64,000 bases of DNA, taken from an uncultured Armatimonadia bacterium. Its GTDB lineage: Bacteria > Armatimonadota > Zipacnadia > CAVVLO01. The notes under the pieces were generated by a model. That model was not told where the DNA came from, did not search any database, and saw only the letters and a program-made list of their open reading frames with translations. The stretch is taken from the NCBI GenBank assembly GCA_963749155.1, contig CAVVLO010000003.1, forward strand, positions 32,001 to 96,000, in the 5' to 3' direction. This document shows positions 1 to 64,000 of the stretch, one piece after another (position 1 is the stretch's first letter; every line of letters starts with the position of its first letter). The position numbers were made by a program, and so were the translations under genes.

Positions 1-2062
1 CAATCCGGCCAGCCAGATAATCATCCCTGCGCCTGCGCCCCACAGGCCCATTACGATAAGGGCGGGCTTCGACCAGAGTGGATCGGCCAGCCATTCAGGC
101 GCGCCGATACCGAACCAGGCTGTCAAGGTAGAACGCCAGGCGAGGTTGATGAGGCCGTATTCCGGATTGAGAATCCAGATCCACAGGATTGCGCTTGCGA
201 CCATCGGCACGATGGAGGGCATATAGTAGATGGTGCGATACCAGCTCATCCCGCGCACCTTCGCGTTCAGCAGCATCGCAATGGCAAGCCCCACCATCAT
301 CGAAAGCGGCACGCCAAATAGCCAGAGATAGCCGGCATTGAAGAGCGCTTTCATAAAGATGGGGTCTTTCAGCAGATCCTGGTAGTTGGCGAAGCCCACA
401 TATTTGGCCGGATGCAGCACGTCATAGCTGCAGAAGCTGTAGACGATTGAGGCGAGGATGGGCCCTCCGGTAAAGACGAGGAAACCGATAACCCAGGGCG
501 AGGCGAAGAGATAACCCGCAACGGCTTCCTGCTTGCGAAGCGGCCCTATAGGCTCTGCCCGCCATATTAGCACCCCGCCTATCAGCAGCAGCAGCACTCC
601 GGCCACCGCCGCGATACCATAGGGGATCTGCCAGTTGAAGAGCGGCAACTCGCGCTCCGCGAAGACGGTGTTCAAGCTCTTTCTGCACGACCGCGGTGCT
701 TTCATCGAGGGCGGCCTTGGCGTCTTTCTTGTGATAGATGGCCAGGTCGAAGGAGCGGATATGTTCGTCCCACAGGCGCTGACCGACGAAAGTCACTGGC
801 CTGTAGCGCGAGACAGGCATCAGGTCGAGACAGGTGCGCAAGGCCGAGCGATATTGCTCTTCCTTCGGCGCAAACTTGTCGAAAACCGTCTCGTTTACGA
901 CCCGGTTGGCCGTCATATCGGGGACGTAGATGCGCCCGAGGCCGTGAGCGTATTCTTGCTGGCCTTCGTTCATCGGGATTATCCCATCGAGGCTTGTCAT
1001 CCATCTGACAAAGGCCCAGGCCTCTTCGGTATGGGGAGAACCCATCGGGATAGCCAGCGAATGGCCACCCGACCAGGTGATAAACTGAGGCAGGCCCTTG
1101 AACCGGCCCTCTCCCCTGTAGCGCGCATCAGGCACCGGCGCTGGCGCTACGCCAAATTTCACGTTGGGCGCGTAGCGCGCGGTCATATTCAGCACCCAGT
1201 TGCCGTCCAGCTTCATCGCGACCTTGCCCGTGTAGAAGGGGTCATTGGCTTGCGGCTGGAAGCCCGACTGGAAGGCGTTGATGTTTTTGGCGCCTCCCAG
1301 GTCATCGTAGAGCTTGACCATCCAGGCCAGCGCGTCGCTGATGGCCGGATCGTTCAGCGTGCACTTGCGGCCATCCTCGGACATGAAATGCCCATCGTTG
1401 AGGAAGCCGTACATATACAGGAAGCAGTTGCCATAGTTGGGGATAAAGCCGATGGTCTTGTAGCTGTCGCTCTCCTCGGCTTTTACTGTCAGCTTTTTGG
1501 CCATCCACTCAAGCTCGCTCCAGGTCTTGGGCGGCTTTTCAGGGTCCAGCCCCGCTGCCCGGAAGACGTCCTTGTTCCAGTACAGCACGCGGTCATCGGT
1601 GCTGTAGGGGATGGCATAGACTTTCCCTTCATAGGTCGCCTCATCCCAGCAGGCAGGATAAAAGTCTGAAGGCTTCACGCCCTCGCGCTGGATGAGATCG
1701 TCGAGGGGCCGGAAGGCGCCGCGGCTTGCCCAGTCGCCGATGGTAAAGCGGTCCTGGAAGATAACATCCGGTGGCACGCCTCCTGCTATCGAGGTCATCA
1801 GTTTCTGAGGATCCATCCCACCCGCGGCCATATTGAGCCGGATAACTTTGATATTGGGATGGGTCTCTTCGAAGAGGGCAACGGCCTTGTCCAGCCCGCG
1901 CGTCTCTTCTCCACTGGCAAGCCCCCAGACTACCAGGTTCACGCGCTCGCTCGAGCTGGCCCCGCCGGCCTTGGAGTTAACCAGGAGGATGACCACCACA
2001 AGGATGGAGACCAGCACCAGAGCCAGCCAGATTTTAGGGTCTTTCAAGTGAAGTCCCCCCAA
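1..2062 (-). CDS. Carbohydrate ABC transporter fusion: solute-binding protein (family 1) joined to a permease domain; frameshift near 676; runs off the window start
   Basis: ORF 422..2062 has SBP family 1 motifs (GGVPPDV, YAIPY, LYWNKDVF, GKVAM). After a frameshift at ~676 the reading continues NTVFAERELPLFNWQ...GYLFASPWVIGFLVFTGGPILAS...YVGFANY...YRTIYYMPSIVP, typical of a MalF-type permease. Confidence 0.85.
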
Positions 2063-2194
2063 GCCTTTTGTACGGAATGCCCAGATTATAGCAAGGTTAA
2101 CTGGCCTTCACACGCGCCGGATTACTTTTCCCCTTTCGCTAGCCGCGGCGAAAGGGCAGGATTGGCGCGCCTGCAGGCTTCGTCCCTTTCGAAT

Positions 2195-2249
2195 TTCGCC
2201 GCAAAAAACGAGTCTCCTGCAAGCAGGAAAGAGGGGGCCTGGGGTAGAA
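2195..2249. promoter_or_regulatory. Back-to-back pair of sigmaH-like promoter motifs
   Basis: Minus strand 2195..2220 GCAGGA-N16-CGAA; plus strand 2223..2249 GCAGGA-N17-AGAA. They face the divergent genes. Confidence 0.55.
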
Positions 2250-2281
2250 ATCAATCCCAAGGAATCAGAGGAGGGAGCTTT

Positions 2282-2482
2282 ATGGCCAAAATCCACAAGT
2301 TGAAGAGCACCGGTTTGTTCTGTCCGTTCCAGGCGCCTGGGCATCCGCTTCAGGGAGGTTGCCAGCGCACATGCGCCATCTTCGATGATGAACTGGGCGG
2401 CTGCGCCCTTCTGGTCATCGCCAGGGCTATGACCGGCCGCAAAGACACGCCAGACGAGGAAGAAGAAGCCAAGGAAGAGTAG
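2282..2482 (+). CDS. Small 66-aa four-cysteine protein, possibly metal-binding
   Basis: Strong SD (GAGGAGGGAG) before ATG 2282; MAKIHKLKSTGLFCPFQAPGHPLQGGCQRTCAIFDDELGGCALLVIARAM with an acidic tail; followed by a terminator hairpin. Confidence 0.7.
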   Translation: MAKIHKLKSTGLFCPFQAPGHPLQGGCQRTCAIFDDELGGCALLVIARAMTGRKDTPDEEEEAKEE

Positions 2483-2507
2483 CAAGCCAACTTTTTCGTA
2501 AAAGAAG

Positions 2508-2535
2508 AGGCCACCGGTCACCCGGTGGCCTTTTG
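2508..2535. terminator. Intrinsic terminator between convergent genes
   Basis: AGGCCACCGG-TCAC-CCGGTGGCCT hairpin, T-run on the plus side and A-rich flank on the other. Confidence 0.75.
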
Positions 2536-2554
2536 CTTTGACAGTCAGTTGCGG

Positions 2555-4366
2555 CTAAAGCGGGCACTCCGCCTCATCGAAACCGCCGAAGAAGTTCATC
2601 AGCTCGGCGTAGAAAATCCACTGGCCCATCGGGCCTGGATGGTTGATTGTGTTCGCGAGCAGCGCATTGCCTGGCCAGCCGCGTTCTGGCAGCCTGCCAT
2701 AAGCTTCCCAGGCATCGGCGACAGGCACGCCCAGCTCTTTGCCCAGTTCCAGGTACAGGCCATTCACTTCGACCAGTCGCTCGGCGCCCCAGAGGCTGCT
2801 GTTGGAGGTCATATACAGGACTTCTGAGCCAAGCTCGCGCGCTCTGCGGGTTATCTCCACCATATTTGCCCTGGTCTGCTCAAGCGGCAGGCCAGCGTCG
2901 TTCAGGGGAAACATCACTATAGTCAGATTGGGCTTATGCGCCGCTACGTCTTTCTCGAAACGCTCGAGGCCAAAGGTGGAGTTCGTGCCTCCGACCCCCG
3001 AGTTGATTACCTTTATCTCTTGCCCAGGATAACGCGCCATCAGGCCTGCTGCCAGCCTGTCGCGCCAGTGATCACCCTCTGAAAGCGCTTCTCCCCCCGC
3101 TGTAACGCTATCTCCAAGGCAGACGATGGTAAGAGGCTCGCCGGCGTCCAGCAGCGCCTGAGTCTTTGGCAGTTCAGCTCTCCGGTCGCGCGAGACAACC
3201 AGAGAGGGCTTCCGGTCGGTTATCTGCATCACACTGGCCAGAGCTAGCTCGCTTGCGCCAAAGGGCACGTGGATATTGGCCAGCACCAGGCAGCCTGAAG
3301 GGATAGCAGGCGGTTTGGGCAAGACCAGTTGGCTCTCCCCCGGAATTATCCGAAGCTGGCCATCTTCGGCCAGGACCAGCGAGTCAATCCGCTGCAGGCT
3401 TACCGCATAATCAACATAGACGGGTTTGTCCGCCGGGGCTTTGCCCTGAGGGCGTCTGGTGAGGGTCGCATAAGGGCCATTCAGCAGGTAATCTACCCCA
3501 GGCTCCAGCTCTTCTCCTGTCTGCCCTGGGGCAGTCTTCACTACAACAGAATTCGCCATTAAGGAGTCTACCGCCGCGTGATAGGAGCACATCGCCCCTT
3601 TCAGCCTGGCACCGGTATTGAAGGCAGGGTCTCCCTCGGGCAGTACTGCTTCTTCGTCCCTGAACCAGGCAATGACAGGCGGGGCTACCTCAAGTATCGC
3701 AGGCTCTGCTACGACTATTTGACGCTCTTCGATAACGGCTGTGCCAGGCGATACGCGCACGCTGAGGCCACCCCAGGGCGCCACATTAAGTCCGTTCATT
3801 ACATATCCTCTCCTGCCTCCACCTTCATCGCCCTCGCCGTACACAAGAGGTTCGGCAAGCAGCGTCAAAGTGGTGATACTTGCTGAGGTTACTTCGAAGC
3901 TTATTTCGAGCTGGGCATGCGGCCTGGTCGAAAGAGGCAGCACCAGAGGCAGCCACCGGTCGCTGGGCAGTTTGCCCGTGTATAAGGTGACAGTAAGCCC
4001 CGAGCTGCGCGCGAGCACCGTCAAACGCGCCTCTCTCCCGCCCCGGATTTTCGTGGCGAAATCCAGTACGGGATTGCGCCCCTGAGGCGCTCTCAAGTTG
4101 AAAGTCAGCCGCAAGGTGGCCTCGTCCGGCCCGCGCACCAGCAGGCAGCGTTTGCCTTCTACAAGCTGGCCGAAGCCCACCATCGCTCTGCTCTGGCGGT
4201 CTATCTCGGTTAGCTTGCCCAGGTCTTGCTCCCCTTTCGAGCCAACCAGAGTGACGTTGTAGTCGGGTTCATCCATCAGGGCGATGGGCACCGCCCAGGC
4301 GGAAGAGAGGCAAAAAGCCATAAGGAGCCAGGCTGAGCAAAGCCCCAGGATACGAGCTGGTTTCAT
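2555..4366 (-). CDS. Secreted SGNH/GDSL-family esterase with extra N-terminal and central domains
   Basis: Signal peptide; SGNH blocks CLGDSVT, NSGVGG, FPLND and C-terminal INHPG. Confidence 0.85.
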   Translation of the reverse strand: MKPARILGLCSAWLLMAFCLSSAWAVPIALMDEPDYNVTLVGSKGEQDLGKLTEIDRQSRAMVGFGQLVEGKRCLLVRGPDEATLRLTFNLRAPQGRNPVLDFATKIRGGREARLTVLARSSGLTVTLYTGKLPSDRWLPLVLPLSTRPHAQLEISFEVTSASITTLTLLAEPLVYGEGDEGGGRRGYVMNGLNVAPWGGLSVRVSPGTAVIEERQIVVAEPAILEVAPPVIAWFRDEEAVLPEGDPAFNTGARLKGAMCSYHAAVDSLMANSVVVKTAPGQTGEELEPGVDYLLNGPYATLTRRPQGKAPADKPVYVDYAVSLQRIDSLVLAEDGQLRIIPGESQLVLPKPPAIPSGCLVLANIHVPFGASELALASVMQITDRKPSLVVSRDRRAELPKTQALLDAGEPLTIVCLGDSVTAGGEALSEGDHWRDRLAAGLMARYPGQEIKVINSGVGGTNSTFGLERFEKDVAAHKPNLTIVMFPLNDAGLPLEQTRANMVEITRRARELGSEVLYMTSNSSLWGAERLVEVNGLYLELGKELGVPVADAWEAYGRLPERGWPGNALLANTINHPGPMGQWIFYAELMNFFGGFDEAECPL

Positions 4367-4408
4367 ATACGTTCCTCCAAATATGAAATCTTCTGGTTAG
4401 TTGAAGGA

Positions 4409-4466
4409 TTCGCCCCTCGCGCGTCTCTTCCTGCTTGGCTGCAGGGAAGCCTGCTATCCAGTTGAA
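4409..4466. promoter_or_regulatory. Back-to-back pair of sigmaH-like promoter motifs
   Basis: Minus 4409..4434 GCAGGA-N16-CGAAT; plus 4441..4466 GCAGGG-N16-TGAAT. Confidence 0.55.
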
Positions 4467-4501
4467 TTTATAACCTGAGTCGGACCCCAGGAAGGTGAGT
4501 T

Positions 4502-5473
4502 ATGAAGCGCGCGCTCAGAATCGGTTTACTGGTGCTTGGTATTGCTACCGTGGCCCTCGCTACCCCTTTCCTCTACGCGGGGCTTCGCTATGGCTTCGGC
4601 TCTCCCGAATTTGTGCGCATCGCTTTGGAAGTAAAAAAGTTCCTGATTGATTTTTTCAGTCAGGATAATGGCCTCAATGTGCTGCGCCGGGCTTCGATAA
4701 ATGGCATCGTCGCGGTTGGGATGACCTTCGTCATTATTACGGGGGGCATAGATTTATCGGTCGGAGGCATCCTCGCTCTGGCCAGTTGCCTTTGCGCCGG
4801 TCTGATGGAGGTCGGGCTGCCCGCCCCTGTTGCGATATTGGCCGCGCTGGCAACCGGGGCTTTGCTTGGCGCCTTCAATGGCTTCATCGTCGCCAGAGGC
4901 AAGATGCAGCCTTTCATCGTCACGATGGCCACCTGGACCATTGCCGCGGGCGTTGCCTTCCTCTACACCGACCGGGTCATCACCAGCACCAACCAGGGCT
5001 TCTCTGATTTCGGAGCCAGCCCCTGGGCGCCGACTCTGCTTTTCCTGGTGACCGCTTTACTGGCCTGGGGCGTCCAAAAATACACGGCCTTTGGCAGGTA
5101 CACTTATAGCCTGGGGGGCAATGAGGAAGCCGCGCGCCTTTCAGGTATCAACGTCACATCGCTTAAAGTAAAAGTCTATGCCCTTTCGGGGATGCTCGCT
5201 GGCCTGGCCGCGGTGGTATATGTGGCTCGGACCAATTCGGGCGCCCCTGATATCTGGAACACCGGCTACGAGCTGGACGCTATCGCTGCCGCGGTAATTG
5301 GCGGCACGAGCCTCGCCGGCGGGCGCGGCAGTGTTATTGGCACCATATTCGGCGCCATTATCATCAACGCGCTGGGCAATGCGCTCAACCTTGCGGGGAT
5401 GGGCGATGTCGCGCAGAAGATAATGCGAGGTCTCATCATACTGCTGGCGGTCTACCTTCAGAAGAGAGACTGA
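4502..5473 (+). CDS. Monosaccharide ABC transporter permease (RbsC-like)
   Basis: GMTFVIITGGIDLSVG, GGNEEAARLSGI and YELDAIAAAVIGGTSL motifs. Confidence 0.92.
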   Translation: MKRALRIGLLVLGIATVALATPFLYAGLRYGFGSPEFVRIALEVKKFLIDFFSQDNGLNVLRRASINGIVAVGMTFVIITGGIDLSVGGILALASCLCAGLMEVGLPAPVAILAALATGALLGAFNGFIVARGKMQPFIVTMATWTIAAGVAFLYTDRVITSTNQGFSDFGASPWAPTLLFLVTALLAWGVQKYTAFGRYTYSLGGNEEAARLSGINVTSLKVKVYALSGMLAGLAAVVYVARTNSGAPDIWNTGYELDAIAAAVIGGTSLAGGRGSVIGTIFGAIIINALGNALNLAGMGDVAQKIMRGLIILLAVYLQKRD

Positions 5474-5536
5474 GGCAGGAGTCAGGCGCGCTGCCTCGAA
5501 AGCTTTTCCAATCAAGTCCAGGGAGGACTGATACAT

Positions 5537-6564
5537 ATGAAACGTGCTGCCTTGTTGGCTTGCTTCTCGCCTTGAGCGCTTTGGTGCTGGTGTCTTGCGC
5601 GCCGGAGCAACAGCCTTCACAAGCGACCCCGCCTGTGCCGTCTACCCAACCTGCTGCCCCTGCTGCTGAAAAGCAGCTTGTTGTCTTCTGCCAGAGTACC
5701 AATGTAGATCCCTGGCGGCAGGCGATGAACGCTGATATGGAAGACGCCGCTGCCAAATATCCCGATATCAAACTCGAGATCCTCGATGGCCAGAACAAGA
5801 ACGAGACCCAGCTGGCCAATGTCGAGGATGCTGTCTCGAAGGGCTGCAAGGTGCTGATTATCAGCCCGCGCGAAGCCCAGCCTCTGACCAAGGCCGTCGA
5901 GGAAGTCTACGCCAAAGGCATCCCTGTCATCCTGCTCGATCGCTCAATCAATTCGGAAAACTATACTTCCTTCATAGGCGCCAGCAATGTCGAGATAGGC
6001 AAGATGGCTGGCGAATACGTTGCCAAGCAACTCAAGGGCAAGGGCAAGGTCGTGGAAATCCAGGGTATCGCGGGCGCCACTCCTACCAAGGACCGCCATT
6101 CCGGTTTCCACGAGGCCCTCAAGGCTTATCCGGGCATCAAGGTCATCAACCAGGCCCAGTATGCCGATTATCTGCGCAGCAAGGCGATGCCCGTGATGGA
6201 AGACGCGCTGCAGAAGTACAAGGAAATCGATTGCGTCTATGCCCATAACGACGAGATGGCCCTTGGCGCGCTCAAGGCCGCCCAGGACGCGGGCAGGGCA
6301 AAGTCCATTATGTTCGTAGGCATCGATGGCCAGCGCGAGGCGCTCGAGGCTATTCTGGCCGGCGATATGGCGGCGACTTTCGTTTATCCCACCTGCAGCA
6401 ACGAAGCCATAGACCTGGCCGAGAAGCTGCTGGCAGGCGCCAAGGCCGATGTGCCCAAACAGGTGCCTCTCAAGACCATCGCTCTCACCAAAGAAAATGC
6501 CGAAAAATACTATGATGCGACTCGCCCAATGGCCCGTATTACCGAAAGCATGGTAAAAGAGTAA
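5537..6564 (+). CDS. Sugar ABC transporter substrate-binding lipoprotein (RbsB-like); frameshift in the signal peptide near 5552
   Basis: SD GGGAGG plus ATG 5537 (MKRAA), out of frame with the ORF-track frame 5560..6564; lipobox LVSC; motifs GIPVILLDR, YAHNDEMALGA, VGIDG. Confidence 0.88.
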
Positions 6565-6580
6565 TAATGAGGTGATATCG

Positions 6581-6619
6581 GTGGAGAGAGACCTCGCGAG
6601 GGGCTCTCTCCACTTTTTT
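6581..6619 (+). terminator. Intrinsic terminator
   Basis: GTGGAGAGAG...CTCTCTCCAC stem followed by TTTTTT. Confidence 0.8.
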
Positions 6620-6622
6620 CTA

Positions 6623-7015
6623 ATGGCCGACTCTCCGCCCAAAATCAGGATTCTGATAGTCGAGGATCAGCCGCATATGCATGATATGATGCTGCTCTTC
6701 CTCGAACGAGTTGGTTATGAAGTAACAGGCGCCTATACCGCCAGGGCAGCCCTTGAGGCTGCCAGTCAAACTTCCTTCGAGGTCGCGCTGGTCGATTTGA
6801 CTCTGCCTGACCAGCACGGCGCAGACCTCATAAAGCAACTGCTGGCGCTCGAAGAGCCGCCCATCTGCTTCGTGCTTACAGGTAGCGACGAGGCCGAAGC
6901 CAGACGTTGTTCGGAAGAAAGTGGCGCCTGTGGCTGGCTAACCAAACCCTTCTCACTGAAAGAGTTGTCAGCTTGTGTTCAAAAAGCGCTGGCCCAGGGA
7001 GGCAAGTCAGAATGA
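6623..7015 (+). CDS. Stand-alone response regulator receiver (CheY-like)
   Basis: ILIVEDQ, LVDLTLPD (phospho-Asp), VLTG and LTKPF motifs; start 6623 chosen because upstream starts overlap the terminator. Confidence 0.88.
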   Translation: MADSPPKIRILIVEDQPHMHDMMLLFLERVGYEVTGAYTARAALEAASQTSFEVALVDLTLPDQHGADLIKQLLALEEPPICFVLTGSDEAEARRCSEESGACGWLTKPFSLKELSACVQKALAQGGKSE

Positions 7016-7197
7016 ATCGTGGTGGCTTTTCTTTGAATCGCCTGCTAGGCATATCGCGCCTCAAGTCGCAGGTGTCGCGCAGCACGGGCATCCCCTGGAC
7101 CCGTTCGGGCAGGCAGCGCAAAGTTGGCGCCATGCTCGGTTCCGCTGGGCTTGTTCTGCTTGGTTTATCACTGCTGAAACGCTGGCGCAACCGCTGA
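7012..7197 (+). CDS. Small basic protein with a C-terminal hydrophobic segment (hypothetical)
   Basis: ATGA overlap with the upstream stop, SD GGAGG; MNRGGFSLNRLLGISRLKSQVSRSTGIPWTRSGRQRKVG followed by a hydrophobic helix. Confidence 0.65.
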   Translation: MNRGGFSLNRLLGISRLKSQVSRSTGIPWTRSGRQRKVGAMLGSAGLVLLGLSLLKRWRNR

Positions 7198-7242
7198 CTT
7201 GCTGCTGGCTGCTAGCACCCTGGGGGAGCCTGATCTGGTTTT

Positions 7243-8184
7243 ATGCCGTCTGACTACGACCTGTCGCTGGTGGTGCCTGTCTACAACGAGGAAGAGATGA
7301 TCCCGCTGCTCTGGCAGGAGCTTGCGGCTACTCTCCCCCGCCTCGCAGGCGCCTGGCAGGTCGTCTTCGTGGACGATGGAAGTCAGGATTCCAGTTCCGA
7401 GCAACTACGAGCGATCGCCTTGGCTAATCCTAATGTCGTCTACGTGCGCTTCAAGCGCAATCAGGGCCAGGCTACCGCCTACAGGGCAGGCTTCCGCAAC
7501 GCTTCAGGTCGCCTGGTGGCTACTCTGGACGCCGATCTCCAAATCCATCCGCGAGAGCTTGAGAAGTTTCTCCCAGTCCAGGCCGAAGGGGATTTCGATG
7601 TCGTCTACGGCCGGCGCGAGTCGCGCAGGGGCAGTTGGCTTAAGCGCGTCCTGACCAGCCGCACCGCCAACTGGATGATACGCACAGGCTCCGGCAGCAG
7701 CGGGCACGATGCGGGCTGCGGATTGAAGGTCTACAAGCTGTGGCTTGCGCGCGAGTTGCTCTTCTTCTCGGGCCTTCACCGGATGTCTACAGCGCTTTCC
7801 AAGGGTTTCGGGGCAAGAGAAGCCGAGGTCTCGCTGCTTGAGGGCGAGCGCCTGGCTGGCACAAGCAAATACGGCCTCAAACGAATCTTCCAGGTCATCC
7901 CTGACCTTGCCCGCGCCCTGTTGATGACCAGGCTGGTAAAACTGCCCTTCGCCAGGTGTAGCAGTCGGCTGAAGAAAGTCAGCCTGATAGCGCTGCTGGA
8001 GTCCTTCCTGGTGCGCGGTTGCCTGCGCTATGAACTGCGCCTGCTGGCCGCGGTTTTAGGTTCTGCAGGGGCTTTCGCAGGGCGGCTGGAAGAATGGCGC
8101 GCCACCTTGTTAGAAATCCGGACGCATCTGCTCGATGCGCCCGGATATCCTCTCGATGAAGAATTGAGCATCCGGGCTCGTTAG
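7243..8184 (+). CDS. GT2 glycosyltransferase, polyprenol-phosphate type (ArnC/DPM1-like)
   Basis: SLVVPVYNEE, FVDDGSQD, RNQGQ, LDADLQ, DAGCGLK and R..GTSKY motifs. Confidence 0.9.
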   Translation: MPSDYDLSLVVPVYNEEEMIPLLWQELAATLPRLAGAWQVVFVDDGSQDSSSEQLRAIALANPNVVYVRFKRNQGQATAYRAGFRNASGRLVATLDADLQIHPRELEKFLPVQAEGDFDVVYGRRESRRGSWLKRVLTSRTANWMIRTGSGSSGHDAGCGLKVYKLWLARELLFFSGLHRMSTALSKGFGAREAEVSLLEGERLAGTSKYGLKRIFQVIPDLARALLMTRLVKLPFARCSSRLKKVSLIALLESFLVRGCLRYELRLLAAVLGSAGAFAGRLEEWRATLLEIRTHLLDAPGYPLDEELSIRAR

Positions 8185-9917
8185 CAGGCCGGATGGTCCA
8201 GCTTTGCGAACCAGGCCAGGTCAAGGTCAGCGAAGACGTCATCCTGAGCTTCAACGTCCGCAAGGAAGGCCAAATCTTCGGCCATATAAGGCTGCCCCTC
8301 GAGGTGTTTCTCGAAACTGGCCAGCAGCTTGCTGATGCCCTCGTAGTGCAGCTTCAACCGGGCCGAGCCATAATCGGCAGTATTACGCGTCGTAATAAGG
8401 AACTGCCAGTCACTGCTTTGCAGCAGCAGCAGCTCTCTGGCCGCCTGCTTCAGAAGTCTTACCGAAAGCTCATCCAGCGCGCCCAGGTCCCGGTCAAGCG
8501 CCTTTGCGAAGCGGGCTTCGGCCTCGTAGATAAGCTTCCAGGTCCATTCGGTCTCCTCGTTCAGCCACACCCAGTGGAAACCACCCTCGCCCCAGGAACC
8601 CTCAGGCAAAGCGACACTAACGGTGGGCGGATGAGCCTGCACGTAGTCACTTGTGCTTGCAAGCTCGATCTCCTCGTCCTGGGCCATCCGCTTGAGCATC
8701 TCATAAAGCCAGTCGCAGCCCTCGAACCACCAGTGGCCGAAGAGTTCTGTGTCAAACATCGCGCAAACGAGGGCTTTCTCGCCCAGCTCCTGCGCGTGCA
8801 AGGCCAGACTTTGCTTGACCAGGCTGTGGAAATGGTCGGCATGTTCGGGCAGCCTGCTGGCCGCCGCTTGCAAAGAATAGTTGCCCTTGGCGCCCAGGTC
8901 GGCCTTCGAATGGGTCACTTTCCAGTATCTCAGTCCGCCCGGCCAGTGCTTCTTGTGGAAATCTAGATACTCAGGATCGCCCGGATAGCCCCAGTCACCG
9001 CTCCAGACCTGCATCCCGGCTTCTGGATCGCGGGCGAAAACCGCCACTGGGGCATGCCCAAGCGGGTCCGAGCTGGTCAGATAGGCGCTGTAGCAGGACC
9101 GCTCCTCTTCAAGCTTGCGCGGCGCATACTGCTGCTCAAATTGCTGCCAGAGGTCTTTCAGCCCCTTGAAGCGTTCCGCATAGTTGCCCAGGGTCTTGCC
9201 GCCAGTCAGCAGTGAAGTCTCGACAAAAGTCGCCCAGAGGCCTTCTTCAGAAAGAAACTCATCCACGCCCTTGCGCAGCCTGGGCGCGTCCCAACCCTCG
9301 ATGGGCAGTGGAGGCGTCCATTCATAGCGAGGTCGGTAAGCGCACTCGGGCATCCAGAAGGCTCGCGGCGCGCGCCCAAAATGGCGCTCGTAGGTAGCCT
9401 TGGCGACTTTCACCTGCGCCTGGACACTGGTATCGAGCGAGAGCAAGGGCAGATAGCCGTGCGTTGCGCCAGCACAGCCGATTTCCAGGACTCCGTCATC
9501 CTGCAGCTTGCGGAAGGCGCCGACGAGATTTCCGTTATACTTCACTTCGAAGTCCTGGATACGCGCCTCGTACCAGTCGCGCCACCAGGCGGCCATCTCG
9601 GAGAGGCCTTCTTCTCCCAGTTTGGCGAAGTAGTCAATATCGGTGATTGCGAGTTCCTTTTTGTGCGCCAGATAAGTGCGCAATTCCTCGTGGAAATCGG
9701 GATGAGCGAGCTGCTCCAGCACGATTGGGCTGAAGGAGAGGGTAACGCGGGGCTTCAGGCCCTCTTCCTCCAGGCGGGTGAGGCTGTTAAGCAAGGGGAT
9801 ATAGGTCTCTGTGACCCCCTCGCACAGCCAGTCAGTGCCATGCGGCCAGCGCCCATGCGAAAGCACATAGGGGAAGTGCGAGTGCAGTACGAGCAGGAAG
9901 CTTCCAATCTTCGCCAT
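8181..9917 (-). CDS. GH57 1,4-alpha-glucan branching enzyme (DUF1957-containing)
   Basis: LHSHFPYV, ETYIPLL, THGYLPLL, FWMPECAY, FDTELFGHWWFEG and LLQSSDWQF motifs. Confidence 0.93.
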   Translation of the reverse strand: MAKIGSFLLVLHSHFPYVLSHGRWPHGTDWLCEGVTETYIPLLNSLTRLEEEGLKPRVTLSFSPIVLEQLAHPDFHEELRTYLAHKKELAITDIDYFAKLGEEGLSEMAAWWRDWYEARIQDFEVKYNGNLVGAFRKLQDDGVLEIGCAGATHGYLPLLSLDTSVQAQVKVAKATYERHFGRAPRAFWMPECAYRPRYEWTPPLPIEGWDAPRLRKGVDEFLSEEGLWATFVETSLLTGGKTLGNYAERFKGLKDLWQQFEQQYAPRKLEEERSCYSAYLTSSDPLGHAPVAVFARDPEAGMQVWSGDWGYPGDPEYLDFHKKHWPGGLRYWKVTHSKADLGAKGNYSLQAAASRLPEHADHFHSLVKQSLALHAQELGEKALVCAMFDTELFGHWWFEGCDWLYEMLKRMAQDEEIELASTSDYVQAHPPTVSVALPEGSWGEGGFHWVWLNEETEWTWKLIYEAEARFAKALDRDLGALDELSVRLLKQAARELLLLQSSDWQFLITTRNTADYGSARLKLHYEGISKLLASFEKHLEGQPYMAEDLAFLADVEAQDDVFADLDLAWFAKLDHPAC

Positions 9918-9959
9918 ATCAGTTCTCCATCGTCAAGGCTGCTGAAAATATACTCCCCT

Positions 9960-10045
9960 ATTGTAAGCTTCTTGTGAGGCGCTGGCAAAGAGGCAATCTT
10001 TCTGCGATAGAGGGCCCGAAAGCAGGCGCTTCGTCGTGCTACAAT
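9960..10045. promoter_or_regulatory. Divergent sigma70-type -10 boxes
   Basis: TACAAT on minus at 9960..9965 (GH57 gene) and TACAAT on plus at 10040..10045, just before the rnpB 5' end. Confidence 0.55.
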
Positions 10046-10049
10046 GAAG

Positions 10050-10451
10050 GCAGGAGTGGGTCGCGGGTCCGCGCTCGGCAAGTTGCCGGGTGAGGAAAGT
10101 CCGGACTCCACAGGGCAGGGCGCTGGATAACATCCAGGCGGCGCAAGCCGACGGAAAGTGCAACAGAAAGCAGACCGCCTAAGCCCCTTCGGGGGCCGGT
10201 AAGGGTGAAACGGTGGGGTAAGAGCCCACCAGTTGCTGTGGCGACACGGCAAGCTGGGTAAACCCCGCTCGGAGCAAGGCCAAATAGGAAGGGGCGCCTG
10301 GCAGGTCCAGGCTAGGGTCTGCCCGACCCGACGCCTTCGGGTTGGCCGCAAGAGGCGCTTCGCAAGAAGCGTCCCAGATAAATGGACTCGGCCCGGACCC
10401 CTTGATTGGGGCTCCGCGAGCACAGAATCCGGCTTACAGACCCACTCCTGC
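10050..10451 (+). ncRNA. rnpB: RNase P RNA, bacterial type A
   Basis: Conserved GAGGAAAGTCCGG, GGAAAGTGCAACAGAAA, GGGTGAAACGGTGGGGTAAGAGCCCACC, GGTAAACCCC and AGAATCCGGCTTAC; terminal P1 pairing GCAGGAGTGGGT/ACCCACTCCTGC. Confidence 0.97.
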
Positions 10452-10702
10452 TCTATCTGACAGCTTAACCGACCAGCGATCACCTCGAACTAGCGGGGGT
10501 GCGGGGGCACTGCCCCCGCGCTGTTCTGTAGCCTTTCCCTGATGTTTCAGTTTCCTGACCCCAGGTCAGGTCGTTCCTGATACCTGGACATGCCGGTCCT
10601 GTTGCGTGAGGGGGTCTAGGCCACTCCTGTCCTATAACCAGGCCTCTGCTCCTTGCCCTCCGGATATTTCCGAAGAGTAAATCTTTCGCAAACCTTTGCC
10701 CT

Positions 10703-10784
10703 AACTGGCACGCCAGGTCGCACTTTGGCACGTTTCTTGTGTCGCTATAAGCCCCGGGTGGGAGGGGGTTTGGGATGGGGTTTT
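10703..10784 (+). repeat. Copy A of the sigma54-like box / G-tract intergenic element
   Basis: AACTGGCACGCCAGGTCGCACTTTGGCACGTTTCTTGT...AAGCCCCGGGTGGGAGGGGGTTTGGGATGGGGTTTT; 76 of 82 positions match copy B by manual alignment. Confidence 0.9.
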
Positions 10785-11000
10785 GAGAGCCTTTGTTACG
10801 CTTTCTGCAACTGTTCGGAAACAGGACGGTTGCAGGATTTTGATCTCGCTCAGCCAGGCACGAGAGGGCGCTAGCGCTCCAGGACGCTCCGAACTGGCTC
10901 CAATTGCTGCCGGAATCCCCTCATGCATACCCTTCGCGCCTTCCCCCAGCCTCCACTCGCTGTTATGATAGAAGCCTCACACAGCAGGGAGTGAAAGACT

Positions 11001-13460
11001 TTGAAGAACTCTCACGCGGCCTCGCGGTGCGCTCTTGGAGCAATGATTGCAATGCTCTGCCTCGGTTTTTATGGAGCTTCTTTCCCCCAGCCTCTAATGC
11101 CCAGCCTGATTGTCTCGGGCGAGGAGACCCTGGTCGCCTCTGCCATCGCCACCGAACCTCCTTTCAACGCTGATGGCACTGGGAAATTGGACGCCACCGA
11201 GGCTATCCAAGCAGCTCTGAACGCCGTCGGAAGCGCTGGAGGCGGGGTTGTCTACCTTCCTCCGGGGCGTTATCTGCTTGGGGGGACACTGAAACTGCCG
11301 TATGCGACTACCCTCGCCGGCGCTGCAGAACCCCTGGCCAGGAATGATATCGCCTCAGGTACCCTCCTGCTCGTTACAAGCGCAGGCGGTGATGAGCAAG
11401 CTCCTCCCCTGCTCGACCTGATGGCGGTCGAATGCGGCCTGATGCACCTGGCCATCTACTACCCTCTGCAGCGGCCTGATGCGCCTGTGCCCTATCCTTT
11501 CACCATCAGCGGTCAGATGATGAGAGTGCGCGATATTATCCTCTGCAACAGCTACAACGGCGTGGAAGTGAAAGCCGTCAACTGCAGTGTCATCGCCCGA
11601 GTACGCGGCACTGCTCTCCGAAGGGGGCTTGTCGCCCCACACAGCGGAGAATTCTCCTGGATGCATGAGGTGCAGTTCTCGCCTGATTTCTGGGCCGATA
11701 CCGCGGACCAACTTGGCGATCCGAACTGGCGCGCCGGAGATGCGGAACTGATCTCCGACTATTGTAAGGCTAATCTGGTTGGGTTTGAGTTTGGCCGGAT
11801 TGATGGGATCGCCCTCTACAGGTGCGGGGCAGAAACGTCCAAAACTGGCTTCCTCGTCCAGAAACGCCCCGAGGAGAACCCCCACCCCGTATTTGGCCTG
11901 GGTGGCGCAGTTGCCGGGCTGATTGGGAGTCGCGAAGAAGTCGGCTGGGATCCCTGGTACTATGGCCTGCATTACGCTGACCTCGACCTGGTGCCTGAGG
12001 CGAAGGACAGAAGCTACGAGTTCGCCGCCACCCCCAAAGCCGCGCGCACGAGCGATGAGGCTTTCTTCCTCGTCACCAAGCCCCCCTATGGAGCGGTTGG
12101 GAATGGCCAGGTAGATGACACCGAAGCTCTCGAGAAGGCCCTTGCAGAGGCCGGTGATGCGGGCGGTGGGATCGTCTATCTCCCCCAGGGCGAATACAAG
12201 ATAACGCGCCCTCTGACCGTGCCCGAGGGTGTCGAATTGCGCGGCCCACTCGGTGTGAACAAGGCCCGCGAGTACCGTCAGACTTGCGCGCTGGCCTGTT
12301 ATGTGGACGCTGGGGCTGCTGAGGCCGAGACTGCCCCTGCCTTCATCACTCTCGAGGCCCACTCAGGCTTGCGCGGCCTCAGTGTCATCTACCCCGAGCA
12401 GTCATACGAGCCCGAGGCCTTTAAGGCTTACCCCTACACGGTCCGGGGCGCTGGTGAAGGGGTCTGGGTGGTCGATGTGCTGCTGGTTAACTCCTGGCTT
12501 GGGATCGACTTTTCCACGTACAGGTGTGACAGCCATCTGGTGCGTGATGTCTGGGCCACCGCGCTGCGCAAGGGGCTGGCAGTTGGAGGCGGCTCGCGCG
12601 ATGGGCAACTGGAGCGTGTTACCTTCTCTTATGGTCCCTGGGCCGAGGCGGGGCGCTTTGCGGCCAACAAGACCGAAAGCACCACGAGTGCTCTTTCTGC
12701 CTGGTCAGCCGCTGAAACCCTCTTCTACGAGTTTGGAGACTGTCAAAACGAGACGACCTGGGGCCTGGCAGGCTTCCTGCCCAAGGTGCAGTACCATTTC
12801 GTCGACCAGGGCGCCGGAGGTTGCCGCGATGCGGAGTTTTGGCTTTCTCTCCACGATGTCGCCCAGCGCACCAGTGTGCAACTCGACAGCGGAAGTGATA
12901 TCGATTTTCTCGGTTACTTCGTGACTGGCTCTTACGACCGGCAGCGCAACTGGTTCGAACTTGGGAAGGACTTCGCCGGGCCTGTCTCCTTCTATGCCAT
13001 CGCGGTCCACCCCCCAGGGGTAAACCACCCCTTCCGCTGCGCGCCCGCGCAGGTGAGCTACTACCCCGAGGCTTCTCTCACGACCGGGAGACCAGTGACC
13101 GCCAGCGCAGGGGCGCCTGATAGCGCAGTGGATCGCTCTCTTTGGACCTTATGGGAGGCCCCTCTCGGCGCCACTCTCCAGGTGGACCTGGGCGAAGAGT
13201 TCCTCCTTAACCGGTGCGCAATTGCGACTGGTGGGTTTACTCAGTTGACCGAGCAGCAGCAGCTTGAAGCCGACTTGTTTGTAAGCCTCGATGGGCAGGA
13301 TTTCCGCCCGGTTGCCCACCTTGCGACTGGCGAATTTTTCTGGGTGGACCAGCCAGTGGAGCCTGTCCGCGCCCGCTATGTCGAGCTGCGCATCACTGGT
13401 TGCGCCGTGGACGGCCTGGCTCATATCGCGAGTTTCGATGTGTTTGGGAACCTTGACTGA
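11001..13460 (+). CDS. Secreted beta-helix protein (two Pectate_lyase_3-like repeats) with C-terminal F5/8 (discoidin) domain
   Basis: Two copies of the 'DGxxDxTxAxxxALxxxGxAGGGxVYLPxGxY' motif; C-terminal LQVDLG...RARYVELRI. Confidence 0.8.
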   Translation: MKNSHAASRCALGAMIAMLCLGFYGASFPQPLMPSLIVSGEETLVASAIATEPPFNADGTGKLDATEAIQAALNAVGSAGGGVVYLPPGRYLLGGTLKLPYATTLAGAAEPLARNDIASGTLLLVTSAGGDEQAPPLLDLMAVECGLMHLAIYYPLQRPDAPVPYPFTISGQMMRVRDIILCNSYNGVEVKAVNCSVIARVRGTALRRGLVAPHSGEFSWMHEVQFSPDFWADTADQLGDPNWRAGDAELISDYCKANLVGFEFGRIDGIALYRCGAETSKTGFLVQKRPEENPHPVFGLGGAVAGLIGSREEVGWDPWYYGLHYADLDLVPEAKDRSYEFAATPKAARTSDEAFFLVTKPPYGAVGNGQVDDTEALEKALAEAGDAGGGIVYLPQGEYKITRPLTVPEGVELRGPLGVNKAREYRQTCALACYVDAGAAEAETAPAFITLEAHSGLRGLSVIYPEQSYEPEAFKAYPYTVRGAGEGVWVVDVLLVNSWLGIDFSTYRCDSHLVRDVWATALRKGLAVGGGSRDGQLERVTFSYGPWAEAGRFAANKTESTTSALSAWSAAETLFYEFGDCQNETTWGLAGFLPKVQYHFVDQGAGGCRDAEFWLSLHDVAQRTSVQLDSGSDIDFLGYFVTGSYDRQRNWFELGKDFAGPVSFYAIAVHPPGVNHPFRCAPAQVSYYPEASLTTGRPVTASAGAPDSAVDRSLWTLWEAPLGATLQVDLGEEFLLNRCAIATGGFTQLTEQQQLEADLFVSLDGQDFRPVAHLATGEFFWVDQPVEPVRARYVELRITGCAVDGLAHIASFDVFGNLD

Positions 13461-13509
13461 GACTCCTCAGCCTGTTGCAGCACCGTAAAACTTATGGAAA
13501 TCTTTCTCC

Positions 13510-13591
13510 AACTGGCACGCCAGGCCGCACTTTGGCACGATTCTTGTGTTCATATAAGCCCCGGGTGGGAGGGGGTTTGGGACGGGGTTTT
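13510..13591 (+). repeat. Copy B of the sigma54-like box / G-tract intergenic element
   Basis: Direct repeat of 10703..10784 with 6 mismatches; followed by GCAGGA-N17-CGAA at 13618..13644. Confidence 0.9.
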
Positions 13592-13697
13592 CGAGCTTTT
13601 TTGCGAGAGAGTGTGACGCAGGAGAAAGACTTCAGCAACGCGAAAGTTACATAACAATCCAGCTAGGTCAGGTCTCTGTCTGGCTTGAGGAGGATTT

Positions 13698-15132
13698 ATG
13701 ATGAGAGCGCCACTTTTACTGGTTGTTTTGCTGCTTGCAGTCCTGCCTTTTACTTTCGTCCAAGGTGAGCCAATGAATCCAAATACCGACTGGTTCCACG
13801 ATGCCGGCTGGGGCGTCTTCGTGCATTATCTTTACGGGTTGCAGAACGGTCCTGAAAGCATAAATAGCCTCGGCATCGAAACCTCCTGGGATGAGTGCGT
13901 GGCTGCCTTCGATACTGAGCGCTTCGCAGAGCAAATGGCCGAGGTAGGCGCCCCTTATGTCATCTTCACAGTGATGCAGGTTTCGAAGTATATGATCGCG
14001 CCTAACACGACCTATGACGCCATCAGCGGATATAAGCCGGGCGAGGCTTGCGCTTCGCGCGACCTCATCTACGACCTGTCCGAGTCGCTCAGCAAGCGCG
14101 GCATCAAGCTGATGCTCTACTACACCGGCGACGGGCCACGAGGCGATGGGCAGGCCGGTGCCGCCTTTGGCTGGCAAGACCCCGTTACCTTCGATTTTGT
14201 TAAGCAGTGGAGCGACGTCGCCCGCGAATACAGCGAACGCTACGGCCAGCGTATCTCCGGCTGGTGGGTGGACGGTTGCTATCCCTGGATCGGCTACACT
14301 GATGAGAAGCTTGCCCTGTTCGCCGAGGCATTGAAAGCCGGTAATAGCAAGTCTATCGTCGCCTTCAACCGAGGCGTGGACCCTGTTGTGATGTCCTACA
14401 CGCCTGCCGACGATTACACTACCGGCGAACAAAACGGCTTCTTTGAGCTACCAGCAGGTCGCTGGCTCGATGGCGAACAGTGGCATATCCTTTCCTTCCT
14501 CGGACCGACCTGGGGCCAGCCCGGCTGCAAATACACCAAGCGAGAACTCGGCGAATATGTCTGGGAAGTAAACCAGCGTGACGGAGTCGCTTCTATCGAA
14601 GTGATGCTCTACCGAGATGGAGAACTGGACCGTTCGCAGTTTGAGCTGCTCAAGGCTGTCGGCCGCATTAAGGCCGAGTTGGACGCCAATCCACCCCAGC
14701 CCGTGCCACCTGGTAATCTGGCCTTTCGCAAGCCGGCCAGGCTGCTCAGCCTGGATGGTTCTCACGAACTGGTTGTAAACAGCGGCACGCAGTTCGCTCG
14801 GTTGGGTGTTGATGGCAATCCCGCCACCTACGCGCTGGCGGGTGGAGAATGGGCCTGGACCTATGAAACCGATCTTGTCGATCCGGCTGAGGTAAGCCGG
14901 ATCAAGATAAACTTCGCCGCTGGCTTCCCCACCGAGTTGGAGTTGCGTCTTTCGACCGATGGCGTCACCTGGCAGACGGTCGCGCAAGGCTCTGACCTCG
15001 ACGGTAGCCCCTTCGAGGCCACCTTCCCGCCGACACTGGCTCGCTATGTGCGCGTGTGTTCCCTCAAGCCCGATGGGCCCAGACCAGCCCGGCAGCCAGA
15101 TGTCCGTCTCCGAGTTGGAGGTTTATAAATAA
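13698..15132 (+). CDS. GH29-like (alpha-L-fucosidase-type) TIM-barrel hydrolase with F5/8 domain; frameshift near 15078
   Basis: WFHDAGWGVFVHY, RGIKLMLYY, RYG..ISGWWVDG motifs; the natural C-terminus DQPGSQMSVSELEVYK is in another frame, ending 15132. Confidence 0.75.
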
Positions 15133-15173
15133 CCTGCGAACCGGTCCAGTTCGATGACTGGAGGCCAATCAGT

Positions 15174-16867
15174 ATGAGCCGACTCTCCAATTGGGCGGGC
15201 GTTTTTGCGCTCGCGTTAAGTCTGTTTGCCAGCTCTGCTTTCGCGCAGCTCGAGGGCGTCCAGAGTTATGGCTTCGTCGGCGATGGCGTCTCTCACCCGC
15301 TCTCCAGCGTCACCAGTTTCCAGGGAGAGGACACCACCGGCTGGACACTCGACCAGTGGAAGGCAGTGCTGCCGAGTGCCCAGGAACTTGGCGATGAGCT
15401 AGACGGGCTGGCGATCCAAACTTTTATCGACTCCCAGCCGCATCCTGTTAACGGCGTCGAGGTAGTGCTTCCCCCCTGCGTGGCGTTGCTCTCGCACCCA
15501 ATCATATCAGGCGCCGGGCCAATCAAGATTCGCGGCGCAGGCCAGTATCTCACCAAACTGGTTCAGGTGAACGCTGGCCTTGATGCCTGGCATCACGCGA
15601 CTCCCGACACGGTCTTCTACCCGCCGACCTTCGAGCATGGAGGCTACTATGCGGGTTTCTCGGCCGAGGGGGTGGCCTTCCAGTGCCGGGGACTTGGCGG
15701 TGTTGCGTTGCGGGTGAACCTCAATCCCGCAAGTGGCTTCCTGCGCCTCTCGGACGTCTGGATCTCGGGTGCGGGCGACCAAGGGCGCCAACCACTGGAA
15801 GCAGGCTCTTATTGCAACCGGCTGCTCCAACACTTTCCTGTCGACGGTCAACATCACGGGCGAGAACAGCGCCACCAACCAGGCCGACCTTGCAGGCGCT
15901 GCCAATGCACTCGTTTTCACGCAGGACACCGAGAGCTTCCCTGGCGCAGGGCAGTATATCTTCTTTATCCGCGACACCAATGTAATGGGCTACAATTACG
16001 CGCTGGAGTTCGATACCTTGCAATATCCTGGCACCGAGGGCGCCTTCATCTCCGACTGCAACTTCAACCAGTGTATGGGCGTGCTGTACCAGAAAAATAC
16101 CTTCTACCCCGAGTATAGCTACCGCGCCCCGCAGTACTTTCTGCACAACTGCCAGAGCGAGACCTACGGCACGATTATGGAGTTCGAAGCCGCGAGCATC
16201 ATCAAGGTCACCAATTGCCTCTTCTTCATCGACAAGCCGACCGCTCCCGGCAACACGCCGCCTGCCGATTTCGACCTGTTCCACTTCCGCAATTGTTTCG
16301 ATATAAAGTTCGCTGGCAACACGATCACCAACTATGCCGGCGCTGTGCCGCGCTATATTTTCAACTTCGAGAGCAACGTCCACGAGGCCAGCGTCTCGGG
16401 ACGCAACCAGATGTCGGCCAATGCCGGCACCAAAGCCGCACTGAACCTTGGCGCCGACTGCACGGACCTCTCGGAGACCGACAACGACTACTACGTCTGG
16501 CCGGCCGACACGGATTTCGCGGTGGGGGCGCTCAAGACCGAGGGTAATAACTTTTCGGAGGCCCAGACAAGTCGCGCTGCGGGTAAATTCGGCTGGTTCG
16601 CACAAGTACTCGCCTACTGGAGTCACCCAGCTAACCGGCAGTACGGCGGGTACGACGGATGAAAACGGCGACCTGGAGATCGTTTTTCCCGCGGGGATTT
16701 TCGCCCTGACGCCCCTCGTGCTGGTCAGCAACGGCGACAGCCTAAATGGGCCAGAGGCGACCGTCTCGGTGGTCATCGCTTCAGTGACCAACCAGGGCTT
16801 CAAGGTGCATTTCAGCGGCCAGGCAGGCGTCCCTCGGCGCGTGAACTGGCAGGCGACGGGCCAGTAG
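15174..16867 (+). CDS. Secreted tailspike-like beta-helix protein, split into three frames (frameshifts near 15780 and 16575)
   Basis: Overlapping ORFs 15174..16118, 15733..16662 and 16448..16867 join into one coherent protein: signal peptide, YGFVGDGVSHPLS...DELDGLAIQTFID cap, Asn/Cys-ladder middle, C-terminal IVFP..F..TP.V.VS...VTNQGFKV...VNWQATG. Confidence 0.65.
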
Positions 16868-16873
16868 CTGTTA

Positions 16874-18031
16874 TCAGTCCAGCAGCGGCCTTAGCCACTC
16901 CGCAAGCGGGCGTTTTGGGCTGATATCGAGCTTCAGAGGCACCTTCCAGAGGTATCTCCCCTGCCCTCCAAGCCCCGTCAGGCCCGCTTTCCGGGCATGG
17001 AAAACAAGCCACGGCTTGCCTTTCAGCCAGATGAGATTGCCAATTCCGGGGCCATTCACGCTCTGCGCGCAATAATTCGGCCATTCTGGCACCTGCGTCT
17101 GCAGCAGATAGAGCACTTCTTTACCTGGCGAGGGGTTGCCCCAGAGGTTGTCCGGATCGTCGCGGTAGGCCTTCTCATAAGTCTTGCCCTCGGGCGGGAT
17201 TAGGCTGTCCGACCACGCGACGCCGATCTTGTAGTTGGCCTGGTCGAAGTCGCCGACATTGTAGAAGAGCGCGTAGTGCTCGCCGCAGCGCGCAATGTGG
17301 GTTGCCTCGACGATCTGCATCCCACCGGGCGGATTACGATCCTCCGAGCGCAGGCCCTCTGGGCTGAGAAGGGGTCTGGGGCGGAAGCTCCGGTCGATAC
17401 GGCCTGGCGCGAGCATCCGCTGCGCCAGGATGTGGACGTTGCCATCTGGCGCCTCAGGCGGATAACTGGAGTCATAGATGAGATACAGCGTCCCGTCCTC
17501 GTCTCGCACCAGCTCCGAGTCGTAGGCGTCTACCCCCGCGGCTCTGTCGCCGACCAGCACGCGGTCGAAGCGCCACTTCGTGATCGGCTTGTCAGCTGTC
17601 CATTCTCCTGCTTCCTGTGGGAGAAAGTGCGCGACCACCGTACGAAACCAACCATAGTGGATAGTGCCGTACCCATGCCAGGTGCCATCGGTGTGGTGGT
17701 AGGGACGGAAACTCCAGAATCCACTCGGCCCGAAGTGTCCCTCGCTGCCGAAGTCTACCTCCAGCGGTATCAGCCGCGTCGTTCCCGGCGTGAAGTCAGT
17801 CGTGACGGCCATCCGGAAACCAGTGCCAGTTATGTAGTAATTATTACTACCTGATAATCCTGCTGCAGGTAGGAATACATACGGATCTGGGAAAGCCCAG
17901 GCCTGGCCTCCTTCATCAATACGCTCATCCAGCACTGGCGAGATGCCCGCTGGACGCGCATAAGCCGAATTGCAGCCAATCAGCAGGACAGACAACAGGA
18001 AACACGCAGCAAGCTCTGAAAACGACGTCAC
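16874..18031 (-). CDS. GH43-like five-bladed beta-propeller hydrolase
   Basis: FPDPYV, YDSELVRDEDGTLYL, IVEAT and GPGIG...WLVFHA motifs; GTG start overlaps the upstream stop (GTGA). Confidence 0.7.
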   Translation of the reverse strand: MTSFSELAACFLLSVLLIGCNSAYARPAGISPVLDERIDEGGQAWAFPDPYVFLPAAGLSGSNNYYITGTGFRMAVTTDFTPGTTRLIPLEVDFGSEGHFGPSGFWSFRPYHHTDGTWHGYGTIHYGWFRTVVAHFLPQEAGEWTADKPITKWRFDRVLVGDRAAGVDAYDSELVRDEDGTLYLIYDSSYPPEAPDGNVHILAQRMLAPGRIDRSFRPRPLLSPEGLRSEDRNPPGGMQIVEATHIARCGEHYALFYNVGDFDQANYKIGVAWSDSLIPPEGKTYEKAYRDDPDNLWGNPSPGKEVLYLLQTQVPEWPNYCAQSVNGPGIGNLIWLKGKPWLVFHARKAGLTGLGGQGRYLWKVPLKLDISPKRPLAEWLRPLLD

Positions 18032-20884
18032 TCGGTCCTCTCCTTCCCCGCTTCCAGGACTCGGTCGACCAGCCCTCCGGGCTTGCACGGGCCGCTGGCA
18101 TCCTGCCCGGCCAAGGCCGCGGGCAACGCCCACAGCATCATATCCTGATAGTAGTCGTTGCCGAACACCCGCTCGCCGGTGTCCACATCTCCTCGCATTA
18201 TATTGGGCATATCCCAGGTATAGCCCTGCAGGCAGATGAGGTTGTCCCAGCTCTTGCGCGCCAGTTCGAGGCCAAAGTCGCGCTCTCCAGCGTACATATA
18301 GGTCATCGCCAGCATCAGCAGCTCGGGTGGGAAGTAGCTGAAGGCTCCGTATCCGCCAGGATTGGCGACCGACCCATCAGGATTGGCGTAGTTGACGGCA
18401 CCATGGCGCGAGATGGTCACGTTGCAGCGCTTGATAGTCTCAAGCGTCTGCTTGATACGGTGCTCCGGCAGCGTTGCCGGCAAGCCGTGGAAGGCACTGA
18501 TCCACTCCCCGTCCAGTTGGTAACCGAAGACGAAGTCCGAGCGTTGGCCGGTCTCTGGCTCGAAGTAGTTGAGGTAATAGCCGCGGTCATCCCACAGGCG
18601 CTCTTCCATCGCCCTCTGAGCTTCGGCGATCCACTCGGTCACCTGCCGCTCGAACTCCGCATCACCGACCTCGCGAGCCATCCGCTGGACAATGCGCAGC
18701 TCCGCCAGGTGCAGGTCGCCGATATGGGCCGTCATCCCCGCCCAGCCAGGCTCGGGCGCCTCGAACCACTCTGTCCCGACATTGCCATCGGGCATCGAGA
18801 TGATACGCTCGCCGACGCTGTAGCTCGGGGTCGTGCGCAATTCAACCGTATGGCAGACACTCGCCTTCATCATCGGGTACAGCTCGCGCGTAAGGGTCTT
18901 GTCCGCGTCATCGCAGCACAGCAGAAAGCGGTCCACGATACCGGCCAGGCTTATACCGTTACTTGCGAACTGGTAGCCGCGAGTCGGGCAGGCGAAGTCG
19001 ATGGGTGGCGTCTGACCTGTGCAGCCACCGAAGATCCACGGCGGGGCGCCGTCCGGAAGCTGATAACCCTGGTAGCCGCGGATTGTAGAAAGCTGCAGCT
19101 CAGGGAAAAAGTATGCGAGCGGCAGGCTGCCGTAGAAGCTGCAGGGGATGCACTCAATCTGCGGGCAACCGCGAGGGCACTCGTTGAGCCCGAACAAGCC
19201 GTCTTCTTCCCTCACCCAGTCGGGCAGCGGTTCCGCTTTCTGGGCCCAGTAGCCATCCTCGGTGATCATATACAGCACATTTATCAGCGAGTCTCGCAGC
19301 CAGCCGGGCAGGTTCTCGTCCGTGTAAACAGCCTGCTGCCAGGCGGCAACCCGGTGGAAGAGGCGCTCCCGACGGCTGGCCAGCATATGAGCGGTGACCG
19401 CTGCGTCGGGGTAGTAGCGCGAGTACATATGGGTGAAGGTGTTGCCCAGCGGCGAGGCGTTGTAGCCGCCTCCCCTCCACGTCGGGGCCGACCAGGTCAG
19501 CAGGAAGGGGACTACTCGTTCCTCTCCCGGCGCCAGGTCGAAGTCTACGGCGAGGGTAGCGCTGGCGTCGTCGTCGCGTGGCTCGGGCAGGCGGTCAGCG
19601 ATGCCTTCCCAGGCCTTGCGGGAGGTCTTAAGCCCGCCGCCAACGCGCACCAGCGGCTCTCTCGCAACGCTCAGGGTGTAGGAGGCCAGCTTGCCCGTCA
19701 CTTCGACGCCATGCACGCCACCCGAAAGCGGCTTGCGAGCGAAGTGGTCGGTGCCAGCTTCAGCCTGAGTTGGCCCGGGGAAGGTCATCACGACCGTGCC
19801 GGAGTGCGGCTTGTTGTCGGGGTTGGCAAGTTGCACCTCGAAGGCCGCCCCCGGCAGCATCGACTCCTCGACCTCGCCTGGGATAAAGGGCGACCAGGCG
19901 CGCAGGCCGACCTGGATGGGCGCCGAGGTCTGGAACTCCATATCGGCGACCGGATAGTGGCCCCAGTAGGTGATCTCGTCGGCCTGCTGCAGCTTGCTAC
20001 CGGCGTTGAACAACCCTCCCAGTGTGGCCTCGCGACTGATGGAGTCATACGTCCAGACGCCGTTTGGGTTAGCCTCATCGCTCCAGTCGGCGGCCAGATC
20101 CCAGATCTGCCCTCCGAGAGAAAGCTTCATATCGACGCCGACATAATCGCCAAAGGCGCCGGCAGGGGTAAGGAGCAACTCCAGCGTGTCGCCCTCGGTC
20201 ACCTGCATGGTTAGAGCGGCCTCTCCCCGGCTCCCGGATGCCAGGGAAAGAGGCTGGGACGAGGTTGGCCCAGCTTCCAGGCGCCCTCCGGTGAGGGGCT
20301 CGCCCGACTTGCGGAGCTCCCAGAGCTGCGGCCTGTCTACGTCACGTGGAAGCCAGAGGCCGCCCTCGAGAGTGAGTTCGCCGTCCGCTGGACTGGTCCA
20401 CCGCAGCACCGCCGGACTGTGGCAGGCGACACGCCCCTCAGGCACATCGAAGGGGAAGTCGCCAACACTTTTGAGCCAGGCCGGCAGCGAAACAGGCCCA
20501 GGCGCCCAAAGGCGCTGATGAGGGCCAAGCGTAGGTTCGAGGTCCCAATGTTCAAGCGACACCAACCCCGTGGCGGCAGCAGGCCGGGGCCTGCACAGCA
20601 CCCAGGTCTTCCCCTCGACTGCAAGCCCAAGGTAAGGCAGCCCGAGCGGTCCGCGGCGCGGCACGTGGCTGTTGAAAAGCGTGCAATAACCGAGCAGCCC
20701 ATCGGTCTCGAGGTCGAGGCAGACCGGTATCCACGCCGCCAACAGGCATCCCGTTGGTGACGAGGTCGGCGGTGCGATAAAGCACTCCCCACACAGGGGC
20801 GGAGTAGCCCTCCGCCTCGAACTGGCGCCACTGCCGCGAGGGCAGACCAGACGGGAATAACGACTTGGTAGTGGCATCGCTCAT
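18028..20884 (-). CDS. GH116-like (GBA2-type) glycoside hydrolase; frameshift near 20725
   Basis: N-terminus MSDATT...GMPVGGVDTG in one frame joins CLDLETDG; YWGHYPVAD, AWSPFIPG, YQLDGEW and terminal YYQDMMLW motifs. Confidence 0.8.
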
Positions 20885-21165
20885 AGCGATTCCCCCCATC
20901 AGGGCAAACAGTAGTCGAAGCCCGGCCAGGGGTCTGGTCGCCATCCCACCACCTCCAAAGGCTCAGTGCCTGCCTCACTGGTGATCGTCCAACCTCAATC
21001 AGGCCAGGCCATACCCCCGCGCTGTCTTTCGCCACACCTGGTTGAATTCCTATCGACCAGTGGTGGGTAACTGGGTTTGGGTCTTTCAAGACTACCGCCT
21101 GCAAGAAAACTTCAGCCACGCGACTGTAAACGTTGCTTATACTTGGTCTTGCTGGAGCCTCGGTA

Positions 21166-21229
21166 TTGGGTTTCTTGTACCGTTTTAACTCCAGGTGGGG
21201 GGGGATTGGGAGGGGATTTCGGATTTTTT
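21166..21229 (+). repeat. Diverged copy D of the G-tract intergenic element
   Basis: TTGGGTTTCTTGT...AACTCCAGGTGGGGGGGGATTGGGAGGGGATTT aligns with copies A-C but has lost TGGCACG; followed by CAAGGG-N16-CGAA at 21245..21270. Confidence 0.6.
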
Positions 21230-21310
21230 CGACAGTGCTTGCGGCAAGGGAAAGGAGCCTGTACCCCGAAGGTAACCTGTACCCGGACACATCCTGAAGG
21301 AGGGTCCTCT

Positions 21311-23509
21311 GTGAAGCCGCTTTGCGCGCTGTGCTGTTGCCTGCTGTTGGTGGCCTGCCTTCCGGCGCTTGGCCAGCAAACGCCGGTGGTGTATGGCCCG
21401 CCGGTTGAGACGGTCGTGCTGGAGGACTTTGGGCCTGATTCCGCGTCGCTTTGGACCTCTCGTGCGGGCGCCAATGTGGATTACTCCCTCTCCCAGGTTG
21501 TAGGATTGCCTGGGGCAACTGAGGGCACCTTGCAGGCAAGCTTTACCGCAAGAGAAGCTGCGGACCGCGAACCTTCGCGCAACTGGTTTGCCCTCGAACG
21601 CACGGGGCTAAGCATGCAGTTGCCGCCTCTACCTCCGGCTTCTACGTGCGTCTTGGCGCTGCGGAATCGGCCCAGTGGTGGGTCTCTCTGGCTATCACAC
21701 TTGAAGGAGGAGCCACCTACTCGTCCGTGATTGCCGACCAGCCTTTGCCAGCAGGCCGTATCGTGCGGTTTGCCGTGCCACTTGACACCCTCAAGAACGC
21801 CGAGGGAAAGGCCCTGTCAGCCGACCAGCTTGGTTTGCTATCAACCCTCTCAATCGCCACCAGTATCGCCGGGCCGGCCTTCTACCTCGATCGGATCAGC
21901 GCATATGAGACCCCCAGACTTGCTTCCTGGCTCGAGTTTTCAACTTCCAGACCGACCAACTGCTTTGAGCGAGGAGAGGTTGTAGACTTCACTTTGACTC
22001 CAGCAGGCCAGCTAGCCGAAGAGGCGGCTGCCGTGCTTTACGAGCTACGCGATTGGCGCGAGCAGCTTGTAGCTGAGGGAGCTTTCGGCCTGACCTTTCC
22101 AGGTCCGCGCACTATTACTCCTGGCCTGACTACCCCAGGTTATTACGAAGTCGAAGCCTGGTTTGCCGATGCCGCTGGCGAGGCGCTTACCGCTCAGTCC
22201 TCTATTCGCTCGGAAGGTTCTGTGCCAGCAGGCCTTGGCACTTTCGCAATAATGCCTTCAACGGTAGAGGAAAACCGCGCCCGATTTGCTGACTTTGGAG
22301 AGGACGCTTTCTTCGGCTTGCACGGCGATTTCCTGGGCCTCGGTGACCTGCTTGGGCTGTCCTGGCGGATGGGCTATTGGCATTGGAAGTATCGTGAGCC
22401 AGAGCGACCTGATCGTTCGACCGGCGCTGCTCCCTGGGCGATGGAGGCGCTTGCCGGCTCGCCTGAGCCGGCCTATCGCTTTCACTTCTTGCCCTTCGGA
22501 ATCAACCTGGGCAGCAACGTCCCCGACTGGGCGCTTGGCGAGCGATTCCGCAGCCCCTCGCTCTGCCAACTGGGAGGCTGTCGAGGCCTGGGTACGCGAC
22601 AACGTGAGGGTAGAACGCGCGCTTTATCCGCATATGCGCTCGCGTCTCTACGGGGCCGGTTGGGAGCTCAATCTCAATATGCCCCCCTTCAACGTACAAC
22701 AGCCTGAATATTCTGCAGACGAGGTGGTAGAACTCTATCGTCGAGTCCGGATTCTCGTTAAGCAGGAGGACCCCGAGGGCCTTATCATCGGCCCTTGCCC
22801 CAACGTAATCGACGTAGACTGGCTGGAGTCCTTATTCCAGGCAGGTCTACTCGACCAGCTTGATGGCATCGAGTTGCACGCCTACAACGAGGGCACTTTC
22901 ACCCCCGAGGAGAACCGCCTTCCGGAAAAACTGGCGAGGTTGCAAGAGTTGCTGGCCCAGTATGCGCCAGGCAGAGAGCTGCCCCTCTATGTCACCGAGC
23001 GCGGTGATGTTGGCGCCTTTGGCGCGGACCTGATTTACCGCGAACAGGCCGAGCTTGGCGTCAGGGCGGCGATTATTCTGAAGGGAGAGGGCGTAAAAGT
23101 CTTCCTGCCTTTCTACGGAGTGGATTATGACCGCGGTTGTTACGGTTTCTGCTTCAACCTGGAGCTGGACCCTCCAGGCCCCTGGGGCACCCAGCGTATA
23201 AGCCCCAAGCCACTTGCGAGCGCAATGGCGGCCTCGGCCTGGTTACTTGAGGGAACCCATCCTGTGGGGCGTCTTGATGACCTGGGCGAAGGGGTTTGGG
23301 CGTACAGGTTCGTTGGCGAGGGGCGCGAGGTAATTGCACTGTGGGCGCCGGAGGGGGCCAAAGAGGTCCTGCTGCCGGTCGGCTCAGCCTCGGTGGTTAC
23401 CGTGTACGATTTGATGGGAGTGGCATCAACAATCAGTCCAGAAGCAGGCAAGGTGCGGTTGAGGATTGGGCCAGCGCCTTGCTATGGGGTGCTTGCAGAG
23501 GCCGAATAA
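21311..23509 (+). CDS. Secreted putative glycoside hydrolase (GH39/clan-A-like TIM barrel); frameshifts near 21625 and 22540
   Basis: GTG start after GGAGG; signal peptide; GWELN, KQEDPEGLIIGP, LDGIELHAY, LYVTERG and PKP motifs spread over three overlapping ORFs. Confidence 0.65.
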
Positions 23510-23578
23510 GGCTTTGCTGGGCAGGTAATCGGGTCGTGGCGGCCAATACGGAACCATCCGCTCTCAGGAGGAACTGCA

Positions 23579-25396
23579 ATGGCTGGCACACCTGACCGCC
23601 CAAATATCCTCTGGCTGACTTGCGAGGACATCGGCCCGCATCTGGGGTGTTTTGGCGACAGCTATTCCACCTCACCCAACCTGGACGCCCTGGCCGCGCG
23701 CGGTTGCTGCTATCGCACCTGCTGGTCAAACGCGCCCGTCTGCGCGCCGGCGCGTACCACCATAATCACCGGCGTATATGCGTGCTCAACTGGCTCGGAG
23801 CATATGCGCAGTATGCAGCCCCAACCTGCCGGCATCGCGATGTTCCCCGAGTTGCTGCGAGCCTCTGGTTATTATTGCAGCAACAACTCGAAGGAAGACT
23901 ACAACCTTACCCAGCCGCGCCAGGTCTGGGATGATTCTTCTACCGCCGGTCACTGGCGCAATCGGGGCGAAGGCCAGCCTTTCTTTGCGGTCTTCAACAA
24001 TGTGCGCACCCATGAGAGTCAGATTCGCACTCGCCCGCATGAGGCGCGTCACGACCCCGCCAAAGTGCGCGTGCCTGCCTACCATCCCGACACGCCCGAG
24101 GTACGTCAGGACTGGGCGCAATACTATGACATCATCACCGAGATGGACGTCTGGACCGGCGACCTGCTCGCTCAGCTCGAGGCTGACGGCCTGGCGGAAG
24201 ATACTATCGTCTTCTTCTACGGCGACCATGGCAGTGGGATGCCCCGCCACAAGCGCGCCTGCCAGGACTCTGGCCCTCACTGCCCGCTGATTGTGCATCT
24301 CCCCGAGAAGTGGCGCCACCTGGCTTCTGACGATTTCGAGGCCGGCGGAAGCACCGAGCGCCTGGTCAGCTTCGTTGACCTCGCGCCGACGGTGCTCTCA
24401 CTTGCCAACATCACTCCACCCGACTGGATGCAAGGCAGAGCTTTCCTCGGCGACTTCGAGGATCCGGAGCGCGACTATCTCTTCTCCTTCCGGGGCCGGA
24501 TGGATGAACGCTATGACCTGGTGCGCGGCGCCCGAGATCAGCGTTATGTGTATGTCCGCAACTTCAATCCGCATCTGCCCCTGGGCCAGCACGTAGACTA
24601 TATGTTCCAGACACCTACCACGCAGATCTGGCACGAGCTTTGGCGTCAGGGGAAGACAACTCCTGCGCAAAGCGCCTTCTGGGAGCCTCGCGCGCCCGAA
24701 GAACTGTACGATTTGGAAGCCGATCCTGATGAGACAGTCAACCTGGCGACCTCTCCGGAGCATGAAGCTACTCTGTCGCGACTGCGCGAAGCGGTGCGGA
24801 GATGGCAATTCGAGGTGCGCGATCCCGACCTGCTGCCCGAACCTGAGCTGCACAGCCTGCCAGGTGGGGCTACCCCTTATGATTATGGCCATGACCGGAC
24901 CGCTTATCCGCTGCCTGAGTTGCTCTCCCTTGCCGAACTAGCCTCGGGCCTTGCGGAGGAAGGGCTGCCGGTGCTGCGCGAGGCGCTCTTCTCGCCGGAG
25001 GAGGCTTTCCGCTATTGGGGCGCCCTTGGCCTGCTTATGCGCGGGCAAAGCGCGGTGGAGCAATATGCAGCAGAACTGCGCGAGAAGCTCTCCGACCCCG
25101 CCGCCAGCGTGCGCGTCGTGGCCGCTGAGGCCCTTTCCACCTGGGGCAGCGAGCACGACCTTCCCCACGCGCTCGGGGTACTTGGTGAAGTCGCTAATCC
25201 AGACCACGCCGGTCCGTGGGCTGCGCTTATGGCTCTCAACTCCCTCGACCGATTGGAAGACCGAGCAGCCGGCGCAAAAAATGCCCTTGCCGCACTTGGT
25301 ACGCAGGAAGACTGCCTGAAGACTCGCGAACTGTATCCAATTGCGACACTGGTTGCCAGGCTTCATCAAAAATTCGGCCTTGTGGAGACCAACTGA
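23579..25396 (+). CDS. Cys-type (formylglycine) sulfatase with C-terminal HEAT-like repeats
   Basis: RPNILWLTCED, CAPARTTIITG signature, FYGDHG, EELYDL..DP.E..NLA. Confidence 0.93.
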   Translation: MAGTPDRPNILWLTCEDIGPHLGCFGDSYSTSPNLDALAARGCCYRTCWSNAPVCAPARTTIITGVYACSTGSEHMRSMQPQPAGIAMFPELLRASGYYCSNNSKEDYNLTQPRQVWDDSSTAGHWRNRGEGQPFFAVFNNVRTHESQIRTRPHEARHDPAKVRVPAYHPDTPEVRQDWAQYYDIITEMDVWTGDLLAQLEADGLAEDTIVFFYGDHGSGMPRHKRACQDSGPHCPLIVHLPEKWRHLASDDFEAGGSTERLVSFVDLAPTVLSLANITPPDWMQGRAFLGDFEDPERDYLFSFRGRMDERYDLVRGARDQRYVYVRNFNPHLPLGQHVDYMFQTPTTQIWHELWRQGKTTPAQSAFWEPRAPEELYDLEADPDETVNLATSPEHEATLSRLREAVRRWQFEVRDPDLLPEPELHSLPGGATPYDYGHDRTAYPLPELLSLAELASGLAEEGLPVLREALFSPEEAFRYWGALGLLMRGQSAVEQYAAELREKLSDPAASVRVVAAEALSTWGSEHDLPHALGVLGEVANPDHAGPWAALMALNSLDRLEDRAAGAKNALAALGTQEDCLKTRELYPIATLVARLHQKFGLVETN

Positions 25397-27272
25397 CTTG
25401 CGAAGCATGCTGCCTGTTTGGACTGGTGTTATTAGTGGGTCTGCCAACTTCACAAGCAATCTGTGCCGAACTGCAACTCCCACCGGTTGCCAACGTCCTG
25501 GTGGACGATGTCTTCTGGCGGCCTCGACTGGATGTGCTGCGCGACAACGCCATCCCGAATTCGTGGAACTATATGGGCTGGAATCTCCGCTCGCTAAGCA
25601 AGGCGGCGGGGCTCCCCTACGAGGGCGACCTGAACGGCACCTGGGACGAGGCCAATCTCTACAAGTTCCTTGAGACTTGCGCTTACAGCCTGGCGCTCTT
25701 TCCGGACCCCGAACTGCAGGCGCGGGTGGATGAGATCGCCCACCTCCTCAAGGCCATCCAGCGCCCTGACGGGTTCGTCCACGTCTACATCATCAATGAG
25801 GGCAAGCTACCCTGGGATCCAGCCTTCCTCGGCGGCTCTCATGAGGGGTATGTGCTGGGTCACCTGATTGAGGCGGCGCTGGAGTATGAGGCCGCCACCG
25901 GCAGGCCGGAGTTGCTCGAAGTGGCACGAAAGGCGGCTGATCAAGCCTGGGAGAACTTCCTCGGCTCGAAGGGCACCCCTGGTTTTTGCGGCCATGCCGA
26001 GTTAGAGATGGCCTTGGTGGAGCTTTACAGGCGTCTTGGCGACCACAAGTACCTCGACCTCTCTCGGGCTTTCGTCGAGTGGCGCGGCCAGGGGCTTGGG
26101 CCAGGATATGGCGAGACGCCGCGCGAATACTTCCAGGACGGTGCTCCTGTGCGCAAGCAGCTTGCTCTGGAAGGTCACGCGGTGCGCGCGGTCTTCTTCG
26201 CAACTGGAGTCACTGATTTGGCGCTCGAGACCGGCGATCCGGATTATCGCCTGGCTGCCAACCGCTTCTGGGACAGCGCTACCCACAGGCGGATGTATGT
26301 CACCGGGAGCCTGGGCGCCCGGTCCGAGCACGAGGCCCTCGGTGAGGATTACGAGCTGCCCCTTGAGGGCTACACCGAGTCCTGCGCCGCCTGCGGGCTG
26401 GCCGATTTTGCCCAGCGGATGTTCTTGCTCGAGCGCCAGGCAGAGGCCGCCGATACCCTCGAGCGAGTCCTCTACAACGCCGTGTTGCACGGCATCGCGC
26501 TCGATGGCCTCTCGACCTACTACCGCAATCCCCTCTCTGACCACGATCATTTGCGCGACAACTGCTGGGTCTGCTGCCCGCCCAACCTGTCGCGGACCGT
26601 CTTCCAGATCGGCCGTTACGCCTATGCCTGCGGGCAACGCGAGGCCTGGATCAATCTGTATGTCGGAGGCGTGGCACGAGCTACCGCTGGCCGGTGGCGA
26701 ACTTCGGCTGCGCTGCGAAACGCGCTACCCCTGGGAGGGTAACGGTACGTTACACTGTCGAAGCGGCTCCCGCGTCCCCGATGTCGCTTCATCTGCGCAA
26801 GCCGGGTTGGTGCCGGGCCGCAACCCTCAGGCTGAAGGGCGAGACGCTGACCCCTCCACCTCTCTCGGAGTCCGGCTATTTTGTGCTGGACCGGGTCTTT
26901 GTGCCCGGCGATACGCTGGAACTCGAGCTAGTGATGCCCATCGAGAGGATAGAAGCGCATCCAGCCGTCGAGGCCTGCCGAGGGCGCGTCGCGCTGCAGC
27001 GAGGTCCTATCGTGTATGGGTTCGAGAGTGTAGACAACGGGACTGTCCCTGAACTTCCGGCCGATTTCAGCGCCGAGTCGCAGTTCGAAGAGGGATTGCT
27101 CGGGGGCGTCGTGACGCTGACAGGACCGCTTGCCGAGGGGGGAAGGTGGAAGGCCGTGCCCTTCTACACGCTGGCCAACCGCGGCCCCGCCTGGCAGGAG
27201 GTCTGGGTGCCCCAGCAGGGCTTCGCGCCTCGCTCCGACTGGTGGCACGGGCAGCTCTACCGCCCGCTCTGA
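25393..27272 (+). CDS. GH127 beta-L-arabinofuranosidase-like protein; frameshift near 26685; start uncertain
   Basis: HEGY..GHLIEAA, GHAELEMALVELY, GHAVRA, YTESCAA, CCPPN; C-terminal GRVALQRGPIVY and ANRG in the second frame. Confidence 0.85.
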
Positions 27273-27276
27273 CCCC

Positions 27277-28458
27277 TCAGGGCAGCCCAGGGCCGTAGCG
27301 GCGCTCGAGATACTCCACCATCAGCGGGTCCACGTGCGCCATCGGGGGCAGGGGTGGGGCTGTGAAAAGGCCACCCTTCAGTTCTGCAATCAGCTTCAGA
27401 TACTGGTATGGATCTCCCCAGGTGAGGGAGGGCTCGATGATGGTGGTCTCGGGCCATTCGTTGAAGCTCGTGACCATCAGAAAGTCCGCTCCGGCCTCCT
27501 CCGCCGCGCGCCAGAAGCCTCGGAGGGTTTCTCCGTCGCGCCTGGGCATCCGGTAGGGTTCGGGGTTCTGCCTGCTGTTGTCGTGTCCTGGATGCAGCGG
27601 CAGCATAACCTTGTGACCTGACGCGCGGACGGCGTCTGCATAGCCCCGGTAAAGCGGCGCGAGCCCTTCATAAGTATCAATCGGCCAGGTCGAGAACATC
27701 GCATAACCTGTGAAACAGTCCACCCCAGCCACCTCTGGCCAGCCCTCGGGCACATATAACTCCATCTGGCCAGGCGCGCTGCTGTGTCTGCAGAGCAGCC
27801 GGTCGAACATCCAGTAGACTGGCCCGACCTCGGCCTCGACGCGGTTGATAAGCTCAGCGCCTTGAGCCGGAGACAGCTTCCCTTCCCATAACTGATAGAC
27901 ATACCAAACGGGCTGGCCGTCGATATGCAGGTAAGCCGGGCTGTCCTTGAATTGCTTGAGCGCGTCGATCGTCCACTGCACGACGGCCTCGAAGTCGTCG
28001 ACGAACTGCGGGCACTCATCGAACAACGCGACCTTGAAGCCTTCCTCTTCGGCGACGGGCAGCACAGTGTTGATAAAGACATCACGCGTCCAACCGGCTG
28101 GCGTCTGCCATCCCGCAGGCCCCCACCAGTCCACCAGGAAGGCGTCGATGCCGGCGGCTTTCGCAAGCCGCATATGCCAGCGCGCGACCTCTTTGTCCAG
28201 GCTGTCGTAAGGGCCAATAAGCGGGTAGGCGGCTGAATGCAGGTCGCGCAGGGCAGGCGGCAGCGCCACATAATCAGGATCCAGCTTGCGCAGCCCCTGC
28301 TGGTCGGGCTTTGGCGTGAAGGCCCAGGGGCCGAAGTCTCCCTTCCCCCCCCACGGCGTACCATACCAGGTGTAGTAGACGGCGAAGACAGGTGGCGCGG
28401 CCTGAGCCAGGCATCCCATCAGCAATACTCCTGTCAGCAGAACAAGCACTAGCCTCAT
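27277..28458 (-). CDS. GH99/GH71-like glycoside hydrolase
   Basis: YYTWY, YPLIGPYDS, AGIDAFLVDWWG, PGHDN, TSFNEWPE...EP motifs; signal peptide. Confidence 0.8.
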   Translation of the reverse strand: MRLVLVLLTGVLLMGCLAQAAPPVFAVYYTWYGTPWGGKGDFGPWAFTPKPDQQGLRKLDPDYVALPPALRDLHSAAYPLIGPYDSLDKEVARWHMRLAKAAGIDAFLVDWWGPAGWQTPAGWTRDVFINTVLPVAEEEGFKVALFDECPQFVDDFEAVVQWTIDALKQFKDSPAYLHIDGQPVWYVYQLWEGKLSPAQGAELINRVEAEVGPVYWMFDRLLCRHSSAPGQMELYVPEGWPEVAGVDCFTGYAMFSTWPIDTYEGLAPLYRGYADAVRASGHKVMLPLHPGHDNSRQNPEPYRMPRRDGETLRGFWRAAEEAGADFLMVTSFNEWPETTIIEPSLTWGDPYQYLKLIAELKGGLFTAPPLPPMAHVDPLMVEYLERRYGPGLP

Positions 28459-28485
28459 CCTGGCCTCCCTGTTCCAGCTCACCGG

Positions 28486-29786
28486 TCATTCAGAAAGATT
28501 GGCGCTACTCTCCACCTGGCCTGTCCCTTCATTCTCAAGCCTCAGCCCGCCAGAGAAGCGCGTTCCGAGTATCACCGTACTTTTCGAAGCAGGCCCGAGT
28601 TTGATATGGGTAAAGGGAACTCGGTGAAGTCGCAACCGGTCAGGGTCAGCCCTCCCCCATCGCGCCAGATGGCCGGGGCGGACGGCTGCGAGTCCAGTTC
28701 GGGCGTCTTCCAGGGCCCCCAGGGGTAATAGAACTGGCAGCCGGTGAACACGAGCCGCCCTGGGCCCTTTGCCAGCACATACATCGCGCTCTGCCCCTCG
28801 GACTGAAGATACTCTTCGGCTTTAGTCCCCGCCGCGTAGAAGTTGCAGTTGTTGAAGTAGAGCGGCCCTGGATTGCCCGGCCCGACTACGACGCCCCCGT
28901 TGAGCATACAGTTGGTGAACTGAAGTCCGGCTTGCACCTGCACATAATCAACAAGTAAGGCAGTGGCACAGAAATCGGCCCCCGAGTTGGTCGCCAGCAG
29001 GTGCGGCGCGTCGTGACCGAGCGAGGTGCAGTGAAAGCCGACCTTATAGCCCAGGCAGAAGACGCCGTTTAGCATCTCCCAGTCAGTGCGCCCAAAGAGG
29101 AAGGCGGTGCCATTGGCGTGGGTCCACTTGATGAGTTCCTCGCTCCAGAAGGGCCAGAAGTGGATGTCCTCCAGCCGGCCGCAGTCCAGGCAGAAATCAA
29201 TCGCAAGCCCAAGCTTCAGGGGTTGCCCATAAAGCCCGCGTATGAGATGGCGCCCGCAGGGGTTGGTCATAAAGTCTACGCCTTTCCAGGGATTGACCAG
29301 CAGCGTATCCAGTATTGTCACATTGTCGCCCATCCCTCTCACACACCAGGGATAGGGGACAGGCTCAACTGTGTTCTGCTCCGGGTAGAAAACGGTCATT
29401 CCTTTCAGGCAGGCGTTGGGGTGCAGCATCAGGAAGGGCTCCCCTTCCTCGCTGCCCTTGCCTTCAACGGCCAGCAGCGTGCTGCCTGCCATCTGACTGC
29501 GCGCGGTAGGGCCGCGGAAGACGCCCTCGAGGGTGACGTTCTGGGGTACAACGAGGTGGCCCTTCACAAGATAGTTTCCAGTGGGGATAAATACGACACC
29601 CCCTCCAGCGGTCCCAGCAGCTTGGAGTGCCTGCTGAATAGGACTGGTGTTGTCAGTGGTAGCGTCTCCAACGGCGCCGAAATCGGTAATGGAGAAGACG
29701 CCAGGCTGGCCGGGTGATGGTTGTTGGGCCAACAGGGGGCAAGTCCAGGTCAGCAACGCAAGGGCGATGATCAGCAAGGTGCGCAT
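28486..29786 (-). CDS. Secreted Pectate_lyase_3-like beta-helix protein; frameshift near 28612
   Basis: DFGAVGDATTDNT..IQQAL..AG..GGGVVFIPTGNY; the C-terminus HIKLGPASKSTVILG...NLSE continues in another frame to 28486. Confidence 0.8.
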
Positions 29787-29844
29787 TGAACTCCTCCAGA
29801 ATCACACTTGCACGAAGTTCGCCTCTTGCTGGTTCTCTCCTGCC

Positions 29845-29875
29845 AAAGAAAAGCCCGGGGCCGAAGCCCCGGGCT
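29845..29875 (-). terminator. Intrinsic terminator of the SLH-porin genes
   Basis: AGCCCGGGGC-N4-GCCCCGGGCT followed by TTTTCTTT on the minus strand. Confidence 0.85.
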
Positions 29876-29899
29876 CGATGGTACAGGTTGGTTGTAGCT

Positions 29900-31772
29900 T
29901 TAGAACAGCACGTTGATGGAACCACCGAAGTAATCGAGGCTGATGGTCTCCCAGACAGGCTCAAACTCGAAGCTGAGGACATCTTCTCTGATGCGAGCCC
30001 AGGTAAGACGCGCCCAGACATCTTCGGTCAGTTCGCGGTCGTAGCTGACCTGGTAGAGGTCAACGTCGTTGTAGAGGTAGCCATAGCCAGGCTGCCTGTC
30101 AGCTTCGCCGACAACAGCAAAGATTCCGCTATACATCGGCACGAGCCGGGCCCAGCGCAGGTAGATGCCACTGTTGCCCCACTTCTTCTCGAGGTCGGCG
30201 GTCCAGGTGATAGCGCCCTGCTGACCAAGCTGCAGGTACTCGCCCAGAATATAATCCCACGGCAGACCGTTGTAGAGAACGTAGAAATCATACGGATTGC
30301 CGCCATAGTTCCAGGCGTCGTAGGCTTCTTGCTGTTCGGCCCAGGATACGCCGAACTTCCAGTCGCCGGGTTCGTAGTTGTTGCCGACGAAGTCGGCCCG
30401 GATGAAGTAGGCATTGTCGATGTCGGATGGTACTCCTCCGCCACCGGAGGCATTGATTACCTCGCCGAACTCGCCCTTCAGGTTAGCCTTCACGCCGAGG
30501 AACGGCACATCGAGCCCCTCGTATCCAGCCGCAATACCCCAACGCTTGGCGCCAGCTTCAGCGCGGAAGACGTAGGTGCCGTCCAGGCTGAGTCTGCCAA
30601 AGGAATACATGGCTTCGACCAGGCTAGTGGACTCTTCATCTTCTTCGCTGATATAGCTGGCATCCAGCATCCCGAACGCGCCCATAAGGTCCAGCCCGCC
30701 AAGAGCAAAGCAGGCCTTGACGAATTCGCCAGGCTCGATGTCGTTATCCCAGACCAGGCCACAGCCCGTCTTGATACGCTGCCTGCCCAGACGCCAGTCT
30801 ACGCCCTTGAAAAGGCCATCCTGGACGTCTACGTATGCGGTGTCGATGTGGGTGCCGCGCAAGCCTGCAGATGGTCCCTTGACCGAACTCTCACCCATAT
30901 CATCATAGGTTGCATCAGGACGCCAGAGAGTGACATGGCCCTGGGCCTTGTCACTAATCTTGCCGTCGATGTTTACTTTCACCGAGAGATTACTGAAGCG
31001 GTTCCAGCCCTCACGGTTAGGGTAGAAGTCGCGAGCTGGTCCTGGCTCGATTGGGAGTATGCCACCCTCATAAAGCTCCGCTTCGTTGGTGCCAGCTTTC
31101 CACTCGATTACGCCAGTGACTTTGTCGGGCTTGTTCTCGAGGGCGGTTACCCGCGCTTCGAGGGCCGCGAACTTGGTCTCCAGCGCGTCGACCCTGTACA
31201 TCAGGTCGTCCACGTCGGCGCCCAGCATCGCAAGCTCGCCGCGGAACTCCTGCGCCATCGCATCGAGGGCGCCCTTGTCCACGAAGTTCTTGACCGCGGC
31301 GTCGATCATTGCCTGCGCCTCGGCCTTCGAGATGCCTGGCTTGTAGCCCGCAAGCGCTTCGCGAGCCGCTGCTGCTCCAGCCGAGGTGGCGGTGCTGTTA
31401 ACCTGGTTCATGAAAGCCGCGACGTCAGGCAGTTGCACGCCCGCGGCAGCTTTCTGGGCCTCTTCCCGAGCGATGGCGCGAGCCGCCGACTCGGTGATGC
31501 CCATATCCATCCCGGTCTACCTTCGAATCAAGGTAGTCCTCCAGGAAGTCGATCATCCGCGTGAGCATTACCGCGAATTCATAGCGCGTCCAGGTCCGGT
31601 CGCCTTTGAAAGTGCCATCCGGATAACCTTCGACTACGCCCAGATCGGTGAGTTCGTCCACCGCGTCGTAGGCCCAGTGACCGAAGGGCACGTCTGGCAT
31701 ATCCTTGGCGACGGCTGGCACGAGCAAAGCAACCATCAACAACATGGTCACTGCCAGTGCTAGTGTCTTCAT
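29900..31772 (-). CDS. SLH-domain outer-membrane beta-barrel protein (OmpM-like), paralog 2; frameshift near 31515
   Basis: Signal peptide, SLH (DVPFGHWAYDAV..L...G...GYPDGTFKG...TRYEFA), coiled coil (LAxEFRxEL..LG), beta-strand domain, terminal Phe. Confidence 0.85.
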
Positions 31773-31833
31773 TAGTATATCCCCCTTAGGGAGTGAGGGC
31801 GAGGCGAACCTCGCCCCCAGTTGCTTTTGCCAG

Positions 31834-33567
31834 TTAGAAGCTCACGTCGATGGAGCCTGCGAAGTAGTTGAAAGTCTCGTCGTACCGTTCCTCATTCAAC
31901 AGGGCATAGGTCAGTTTGGCGTCTACGCCCTTGGCGATCTCCTTGGTCAGGCTGAGCTGCCACAGGTCGGCGCCGTCATAGGCGGTGAAGTAGCCATTGT
32001 CATCGAGGGGGTGATAGTTGTGGAAATTCACCCAGCGCAACAACGCGTCTACGCCACCGAGGTCCTTGGAGAGAGCTGCGCTCCAGGTCTTGCCACCGAA
32101 GGTGCCTACCAGACTGTTGTCGTCCAGGAGCCAGTCCCAGGCAAGGCCGTTGTACATAACCATGCCGTTGTAGTTGACGCCGCTACGCAGCCAGTACCAG
32201 ATGTCCGGGTTGTCGGAGAAGGTCGCCTTCAGCATCAGGTCGCCAGGCTCATAGCCAGCCCCGGCGATCTTGGCTTCGAGGTACCAGGCGTTGTCCGCGA
32301 CCCAGTCCTTGAGCTGCGTATACTCGCCAGCGACATCGGCCTGGAGCCCGAAGAACGGGATATCCAGCCCATCGTACATCGCGGCGATGCCCCAGCGCTC
32401 GGCTTCATAGTCGCCATAGAAGTCGGCCCGCTGCAGTAGCGTGCCCACCAGGCCAAGTCGGCCAAAGTCGTAAGCAGCCGAGTAGACCTGGATCTCTTCC
32501 TCGTCGCCCGAGTTGAACCAACTTGGGGCCGAGGAGTCGATGAAGCCCAGCAGAGCGGTGAAGTCAATGCCAGCCAGCGTGAAGTTGGCTTTGATGGCCT
32601 CTGCGGGGATGGTATTGTTGTCGAAGGTCAGGCCGCAGCCGGTCTTGTAGTACTGCTTGCCGAAGCGCCAGTCTACGCCCTTGAACAGGCCGTCCTGGAC
32701 ATCTACGTAAGCGGTGTCGATGTGGGTGCCGCGGTTGTCCCAGTCATAGGTGGCATCCGGACGCCAGATACCGATATGGCCCTGGGCCTTGTCGGAGATC
32801 TTGCCATCGATGTTGACGCGCACTTCGAGGTTGCTGAAACGCTCCCAGTTGCCGGCATAAATGCCATTGGCGTCTTCGGCGGTGCCGACGCGCCACTTGA
32901 GGTTGCCAGTGACCTTGTCAGGCTTGTTCTCGAGGGCGTATACGCGGCCATCGAGGGCAACAAGCTTGGCTTCGAGCTGGTCGACGCGATACATCAGATC
33001 GTCTACGTCTACGCCAAGCTCCTGGATATCGGCGCGGAACTCCGCGGCCAGGTTGTCAACGTAGTCTTTGGTCACGAGGTTGCGCACTGCGCCGTCGATC
33101 ATGGCCTGAACCTCGGCTTTGGTAACGCCAGGGCTCATACCGGCCAGGGCGTCTTTGGCAGCCTGCGCGCCAGCGGCGGCAGCGGCGGCCCGAACCTGAT
33201 CCATCGTCATGTCGAAGGTCGGCAGCTTGATGGCCGCAACGGCTTTGGCGGCCTCGTCCTTGGCGATAGCGCGCGCCTCGGCGGCGTCAACGCCAGCCTC
33301 CAGGGCGGCGGTCTTTTCGTCTACGTAGTTCTCGAGGTAATGCACGAGCTTGACTGTGGCCTCGGCGAACTCATAGCGGGTAAGAGTCCTCTGGCCTTTG
33401 TAGGTGCCGTCCGGATAGCCCTGCAGAATGCCGATGTCGGTGAGTTCGTCCACTGCGTCATAGGCCCAGTGGGTGAACGGAACATCGGGCATATCCTTGG
33501 CCATCGCGGGGGCAAGTACGAGCGCTAGCAGCGCTAGCGCTACTACTGCGATTGCGAGTTTTTTCAC
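31834..33567 (-). CDS. SLH-domain outer-membrane beta-barrel protein (OmpM-like), paralog 1
   Basis: Same architecture as paralog 2: DVPFTHWAYDAV, GYPDGTYKG, TRYEFA, AAEFRADIQELG, ends in DVSF. Confidence 0.88.
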   Translation of the reverse strand: MKKLAIAVVALALLALVLAPAMAKDMPDVPFTHWAYDAVDELTDIGILQGYPDGTYKGQRTLTRYEFAEATVKLVHYLENYVDEKTAALEAGVDAAEARAIAKDEAAKAVAAIKLPTFDMTMDQVRAAAAAAGAQAAKDALAGMSPGVTKAEVQAMIDGAVRNLVTKDYVDNLAAEFRADIQELGVDVDDLMYRVDQLEAKLVALDGRVYALENKPDKVTGNLKWRVGTAEDANGIYAGNWERFSNLEVRVNIDGKISDKAQGHIGIWRPDATYDWDNRGTHIDTAYVDVQDGLFKGVDWRFGKQYYKTGCGLTFDNNTIPAEAIKANFTLAGIDFTALLGFIDSSAPSWFNSGDEEEIQVYSAAYDFGRLGLVGTLLQRADFYGDYEAERWGIAAMYDGLDIPFFGLQADVAGEYTQLKDWVADNAWYLEAKIAGAGYEPGDLMLKATFSDNPDIWYWLRSGVNYNGMVMYNGLAWDWLLDDNSLVGTFGGKTWSAALSKDLGGVDALLRWVNFHNYHPLDDNGYFTAYDGADLWQLSLTKEIAKGVDAKLTYALLNEERYDETFNYFAGSIDVSF

Positions 33568-33790
33568 TTTGATTTCCCCTTGTTGGTGTTTTTCGCTGGA
33601 ATCTTTTTCAAGGGGTTGCTTTGAGGAGGGATGGAGAGTGACCTAGTTTCCTTCCATACCAGCCTCAACGCGCACCCACACGATACCTAAGCCCTGGGCG
33701 AGGTCTCGGGGGACACCTCCCTTGCGACCAGATTGCCACTCGACTTTGGTTTCGACTCCAGCTTGGAACGACTTGCTTATCGTTATTATA
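33568..33790 (-). promoter_or_regulatory. TATAAT promoter and ~210-nt structured 5' leader of the SLH-porin genes
   Basis: TATAAT at 33785..33790 (minus); inverted repeats at 33702..33729, 33621..33668 and 33576..33615. Confidence 0.55.
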
Positions 33791-33906
33791 CGGCATATTG
33801 AGAATTCCTTCCTACCCAACAGAAAAAAAGCAGAAGTTTTAAAGATAAATTGACAAAACGCTTCGTCAGCAAGAGATTAGTCTCGCGAACTAGCTAAGGT
33901 CAGTTC

Positions 33907-36900
33907 TTAAGGGTGCAAACTTGTTACTCCTGTGAGCGAGCCCCCCTCTGTCGCTCTGAGCCGCCACACAAGCAACCACTGATGATAATTGTTCGCAACT
34001 TTGGCAACAAAAAGATTGTTTCCCTGCTTCAGATGGACTTGCACACGATCCTCATCGGTCTTGGCTTCTCTTGGGGGAAGAGATTGATGCACGAGTTCGC
34101 CATTCAGATAAATCTGGCAACCGTCATCGGTGCCCAGCAGCAGCAGCGCCTCTTGCTCGCGGTCCGAGACTACCTGCGCAGCGGCATAAGCGATACCTTG
34201 CTCATACTGCCCAAAGTAGTCATTGAAGTTGAATCGGGGCGCGTTTTCGCCAGCGGGTAAAATCCAGGGCGCCTCTACCCAAAGGGCCTCTCCCGTCTCG
34301 TTTACATAACTTTTGCCCAGCTCAAAATCCGTATCCGGAGGAAGTGGATCAGCCGCATCGCCGAAGCCCCCGGATTTGAATACGCCAAGCGCTTTTACTG
34401 GTTGTAGCCAACTGAAATCAATCGAGGCGGATTCGGTTAAAGTCGCGACAGCCTTGCGGAAGGTGATCTCGGCTTCGAGTACAACGGGCACCTCGGCGAC
34501 TGGCAACTGGGAAGGCGGAGTAATTATCAGATTGAGCTGAGCCGTCCCAGCAACAGGTTCCAGCTTCCAGCCCTGCGGTTCTTTCAAGCGAAGGCGGTAG
34601 GTAGCCCCCTTGAGCGCGGAAGGCAGACTGAGTGAGCCGACCACCTTCAAGCGATTCCCTTCAGCCTGGGTTAGGTCAACTGTCAGACCTACCCCAAACA
34701 GAAGCTTGAGAAGCTCACTTTGGATGCCAGTATAGGAGCTATTTTTGACTACTGCTGGCCAAAGGTCGGCATAGGTCTTTTCCGCATCAGAAACGAGCTG
34801 GACAAGCTCTTCAGAATTTGCTCCTGTCTGGGCAGCTCGCCAAAGCTTGGCTTTCACCTGGGCGGCTCCATCGGTCAGTTGCCTGGAAAGTTCTGCAGGC
34901 CCGCCTGAACGATCCAGTTGCTGCGCAGCGCGCTCGGTGCGGCTAGCATATTGTTTAAGCTGCAGCAGCCGGGAGAGGCGCGCTTCATCTGGCAAGCCCG
35001 AGACGGTCAGCGTCGCCCCCTTGCTCACAGCCTGTTCGGGAAGCTGCACTGTAAGTATCCACTTGCCTGCATCATGTTGCCAGCCGGGCGCGTCTTCAGA
35101 CTGAGCCAGAGACTTGCCCCCCAGCCTTACTTCGCCTGGCTTCATCACGCCATGCAGACGAAGGGTATAGATCCGTTCCTGGGGAGCTCCTTCATACCTG
35201 CCTGTCGTCGGCCCAAGCTTAACTGTAGCAGTGCCCACTTCCAGCCTGACCTGCAAGGGAGTGCGCGCATACAATCCTTCCTGGTAGGCCAGAGTCTTGC
35301 CATCGTCTTCATACAGCGTGAAGTCTCCGGCTTTGCCCAGCCAGGCGTCGATGGTGAGTTCTCTTCCGGTAGCCTCTTCCAGGGTCTGGGTCACGGGCTG
35401 GGTTGGAAGCAGCGCGCCTGCTTTCACAAAGAGCGGTATGGTCGAGATATCAGCGCGGTAAAGCAGAGTCTGGGGCCCTTCATACGCCTCTTCGGTCCAG
35501 TAGTCATACCAAAGTCCTGGCGGCAGCCATACAGTTTGGGTTGCATACCCCTCTGCTCCGGCTGGGCGCGTTATTGGAGCAACGAGCAGATTGGCGCCAA
35601 GCAGATACTGCTGAGGATTCGCATAAGCTTCTGAAAGAGCCGGATATTCAAGATACATAGGCCGCGAAAGCGGTTTGCTGGTGAGGAAAGCCTCATGCGC
35701 AAGGCTGTAGAGATACGGCGCCAGGCGGTATCGCCACTGGAAATAGTCTCTTGTTATACGAAGCGCCTTGTTGCCATATTCCCAGGGTTCGCGCACGCCG
35801 TGGTTGCTGTGCAGGCGCAGCACGGGGCTGAAAACGCCAAACTGCACCCAGCGCAGATAGAGTTCGGTATCAATTTTGTTGCCCATAAAGCCGCCGATGT
35901 CATGCGACCAATAGGCATAACCGACATTGCCGGCCTTCGCCGTGAAGGGCACCTCATATTCGAGAACGCCCCACTCGCTGAAGGTATCTCCCGAGAAGCC
36001 AAGTGGATAACGATGGGTACCCAGCCCACCGTAGCGGGAGAAGATAAGCCCGCGTTTGCCGGTGTGCTGCTGGGTGTCGAGGTAATAACACCGGTTGGTC
36101 CACAGGAAGCAATTTAGCCCATCCATCCCCGCTGCGCAGCCATCTATCCAGGTGAAGTCCATCCCCTGATCCAGCAAATCGTGATGGACCACATCGAAAA
36201 ACGCCTCTGACTGAGCCTTCACCGCATGATTGACACGAGCACCGGTGTCGGTCAGCTCAGGGGCCGCCTGATCTACATAGGCCTGGTAGTGGCTGTCTTC
36301 TTTATTAAGCACCCCAGGATGATCGTTGAAGCTGAGCTTGACCTGATTTTGCTTGAGAAAGTCTACGAATCCCGCTGGATCAGGAAAAAGGTCGCGATTC
36401 CAGTCGTAGCCAGTCCAGCCATACAGGTGCCAGTCAACATCACTCACCAGCACGTCAAGCGGAATATCGAGTTCTTGGAAACGTTTTACGATGGCCTCTT
36501 CTTCTGCCTGGGTAAAGGGCCAATAACGCGAATACCAGGCGCCGAAGGCGAATTTTGGAGGCACCGGGATGGGGCCGCAAAGCTGGGTATACCAGCGCAG
36601 ACCCTGGGCGTAATCCAGACCATAGCAGAAGAAATACCAGTCCTGGCCGCGCGGCTGGGGACGCTCGATAATCCACTGCTCGGTTGTATCCCACAGGGGC
36701 GAATTGGTGTCGTCGAGCAAAAACCAGCCACTTCGACTAAGCACACCGGTGTCGACCGCGTAGAGGTTGCTGGAGTTCATAACGTCAAGACTGGTGCGCG
36801 TTCCGCCCAGATTGAGTGGATCTTGCTGGCCTGGTTGCCAGGTCGCAGTTCCGCCATCAGTGGCCCAGAGCAGCATCAGGTTGCTTTGGGCAAAGGCTTC

Positions 36901-37203
36901 GCTTCCCTTATATCTAAGCGTTAGCCTCTCAGTCTTTATCTCAAGCAGATCGGCTTGTTCGGCAACGGTATAAGGCACTTCTGAAAACCTGCGATTGGTA
37001 ACAAGGGCAGTTGTCTGGTCATCAAAGGCGCCATCAGGGGCGTATTCGAGTCGGATAAGCCCGTCATCAAGGACGGAGAAGCGCGCGTTGCCTTGTACCA
37101 CCTGATTGCCGACGCGTTCATATGCCTGGGCAAGCCCGACGGAACAGGCCAGCAGCAACAAGGAACAAAGCAACAAACTGATTTTAGGGTAAGCGCGATT
37201 CAT
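33907..37203 (-). CDS. Secreted GH31 glycoside hydrolase with C-terminal accessory domains
   Basis: GAWYSRYW, IPLDVLVSDVDWH, WIDG, RYPLGFSGD, WSHDIGGF, RWVQFGVFSPVLRLH, LYEDDG. Confidence 0.92.
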   Translation of the reverse strand: MNRAYPKISLLLCSLLLLACSVGLAQAYERVGNQVVQGNARFSVLDDGLIRLEYAPDGAFDDQTTALVTNRRFSEVPYTVAEQADLLEIKTERLTLRYKGSEAFAQSNLMLLWATDGGTATWQPGQQDPLNLGGTRTSLDVMNSSNLYAVDTGVLSRSGWFLLDDTNSPLWDTTEQWIIERPQPRGQDWYFFCYGLDYAQGLRWYTQLCGPIPVPPKFAFGAWYSRYWPFTQAEEEAIVKRFQELDIPLDVLVSDVDWHLYGWTGYDWNRDLFPDPAGFVDFLKQNQVKLSFNDHPGVLNKEDSHYQAYVDQAAPELTDTGARVNHAVKAQSEAFFDVVHHDLLDQGMDFTWIDGCAAGMDGLNCFLWTNRCYYLDTQQHTGKRGLIFSRYGGLGTHRYPLGFSGDTFSEWGVLEYEVPFTAKAGNVGYAYWSHDIGGFMGNKIDTELYLRWVQFGVFSPVLRLHSNHGVREPWEYGNKALRITRDYFQWRYRLAPYLYSLAHEAFLTSKPLSRPMYLEYPALSEAYANPQQYLLGANLLVAPITRPAGAEGYATQTVWLPPGLWYDYWTEEAYEGPQTLLYRADISTIPLFVKAGALLPTQPVTQTLEEATGRELTIDAWLGKAGDFTLYEDDGKTLAYQEGLYARTPLQVRLEVGTATVKLGPTTGRYEGAPQERIYTLRLHGVMKPGEVRLGGKSLAQSEDAPGWQHDAGKWILTVQLPEQAVSKGATLTVSGLPDEARLSRLLQLKQYASRTERAAQQLDRSGGPAELSRQLTDGAAQVKAKLWRAAQTGANSEELVQLVSDAEKTYADLWPAVVKNSSYTGIQSELLKLLFGVGLTVDLTQAEGNRLKVVGSLSLPSALKGATYRLRLKEPQGWKLEPVAGTAQLNLIITPPSQLPVAEVPVVLEAEITFRKAVATLTESASIDFSWLQPVKALGVFKSGGFGDAADPLPPDTDFELGKSYVNETGEALWVEAPWILPAGENAPRFNFNDYFGQYEQGIAYAAAQVVSDREQEALLLLGTDDGCQIYLNGELVHQSLPPREAKTDEDRVQVHLKQGNNLFVAKVANNYHQWLLVWRLRATEGGSLTGVTSLHP

Positions 37204-37243
37204 TATTTATCACTCTCCATATCGGCACTGACGACCAAAAGCT

Positions 37244-37681
37244 TTAGGCCTGAGGAGTTTCTTTCCAGGCCATATCATAAAAAATCCAGAGTTGGAGAAG
37301 GGGGACAAAGCTGCCCAGGGCATACCAATAGGGCTTGCTCAGCTTTTCAGAGATAATCCAGATGGCATAACCCCCAAACAGCACCAGGCCCAATAAGGCA
37401 AGCAGTTGGACGGGAAGCAGGGGAATAACCAGGCCAAGCACCAGGATGACTGGCACCCAGTCGGGCAAGCCAGCAAGTTCTGCGCCGAATATTAGCTGGG
37501 CAATCGGTATCCAGGCGAGGAAAGGGTGCTTGTGCTCAAGTTTCTGGGCAATTTTCATCCAGCAGAAAGCGCCCCAGAAGTAAAAAACGGCAAGATAGGC
37601 GACGATTGCGATGACGGCAACCATACCAAGCAGCTGCCAGTAATCGCAAAGAAGGCAATATACATCCTGTGGTTGCTCCAT
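37244..37681 (-). CDS. Small multi-pass membrane protein (DUF5684-like, AWIP motif)
   Basis: KIAQKL...LAWIPI...KLSKP.W; paralog of the next gene. Confidence 0.7.
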   Translation of the reverse strand: MEQPQDVYCLLCDYWQLLGMVAVIAIVAYLAVFYFWGAFCWMKIAQKLEHKHPFLAWIPIAQLIFGAELAGLPDWVPVILVLGLVIPLLPVQLLALLGLVLFGGYAIWIISEKLSKPYWYALGSFVPLLQLWIFYDMAWKETPQA

Positions 37682-37744
37682 ATTGGCTCTCCTTTGATGA
37701 TAGTCGGTTTTGCCTTCGAGGGGTGAAGTAAATATCCTGCAAAC

Positions 37745-37774
37745 AAAAGGGCGCCCCTGTTAGAGGGCGCCCTT
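37745..37774 (-). terminator. Intrinsic terminator
   Basis: AAGGGCGCCC-N8-GGGCGCCCTT with a T-tract on the minus strand. Confidence 0.75.
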
Positions 37775-37799
37775 CGAAAGCCACTAGTCCAGGTCGGTA

Positions 37800-38306
37800 T
37801 TACTCGGCCGGTGGCGGAGGCGGAGGAGGCGGCGCCTGACCGGCTGGCGGCTCCCAAGTGGTAGTCGTCTGGGCGGTAACAGGCTGGGCGCCCCAGGCCA
37901 TGTCATAGATAACCCAAAGGTTCAGGAGTGGGATAACAATGCCCACACAATACCATTCGGGCTTCCCCAGCTTGCGGGCGATGTTGAGGGTCGCATAGAT
38001 CATTACGACCAACCAGCCGATGCCTGCCAGAATGTTAACAAAGGGGATGAAATAGCCCACAATCAGCACTATTGGCACCCAAACAGGCAGGTCACCGAGG
38101 ATCGCAATCATGAACATATTTGCGACTGGTATCCAGGCAAGCCAGGAGTATTCATACCGAAGGTTGTTACCGATTCTCATCCAGGCGAGTGCGCCGAACA
38201 CATAGGCGGCTAGACCGATAACTATGGCGAAGATCATCATTCCACCGAACATCGCCATTGCTCCTGCCCCTAAAGCCGCGTCTGGCATGGTCATTGGAGC
38301 GTCCAA
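37800..38306 (-). CDS. Membrane protein (DUF5684-like) with C-terminal poly-Pro tail
   Basis: WLAWIPVAN...RKLGKPEW...YDMAW; tail PPPPPPP. Confidence 0.75.
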   Translation of the reverse strand: MDAPMTMPDAALGAGAMAMFGGMMIFAIVIGLAAYVFGALAWMRIGNNLRYEYSWLAWIPVANMFMIAILGDLPVWVPIVLIVGYFIPFVNILAGIGWLVVMIYATLNIARKLGKPEWYCVGIVIPLLNLWVIYDMAWGAQPVTAQTTTTWEPPAGQAPPPPPPPPAE

Positions 38307-38429
38307 AGCAATTACCCCCTCTTAATTGGTCTCTTCTGTCTGTGTGTCACTGTCAAATCAAGGTTCGACACCCTTGAAAGTTTCCTGCAAATCCCCTGCT
38401 TATTATTAGAGAATTTCTCAGATTCTTTT

Positions 38430-41400
38430 CTAGGGAGCCAATTTGAAGCGTACATCAGCAATTATCGGAGTGCCGTGAGGCACCCCTGTGCCAACCGCAT
38501 AAGGCCAATCGGAAGGCTGAGTATAGGCGTTTGTATGGAAGGTTGAGCTAAACAGCCTGCCATCCGCAAGCTCCACCACGACACAGAAGCCTCTTATGCG
38601 GAAGTAATCAGCCCCCAGGTTCTCGACCTGGACAGTGGTTGCTGGCGTAAGCGCCTGGATGGCTTCCTTAGTCAGAGGGAGGCGGACCGGTTCGCCCCAG
38701 GTCATCTCGGCCTCTCCTCCCGTGCCAGAGGGCATCGTGCCGAGGTTTATTCCATTGATGACGAGTTCGCTGACATAGGGTTGCTCAGCCTGAAGCCCTG
38801 CGGCCTCATACTGAACCCAGCCCGAGACAGCGTTGTGCAGGTCTGCAAGTGTCACATCCTGAAGCTCGTAAGGCCCTGGCGAATGCTTGAGCTGGCGCGG
38901 AGAGTCATAAAGGCCAACGTCCATCAGTTCCTCGGCGCTTTCAAGGGTGAATTCTGCCCAACAGGCCCAGTCACCTGAAGAATTGTCCTGCTCTCCCACG
39001 TCAGAAATCAACTTGAAACGCACCTGCTGCCCCGCCCAGGCTGACAAGTCGGCTTCAAGCGGAAGCCAGAGATGCTCTTCCACAAGTTGGCTGGCGACAA
39101 TCTCGCTATGGCCGCTCTCATCCACGATGGCCAGCTTAAAGAGGATGCCATCTCCCCTGTCGCTGCCATCCATCTTGCCTACGACACAGCTAAAAGTGGC
39201 AGGCACATCAGCCGGCAACTTTACTGGTGCAAGCAGCGCATAGCTATAGCCAGGCCCTGTCATCCAGGGCGGATGCATAAAGATCCCCATCCGCTCTACT
39301 CCCCCACAACTCATCCGCTTGGAGGCCGCCCAGGCGCCTGTCGCAGCGGCCGGTGGGCGTTCCTGGCCTTCCCGCAAGCACTCGCCTACATCATATGTCG
39401 TAGGCACCTCGGCCACTTGCACTCGTCCAAGCTCCGCAAGTAGCCACCAACTGCGCTGGTAAGTCGAGGTGGCGGAACTCACCGTCAGAGGTATCTCTTC
39501 CAAAGTCTCGTTTGCTGGTTCGCGCCAGGCAAAAGGCAACTGGACAGTCTGGCCAGGAATCAATTCAACCTGCTTAACCTGCCCTGCCAGGTCTACTTTG
39601 ACTTGTGCAGGCGCAGCCAGTGCGGAGCGCAAAGTCAGTACCATCACCGCGTCCGCTGCTTCCCTCTCGCCAAAGGAGGGCAGCCGTAAAGCCGCGTCCA
39701 CCATTGACTTCACCCAGAAATCAATCGCTGCGCCTTCCAGCTCGACCACGAGCCTGGTGTTGGGCGGTGTGTTGCTGGGGATGGTGTATTCATGGCTTTC
39801 TGCACCTTTTATGAGTACTGTCTCTCCTGGCACCACCTCCGTGCGCTCACTTTGCAAGGTGATTGCAGGCGGGCTCTTTGGCGTCAAGAGGTAGCTTGTT
39901 GCACCTTCCACAGGAGACAAAAGCACTTGTCCTCGGCAGAACTGGACCTGGGCGGGGCCTAGCTCGTTTTCAGCAAAATCCAGCGCAACCGCAGAAGCAG
40001 ACTGGCCCGAAAAGGCTACCGAAACAGGTTTCTCGTTAACGTAAGGGAAGACTTCAAGGGAACCATCTTCCCTCTTGATGGCAGCAAAACTGCCTTCAGC
40101 CGCTGCTTCCGGAAGACGCGTAAAGCTGCCGCGCCCATCCATATAGGTGTATGCAGGGCTGAGGGCGTAGTCGAATCGGTGACCGTCCAGGTTGAGGCTT
40201 GCGGCAAGCTGGAGCACCTTGTCTCCATCCAGCAGATAACCTGCCCAGCCATTGGGCGGTAAGACTACTTTGTTGCCTTTAAGGCCGAGGGCTGCCATCA
40301 CGACAGAAGGCAACTCGACTGCCCAGTCCTCTTTTTCGTTCCCATTGACCACCGTTACGCAGCCGTTTGCGTAGGTGTTGCGGATCTGGTTGCGAGTGTA
40401 GGCGCCGGAAGCGACAGCATGACTGGTATCCAGCATACGGCCTTCCGCATCGGCGTATTCAATGGTCGCAACGAGTTCGTCCGCGTATTCTGTGGCCAGC
40501 TGCTGAATAAGGAAATAGGCTCTTGCTGTGCCATCCAGCCCTGCGCCCTGCTCGAAGAAGCCCGGATGGCCGAAAGCCACGGTTGCCGCCAGGAAGCGAT
40601 CAAGCCTCGTCACCCGCTCTGGCCCAGAACCGAGGCCTTCATCCATTGGGTAGAACATCCCCGGGTTGCCCATCCCAAAGCCAACGCAAAGGGGATGCAT
40701 CTTCCTCAAATCAAAATCTACCAGCCAGGGATTCTGAGGGATACGATATTCGGGATCCTGGCCATAGTTGCCGTCAGTCAGCCCCACATAATACCAGTGA
40801 GCGCGCCCCTCGCTGTAGACTGGGCCGTTCCAGGTTGCCTTCTGATGCAGCATTATTTCGCCATAGCTGTAGATGGTCGAGGTGAAGGCGGCAGCGCCTG
40901 GCACGCGCGCATCGAAATCGGTGTAATCCCAGGGATGTACCGCTGTGTGGACATCACAATAAGCAGTGCTGAGATTAAACTTCTCCTGGATGATAGGCGC
41001 AATCTTTGCCTCAAGCTCGACTGCGCGAGAGGGCTTCAGATGGTAGCAACGAGGCCAGGCGGGCCTCCATTGGCCATCTGAGAGTCTCGATACGAAGTCC
41101 TCGTCCCAATATTCGTTGACTGGCGAAAAATCTGTGTAATTGTTGTAGATGCCATACCGGAAGCCCAAGTCCTGGATGGCTTTGGAATACCAGGCCTGGG
41201 ACTCATCTCCGCCTCGACCAGGCGCCGCTTTGGTCCTCAGCGTGAAGCTCTCTCCCCCATCGCGCCAGCCAGTTTCGTGGTCGGTGATGAGGATCTCGGT
41301 CATACCAAGCCTGCTATAACGCTGCCAATGGGCATAATCGCCCTTCCGGTCCCAGGCGCCATGGGCAATCCAAACGCGCTCTGAAGTCACATCGAACCAG

Positions 41401-42845
41401 GGTGAACGGGGATTCGCGATGGTTGGCAGCACCTCTTCAAAACGGGAAGAGGCGTTGATAAAGAACCGCTCGAAGCAGTCGTTCCTTGTCCCATCAGTTT
41501 TGGGAAGATAGATTGCTGCGCCGTTGTAGCAGGCAGCTCCCTCGGAAGTAATCTGATTGCGCGCCTCGAGGCGAGAGGCATTGCTGCGGTAGTAATCCGG
41601 GAAGCCAGCTAGAAAGGCCGGCTCTTCCGCAGAACCTGTTACCAAAACGGCTGGCCGGTTGCCTCCATAGGTCAGGAAGGGCATCGTCACAAGTCTGGGT
41701 TCGTCCAGTCCCTCGCCCTGGGCATCGCCAAACCTCACCTCGGCGACCTGGCCGCCGGGGGCGAGAGTATCGATCACCAGCGACTTGCCCCAAACACGAA
41801 AGACATATTCAACGGAAACTTCTTTGTCTTCGGCAAAAAGGCGCCACCTGGCTCGCACCGTATCGCCTTCCAGCTCACAACTGCGCAACTCGGCGCGTTC
41901 GGGAAGCAAAGGGGCTCCAGCCTCTGAAAGAAGACATACGCCCCCTCCGGCAAGAGGGCTGAAAGGCGCGCTCTCGCCTGATTGAAGGGTAATATCTGAC
42001 CAGTTACCCAGCCTGGGCGTGTAAGTCCAGACAAGGGTTTCATCGCTAAGAGAAGTCCAGGTGTAGGTACCTGCAGCCTCTGAAAGTGAAACGGTAGCTG
42101 GCCCCCTGGAAAGAGAGGGCAGAAGGGTCTCTTCTCTTGTTGGGAAGGGCAGTTTGCCAGGCCCTGTGTTGGTGCCAGTCGTCTGACCAGGGAAAGGTGT
42201 CAGATTGCGAAGAGGGCGAGGCTCAAAAACAAGTGGCGGCAGGGGTTCTTTGTAGAAGGCCAGATTGGCAAGATAGATGACTCGGTCGGCTTTGTTGGTT
42301 CCGTAGACAATCTCAAGGGCCTCTAAATGGGGATTAGGTCCGGCGGCCAGTCGCTGAGCTGCTGTCAGGCGCGAATGCATCACCCACCATTCCTGCCATC
42401 TCACATTGCTCATTGAGAGGCGGACTTTTTCCCCTCCTGGCGAGGCGATGACCAAACGAATCTCTACCTGGGGAGTGGTTGGATCAACAATCCAGCCCCA
42501 GTTATTGCCATAGACCCAAAAATTGGCTGAATCGAAGGGAAGTGGAATCTCGATTGGCGCTGGCGGCACAAGCCTGACCACTGGCGTGCCAGTGCCGTCG
42601 CGGCGATAAGTCAGTTTGGCGACCCGGTCGGCAAAGATCAGCTGTTCGCTTGTGCTTTCAAGGGCAGCAACTGCCGATTCGGTCTCGACGGTCCATCCAG
42701 TGGTATCGGTAAAGTCCACAAGAGGAAGATGATTATCCTGCGTGCGACCAGCCCAAACGAGTTCGTAGGGACGTTGCCCCTGAGGCAGAGCGAGCCACGC
42801 GAGCAGCAGCACCAGTAGCACTACCAAGGCATGAACAACGTTCAT
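38430..42845 (-). CDS. Large (~1470 aa) secreted multidomain hypothetical protein with a probable glycoside-hydrolase-like TIM barrel
   Basis: SD GGAGG plus ATG 42845, signal peptide; central YNNYTD, AYCDVHT, GPVYSEG segment; C-terminal beta-sandwich-like domains. Confidence 0.7.
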   Translation of the reverse strand: MNVVHALVVLLVLLLAWLALPQGQRPYELVWAGRTQDNHLPLVDFTDTTGWTVETESAVAALESTSEQLIFADRVAKLTYRRDGTGTPVVRLVPPAPIEIPLPFDSANFWVYGNNWGWIVDPTTPQVEIRLVIASPGGEKVRLSMSNVRWQEWWVMHSRLTAAQRLAAGPNPHLEALEIVYGTNKADRVIYLANLAFYKEPLPPLVFEPRPLRNLTPFPGQTTGTNTGPGKLPFPTREETLLPSLSRGPATVSLSEAAGTYTWTSLSDETLVWTYTPRLGNWSDITLQSGESAPFSPLAGGGVCLLSEAGAPLLPERAELRSCELEGDTVRARWRLFAEDKEVSVEYVFRVWGKSLVIDTLAPGGQVAEVRFGDAQGEGLDEPRLVTMPFLTYGGNRPAVLVTGSAEEPAFLAGFPDYYRSNASRLEARNQITSEGAACYNGAAIYLPKTDGTRNDCFERFFINASSRFEEVLPTIANPRSPWFDVTSERVWIAHGAWDRKGDYAHWQRYSRLGMTEILITDHETGWRDGGESFTLRTKAAPGRGGDESQAWYSKAIQDLGFRYGIYNNYTDFSPVNEYWDEDFVSRLSDGQWRPAWPRCYHLKPSRAVELEAKIAPIIQEKFNLSTAYCDVHTAVHPWDYTDFDARVPGAAAFTSTIYSYGEIMLHQKATWNGPVYSEGRAHWYYVGLTDGNYGQDPEYRIPQNPWLVDFDLRKMHPLCVGFGMGNPGMFYPMDEGLGSGPERVTRLDRFLAATVAFGHPGFFEQGAGLDGTARAYFLIQQLATEYADELVATIEYADAEGRMLDTSHAVASGAYTRNQIRNTYANGCVTVVNGNEKEDWAVELPSVVMAALGLKGNKVVLPPNGWAGYLLDGDKVLQLAASLNLDGHRFDYALSPAYTYMDGRGSFTRLPEAAAEGSFAAIKREDGSLEVFPYVNEKPVSVAFSGQSASAVALDFAENELGPAQVQFCRGQVLLSPVEGATSYLLTPKSPPAITLQSERTEVVPGETVLIKGAESHEYTIPSNTPPNTRLVVELEGAAIDFWVKSMVDAALRLPSFGEREAADAVMVLTLRSALAAPAQVKVDLAGQVKQVELIPGQTVQLPFAWREPANETLEEIPLTVSSATSTYQRSWWLLAELGRVQVAEVPTTYDVGECLREGQERPPAAATGAWAASKRMSCGGVERMGIFMHPPWMTGPGYSYALLAPVKLPADVPATFSCVVGKMDGSDRGDGILFKLAIVDESGHSEIVASQLVEEHLWLPLEADLSAWAGQQVRFKLISDVGEQDNSSGDWACWAEFTLESAEELMDVGLYDSPRQLKHSPGPYELQDVTLADLHNAVSGWVQYEAAGLQAEQPYVSELVINGINLGTMPSGTGGEAEMTWGEPVRLPLTKEAIQALTPATTVQVENLGADYFRIRGFCVVVELADGRLFSSTFHTNAYTQPSDWPYAVGTGVPHGTPIIADVRFKLAP

Positions 42846-42894
42846 CTTGCAGCCTCCCTTAAAGCCATTTGGGCGCCTTTCCCTTCCTCTCAAA

Positions 42895-44031
42895 CTAGAG
42901 GGCCTCCAGAAGCGTGCGTAAGGCTTTCGGCATCGCGCCTGCGTAAGCGTCGGTATCTGTGAGTTCGATGATGAACTGGCCATCAGGATTTAGACTTTCT
43001 TCCCATCGGTCTTTACCGCTGGCTTTGAGTTCAGCAGACCGGATGGGCACAAAGTCATAGGTCGCTTCCTCTTGGGCAGTTTCATCCAGTGCGGCAAGCT
43101 TTCCCTCGTGAGTTACTGTGAGGCCTGCCAGGTGTAGAAAACCTGCTGTGCACCACATGTTGCGATATTTCTGGCTTTGCAATCCAAGTGCCTCAGGGGC
43201 TGGGCCTGATTGCAAATGAGAAAGCCAGTTCTGGTTTGTGTTGCGGGTAAGCCCATAAAGGAAATAACTCTGCACAGGCTTTGAAAGGTAGGGCAGAAGG
43301 TCGCCCTGATTTAGCAGCCAAAAGCCGCTGTAGCGGGAAATCTTGAAGCTGGATGGATCTTCGAAGCAAGGCAGCCAGTAGATTGGGCATGGCAGCTTCC
43401 AGAGGGCAAGATAGGCTTCGGGATCGAGCGATCTGTTCCACTCGGATTGGTTCGGTCGATTCTCATCTTGGCGAACGGTGTCCGCATTGAGATAGACGCC
43501 GCGGCACTTGGTCTGAAAGAGCTCGGGAGCCTTCCAGGCGGCGAGGGCGAGGGTCCGGCAGGAGCCGACAACGACAACGGCAACCGGTTCGGGCGAACTA
43601 CGCAGTTTTTCGATTATCAGGTTTACCCCACCGGCATCGGGCCCAGCCATTTGCACATCACCAGTTGCGATCGACTGGTAAGGCACGCTGGAACCTACAG
43701 CCACGGGCACAGCAAGCCCTGTTACGTAGTTCAACTGGGCAACGGCTGTCACAGAGGGATCACCTGCTCCCCACATTACAAAGCCGTATGAATCCGGTTC
43801 AAGAGGGTAATCCAGGACGATACCAAGCAGCTCGATGCGTCCAAGCTTTGCTAACGCATAAGCGGTCGCCAGATCCCAATAATCATCGGGATCGCAATAA
43901 GGCTGGTAGATGTCCCCCAGATATAGCACGGGGGTTGGGACTGGAGCGGCGGGCTGGGCAAGCGCCAATCCAGCGGTGCCGGCGAAAAGAAACAGCAGAC
44001 ATATAATGGCAAGTTTGGTCCTGAGGTGCAT
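42895..44031 (-). CDS. Secreted nucleoside-hydrolase-fold protein (IU-NH-like)
   Basis: DIYQPYCDPDD, ELLGIVLD, GSCRTLA, EWNRSLDP motifs; signal peptide. Confidence 0.7.
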   Translation of the reverse strand: MHLRTKLAIICLLFLFAGTAGLALAQPAAPVPTPVLYLGDIYQPYCDPDDYWDLATAYALAKLGRIELLGIVLDYPLEPDSYGFVMWGAGDPSVTAVAQLNYVTGLAVPVAVGSSVPYQSIATGDVQMAGPDAGGVNLIIEKLRSSPEPVAVVVVGSCRTLALAAWKAPELFQTKCRGVYLNADTVRQDENRPNQSEWNRSLDPEAYLALWKLPCPIYWLPCFEDPSSFKISRYSGFWLLNQGDLLPYLSKPVQSYFLYGLTRNTNQNWLSHLQSGPAPEALGLQSQKYRNMWCTAGFLHLAGLTVTHEGKLAALDETAQEEATYDFVPIRSAELKASGKDRWEESLNPDGQFIIELTDTDAYAGAMPKALRTLLEAL

Positions 44032-44153
44032 GCAAACCTCCCTCATCAACTGCTGGGCTTACTTTCTGCCTGCTTGTTTGTGTCCCTGCAAGAGGTATTG
44101 GCAAACAGGTCGGCTAACTTAAGGCCTGGCGATGAGATTTTGGAGGATTTTTT

Positions 44154-46414
44154 ATGAGGGTCTTTCTAACACTGGTTGTTATCCTTCTGTTGGCGTCGGC
44201 CAGCTGGGCTGGGCCAACAGTGACGTTCTTCTCGTTGCAAGGGCTTTCGTATGAGGAAGAGCTTTTCGCGCTTGCGCTGGAAGGCTGGGTAAATCGTTCT
44301 GGTCCCAGACTGTATCTGGAAACCTCAACAATCAATTGGCCTGGCCGCGACGCGGATGACCTCTGGAAGGCCTGGTATGAGGAACGCAAAGGTTTCCTTT
44401 TTGAAAGAGTAGACTCCCTTCCACAACTTGCCGGATTGTTTTTGGAAGATATCGAGTCTCTTGCTGTCTATGATGACAGTTTGGATGCTCTGAAATACCT
44501 GGCGTTCAATGAAGCTGCGGAAGGCGCTCTGCCTGTCAGGGTCGATTTGCTGGAGACTTCACTGGCTTCGCTCAAAGCAATCGCCATAAAGAGTGACTTC
44601 AGAGGGCGTTTTGCCTCTGAGCAAGAGGCGTGGGAATGGGCCATCGTGCATCAGCTTCCAAAGCGAGAACAACGAGAGGTCTACAGCGTGGGACGCAGTT
44701 ATCCTGGGCTTCAGATTGGTGGAGATCCTTCAGTACAGCTCTGCCTCGACTGGGCGGTAAAACACAATCTGTTTCGTCTTCAACCTGCCTTTTGACACCA
44801 AACCCTTTGCTCCTGGCAGTAATACGCTTCCGGAAGGCGATTATGCCTCACTTGTCGCCCTTACTGATCGCATACTGGAGGGCCTCGAGAAACCCGCTGC
44901 TGTCTGGGGCTGGGCCGAACCAGAGCACATCTTCGCGCGAAAGTGTTCTTCGCACGATTGCTACATCCTCTGTGGCGCCGGCCCGAACCTCTCCTTCCAT
45001 GAGCAAGTGCCTCTGGATGGCCCTCTGCCCTCTTTGCCGAAGACTGTAAAACCCCCTCTTGAGCCGAAAATATATGTGACCTTTCTGACAAACGAAGGGG
45101 ACACGCCAAAGGCACTTGTCAGTGAATATAGATGTGCCTGGCGCGATGCTGCGCGAGGTTCGGTGCCTATTACCTGGTTGATGAATCCACTACTGCTCGA
45201 ACGCTTCCCCGCGCTTTGGGAATATTATCTGACCCAGCGCAAAGGCGACGACATATTCACAGTGGCGTGCTCTGGGGCGGGGTATGCCATCCTCTCTTCC
45301 CTCCCCCATCCGGCCCTCTACGAGGCCCATACAAAAACCTATCTGGAGAAGACAGGCCTCGAATACGTGGATGTTTGGACTGATGGCTACGATCCGGATG
45401 GTTGGAAACGTTTCCAGGAAGGCTGCGGTGCGAAAGGCCTTTCTGTTCAATCCTGGATGCCTGATGAATTGCAGGCTTTCCCAGATGGCACCGTGCTCAC
45501 CGGGACAGCGCCTGGACTCATCTACTGGCGCGTCCCAGAAGGGCGTGACCCTGCCGAATGGCTGGCCGAGCAGCTCCGAGATCGCGCTTCCAAAAGAGGC
45601 CGACCAGCCTTTATACAGGTCTACTGCGGGACCTCGGCAACTGTCTTCCGGAAGACAATGGATTTGCTTGGTTCAGAATATGTAGCCTTGCCTTATAGCG
45701 CATATAGCGAGATTGGCAAGCGAATTCTGCAAGCTGCAGACTCCCAGTGATCGGCTCTGGGCTGGGCCTGGCGAGATGCGCAACTTCGAATTGGTGGCCC
45801 GTAATTATGGTGAAGTCGCATTAAGCGCGTCTGTGACCATCGAGCCCCCTTCCGGATGGGTAATACAGCCTTCTTCCTGTTCTCTGGAACTTGGCTCCAA
45901 AGAGGAAAAAACCTTGCTTTTCTCTGCTCTGGTAGGCGGGGAAGCAACACCTGGCAACTATGAGATAAAGGTCACATCTGATTTCGCAGGCACTCGTTCG
46001 CTGATTGCGACTATCTTCTCAAAGCTTCAGCCAATGTCTTTAGCTGCTTCTGACTGGTTGCCCTGGCCTGGGGTGCCAGCCCTGGCCAGGCAGGAAGACA
46101 AAGCCTTGGTAATAAGCAATGCGCCAGGCAAGCCTTATTCTGCAGTGGAACTGCCCTTCGAAGTTGACTTCTCTTCGAAGGCCCAGTTGTTGCTGGAGGC
46201 CTCCAGGTTAAAGGGCGCCTGGGCAGTAAAGATACGGGCGGAAGAGGGGATGGAAGACTGGGTCGTCATCAAGGATACAAACCGCGCCGGCACTCAGGTC
46301 GTGCCTCTTAACGTCCCAGGCTGGGAGGGCGTCAGGAAGGCGCGCCTCCTGGTCTTCTCCCTTGGAGAAGGCGGCGAGGTAGTTCTCTCTCGTGCCGCAC
46401 TGGTCTGGGAGTAA
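44154..46414 (+). CDS. GxGYxYP-family putative glycoside hydrolase with NEW3-like C-terminal domain; frameshifts near 44773 and 45725
   Basis: LEGWVNRSGPRLY, PNLSFH, YVTFLTNEGD, RGSVPITW, SGAGY; C-terminal PSGW..QP...L; three frames join. Confidence 0.75.
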
Positions 46415-46457
46415 ATACACCAAAATTGTTTGTAAATTCTTTCTAGCTACGAAATCA

Positions 46458-46493
46458 AAGGACTGCTTCCACCTGCTAACAGAAGCAGTCCTT
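46458..46493. terminator. Hairpin between convergent genes
   Basis: AAGGACTGCTTC-N12-GAAGCAGTCCTT. Confidence 0.65.
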
Positions 46494-46506
46494 AATCACC
46501 ACAATT

Positions 46507-49495
46507 CTAGCTTCTGTTGATTATCTCGCGCTTCACGCGCGCAAGCAGGTCATCGAGCGAGCCTTCCATCAGATACAGCTTCCCCCTAACGACCGCGGCT
46601 CTGCCCTGGGGCGTCTCAGGCCAAAGCGGATCCGCATGCACGCAAGGGATGAGCGCATTGGAGAGGAGGGAGGCTGCGTTCTGCCAGGCGATTCCGAAGA
46701 CATATTTGCCATCTTCGGAGACCACAGCGACTACTGGCGCATCAGCCAGATCGCTGCTGGCGCCCCAGTCGCCGGCCTGCTGGACTGGCGGGCCACCCTC
46801 GAGGGCATAATGGCAAAGCTCCCATCGCCCCTTGCCTCGGTCTGTGTCAGCCATTTTGACCCATTTACCGCCCGTGTGGAGGTAGGTGCGCTCCAGTTCC
46901 TGGTCACCGAAAAGGGTCCCTGTAAGCACAGGGCAGACCTGTGAGTGAACAGGCAGAGTCCCGCCCGCACCGTGATTCTGGCACCACAGCATCAGGTCGC
47001 AATCGTCCTCATTGGGGGACACCCGCCCTCCAAGCACGCGGTCGGCCTCGCTCCACTCGAACCAGAAGCCACCTCCTGGATCGGGATTCCAGACTTTAGA
47101 CCAGTCTTTTGATTGGGCCGGGACATCACTCCCAGCGGGATTGTGATCCATAAAGTGCAGTTTGTCCGTGGCGAAGCTCTCCGGGTATCTCAGGTCAATT
47201 GGCGCGTCCATCCAGGGGGCCTTCACCAGCAGAGAATGCCATTGGCCTGTGCCCTTGTCGGGGCCAACGGCAAGCTGGATACGCGCTGGCTCTTCCTCTG
47301 GAATACCCGCAGTGACACGGACGGTCTGGGGTTCCGCGTTGCTGTCGAGCAGGAAGATGGCCGCGAAAGTGCCATCCGGCTCACTGCGCACCTGCACGCC
47401 ATCAAGCGCATCGGACCGATTCAGGCGGACGGGTGTCCAGCCTGCAGATTCCTTGCGGAAAAGCCGCGGCCAACGATAATCTGTAAGGCCGGTAACGATT
47501 ATAGGCAAGCAACTACGACCGCCTGCCAGCGTGAATTCGGCTTCATTCGCTTCGGCCCGCACTGTGGTCGGGAAGTCAGAAAGAGCCACTCCCACTGCGA
47601 CTTCGAGCAGCCGCGGCCCCTCGGAGCCAAACACGCGCGCCTCGCGCTCTGCAGGCGCGGCGCTGTCATAGGGCGCATAACAGGTCCAGTAGGCTTCGAG
47701 GGTGATGGTGTCGCCTGGCTGCAAGGTCAGCTCATCGGCATCTACCGAGAGGAAGAGTCGCGTGTCGCCAGAGGTCTCGCACCAGATGCCCGCTGCTGGA
47801 GCGAGGTTCCGCCCACCGATATTGGTTTCGAACTTGCGCAAGATGATGGCGTTGGAGCCACGATCATCATCAAACATCGTTATATAGGAGTTCTCGCTGG
47901 GCAACGGCGCGCCAGCAACTGCGTAATGGTTCTTCTCGAAAGTGAGTGCGGTCGGCGCTGTCCCTGTGCAGGCAAAAGTTTTGTAACGAAGTCTTTGCAC
48001 CCAGGTTGCAATCTGTAACAGGCGGAACTCGGTCCTGGCAGATTGCAGGCTGATCGGCTGGTTTACGGTGCATTTGACCCGGACGAAATTGCGCAGCTCA
48101 TCAGCACTGGGCAATTCCCAGGTTTCGACCTCGGTGAGCACCTTCTCATCACTGGTCAGATAGTCGAAGCCGATGTCCATCCAGTTGGGGCCGGTACTGT
48201 GATAGAGCGCGCGCTGGAATTCGCTGAAGGCCCAGTTGTTGTTCTCGGCATAGGAGAGGAACATATGCCCTGCGACATTGTCATGCTGAGGCTGGCCTGA
48301 CCAGAAAGTCGGCTGGCTCATCGCGCGATAATCGGCAATCGAGACACCCGGAAGCCCTCCAAACTTGAAGGGTACGTAACAAGTTGTTTCCGTAATGCCG
48401 GTGGAACTGTGGTAGTAGTCCATCCAGGCGCCAAGCGAGGAGAAGTGCTTGGTCATATGCCTGCCCCAGTTTTGGTGCAGGTGCAGGCTGCTCAAGGTGA
48501 CCTCTTCACCAGGCTCGAGGTAGAGCGGGAAGATAGTTTCATCGAACTGAGTGTCATTAGGATTATAAAACTTCTCTTCTTTTTCGCCCGCGAAGTTCTT
48601 CGAGATCTGCACCACAAGAGGCATCGGATGGCCTTCCGAGTCCAGCACCGTGCCTCCTTCAACCACGCCCGTGCCCTCGTGGCAGATATAGACTTTCCGC
48701 GGCCGGAAGTCGTTCCGGACGCTGAACCTGACCGGCTCGATAGTCCTGCGGTATCTGGTAGAAATGGCGCTGGAAGCCTCCCCCGCCCTCTGTCCGCGAG
48801 GTGATCAGATAGCAACCCCGCACCTCATCGTAGCGCAAGGCTTGATGGGCCGAGAGGGTGATCAGGCGGTCGGCGGGCAGTGGAGGTTGCTCTCCGAAAA
48901 GCGGACCGGCGAAGGTCTGCTTGTCTCCGGTCTTGAAAGGCTGGCAGGGCCAGGTCTGCTGGACAAGTCCCTCGAGGCCTGCGCTTGCGGCATCGAAATC
49001 GCCCACGGCATGCCAGGTGACAGAGACGAGGAGTTTTTCCGGATAGCAATAGAGCGCCACATCGGCTTTGAGCGGAGCCGCGTTACCGGCTTCATCGGCC
49101 GGTTGCAGGTCGAACCAGTGGACCTCCGAGTAGTAGGGCCCGCGGCGATAGAGATTGATCCGGCTGTTGCCGGTAAAGTTGGTGGTGGACCAGACCTTCC
49201 CCGCTGCATCGGTAAGGGTGAAAGCCAGCCACTCGCGGCCTGAATCGGCTTCTACGAGGCGATGTGGGGCGCGCAGTTCACCGATTACGTCATAGTCGGC
49301 GGCGATGACCTCGAAAGCGGTGCGCGAGGCATCGGTATAGCGCACTTCGAGTTCGGGACGCACTGGATAGGGCTGGAACTGGAAATCTGTCTGCCAATTG
49401 GACATCGCTAGATCACCTGGCTGGGCGTTAACGCAGGGAATGAAGAGCATACTGAGAGCGGCGCAAAGCACCGCCAAGAGGGCTTTTGAGCTCAT
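46507..49495 (-). CDS. Secreted hypothetical protein (~995 aa); frameshift near 48741
   Basis: SD GGAGG plus ATG 49495, signal peptide; a one-base shift joins ...QIPQDY to EPVRFSVRNDFRPRKVYICHEGTGVVEGG of ORF 46507..48666. Confidence 0.75.
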
Positions 49496-49623
49496 TTGTA
49501 ACCTCCAAATACTGGTTGCAGCTAGGAGGTTCGGGCTGGTGGTGGAGTTCCCTGCTTTGGAGAGTGGCTTGCAAGTCCGGGGCGCGCAGTTGAGCACCTT
49601 TTCTGCCAATCCGGGACCTTTTC

Positions 49624-49729
49624 AAAAACCCCAAAATCCCATCCCAAACCCCCTCCCACCCGGGGCTTCTAGCAGTGCAATATGCGTGCCAGTTGCAGTG
49701 TTGGTAACGCGTTGTGGCGAAAGATTTAC
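49624..49729 (-). repeat. Copy C of the sigma54-like box / G-tract intergenic element
   Basis: Minus strand reads GTAAATCTTTCGC...CTGGCACGCATATTGCA-CTGCTAG-AAGCCCCGGGTGGGAGGGGGTTTGGGATGGG; the 31-nt core (49638..49668) is identical to copy A; consensus -24/-12 box at 49676..49691. Confidence 0.9.
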
Positions 49730-49803
49730 AGAAACATTTTGTGTCGGCCCCTCAGCCTGGCGTTACCTGTATCGCTGCCCGTCGTTTTCAGAATCAGCCG
49801 CGC

Positions 49804-49834
49804 AAAGAGAAGCCCCCGACCGAAGCCGGGGGCT
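49804..49834 (-). terminator. Intrinsic terminator of the DUF1559 gene
   Basis: AGCCCCCG-N8-CGGGGGCT followed by TCTCTTT on the minus strand. Confidence 0.7.
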
Positions 49835-49868
49835 GAGTTGCAACTGTAAGTCTTTGTACAGCGTTGGG

Positions 49869-50546
49869 TTAGTCCCACATGGTCCTGGTATCCCAGCCAG
49901 CAGCCGGGAACATAAACCAGTCAGGCTCGATAACCCAGCCGGGGTGAGCGTTCAGCTTGTGGAACTTGGCATGCCCGTCCATATAGGCCACGTTGATCGA
50001 GACATAGCTTGGCGGCGGGGCCATAATGACGATACCCACCTGATCTCCGTGCCAGTCGAAGCGCTCGTGGAATACGAACTGCTGCGAGGGATAGCCGATG
50101 GTAGCTTCGCTGAGCGGAACTCTGTAGCCGTATACTGCCGCGACGTCGATGCAGTGGCGATAGTAGTAGGAGATCATAACGTTCGGGTCGGTTGAGGTGT
50201 GGGTGCCATCGCTGGGGCAGAAGAAGATCTGCCTGTTCTTCACGTAGGGCATCAGGACGACGGGATAGCCGCTGATGTTGCGCTCCCACGGCCGCATAAT
50301 GCCATCCTCGCTGGGATAGGCTGCATCGTAGTGGCAGCCGGTGATGGCGCCGTTAGGATAAAAGCCATCGTAGTCCTGGACGTACTGCATCAGAGCAAGA
50401 CCCATCTGCTTCAGGTTGCTCAGGCAGCCGGACTGCCTGGCCTTCTCGCGTGCCCGGGCGAAGACCGGGAAAAGGATTGCTGCCAGGATCGCGATAATGG
50501 CGATTACTACGAGCAGCTCGATAAGAGTGAAACCGCGCTTCCTCAT
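49869..50546 (-). CDS. Prepilin-type N-terminal cleavage/methylation protein, DUF1559 family, with H-X9-DG-type C-terminal motif
   Basis: [64 protein letters not shown]. Confidence 0.93.
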
Positions 50547-50811
50547 TACAAAGTGCCTCCCCTAGTGGAAAAAATCTGGCCGGGCAGCCTGCGATAACGG
50601 GTTGCCTTTAACCTAAAACCATTATACTGGCTGGTTACCCTTCTTGGAAGGGTTAGAAACAGTCGCGCAGGATATTTTTGCGCCTTCCTGAAGCCAGGCA
50701 AACAGTCCGCCCACTTTGACCCCAAAGCTTTACAAAAGTTTCACTGCGCTGTGCGCCTCGGCGGGCGCGTTCGGACTGATTGGCGAGGCGCCAGAGGGGT
50801 ATAAGGCTAGT

Positions 50812-51132
50812 ATGAGGGTGACTGGAGAGGTGGTCGTGGCAGGTTTCGCCTTGCTCGCGCTGGCCGGGCTGTTGGGCCTCAATCTGAGGCCGCGCGCCTG
50901 GCCGCTGTGGGGCGCGCTGGTGCTGGTCGCGCTTGCCGACGCCTGGCTGATCTCGCTGCGGCTTTATCATGCGCCGAATTTTAAGATGGCTTATTCGGCC
51001 CTCTGGCTGGCTTGGGTTTGCTCGGTGAGCTTCACACTGGGCCTGCTGTGGCTCGCTTGGGGCCTGCTGCGCTGGAAGCCCTGGCTCGAACGCTCTCCCT
51101 CCCCCGCCCCGACCCAGGTCTCCGAGTCCTGA
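50812..51132 (+). CDS. Small membrane protein (3 predicted TM helices)
   Basis: Hydrophobic ORF from ATG 50812; upstream GCAGGA-N16-TGAA at 50667..50692. Confidence 0.55.
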   Translation: MRVTGEVVVAGFALLALAGLLGLNLRPRAWPLWGALVLVALADAWLISLRLYHAPNFKMAYSALWLAWVCSVSFTLGLLWLAWGLLRWKPWLERSPSPAPTQVSES

Positions 51133-51219
51133 CCCCTCCCGTAACCTCCTGCCAAGTGATTTTACCTGCCTCCACTTGTGGACAGCAGGAAACCTGTGGA
51201 ATGTGGCGTATTAGGGGGT

Positions 51220-52797
51220 ATGGATTGGATGATGTTGGTCGTGGGGCAAGGGCAGCCCGTTGCCGCTGTGTGCTCTGTTCGTGCTGGGCGCTTGTCATGT
51301 GGTCTATGTGGCGCCTGCTACGACGCGGATACTCGCCGGTTCTCGTTGCGTGCATTGGATTTGTAGCGTTGTTGATTGCCTCGCACTTTTGGATGCCCGA
51401 ATGGCCAACCACCGACAACCTCCGCTATCTCTACTCGAGCTATTGCACAGTCTATGGCAGCACTGCTGGCATTGTCATTTGCCGTGTTGTTCGCGTCGCT
51501 GCAAGGTCGCGGGTACCCGCTATCGGTCACCCGCGTTTCTGCGTCCAATCATGCGGACACAACACTACAGTCGGCGATTGGTTGTCTGTCGTTGGCGATA
51601 GTGCTTGCCGTTGCTGCCAATTCCGTTTCTGCAAGAAGCAGACAGCATGATTACTGCAACATGCCACAGAACACTTGCTGCGTCCGCCGCGCTCCCGTCG
51701 CTGTTCCTGTGCGCATGGGCCGTGATCCGTGCGTTGGAGGTGCCGCCCGAGCGGCTTTCCTGATGATACCTGCGAACCTTGTTGCAGAGCATCGAGCCGT
51801 GATTCTGCGATATCTGAAAGCCCTCGCGAAGTTTCCGCCTTCTGCACTTCAAGGTCAGACGTGGCTTACGAAGCCATTTCGAGACTATGGACAGGTGCCG
51901 GCGAGTATGCGCAAGCGATTACTAGCGCAGGCAGCCGTGGCACTGCTCTGACTGAGTGCTACCATGACCTAATGGTCGAAAGCCGAGGTCGGTGGCCAGG
52001 CTACGTTTACGTTGTCTACACTGCATGTGATGCCTTCTTTGAGACATGGGGCTTGGACGCAAGCAGGCTGGGCCCAGGTGAATCTGACCGTGCAGCATTA
52101 GTAACCGAAGCTTGGAGACAGTTTGTGATGTTCGAGATATGCTGGGTTGATGGCAAACCCAGCAATCGCCCGTACACGGCCATGCTTGCGGGTTTGCGAC
52201 TCGCCATACCGATTGTGCGCGCCGACCCGGTGCTGGCGCTGAAGAGCTTCCGGGACATCGTGATAACTGCAGAAACGCTGTCTACCAATGAGGAAGCCGT
52301 AGCATATACCCACGCGGGATTGCTGTCGCTGGCGTCGTGCGTTCCAGGCGAAGCATATGACTGGCGTCCCGAGAGTTTCCGTGACATAGCCACGGTACTA
52401 TACAGCGCTTGGCCACTCGACGTTGCCCCCTGGCTTGCCGGTCTCAGTACGATGCTGAAGCCGGCACCGGCGCATAGCGAGGATTTCCGCAAGGCCGAGC
52501 TTTACGCGAAGCTTCAGGCGTTGCCGTCACTTGTGTGCCGGGAAGCCGGCGTGGACCACATAGAGCTGATGTGCTGGCTCTACATCGTGCTATGGGGGGA
52601 TCACCTGCTTGTCGCACCAAACGACGTGCCTTTCATGCTGGCTTCGGACCGGTGAGAGGATGCCCGTGTGGAGGCGAAGGCGCTCGCTGCCTCTACAGAG
52701 GTCTTCAGCCGCATAGCAGATGCAGCAGAGGCCCTGATCCGCGACCGCTCTGAAATGGCGTTGGCATACACGCAAGGTCTCTTACGTTCTTCGTGAG
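51220..52797 (+). CDS. Unrecognised membrane-anchored protein broken into several frames (possible pseudogene)
   Basis: Successive overlapping plus-strand ORFs (51178, 51012, 51376, 51729) each carry a protein-like stretch: TM helices first, then a helical soluble region. No family recognised. Confidence 0.35.
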
Positions 52798-52982
52798 CCT
52801 GTTGAGCATCAGGGCTCGGACTTCCTCCCGACGACCTAGGGCGCGCCGTCGCGACTGTGAATGTTTCGTTTGAGGAGTGGGCAAGAAATATGAACGTCCA
52901 CTGAAAGGTGACGCCTCCCCCCACCAACCTTCCGGACGAGTGGGGGGAGTTAGTAGTCCTCATATTCCGTTAGAGAGCGCTA

Positions 52983-54219
52983 CTACGCGCCCAGGCCGCC
53001 GCCGGAGCGGATGCCCCGCTCGGATTCGATCTTCGCCAGATAGCCGCTTTCCCGATAGGCCTTGAGGTAGTTGGGCGCGACGCCCAGCTCCTCGCGCGCC
53101 TGATACAGCAGCGGCGTCACGTCAACGTTGAAAGCCTCCACCAGGCAGCGCTCCGCCGCGATGATGTCGCCCGAATCCTGCGCCGCCTTCAGGCCCTTGC
53201 GGTCGATGATACTGGCCTTCGCATACGCCGTCTGGATGGCGTCCACGGTCTGGATCATCTCTTCGACCTTCGGCTTGAGCGCGTGGCACTGGTCCACCAT
53301 ATAGGCGATGACGTTGCTGCGAGCGGGGTTGAGCTCGTCGTCAATCAGTTCCTTGTAGATGAGGAAGAACTCGTAGGGGTTCACGCTGGCCGCGGTCAGG
53401 TCGTCGTCCGCGTAGCGCCTGTTGTTGAAGTGGAAGCCCCCGAGCATCCCCTCGTCCAGCAGGTTCGCGACTATCTGCTCGATATTGGTGCTGAGCGGAT
53501 GATGGCCGAGGTCAACCAGCACCTTGGCGCGGTCGCCGATACGCTGGCACATCAGCATCGAGGTGCCCCAGTCCGGGACGTCGGTCGCGTAGAAAGCAGG
53601 CTCGAAGAATTTGTACTCGAGCAGCATAACCATATCGGCCGGCATCGCATCATAGCTCGCTTGCAGGCCGTCGAGCATCCGATGCTTGCGCACGATGAAG
53701 TCATCCTGCCCGGGGAAGGTCGTGCCGTCCGCAAACCACATCGAGAGATACTTGCTGTCCAGCACTTTGCCTATCTCGATGCTCTCCAGCGTGTGGTCGA
53801 GGGCCATCTTGCGGGCTTTTTCGCAGGGGCTGGTGAAGCTGCCGAGCTTGTATTCCGGCGCCTGGAAGAGGTTGGGGTTGATGGCGCCGATGGCTGACGC
53901 CCGCCTCAGTGGCCATATCGGCGGTATCCTGGGCGCTCTCGAGACCTTTCTCGAAGTCCCACAGGACGTGGACGGCGACGGTCGGGCAGACGCCAGTTAT
54001 CTTGTTCACGAAGCCAGCGTCGTTCAGCTTCTCCTTCAGCGTGGCGGCGGCGCCGGCCTGGCGGAAAGTGCCAAACCGCGTGCCCGCGTCGGAATAGGCC
54101 CAGCTTGGAGTCTCGATCTCGTGCTGCTTTACGCCCTCTTTGGCCTGCTCGATGTCCACACCGCGCTCGGCGAGCTGGTCACTGAGCAGCTTGTAAGCGT
54201 CCTTCCAACAATAACCCAT
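52983..54219 (-). CDS. rhaI: L-rhamnose isomerase (RhaI / xylose-isomerase-like type); frameshift near 53893
   Basis: IETPSWAY..AGTRF, WFADG, LEYKFFEPAFYATDVPDWG, VDLGHH, GGFHFN.R.YADDDL, YMVDQCH. Confidence 0.88.
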
Positions 54220-54281
54220 CCTAAAGCCCTCCCTCGGCTTGAAATTTACTCAGGGCATTATGCACTGCCAGGCCCAAAGGC

Positions 54282-55839
54282 TCAAGTGGCAGGCTCGCTT
54301 TCCTGCCAGATGTCCTCCAGGCGCCATTCCTTGATACTTGTCAGCTCCAGAGCAGCGCCCTCGGCAATCAGCCGGACGCCCAAATCGCCAGGCTGGGGAG
54401 CGGCTCGCTCGGAAATCACTCCCCGCCCTGCCGCGTAGACCTCAAGCAAGTGCCGGTCGAGGAAAACGCGCAAAACAATCGGCGTATCCGGAATCAGCTC
54501 GACCTGGCCGGCCCTCCCCCCGCACTGCAGCGCGCCGGTGGCGCAGTCGAAAATAATCGGTGTCAGCCTCGGCGCGTCGGGAGCGCGAAGCATCTCGAGC
54601 CGGACGCGGCCGGTGCTGCCTGCAGGGAGCGTGAGTTCGACTTCGAGCAGGTTGCCGGGCGCCAAATCGAGGCTCTCCCCCGCCTCGAGAGCGACGTTTT
54701 GGCCCTCGAAGAGCGTCTCCTGGCGCAGTTTGGTGATCTCTTCCGCAGGCCACTGACGCAGTCTGAGGTCGGAATCAAGCGTAAGCTCGCGCGGGAGGGT
54801 GTGGAGGCCCTGCCAGGGCGAGCCGTCGCTGCTTCCAAAGATTAGCCAGCCCCACATCAGGCGCCGGCCTCGGTCATCGCGCAGGCTATTGGGCGCGTAG
54901 AAGAACTCGTCGGCGCTGAGTTCCATAGGATGCCATTCGCCGTGGTCGAAAGTCGTCCCGTCCCATTTGCCGACCGTGTAGCGGGTGTAACCGCGCAGGC
55001 CAGGCTGGCTGCTGAAGAGCGGCGAGATGACCAGCACCCAGTATTCTTCGCCCTCCGGCGTGGTCAGCGGGTAGAAATTGGGACATTCCCAGGCGATACA
55101 GTCGGCAGAAAGCTCGGGCGGGAAGAAACCGGTGAAGGTCCAGTCCACGAGGTTGGGCGACTCGAAACGCAAGGCCGTGCCGCCCTCTCCCTCGATGGCC
55201 GAACCGACTACCATCTTCCACAGGTCGCCCTCTTTCCACACGAAGGGGTCGCGGAAATCGGCGCGGAGATTCGCCACAGGGGGGCGATTTGGGATGACAG
55301 GGTTGCCCTCGAACTTGAACCAGGTCAGCCCGCCATCGAAGCTGCGCGCAAGGGCCTGGGTCTGAGGCTCGGCGGCCGTGTAGATGATAGTAGGCGCCTC
55401 GCCATCGAAGACAGTGTAGCCAGAGGCGATAACGGGATCATCATAGGTGCCTGGCGTCGGCGCAAGCGCAAGGGGCAACCGCTTCCAATGGATAAGATCC
55501 TCGCTGACCGCGTGCCCCCAGCAGGCGATGAAGGGCAGGTCAGGCCCGCCGTGGTGCTGGTAGAACAGATGGTAGGCCCCGCCAAACTGGATAGGCCCGT
55601 TGGGGTCGCCGATTGAGCGAGCCGCTCCGGTGAAGTGGTACCCAGGCCGCGCAGGATCACCTGCGACAAGAGGCGCGGCTTCGGAAATCCAGGCTTCGGC
55701 TGAAGCGAGCAAATCAAGATAGCTCTCTGGGCGCAATCCAGGCGCCGGTCGAGTCGGTAACGCGCACGAGGGCGTTCCCCCAGGCGGGAGGGAGCAACGC
55801 AAGTGAGAGCAGGCCGGCAAGCCAGGCGAGACGGGGCAT
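54282..55839 (-). CDS. Secreted GH32 glycoside hydrolase (beta-fructosidase-like); frameshift near 55728
   Basis: GDPNG, WGHAVSEDL, FRDP and WECP catalytic motifs; signal peptide MPRLAWLAGLLSL lies in another frame. Confidence 0.88.
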
Positions 55840-55908
55840 CACGGCGCTCCTTCCCAAAGATATTTCGAGCAAGCGGGAGTTCGGGGTATCGGGAGCGAAT
55901 CCTACCCT

Positions 55909-57702
55909 ATGGCAACAGAGGAAGTTTGCGCTAATAATCCAGAGGGACGCAACTTGGCAGGCAGCCTTGGCGCCTTGCTGCTTTATCCCGCCCTGTTTTG
56001 GGGGCAGTTTTATGGCTGGAAACTGCTGCAAGGGCGCCAGCTAAAGTCGGTTGCGCGCGAACTGCTCGGAGAAGCGCCGCTGGAGAGCGCCCTTCTGGGC
56101 GTGCTGGGCTTCGCAGCTTGCCTGATAGGGATTTTGGCAGGACTCAGGTGGCTTCGCCCCAGGCAGGTGGCGTTGCTTCGCAAGGCTGCCCTCTATCGCA
56201 AGCCGTTGATGACAGGCCTGGTTATAACCGTCGTTGGCTTTTATCTGCTGCGCTATATTAGTCTTGCGCCCTTCCTGCCCTATCACCCAAGCGGACTGGT
56301 AAATCCCGACACCTTCGGGCTGGAGTTCCAGGCAAAAGTTTTCGCTGACGGCAACCTTTGGGCAGAGGCGCCGGGGCCTTGTTTTGATACAGAAAGCATC
56401 GTCCAGCACGAGGGGCGGTGGTTTGGGAAATACCCTCCGGCCACGCCTCTCTACTTTGCGATTGGAGAGGCGCTGTTTAGTGACCCCAGACCACTTGCGA
56501 TGCTGCTTCCCTTGCTTGCGGCTTTGTTTGTGGGCCTTCTGGCAACCGAGATTTTTGGCACTTCGGCCGGCTACCTGGCGGCGGCGCTTTGGCTTGTTTC
56601 GGTCGAGGGACTGATCCATGGCCCCACAATACGAAGCAACCCGCTTGCCGCGGTGCTGGTCGCCCTGGCGGCCTGGGCTGCTGTGCGCCTTGTGAAGAGC
56701 GGCCGCTCTGGCTGGGCAGGTCTCCTCCTGTTTTGCGTATTCTTACAGGTAAACAACCGGATCTTCGATGCTTTGATTATGAGCGCTGGGCTAGGCGCGT
56801 ATGCCCTGTTTTTTTTCAAATCCAACAGGAAAGCCTCTCTGACAATTGGGTTGGCCACCGTCATCGGGTTATTCCTGGGTTTTGCTGGGATGCTAGGCGT
56901 GAATCAGCTCTATACGGGAGATCCCGTTAGGGCGCCGTTTGTTGTCTATTCGCCCTTCGATATACCCGGTTTCGGGCTAAGGCAGCATTCGCCCGACTTG
57001 ACGATGGCGGAGTTCACCCTGGCTGATGTACCGGCCAGTGCCCTTGCGCCTTTCAAGGCTTTGCACCGAACCTACACGCCCCTTGGCCTCTTGCTGCTGG
57101 TGGTTGCTCTGCCTGCGCTTTGGGGTAAGGCCAGGCGCGAGACAGCCCTTATACTCGTGACACTTGGCTCGCTAGTCAGTTACGGGTTGTTCTGGTACCC
57201 CAGCGTGCGCTATGGGATAGTGGTAATGCCGCTTGTGTCAGTATTGCTTGCGGGCGGTTGCCTTTACTTCGGAGCCAGGCGCTGGCAAAAAGCGCTTGTA
57301 GCGGGCTTCCTGTTCCTTCAGTTTGTAATATATCCCGCATATAACACGGCTTTTTGCAACCTGGCACCGGTGGCGACTGCCTCTGAACTAGCGCTCATCG
57401 CGGAGGCCAAATCGCAGCCGACGCTGGTCTTCCTTTCGCCTGCCACTATCCAATTTGGCGAGTTCGAAGGCACTAAACCGCGAACTGTAGCCAGGCGTAT
57501 CGGCCGACCCAATCAGGGCCTGGGCGCGCTCATCCCCGACCCGGCGTTGGAGGGCCCTCTTGTAGTGGCAGTTGACAGGGGAGAGGACGAAAACGCGAAA
57601 GTAATAGCTCGACTGCCCGGCAGGCGAGTCCTGCGCGCTACCTATGATGCGAAGGGAGAGGTCGTTATCGAGCCTTATACGCGCCAAAAGGGGCCAAAGT
57701 GA
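55909..57702 (+). CDS. GT-C fold membrane glycosyltransferase (ArnT/PMT-like), paralog 1
   Basis: Many TM helices; D...FQAKVFA.G, WFGKYPP, N..YTGDP, RYG motifs. Confidence 0.75.
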   Translation: MATEEVCANNPEGRNLAGSLGALLLYPALFWGQFYGWKLLQGRQLKSVARELLGEAPLESALLGVLGFAACLIGILAGLRWLRPRQVALLRKAALYRKPLMTGLVITVVGFYLLRYISLAPFLPYHPSGLVNPDTFGLEFQAKVFADGNLWAEAPGPCFDTESIVQHEGRWFGKYPPATPLYFAIGEALFSDPRPLAMLLPLLAALFVGLLATEIFGTSAGYLAAALWLVSVEGLIHGPTIRSNPLAAVLVALAAWAAVRLVKSGRSGWAGLLLFCVFLQVNNRIFDALIMSAGLGAYALFFFKSNRKASLTIGLATVIGLFLGFAGMLGVNQLYTGDPVRAPFVVYSPFDIPGFGLRQHSPDLTMAEFTLADVPASALAPFKALHRTYTPLGLLLLVVALPALWGKARRETALILVTLGSLVSYGLFWYPSVRYGIVVMPLVSVLLAGGCLYFGARRWQKALVAGFLFLQFVIYPAYNTAFCNLAPVATASELALIAEAKSQPTLVFLSPATIQFGEFEGTKPRTVARRIGRPNQGLGALIPDPALEGPLVVAVDRGEDENAKVIARLPGRRVLRATYDAKGEVVIEPYTRQKGPK

Positions 57703-59432
57703 GCCACGAACAACCTCAGGTAGATCCTCCAAACCTGCTGGTATGGTGTCTGGCAATCCTTTTATTCCCTGCAATCTTCTGGGGGCAGTTCTGGCTGTGG
57801 AAGGCGCTCCCCGCCGAGGTCCCGGTTGAGCCTTTGGCGGTCGGTCTAGGTTTGACTAGTGCTGGATTGCTTGCGCTGGCTTTGCGAAATCACCAGGCTG
57901 CCACGCTGGAAACGCTGAACCGTTATCGAGCTCCTCTGCTGCTTGGCGTGCTGCTCGCGGTAACCGGATTCCACATTGCCCGGTATGCCTCGGTAGCGCC
58001 TTTTTTGCCTTATGACTATGACTCAAGAGTAAATATGGACACTTTTGCGCTGGACTTCCAGGCGAAGGTGTTCAGCGAAGGCAAGCTTTGGGCAGAGGCG
58101 CCAGGCGCCAGTTTCGATACGCTGGGGGTTGTTCAGTTTGAAGGCCGCTGGTTTGGCAGGTATCCCCCTCTCACTCCACTTTACTTCGCGCTTGGCGAGA
58201 GATTGCTTAAAGATCCTCGCCCTTTGGCAATCTTGCTGCCGCTGCTTGCGGCCTTATTGGCTGGCTTGCTGGCATCAGAGTTCTTCGGCGCGTCAGCAGG
58301 TTATCTGGCAGCGGCGCTCTGGCTGGTTTCCAAAGAGGCGCTGGTGCTCTTCCCCACTGTGCGCAGCAATCCGGTCGCTGCGGTCTTACTGCTTGTCGGG
58401 GCCTGGGCAGCGGTAAAACTTGCCAAAAGTGGCCGGCCTGGCTGGGCGCTGCTGGTGGCCCTTGCGCTAGTGCTGCAACTTAACAACCGAGCCTTCGATG
58501 GCCTGATTATGGCACTTGGCCTGGGCGTATATGCCCTCCTTCTTTTGAAACCGTCGAGGCGAGTGGGCCTGAGGCTTGGACTGGCAACGCTGGCTGGAAT
58601 CGGCTTCGGATTTGCCGTGATGCTGGGTGTGAACCACCTGTACACTGGCGATGTGTTAACAGCACCTTTCCAACTGTTTTCTCCCAAAGACCTGCCTGGC
58701 TTCGGCCCCAGGCAACATTCTCCTGAGACTACTCTGGTGAACTACACCCCTGCTGATATGTTGCCAAACGTGCTTGCGCCTTTCAATGCTTTATGGCGCA
58801 CTTACACCCCGCTTGGTATCCTGCTGCTCGCGCTTGCCTGGCCCCGGCTTTGGCGTAAACACAAGGCCGAAACGGGGCTGCTGCTGGCTTTCGTGCTGGG
58901 ACTGGCAGTCTACGGCCTGCACTGGTTCCCTAGCCCTCGTTATGGGATGGTCGTAGCGCCCTTTGTTGGAGTATTTGTTGCGGGCGCCTGCCTTGGTAGC
59001 TCCGCCAAAAGCTGGTGGCGATTGCTGCTTGGCCTCTTTCTGGTCGCGCATTTCTGGATTACCCCTTCGCTGACCGCGGTCCGATGTAATCTGAGTCCTG
59101 TGGCGCAGCCAGCCGAACTGGCGCTGCTGGAAGAGGCTCGTTCAGCGCCAGCTTTGGTCTTTCTTTCCCCAGCCACTACACTTTTTGAAGATATGGCTGG
59201 ACATAAAAAGATATCTGTAGCCAGAGTGATAGGCAGACCCAACACGGGCCTTGGTGCGCTCCTCCCTTCTCCAACTCTTAATTCGCCTCTGGTCGTCGCC
59301 CTGGACAGGGGGGCGGTCGCAAACGCCGAAGTCATCCGCCGACTGCCAGGCAGGCGAGTACTGCTGGCTGTCTATGGTGAGGAAGGCTCTGTGACTATCA
59401 CACCTTACAGTCCGGAGGGCGAAACACAGTGA
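57699..59432 (+). CDS. GT-C fold membrane glycosyltransferase (ArnT/PMT-like), paralog 2
   Basis: Colinear with paralog 1 (FQAKVFSEG, WFGRYPP, YTGD); GTGA translational coupling. Confidence 0.75.
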   Translation: MSHEQPQVDPPNLLVWCLAILLFPAIFWGQFWLWKALPAEVPVEPLAVGLGLTSAGLLALALRNHQAATLETLNRYRAPLLLGVLLAVTGFHIARYASVAPFLPYDYDSRVNMDTFALDFQAKVFSEGKLWAEAPGASFDTLGVVQFEGRWFGRYPPLTPLYFALGERLLKDPRPLAILLPLLAALLAGLLASEFFGASAGYLAAALWLVSKEALVLFPTVRSNPVAAVLLLVGAWAAVKLAKSGRPGWALLVALALVLQLNNRAFDGLIMALGLGVYALLLLKPSRRVGLRLGLATLAGIGFGFAVMLGVNHLYTGDVLTAPFQLFSPKDLPGFGPRQHSPETTLVNYTPADMLPNVLAPFNALWRTYTPLGILLLALAWPRLWRKHKAETGLLLAFVLGLAVYGLHWFPSPRYGMVVAPFVGVFVAGACLGSSAKSWWRLLLGLFLVAHFWITPSLTAVRCNLSPVAQPAELALLEEARSAPALVFLSPATTLFEDMAGHKKISVARVIGRPNTGLGALLPSPTLNSPLVVALDRGAVANAEVIRRLPGRRVLLAVYGEEGSVTITPYSPEGETQ

Positions 59433-60724
59433 GGGTTTGCATCCTGGGGGGCGGCTTGAGTGGGCTGGCAGCGGCCTGGTTCGCCGAAAAGGCCGGCCAT
59501 TCGGTCGTCGTGCTGGAGCAAGAGGCTCGCTTCGGCGGGCTCGTACAGGGTTTCGAGGTAGGCGGCAACTGGCTGGATCGCTTCTATCGTCACGTCTTCC
59601 CTGGCAGCGACGCCCTGCTCAGCCTGCTCGAAGAATTGAACCTGGCAGGCGATCTGGCCGGCTATGATTCCACCACGGGTGTCTTCGCAAAGGACCGCTG
59701 CTGGCCTTTTAATGGCCCCAAAGACGTGCTCAAGTTCGGCGCGATGTCGCTTATGGGAAGACTCCGTTTTGGCCTGGGAATGACTCTCGGACTGAGGCGC
59801 GACAGCTTTGAAGCACTGGAAGAGGTGGCAGCGCCTGACTGGGTGCGCCGTCGGATGGGCGCTCAGGCTCTGGACAACCTGCTTGGGCCAATGCTGCGCG
59901 CCAAATTTGGCGCCCAGGGCGATGAGGTTACTGCCGCGTGGCTTTTTTCGCGTTTGCGAGACCGAGCCGAAAGCCGCAAACAGGGCAAGCGCGAGCAACT
60001 CGCTTACCTGAAGGGCAGCTTCCAGCGTATGCTGGAGGCCCTTGTGGCCCGTCTCAGCGCGGATAAAGTCGAACTCAGGCCCTCTGTCACCACCAGGCGC
60101 CTTGCCAGGGGGCATAAAGGCTTCCTGCTGGAAACCTCCCTTGGCGACTTCGAAGCCGATGCCCTGATCGCTGCTCTCCCCGGTCAGCAATTTGCGCCTT
60201 TGCTGTCGGAGGAGCTTGCTCGAGAACTGCCTGCCGAGCAGGCTGCCCCCCTTGATTACGCGGCCAACCTCTGCACCGTGCTTTCCCTCGACAGGCCACT
60301 ACTGGACTACTATTGGCTAAATATCGCAGATGACAGGTTGCCCTTCACGGGCGTGATAGAACACACCAACTTCATCAGCCCTGCCGAATACGGGGGCCGT
60401 CATCTGGTGTATCTCTCCCATTATCTGCCTCGTGATGATGTCCTGTTTACTACGCCTGATAAAGCGCTGCTTGCGCACTATTATCCTGCGCTGGAGCGCA
60501 TCCGGCCGGGTTTCAGCCCCGACTGGGTAGATCGCCACTGGACCTTCCGCTGGCAGTGGGCTCAGCCCCTCTTCCCGCTTGGGTATAGCCGCATAAAGCC
60601 GCCCTTTGCGACGGCTGTGCCGGGCCTTTACCAGCTCAATATGAGCCAGCACTATCCCGAGAGTCGCCAGATGAACACTTGCATTGCTCTGGCCGCCCGT
60701 CTCGTGCGAGAGCTTCAGGATTGA
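59429..60724 (+). CDS. NAD(P)/FAD-dependent oxidoreductase (protoporphyrinogen-oxidase-like, PRK07233-type)
   Basis: ILGGGLSGLAAA Rossmann motif, DRFYRH, YYWLNI.D..PF.G.IEHTN, AQP, YPESR. Confidence 0.85.
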   Translation: MRVCILGGGLSGLAAAWFAEKAGHSVVVLEQEARFGGLVQGFEVGGNWLDRFYRHVFPGSDALLSLLEELNLAGDLAGYDSTTGVFAKDRCWPFNGPKDVLKFGAMSLMGRLRFGLGMTLGLRRDSFEALEEVAAPDWVRRRMGAQALDNLLGPMLRAKFGAQGDEVTAAWLFSRLRDRAESRKQGKREQLAYLKGSFQRMLEALVARLSADKVELRPSVTTRRLARGHKGFLLETSLGDFEADALIAALPGQQFAPLLSEELARELPAEQAAPLDYAANLCTVLSLDRPLLDYYWLNIADDRLPFTGVIEHTNFISPAEYGGRHLVYLSHYLPRDDVLFTTPDKALLAHYYPALERIRPGFSPDWVDRHWTFRWQWAQPLFPLGYSRIKPPFATAVPGLYQLNMSQHYPESRQMNTCIALAARLVRELQD

Positions 60725-60736
60725 CCAGGAGTTGCT

Positions 60737-63049
60737 ATGAAACTGTTTGTAGTCTTGCTAGTCCTGCTTGTATTGCTCCCGGCCTGGGTCTCCGAGGCCA
60801 GAACCAGGCTCTTCTATCCTGCGACTTTGCAGCCACTTCCCCCTGCCGAAGTGCGATTGGTCGGCCCCCTCGGTGACCGCTGGAGCGCCAATCTCGAGAA
60901 CTGGCTGCTGCCGATGAGTGAAGAACTGCTCTGCGGCTGCTTCGAGACTCACGACGTGCAGCATCCCTGGGTCGGCGAGTTCGCCGGCAAATGGCTGGAT
61001 GCCGCTGTCCTCTGCTACCAGGTCTCCCCGGATGAACGGCTCAGAGAGAAGCTAATCCGGGTCGTGGACAGGCTCGTTGCCGCCCAGGAGCCTGACGGGT
61101 ATCTGGGCACCTATCCCGAGGGTAAACGGTTCATCTTCGAGGGCATCTACACCTGGGATGTCTGGGTGCACAAATATACGCTGCTCGGTTTGCTGCGGTA
61201 TGTGGAGGAGACAGAGAACGCCGAAGCGCTTACCGCCGCGCGTCGCATCGGCGACTTGCTAATTACAACCTTTGGCGAGGCGCCAGGACAAAAAGATATT
61301 CTCTCGGCTGGCACTTTCAATGGGATGGCCGCTACCTCCCTCCTGCAGCCTGTGGTTTATCTTTACAAGCTGACCGGAGAACAACGCTACCTCGACTTCG
61401 CGCATTATCTAGTGCGCCGGATGGACGACCCTGACGGCCCAGGACTTGTGACGGCTTTGCTGGAAGGCAAATCCGTAGCTGAAACGCCCCAGACCAAGGC
61501 TTATGAGCTGCTTTCCAACCTGGTCGGCCTGGTAGAGTTGTATGGGATAACAGGAGAAAAACGCCTTCTTCGCGCTGCGGAGCTGGCCTGGGACGACATC
61601 CGGGCAAATCGGCTTTATATCACTGGCGGGGCAAGCTCCGGCGAACTCTTCCGGCCTGATGGAGTGCTGCCTTTCAGTTCGCGCGACAATATCCAGGAGA
61701 CCTGCGTCACCTTTTCCTGGCTGCAGCTAACGAGCTACTTGCTGGGCACCACGGGCGAAGCCAAATACGCGGATGCTTATCTCGATACCGCCTGCAACCA
61801 ACTGCTGGGCGCCCAGGCGCCCGATGGCAAGCGCTGGTGCTATTACTGTCCGCTGACCGGCCTGAAGCCGTACAGTACGGAAGTCCATTGTTGTAGCTCC
61901 AACGGCCCAAGAGGCATCGCCTGGCTTGCCCAGCACTGTGTCTGGCAGGGGGCCGAGGGGCCAGTTGTCGCCTTGCCCTCGGCCGGCGCATATGGTTTCC
62001 ATACTCCAGGCGCCAGGGAAGGCTGGCTCTATGTCAGTGGAGACTTCCCCTTCGGAGAGGAAGTGACCCTTAGACTAAAATTAGAGGCACAGGAGACCTT
62101 TACCCTGAGACTGCTTGCCCCCACCTGGGCCACTGGGGCGACTTGCCGCCTGCCCGACGGCGAAAAAGTGACCTTCCCCGCTGGGCCAGCCTGGCTGGAC
62201 CTCAACCGCAAATGGAAGTCGGGTGATGTGATAAAGCTGGATTTCAATTTCCAAACGCAGCTTGTTCAGGGAGAAGAAGTCTATCCCGGGTATGCCGCAA
62301 TCAAGTATGGCCCGCTGGTGCTGGCTTATGATTCCACCCTCATCGAGGGCGACCGCGGCCACGAGTGGCAGGCCGACTGCCTACCTGCCTCGGTGGAGGC
62401 GCTGGACCTGGAGCCAGTCGAAAAGCGTCCCGAAGGCCCACTCTATTCGGTAAACGTCTTCTCGCGACTGACCGGCCGCGAAAGCCGGCTGCCGCTTGTG
62501 CCCTGGGCGATTGCGGGTTCCAGTGGAGGCCAACTCCGCATCTGGCTGCCTGATTTCACCAATCTCGGTACCGAACCAGACTGGAGCCTTTTTGCCTTCT
62601 ACTCGGAAAGCAGCCAGTCCCGAACTGGCAACGTCAGCGAGCCGTTCAACGACGACGACCCTGGCACTTTTTCAGTCACGTTCACCGGCGGCAGACTGGC
62701 CGAAGACTGGTTCGCGGTCGAGCTGACGCAGCCTGTTACCTTCACCCGGCTGGTCTATGTCCATGGGCGAAGCTTCCACGATGGGGGCTGGTTTGATGCG
62801 AGCTCAGGGAAGCCGCGCTTCGAGATAAAGCGGACAGTGGACGGCCAGTGGGAGCCGCTGGTGGTGCTGGAGAGCTATCCTGATACGACAGCGAGGGATG
62901 CGCGAGGCCTCGTGGGTGGCGAAGTCTTCGAGACCCGTGTGCCAGCCACAAGGGCCGTTGCGGTAAGAATCCTTGGCGCGCCATCCTGCGGCGACAATCC
63001 TGCCCAGGCTTTTGCTTCCTGCGCCGAACTTGAGGCTTTCGCTGAGTAA
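60737..63049 (+). CDS. Secreted GH127/GH146-type beta-L-arabinofuranosidase-like protein with C-terminal beta-sandwich
   Basis: GEFAGKWL, QEPDGYLG, KAYE, ETCVT, HCCSSNGPRG, YGPLVLA. Confidence 0.85.
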   Translation: MKLFVVLLVLLVLLPAWVSEARTRLFYPATLQPLPPAEVRLVGPLGDRWSANLENWLLPMSEELLCGCFETHDVQHPWVGEFAGKWLDAAVLCYQVSPDERLREKLIRVVDRLVAAQEPDGYLGTYPEGKRFIFEGIYTWDVWVHKYTLLGLLRYVEETENAEALTAARRIGDLLITTFGEAPGQKDILSAGTFNGMAATSLLQPVVYLYKLTGEQRYLDFAHYLVRRMDDPDGPGLVTALLEGKSVAETPQTKAYELLSNLVGLVELYGITGEKRLLRAAELAWDDIRANRLYITGGASSGELFRPDGVLPFSSRDNIQETCVTFSWLQLTSYLLGTTGEAKYADAYLDTACNQLLGAQAPDGKRWCYYCPLTGLKPYSTEVHCCSSNGPRGIAWLAQHCVWQGAEGPVVALPSAGAYGFHTPGAREGWLYVSGDFPFGEEVTLRLKLEAQETFTLRLLAPTWATGATCRLPDGEKVTFPAGPAWLDLNRKWKSGDVIKLDFNFQTQLVQGEEVYPGYAAIKYGPLVLAYDSTLIEGDRGHEWQADCLPASVEALDLEPVEKRPEGPLYSVNVFSRLTGRESRLPLVPWAIAGSSGGQLRIWLPDFTNLGTEPDWSLFAFYSESSQSRTGNVSEPFNDDDPGTFSVTFTGGRLAEDWFAVELTQPVTFTRLVYVHGRSFHDGGWFDASSGKPRFEIKRTVDGQWEPLVVLESYPDTTARDARGLVGGEVFETRVPATRAVAVRILGAPSCGDNPAQAFASCAELEAFAE

Positions 63050-63050
63050 A

Positions 63051-63338
63051 CTAGACCGCGGCAGGTCCTTCGGCGCCTGGCTCAGGCATCGGCGAGGTTG
63101 GCTGTGCAGGCGAGGCTAGCGGGCACTTGAGGACGCCCTGTTTCTTCAGTGCCATCACGATGCCAACGGCGCCCGCGATGAACAGCACCAGCTTGAGTAA
63201 ACGCGCAAAGGGCCTGGGAGCGAGCCAGATACCCAGCGGCGCGAGCCCTGTCGGCGCCAGCCAGGCAGCCCAGCGGATTTTCCGGTCGATTAGAGCAAGG
63301 CGAGTTTCAAGTTCCTGATCTGTGATGGGCATATACAT
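63051..63338 (-). CDS. Small membrane protein
   Basis: GAGGG-type SD, two hydrophobic helices, Pro-rich tail. Confidence 0.55.
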   Translation of the reverse strand: MYMPITDQELETRLALIDRKIRWAAWLAPTGLAPLGIWLAPRPFARLLKLVLFIAGAVGIVMALKKQGVLKCPLASPAQPTSPMPEPGAEGPAAV

Positions 63339-63374
63339 CCCTCGCTGAGAGCTAGCAATCGTTGGGCTTGTCCC

Positions 63375-64000
63375 CTAAATAATAGCACATATCCGCTGAG
63401 TCAGACATTCGACCCGTTTTGCAGGCGGGTGCCCATTTTCGCACAGCCGTAGGTCGTACAGCCGCCGTTTTCCTGCCAGCCATCGCGGCCTGGGTTACAA
63501 GCCAATAGACTGATTTCCCGGCTGAGTCCGGCCCGTTCTCGCAACCGTAAGTCGTACAGCCGCCGTTTTCCTGCCAGCCATCGCGGCCTGGGTTACAAGC
63601 CAATAGACTGATTTCCCGGCTAGTCCGGCCCGTTTTCGCAACCGTAGGTCGTACAGCCGCCGTTTTCCTGCCAGCCATCGCGGCCTGGGTTACAAGCCAA
63701 TAGACTGATTTCCCGGTGTAGTCCGGCCCGTTTTCGCAACCGTAGGTCGTGCAGCCGCCGTTTTCCTGCCAGCCATCGCGGCCTGGGTTACAAGCCAATA
63801 GACTGATTTCCCGGCTGTCGGCCCGTTTTCGCAACCGTAGGTCGTACAGCCGCCGTTTTCCTGCCAGCCATCGCGGCCTGGGTTACAAGCCAATAGACTG
63901 ATTTCCCGGCAGTCCGGCCCGTTTTCACAGCCGTAGGTCGTACAGCCGCCGTTTTCCTGCCAGCACTCCCGGTGATGGGGTATCTCGCAGGCCCTGCAGA
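63375..64000 (-). CDS. 3' end of a prokaryotic RING-finger protein (Prok-RING_1-like) with tandem C-terminal repeats; 5' part outside the window
   Basis: Minus strand from the window edge reads CRACEIPHHRECWQENGGCTTYGC, then repeats; the frame is interrupted at each repeat junction. Confidence 0.6.
63431..63964. repeat. Tandem repeat, about 5.5 copies, periods 98/97/98/95/96 bp (inferred consensus 99 bp)
   Basis: The CCGTA(G/A)GTCGT anchor occurs at 63447, 63545, 63642, 63740, 63835 and 63931. Confidence 0.95.

Follow-up and report, generated by a model that had tools for sequence, protein, structure and literature searches.

A recurrent RpoN-type promoter cassette with a G-quadruplex-type core near glycan-degradation genes of an uncultured Armatimonadota bacterium

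Textbook examples of RpoN (sigma-54) promoters with upstream activator sites for enhancer-binding proteins (bEBPs) are glnAp2 and pspA. The non-coding unit described here resembles such promoters in its TGGCACG-N4-TTGC/T box, with the GG/GC spacing kept in 16 of 17 copies, in the rpoN gene of its genome, which has all three domains, and in an upstream site that lies at a fixed distance. It differs from them in that no bEBP was found in this genome, in that the upstream site consists of two 11-nt direct repeats 36-47 nt before the box, where known systems have a distant inverted repeat, and in a G-quadruplex (G4)-type core that covers about +1 to +28.

G4 motifs are generally depleted in bacteria, RNA G4s are reportedly largely unfolded inside bacterial cells, and conserved regulon-wide G-quadruplex motifs are, to our knowledge, hardly known in bacteria. 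G-quadruplex motifs in bacterial promoters and 5' leaders were reportedly treated by Holder and Hartig in 2014 and by Beaume et al. in 2013. The core of the present unit is like bacterial promoter and leader G4s in having at least four G3 tracts, short loops, a position near the start on the non-template strand and a proposed effect on expression. However, known bacterial promoter G4s are single loci or statistical enrichments, whereas here one 27-nt word stands at about 17 promoters of one regulon and is also common to another phylum.

The third point of comparison is the BoxC/PIT/TMECO kind of dispersed repeat. TMECO is an intergenic repeat, conserved and rich in G and C, that is defined by the pattern CCCTCNCCC-N3-6-GGGNGAGGG-N3-GGGNGAGGG; its G blocks are parted by a 3-nt loop, TTA or CCG, the loops are less conserved than the stems, and 3610 copies occur in 262 proteobacterial genomes, including E. 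coli (Holder et al. 2015, PMC4666352). TMECO reportedly favours no gene class and neither strand, acts neither as promoter nor as terminator, and has no link to promoters (PMC4666352). The core shares with these repeats the character of a multi-copy, highly conserved, G/C-rich non-coding word across taxa, a 3-nt loop (the type A loop, TTA, is the commonest loop 3 of soil cores) and loops less conserved than the G blocks. It departs from TMECO in its C-run, which is 4 nt long where TMECO has a C stem of 9 nt, in lacking G stems arranged as mirror repeats, and in loops of 1 nt, which favour a G4 over a triplex. In 17/17 copies, moreover, it lies just past a promoter with its G-rich side on the non-template strand. 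The TMECO pattern had 0 matches on either strand of this genome, and an intrastrand triplex was rejected by eye, the C-run being only 4 nt long and the two G blocks not being mirror repeats.

At the gathering threshold, RNase P was the only Rfam match in the window, by which we mean the whole 64,000-nucleotide stretch analyzed here; 20 soil loci had 0 matches, copy B had 0 matches at E <= 10, and one soil locus (L048) had at E <= 10 chance-level matches alone, far below gathering scores. In metatranscriptome contigs from four RNA runs, coverage of the window consists of the RNase P RNA (10053-10452), which lies beside copy A, and a few low-depth pieces, none of it on copy A or copy B. Searches of the literature on sigma-54 and G-quadruplexes, rpoN without bEBP, bacterial RNA G4 leaders and Gaiellales G-quadruplexes found no description of the module. 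The suggestion of the first-pass annotation that the module is not a described element thus agrees with Rfam, with the BoxC/TMECO pattern and with the literature found.

Three copies of the unit can be read directly in the window. Copy A, on the plus strand, comprises the direct repeats GTAAATCTTTC G CAAACCTTTGC (10677-10699), a proposed upstream activator site with AAAyCTTT at -47/-36 of the TGGCAC start as in the other copies; an extra TGGCACG without a -12 partner (10706-10712); the RpoN -24/-12 box TGGCACGTTTCTTGT (10726-10740); and the G-quadruplex-type core CCCCGGGTGGGAGGGGGTTTGGGATGGGG (10752-10780; nominal +1 at 10752). It alone of the copies described here has a terminator-like hairpin followed by TTTT in its leader (10803-10837, plus strand). 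The next gene (11001-13460, plus strand) encodes a protein of 819 aa that combines a pectate-lyase-like fold (Pect-lyase_RHGA_epim) with an F5/8 type C domain. Copy B, also on the plus strand, has the direct repeats GTAAAACTTAT GGAAATCTTTCT (13485-13507), an extra TGGCACG (13513-13519), the box TGGCACGATTCTTGT (13533-13547) and a core of the GGGACGGGG variant (13559-13587; nominal +1 at 13559). The gene that follows (13698-15128, plus strand) encodes an alpha-L-fucosidase-like protein of 476 aa, whose N-terminus resembles a signal peptide and which also has an F5/8 type C domain. Copy C, on the minus strand, consists of the direct repeats AAAATGTTTCT GTAAATCTTTCG (49718-49740), the box TGGCACGCATATTGC (49677-49691) and the core (49638-49665; nominal +1 at 49665); the gene after it (48659-49495, minus strand) encodes a protein of 278 aa that matches no Pfam family and starts like a signal peptide, and is followed by a gene for a 719-aa unknown protein. 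Copy D, on the plus strand, had been listed as a diverged copy: its core-like stretch CCAGGTGGGGGGGGATTGGGAGGGG (21191-21215) still fits the short-loop G4 pattern, whereas its nhmmer match is weak (E = 0.095) and its box ATTGGGTTTCTTGT (21165-21178) has decayed. A further site, GTGAAACTTTTGTAAAGCTTTGG (50722-50744, minus strand), has the repeats without a sigma-54 box or core and lies upstream of a DUF1559/N_methyl gene with a TATAAT box.

A regular-expression search allowing up to six substitutions identified 17 strong cassette copies genome-wide, or 18 with the decayed copy D, and nhmmer returned the identical 17 from the whole genome (E <= 1.3e-14). Within the window, the 27-nt core has 3 matches with up to 3 mismatches versus 0.00 expected from 100 shuffles. 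The observation of a real, recurrent non-coding module is therefore confirmed, and it extends genome-wide. The order is two 11-nt direct repeats (GTAAAyCTTT), the RpoN -24/-12 box and, beginning 9-11 nt past it, an almost invariant core with the consensus CCCC-GGG-N-GGG-N-GGGGG-NNN-GGGA-Y-GG; the box and core had been recognized before, while the two phased repeats had been missed. Copies A and B carry, as claimed, a second TGGCACG and TTGT at -12; an extra TGGCACG is also found at C1:416914, and a degenerate box (TGGCCC...CCTGC) at C1:95293.

Counted on an alignment of the 16 distinct copies of this genome, mean conservation in bits per column is 1.25 for the repeats, 0.46 for the first spacer, 1.55 for the box, 0.62 for the second spacer and 1.74 for the core, so the G-tract is indeed better conserved than the box. 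The distance from box to core varies within 2 nt in 14/17 copies, although the spacer sequence has diverged. Fixed lengths of diverged spacers, together with conservation that follows the motifs, point to selected sites and not to recent copy-and-paste. The cassette looks like a genuine control element.

The assignment of the box to the RpoN promoter family is well founded. Strict TGGCAC-N5-TTGC has 38 matches genome-wide versus 4 for a reversed control, and a check for rpoN found a complete gene at L015:556-1959 with Sigma54_AID, CBD and DBD domains and a canonical region I. The correct spacing, GG at -24 and either GC or GT at -12 are found together in 16/17 copies, the exception being C1:95293, and the box of copy D is decayed. 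About 20 good sigma-54 promoters of this genome lack the core. The companion check for enhancer-binding proteins had the opposite outcome, and the first-pass annotation had overlooked their absence. The PF00158 profile matched two Clp ATPases and nothing else in this genome, tblastn with the NtrC of a relative matched receiver domains and nothing more, and regular-expression matches to GAFTGA and ESELFGH were spurious; the assembly searched, rated 100% complete, is in 7 contigs. In 16/16 RpoN-positive relatives of the class, RpoN is accompanied by a bEBP, and this genome is the sole RpoN-positive member of the 17 in the class sample without an enhancer-binding ATPase. A GH57 protein of the organism has its nearest named relatives at about 50% identity, in mixed phyla.

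The direct repeats suggest where another regulator could bind. They have 21 matches genome-wide, 14 of which are followed by a box at +25/26 plus a core. Repeats at -47/-36 are a feature of core-bearing promoters, and the sole other sigma-54 promoter that has them, C1:931780, is also the best partial nhmmer match (E = 0.0064); the gene downstream of it, at L170:2332-3051, encodes a REC + Trans_reg_C regulator. Since the only sigma-54 promoter with repeats and without a core drives such a regulator gene, we infer that the repeats are a putative site of an OmpR-type response regulator. A subset of Gaiellaceae-like soil copies of the core has GTCACA/GGCACA repeats about 40-50 nt before it; these may parallel the cassette repeats, both arrangements being of a kind typical of OmpR-family regulators, but their sequence is unlike the GTAAAyCTTT of this genome.

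The description of the core as a canonical short-loop G4 motif is borne out by its pattern of conservation: among the 16 distinct copies all 7 loop columns are variable, compared with 1 of the 14 columns of G-tracts 1-4. A G4 rule with loops of up to 3 nt fits 16/17 copies and copy D, and fails at C1:95293. In the ViennaRNA energy model with a G4 term, the predicted fold of 9/9 leaders is a G4 closed by a helix, with energies of -22.7 to -38.9 kcal/mol, and the same nine reach -9.8 to -20.2 kcal/mol without that term; the G4Hunter score over the core G-tracts is 2.33. The background is a genome with 169 G4 motifs (loops up to 7 nt) versus 388-438 in five block shuffles; its short-loop motifs number 36, of which 17 are the cassette family. 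The genome is otherwise depleted of G4 motifs.

An RpoN transcript had been predicted to start almost exactly at the G-tract. This stands for 14/17 copies, in which the nominal +1 is within 0-2 nt of the C-run start, but not for the other three, the group 3 copies C3:139761, C3:146430 and C3:147995, in which the core starts 8-10 nt before the nominal +1. RNA from group 3 would miss the first one or two tracts, so an RNA G4 exactly at the 5' end is not universal.

The reading that we tentatively prefer, with somewhat less than even confidence, is that the unit serves as promoter cassette for an RpoN regulon centred on glycan degradation, with a G-quadruplex element at the start site. An OmpR-type response regulator would occupy the direct repeats, and sigma-54 RNA polymerase would start at the C-run or 1-2 nt earlier. 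The core would act as an intrinsic structure, namely a G-quadruplex of three layers that a short C:G helix closes. This might arise in the nascent 5' end, in the non-template strand once displaced, or in both. It could thereby tune events after initiation, for instance how the promoter is cleared, how stable the 5' end is or whether transcription terminates early.

The core also occurs well outside this setting. The core word is present in at least 122 soil metagenome loci, with a sigma-54 box in 0/122, and is found in none of 400 genomes of the window's own phylum; the one soil locus tested for its origin is Gaiellaceae-like, which points to unrelated actinobacteria of soil. The core is tied neither to sigma-54 nor to this genome and is an autonomous element. 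Soil cores stand behind other promoter-like boxes, or behind none, and some even lie within the coding sequence of hyuA. In 22/83 non-coding soil loci, versus about 1.7 expected, a TAnnnT hexamer begins 12-15 nt ahead of the core, an enrichment which suggests that a second, unrelated promoter type likewise puts its start at the core. The soil matches were collected by a pattern with fixed G positions and are thus uninformative on conservation of the G-tracts; nhmmer found only one diverged extra copy in the soil loci. When genome contigs were scanned for a sigma-54 box with the G pattern, 10/10 matches were poly-G assembly artefacts.

The soil copies bear on an unlikely alternative, in which a sequence-specific protein, acting as repressor or roadblock, binds the core as a duplex-DNA operator that lies at or over the start. 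The G-runs and conserved loop T's would then be its base contacts and not parts of a folded structure. Loop 3 has T in the middle in 82/83 soil copies and loop 1 has T in 76/83, and so strong a bias in loop letters is better explained by a sequence-reading partner than by a bare G4. Similarly, in this genome the A of GGGA is unchanged in 15/16 distinct copies, and the CCCC prefix remains conserved even though groups 2 and 3 do not retain the closing C:G helix. The shift of 8-10 nt in group 3, about one helical turn with the promoter still overlapped, would be tolerated by an operator and not by a 5'-terminal RNA fold. On the other hand, one protein would be needed in two unrelated lineages, with the site in 0/400 genomes of the own phylum, and the site is asymmetric, whereas bacterial operators usually take the form of a dyad or direct repeat. 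Copy D, moreover, has lost the sequence and kept the G4 potential, and no gene linked to the copies offers a candidate for the protein.

A rather improbable reading would class the core with the BoxC/PIT/TMECO repeats, as a dispersed G-rich element, essentially selfish or structural, that was copied along with the promoters of paralogous glycan genes and has no regulatory role. TMECO is a precedent for such a repeat (PMC4666352). In the alignment, identical flanks mark several copies as local duplicates (for example C2:1354402/1359631, the C6 pair and C1:429931/434783), and on Gaiellaceae-like contigs cores lie in short gaps of housekeeping operons in either orientation, some of them antisense to both neighbours, as between purE and purB in 2/2 loci. 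Yet in this genome 17/17 copies stand behind a sigma-54 box in one orientation, with the near-constant spacing given above, and no copy is promoter-less; nor do the absent TMECO pattern, the short C-run and the general depletion of G4 motifs suit such a repeat. Viral contigs had 0 matches to the core. Consistent terminal inverted repeats, as of a MITE or REP element, were not found: inverted pairs flank copies A and B at differing positions and none flanks copy C, and similarity across the unit is motif-wise, not uniform. A downstream AAGTGTTTCG, found by eye in six copies plus two variants, was considered as an inverted form of the upstream repeat and rejected, an inverted downstream copy of the repeat occurring in 6/17 copies versus 3/17 in a control region, which is not significant. 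Finally, the 35 hyuA genes with the core have T at the third position in 35/35 versus a background of 9.6%, and their core codons include 31 AGG versus 4 CGG where the AGG background is 8%. Such retention of non-preferred codons across the core argues against a mere repeat, and it also led us to reject pure coincidence as the source of the hyuA matches.

The surroundings of the copies in this genome support the proposed link to glycan degradation, as most of their neighbours are glycan-related: the flanking genes encode GH3, GH29-like, GH95, GH76-like, GH42-like and GH127 proteins as well as BD-FAE and GDSL esterases, ThuA, Laminin_G_3 and pectate-lyase-fold proteins. The claim that all copies point toward the next gene holds for the four window copies but not genome-wide, where 12/18 are co-directional, 4/18 convergent and 2/18 uncertain; a share of 12/18 is little above chance. 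A co-directional ORF starts 97-222 nt beyond 12/18 copies, whereas the four convergent copies face gene 3' ends and run 250-390 nt to bidirectional terminator hairpins. A sigmaH-like promoter between core and start codon, also claimed for three of the copies, was not recovered: the alignment has no conserved block there, and a scan found 0 sites in the regions of copies A, B and C, its model being sigma-70-type and not sigmaH. An attenuator or terminator after the core was rejected as a general part of the unit, a terminator-like hairpin with a U-run occurring within 260 nt in 2/17 copies.

This arrangement makes it improbable that the cassettes are a multi-copy family of sigma-54 small RNAs whose conserved 5' end is the trans-acting part. 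Qrr RNAs are a small RNA family made by sigma-54. The four copies without a co-directional gene would suit a family of this kind, as would the exact coincidence of the conserved stretch with the predicted 5' end, the remainder diverging, and the runs of four or more T's directly after the closing helix in 5/10 group 1 copies. However, the low count of terminators and the 12/18 copies that closely precede a co-directional ORF do not fit it. A complementary C-rich target or partner is also missing, with a both-strand regular-expression search returning the copies alone and a 6C-like C-rich RNA absent from the genome, and a G4 would keep a G-rich seed from pairing well. A CsrA-binding leader connecting the carbon-storage regulator to the glycan genes, an idea that comes from GGA motifs within the G-rich 5' end, is hardly credible: csrA is present (C2:407987-408139, 80.9 bits), group 1 cores have two GGA 12 nt apart (GGGAGG, GGGAUGG), the first GGA of group 3 has moved to loop 1 and AAGGAUG lies just downstream in the two C2 copies of group 2, but the two C6 copies, C3:147995 and most soil copies have a single GGA, the invariant G3/G5 tracts and CCCC prefix are left unexplained, and the sites are 100-220 nt away from start codons.

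Under the preferred reading of a promoter cassette with a start-site G-quadruplex element, the cassette would define a sigma-54 regulon of glycan genes, unusual in its site of phased direct repeats. Its core is a short, defined, mutable sequence for testing a G4, or a G-run-reading factor, as a bacterial control element. The genome itself has retained RpoN and over 30 good -24/-12 promoters, while no activator ATPase is recognisable in it, and such a genome bears on the long-held rule that sigma-54 always needs one. At its boldest, and in our judgement very improbably, the core would be a selected G-quadruplex switch exactly at the start in two phyla, with an OmpR-type regulator on the phased repeats helping sigma-54 RNA polymerase to open or clear the promoter. 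If this were true, it would amount to a route of sigma-54 transcription without a classical AAA+ activator.

The first-pass annotation described a single non-coding module recurring in the window, and direct reading bears this out: the 27-nt G-tract words (cores) of copies A (10752-10780, forward strand), B (13559-13587, forward strand) and C (49665-49638, reverse strand) are identical or one letter apart, and these three matches compare with 0.00 expected from shuffles. The diverged copy it reported, D (core at 21191-21215, forward strand), proved to be a decayed relative (nhmmer E = 0.095). The window corresponds to C3:32001-96000 of the source assembly (G000; 4.17 Mb, 7 contigs, roughly 60% GC). 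Across that whole assembly, a regular-expression search permitting up to six substitutions identified 17 strong copies, and nhmmer at E <= 1.3e-14 returned the identical set.

Alignment of the 17 copies resolves a cassette of five parts: two 11-nt direct repeats, GTAAAyCTTT-n-GTAAAyCTTTCG (mean 1.25 bits per column); a diverged spacer of 24-25 nt (0.46); the box TGGCACG-N4-TTGC/T (1.55); a short spacer (0.62); and the core, CCCC-GGG-N-GGG-N-GGGGG-NNN-GGGA-Y-GG (1.74). In core-bearing promoters TGGCAC is preceded by the repeat motif at distances of 47 and 36 nt. Motifs and spacing have been kept while the spacers have drifted, which points to selected sites rather than fresh copies. Three core subfamilies are present: GGGTGGGAGGGGGTTTGGGATGGG; GGGGTGGGTGGGGGATTGGGATGGT, comprising a pair on contig C2 and a pair on contig C6; and GGGAGGGTGGGGGTTAGGGATGG with its variants, at C3:139761, 146430 and 147995. 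The nominal +1, counted as 12 nt from the -12 base, coincides with the first C of the C-run in 10 of the 17 copies and lies within 2 nt of it in 14; in the three copies of the third subfamily the core begins 8-10 nt upstream of +1. In every one of the 17, the G-tracts are on the non-template strand. The cassette is a motif-wise conserved RpoN promoter unit. Terminator-like hairpins follow the core in only 2 of 17 copies, and no Rfam family was matched by core or cassette sequences.

The gene for the cognate sigma factor, a point on which the first-pass annotation had made its reading depend, is present: rpoN (L169:2321-3727 = G000:C1:910320-911726) encodes a canonical region I together with the domains for activator interaction, core binding and DNA binding. 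It is followed by an HDOD-HisKA gene and next by a sigma-54 promoter driving a REC-HisKA-HATPase gene. The strict sigma-54 box occurs 38 times in the genome versus four times for the reversed control; the core is present at 11 of the 38 and missing from another 20 or so well-formed ones (TGGCACG-N4-TTGCAT). The boxes thus form a genuine family that outnumbers the cassettes, with the core added to only some of the sigma-54 promoters. Searches for enhancer-binding AAA+ ATPases (bEBPs) across the assembly found none: PF00158 returned two Clp-type chaperones only, bEBP motif matches were spurious, and tblastn with the NtrC-type protein of a relative found receiver domains only. Among 20 same-class relatives, 16 have both RpoN and true bEBPs and four have neither, which leaves this genome the sole RpoN-positive, bEBP-negative one of 21; an assembly gap may account for the missing bEBP. 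As it stands, more than 30 good -24/-12 promoters accompany RpoN in a genome with no recognisable bEBP.

The direct repeats point to a possible regulator. Phased repeats without a core occur at just one sigma-54 promoter in the genome, C1:931780. It is also the best partial nhmmer match (E = 0.0064), and about 45 nt 3' of it lies a response-regulator gene of 240 aa with REC and Trans_reg_C domains (OmpR family). Regulators of this family typically bind direct repeats with a period of 11 nt. A response regulator of the OmpR family would bind the phased repeats, and the one encoded after C1:931780 may regulate its own gene. The window also holds a repeat-only site (50744-50722, reverse strand) with neither sigma-54 box nor core. 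A TATAAT box follows it at a distance of about 115 nt, and a DUF1559/N_methyl (pilin-like) gene starts about 175 nt downstream of the site, so the putative repeat-binding factor may act at ordinary promoters too.

The proposed link to glycan-degradation loci holds for the genes neighbouring the copies genome-wide. Copy A precedes a pectate-lyase-fold protein and copy B a fucosidase-like protein, both with an F5/8C domain; C and D precede unknown proteins with signal-peptide-like starts; and genes after copies outside the window encode GH3, a BD-FAE esterase, an alpha/beta hydrolase, ThuA with a GFO/IDH/MocA oxidoreductase, and a GH42-like protein. That every copy faces its next gene, as claimed, is not borne out genome-wide: of 18 copies, 12 are co-directional (mostly 97-222 nt 5' of an ORF), four convergent and two uncertain. 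The convergent copies aim at the 3' ends of GH76-like, Laminin_G_3, GH95 and HEPN genes, and divergent GH127 and GDSL genes stand behind two of them.

The GH3 gene after the cassette at C3:541186 (L010:1733-4388 = C3:541432-544087) is broken into overlapping ORFs, one of 738 and one of 193 aa, covering Glyco_hydro_3_C profile positions 1-132 and 135-200, through a frameshift or assembly error; DUF2229 is split likewise at L170:3129-3771. The genome also contains 42 exact copies of a REP-like hairpin, GTTTCGGGAG-N4-8-CTCCCGAAAC, which forms a family of its own; the control gives 0. Its copies are often arrayed (for example L001:815-1394 = C1:429245-429824), lie directly 5' of the repeats in six cassettes, and form part of a tandem repeat (202 nt, 2.9 copies, 98% identical) just upstream of C1:429931. 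A class A bacterial RNase P RNA (10053-10452, forward strand; 309.8 bits) lies 225 nt 5' of copy A, and in four metatranscriptome runs it alone rises above low-depth cover within 10000-14000.

Conservation within the core follows a G-quadruplex (G4) pattern. Across 16 distinct aligned copies, all seven loop columns vary and only one of the 14 columns of tracts 1-4 does, through the degenerate copy C1:95293; the fifth G-tract is variable. In copy D the short-loop G4 pattern persists despite loss of the loops and the box. With a G4 energy term, nine of nine leaders are predicted to fold as a three-layer G4 closed by a C:G helix of 3-8 bp, at -22.7 to -38.9 kcal/mol versus -9.8 to -20.2 without it. 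Canonical G4 motifs (loops of at most 7 nt) are about 2.5-fold depleted across the genome (169 versus 388-438 in block shuffles), and those with loops of at most 3 nt number 36 versus 44-68. The cassette family supplies 17 of these 36, and is thus maintained against an avoiding background; plain poly-G runs of 15-18 nt make up six. The start-site core is an autonomous, strongly constrained G-tract element.

The core is absent from 40 same-class relatives and from 400 other genomes of the phylum; the source genome is alone in its family in bearing it. Matches to the box plus G pattern in public genomes (L035-L044) were all rejected as apparent poly-G sequencing or assembly artefacts; long poly-G/poly-C runs directly after sigma-54-type boxes occur in MAGs of several phyla, several at contig ends. 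A metagenome scan with CCCSGGGHGGGHGGGGGHHHGGGAHGG identified at least 122 loci, mostly on soil contigs of high GC content; a sigma-54 box is absent from all 122 listed, and viral contigs gave no core match. At L048, the one locus tested, the tyrA protein is 82-89% identical to NCBI proteins named Gaiellaceae. A second lineage, unrelated to the first, carries the core as well.

Of the 122 listed loci, 35 place the core within the reading frame of a hydantoinase A (hyuA) gene, at its 3' end, for example L065:1476-3026 (reverse), L093:2-1555 (forward) and L105:2-1552 (forward); the Pfam domain Hydantoinase_A was found in all four core-bearing ORFs tested. The word encodes ...PPGW[EV]G[VA]RDG and lies within the last ~20 codons; the following gene has an overlapping start about 45 nt further on. 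The V/A/D codon ends in T in 35 of 35 (background 9.6% among T/C/A in the same ORFs), Arg is AGG in 31 and CGG in four (8% AGG), and Asp is GAT in 35 of 35 (22%). Since the search pattern permitted every alternative codon at these positions, retention of the rare GTT/GCT, AGG and GAT argues for nucleotide-level constraint and suggests a nucleotide-level function inside hyuA.

The other roughly 87 listed loci are mostly short gaps of housekeeping operons: aroF-tyrA (sense, four loci), hemC-hemD (two) and purE-purB (antisense, two). A TAnnnT hexamer starts 12-15 nt 5' of the core in 22 of the 83 listed loci with enough flank (~1.7 expected), so an actinobacterial-type -10 box would also set a putative start at the core. 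Upstream GTCACA/GGCACA repeats, seen in a subset of the soil copies, resemble MtrA boxes as presented in PMC4285127, a likeness we treat as a lead only.

A role purely as 5' RNA sits poorly with the strong bias of the loop letters and with the copies that are shifted (three), convergent or, in soil, antisense. A purely protein-bound operator is at odds with the cross-phylum identity of the core and with copy D. The core is alike in kind to TMECO, a BoxC/PIT-type G-rich intergenic repeat, but the defining pattern in PMC4666352 has no match in the genome, and TMECO as described there has neither strand bias nor promoter link. As regards features of MITE-type repeats, inverted pairs flank copies A and B at differing positions and are absent at copy C, and an inverted copy of the direct repeat lies downstream in 6 of 17 copies versus 3 of 17 for a control region. 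A CsrA-binding leader is unlikely, as GGA motifs are missing from some copies, though csrA is present. With low to moderate confidence, a G4-type cis element is the best explanation of the core: transcription would begin at the C-run, and the core would function as a G-quadruplex formed by the nascent RNA, the non-template strand, or both.
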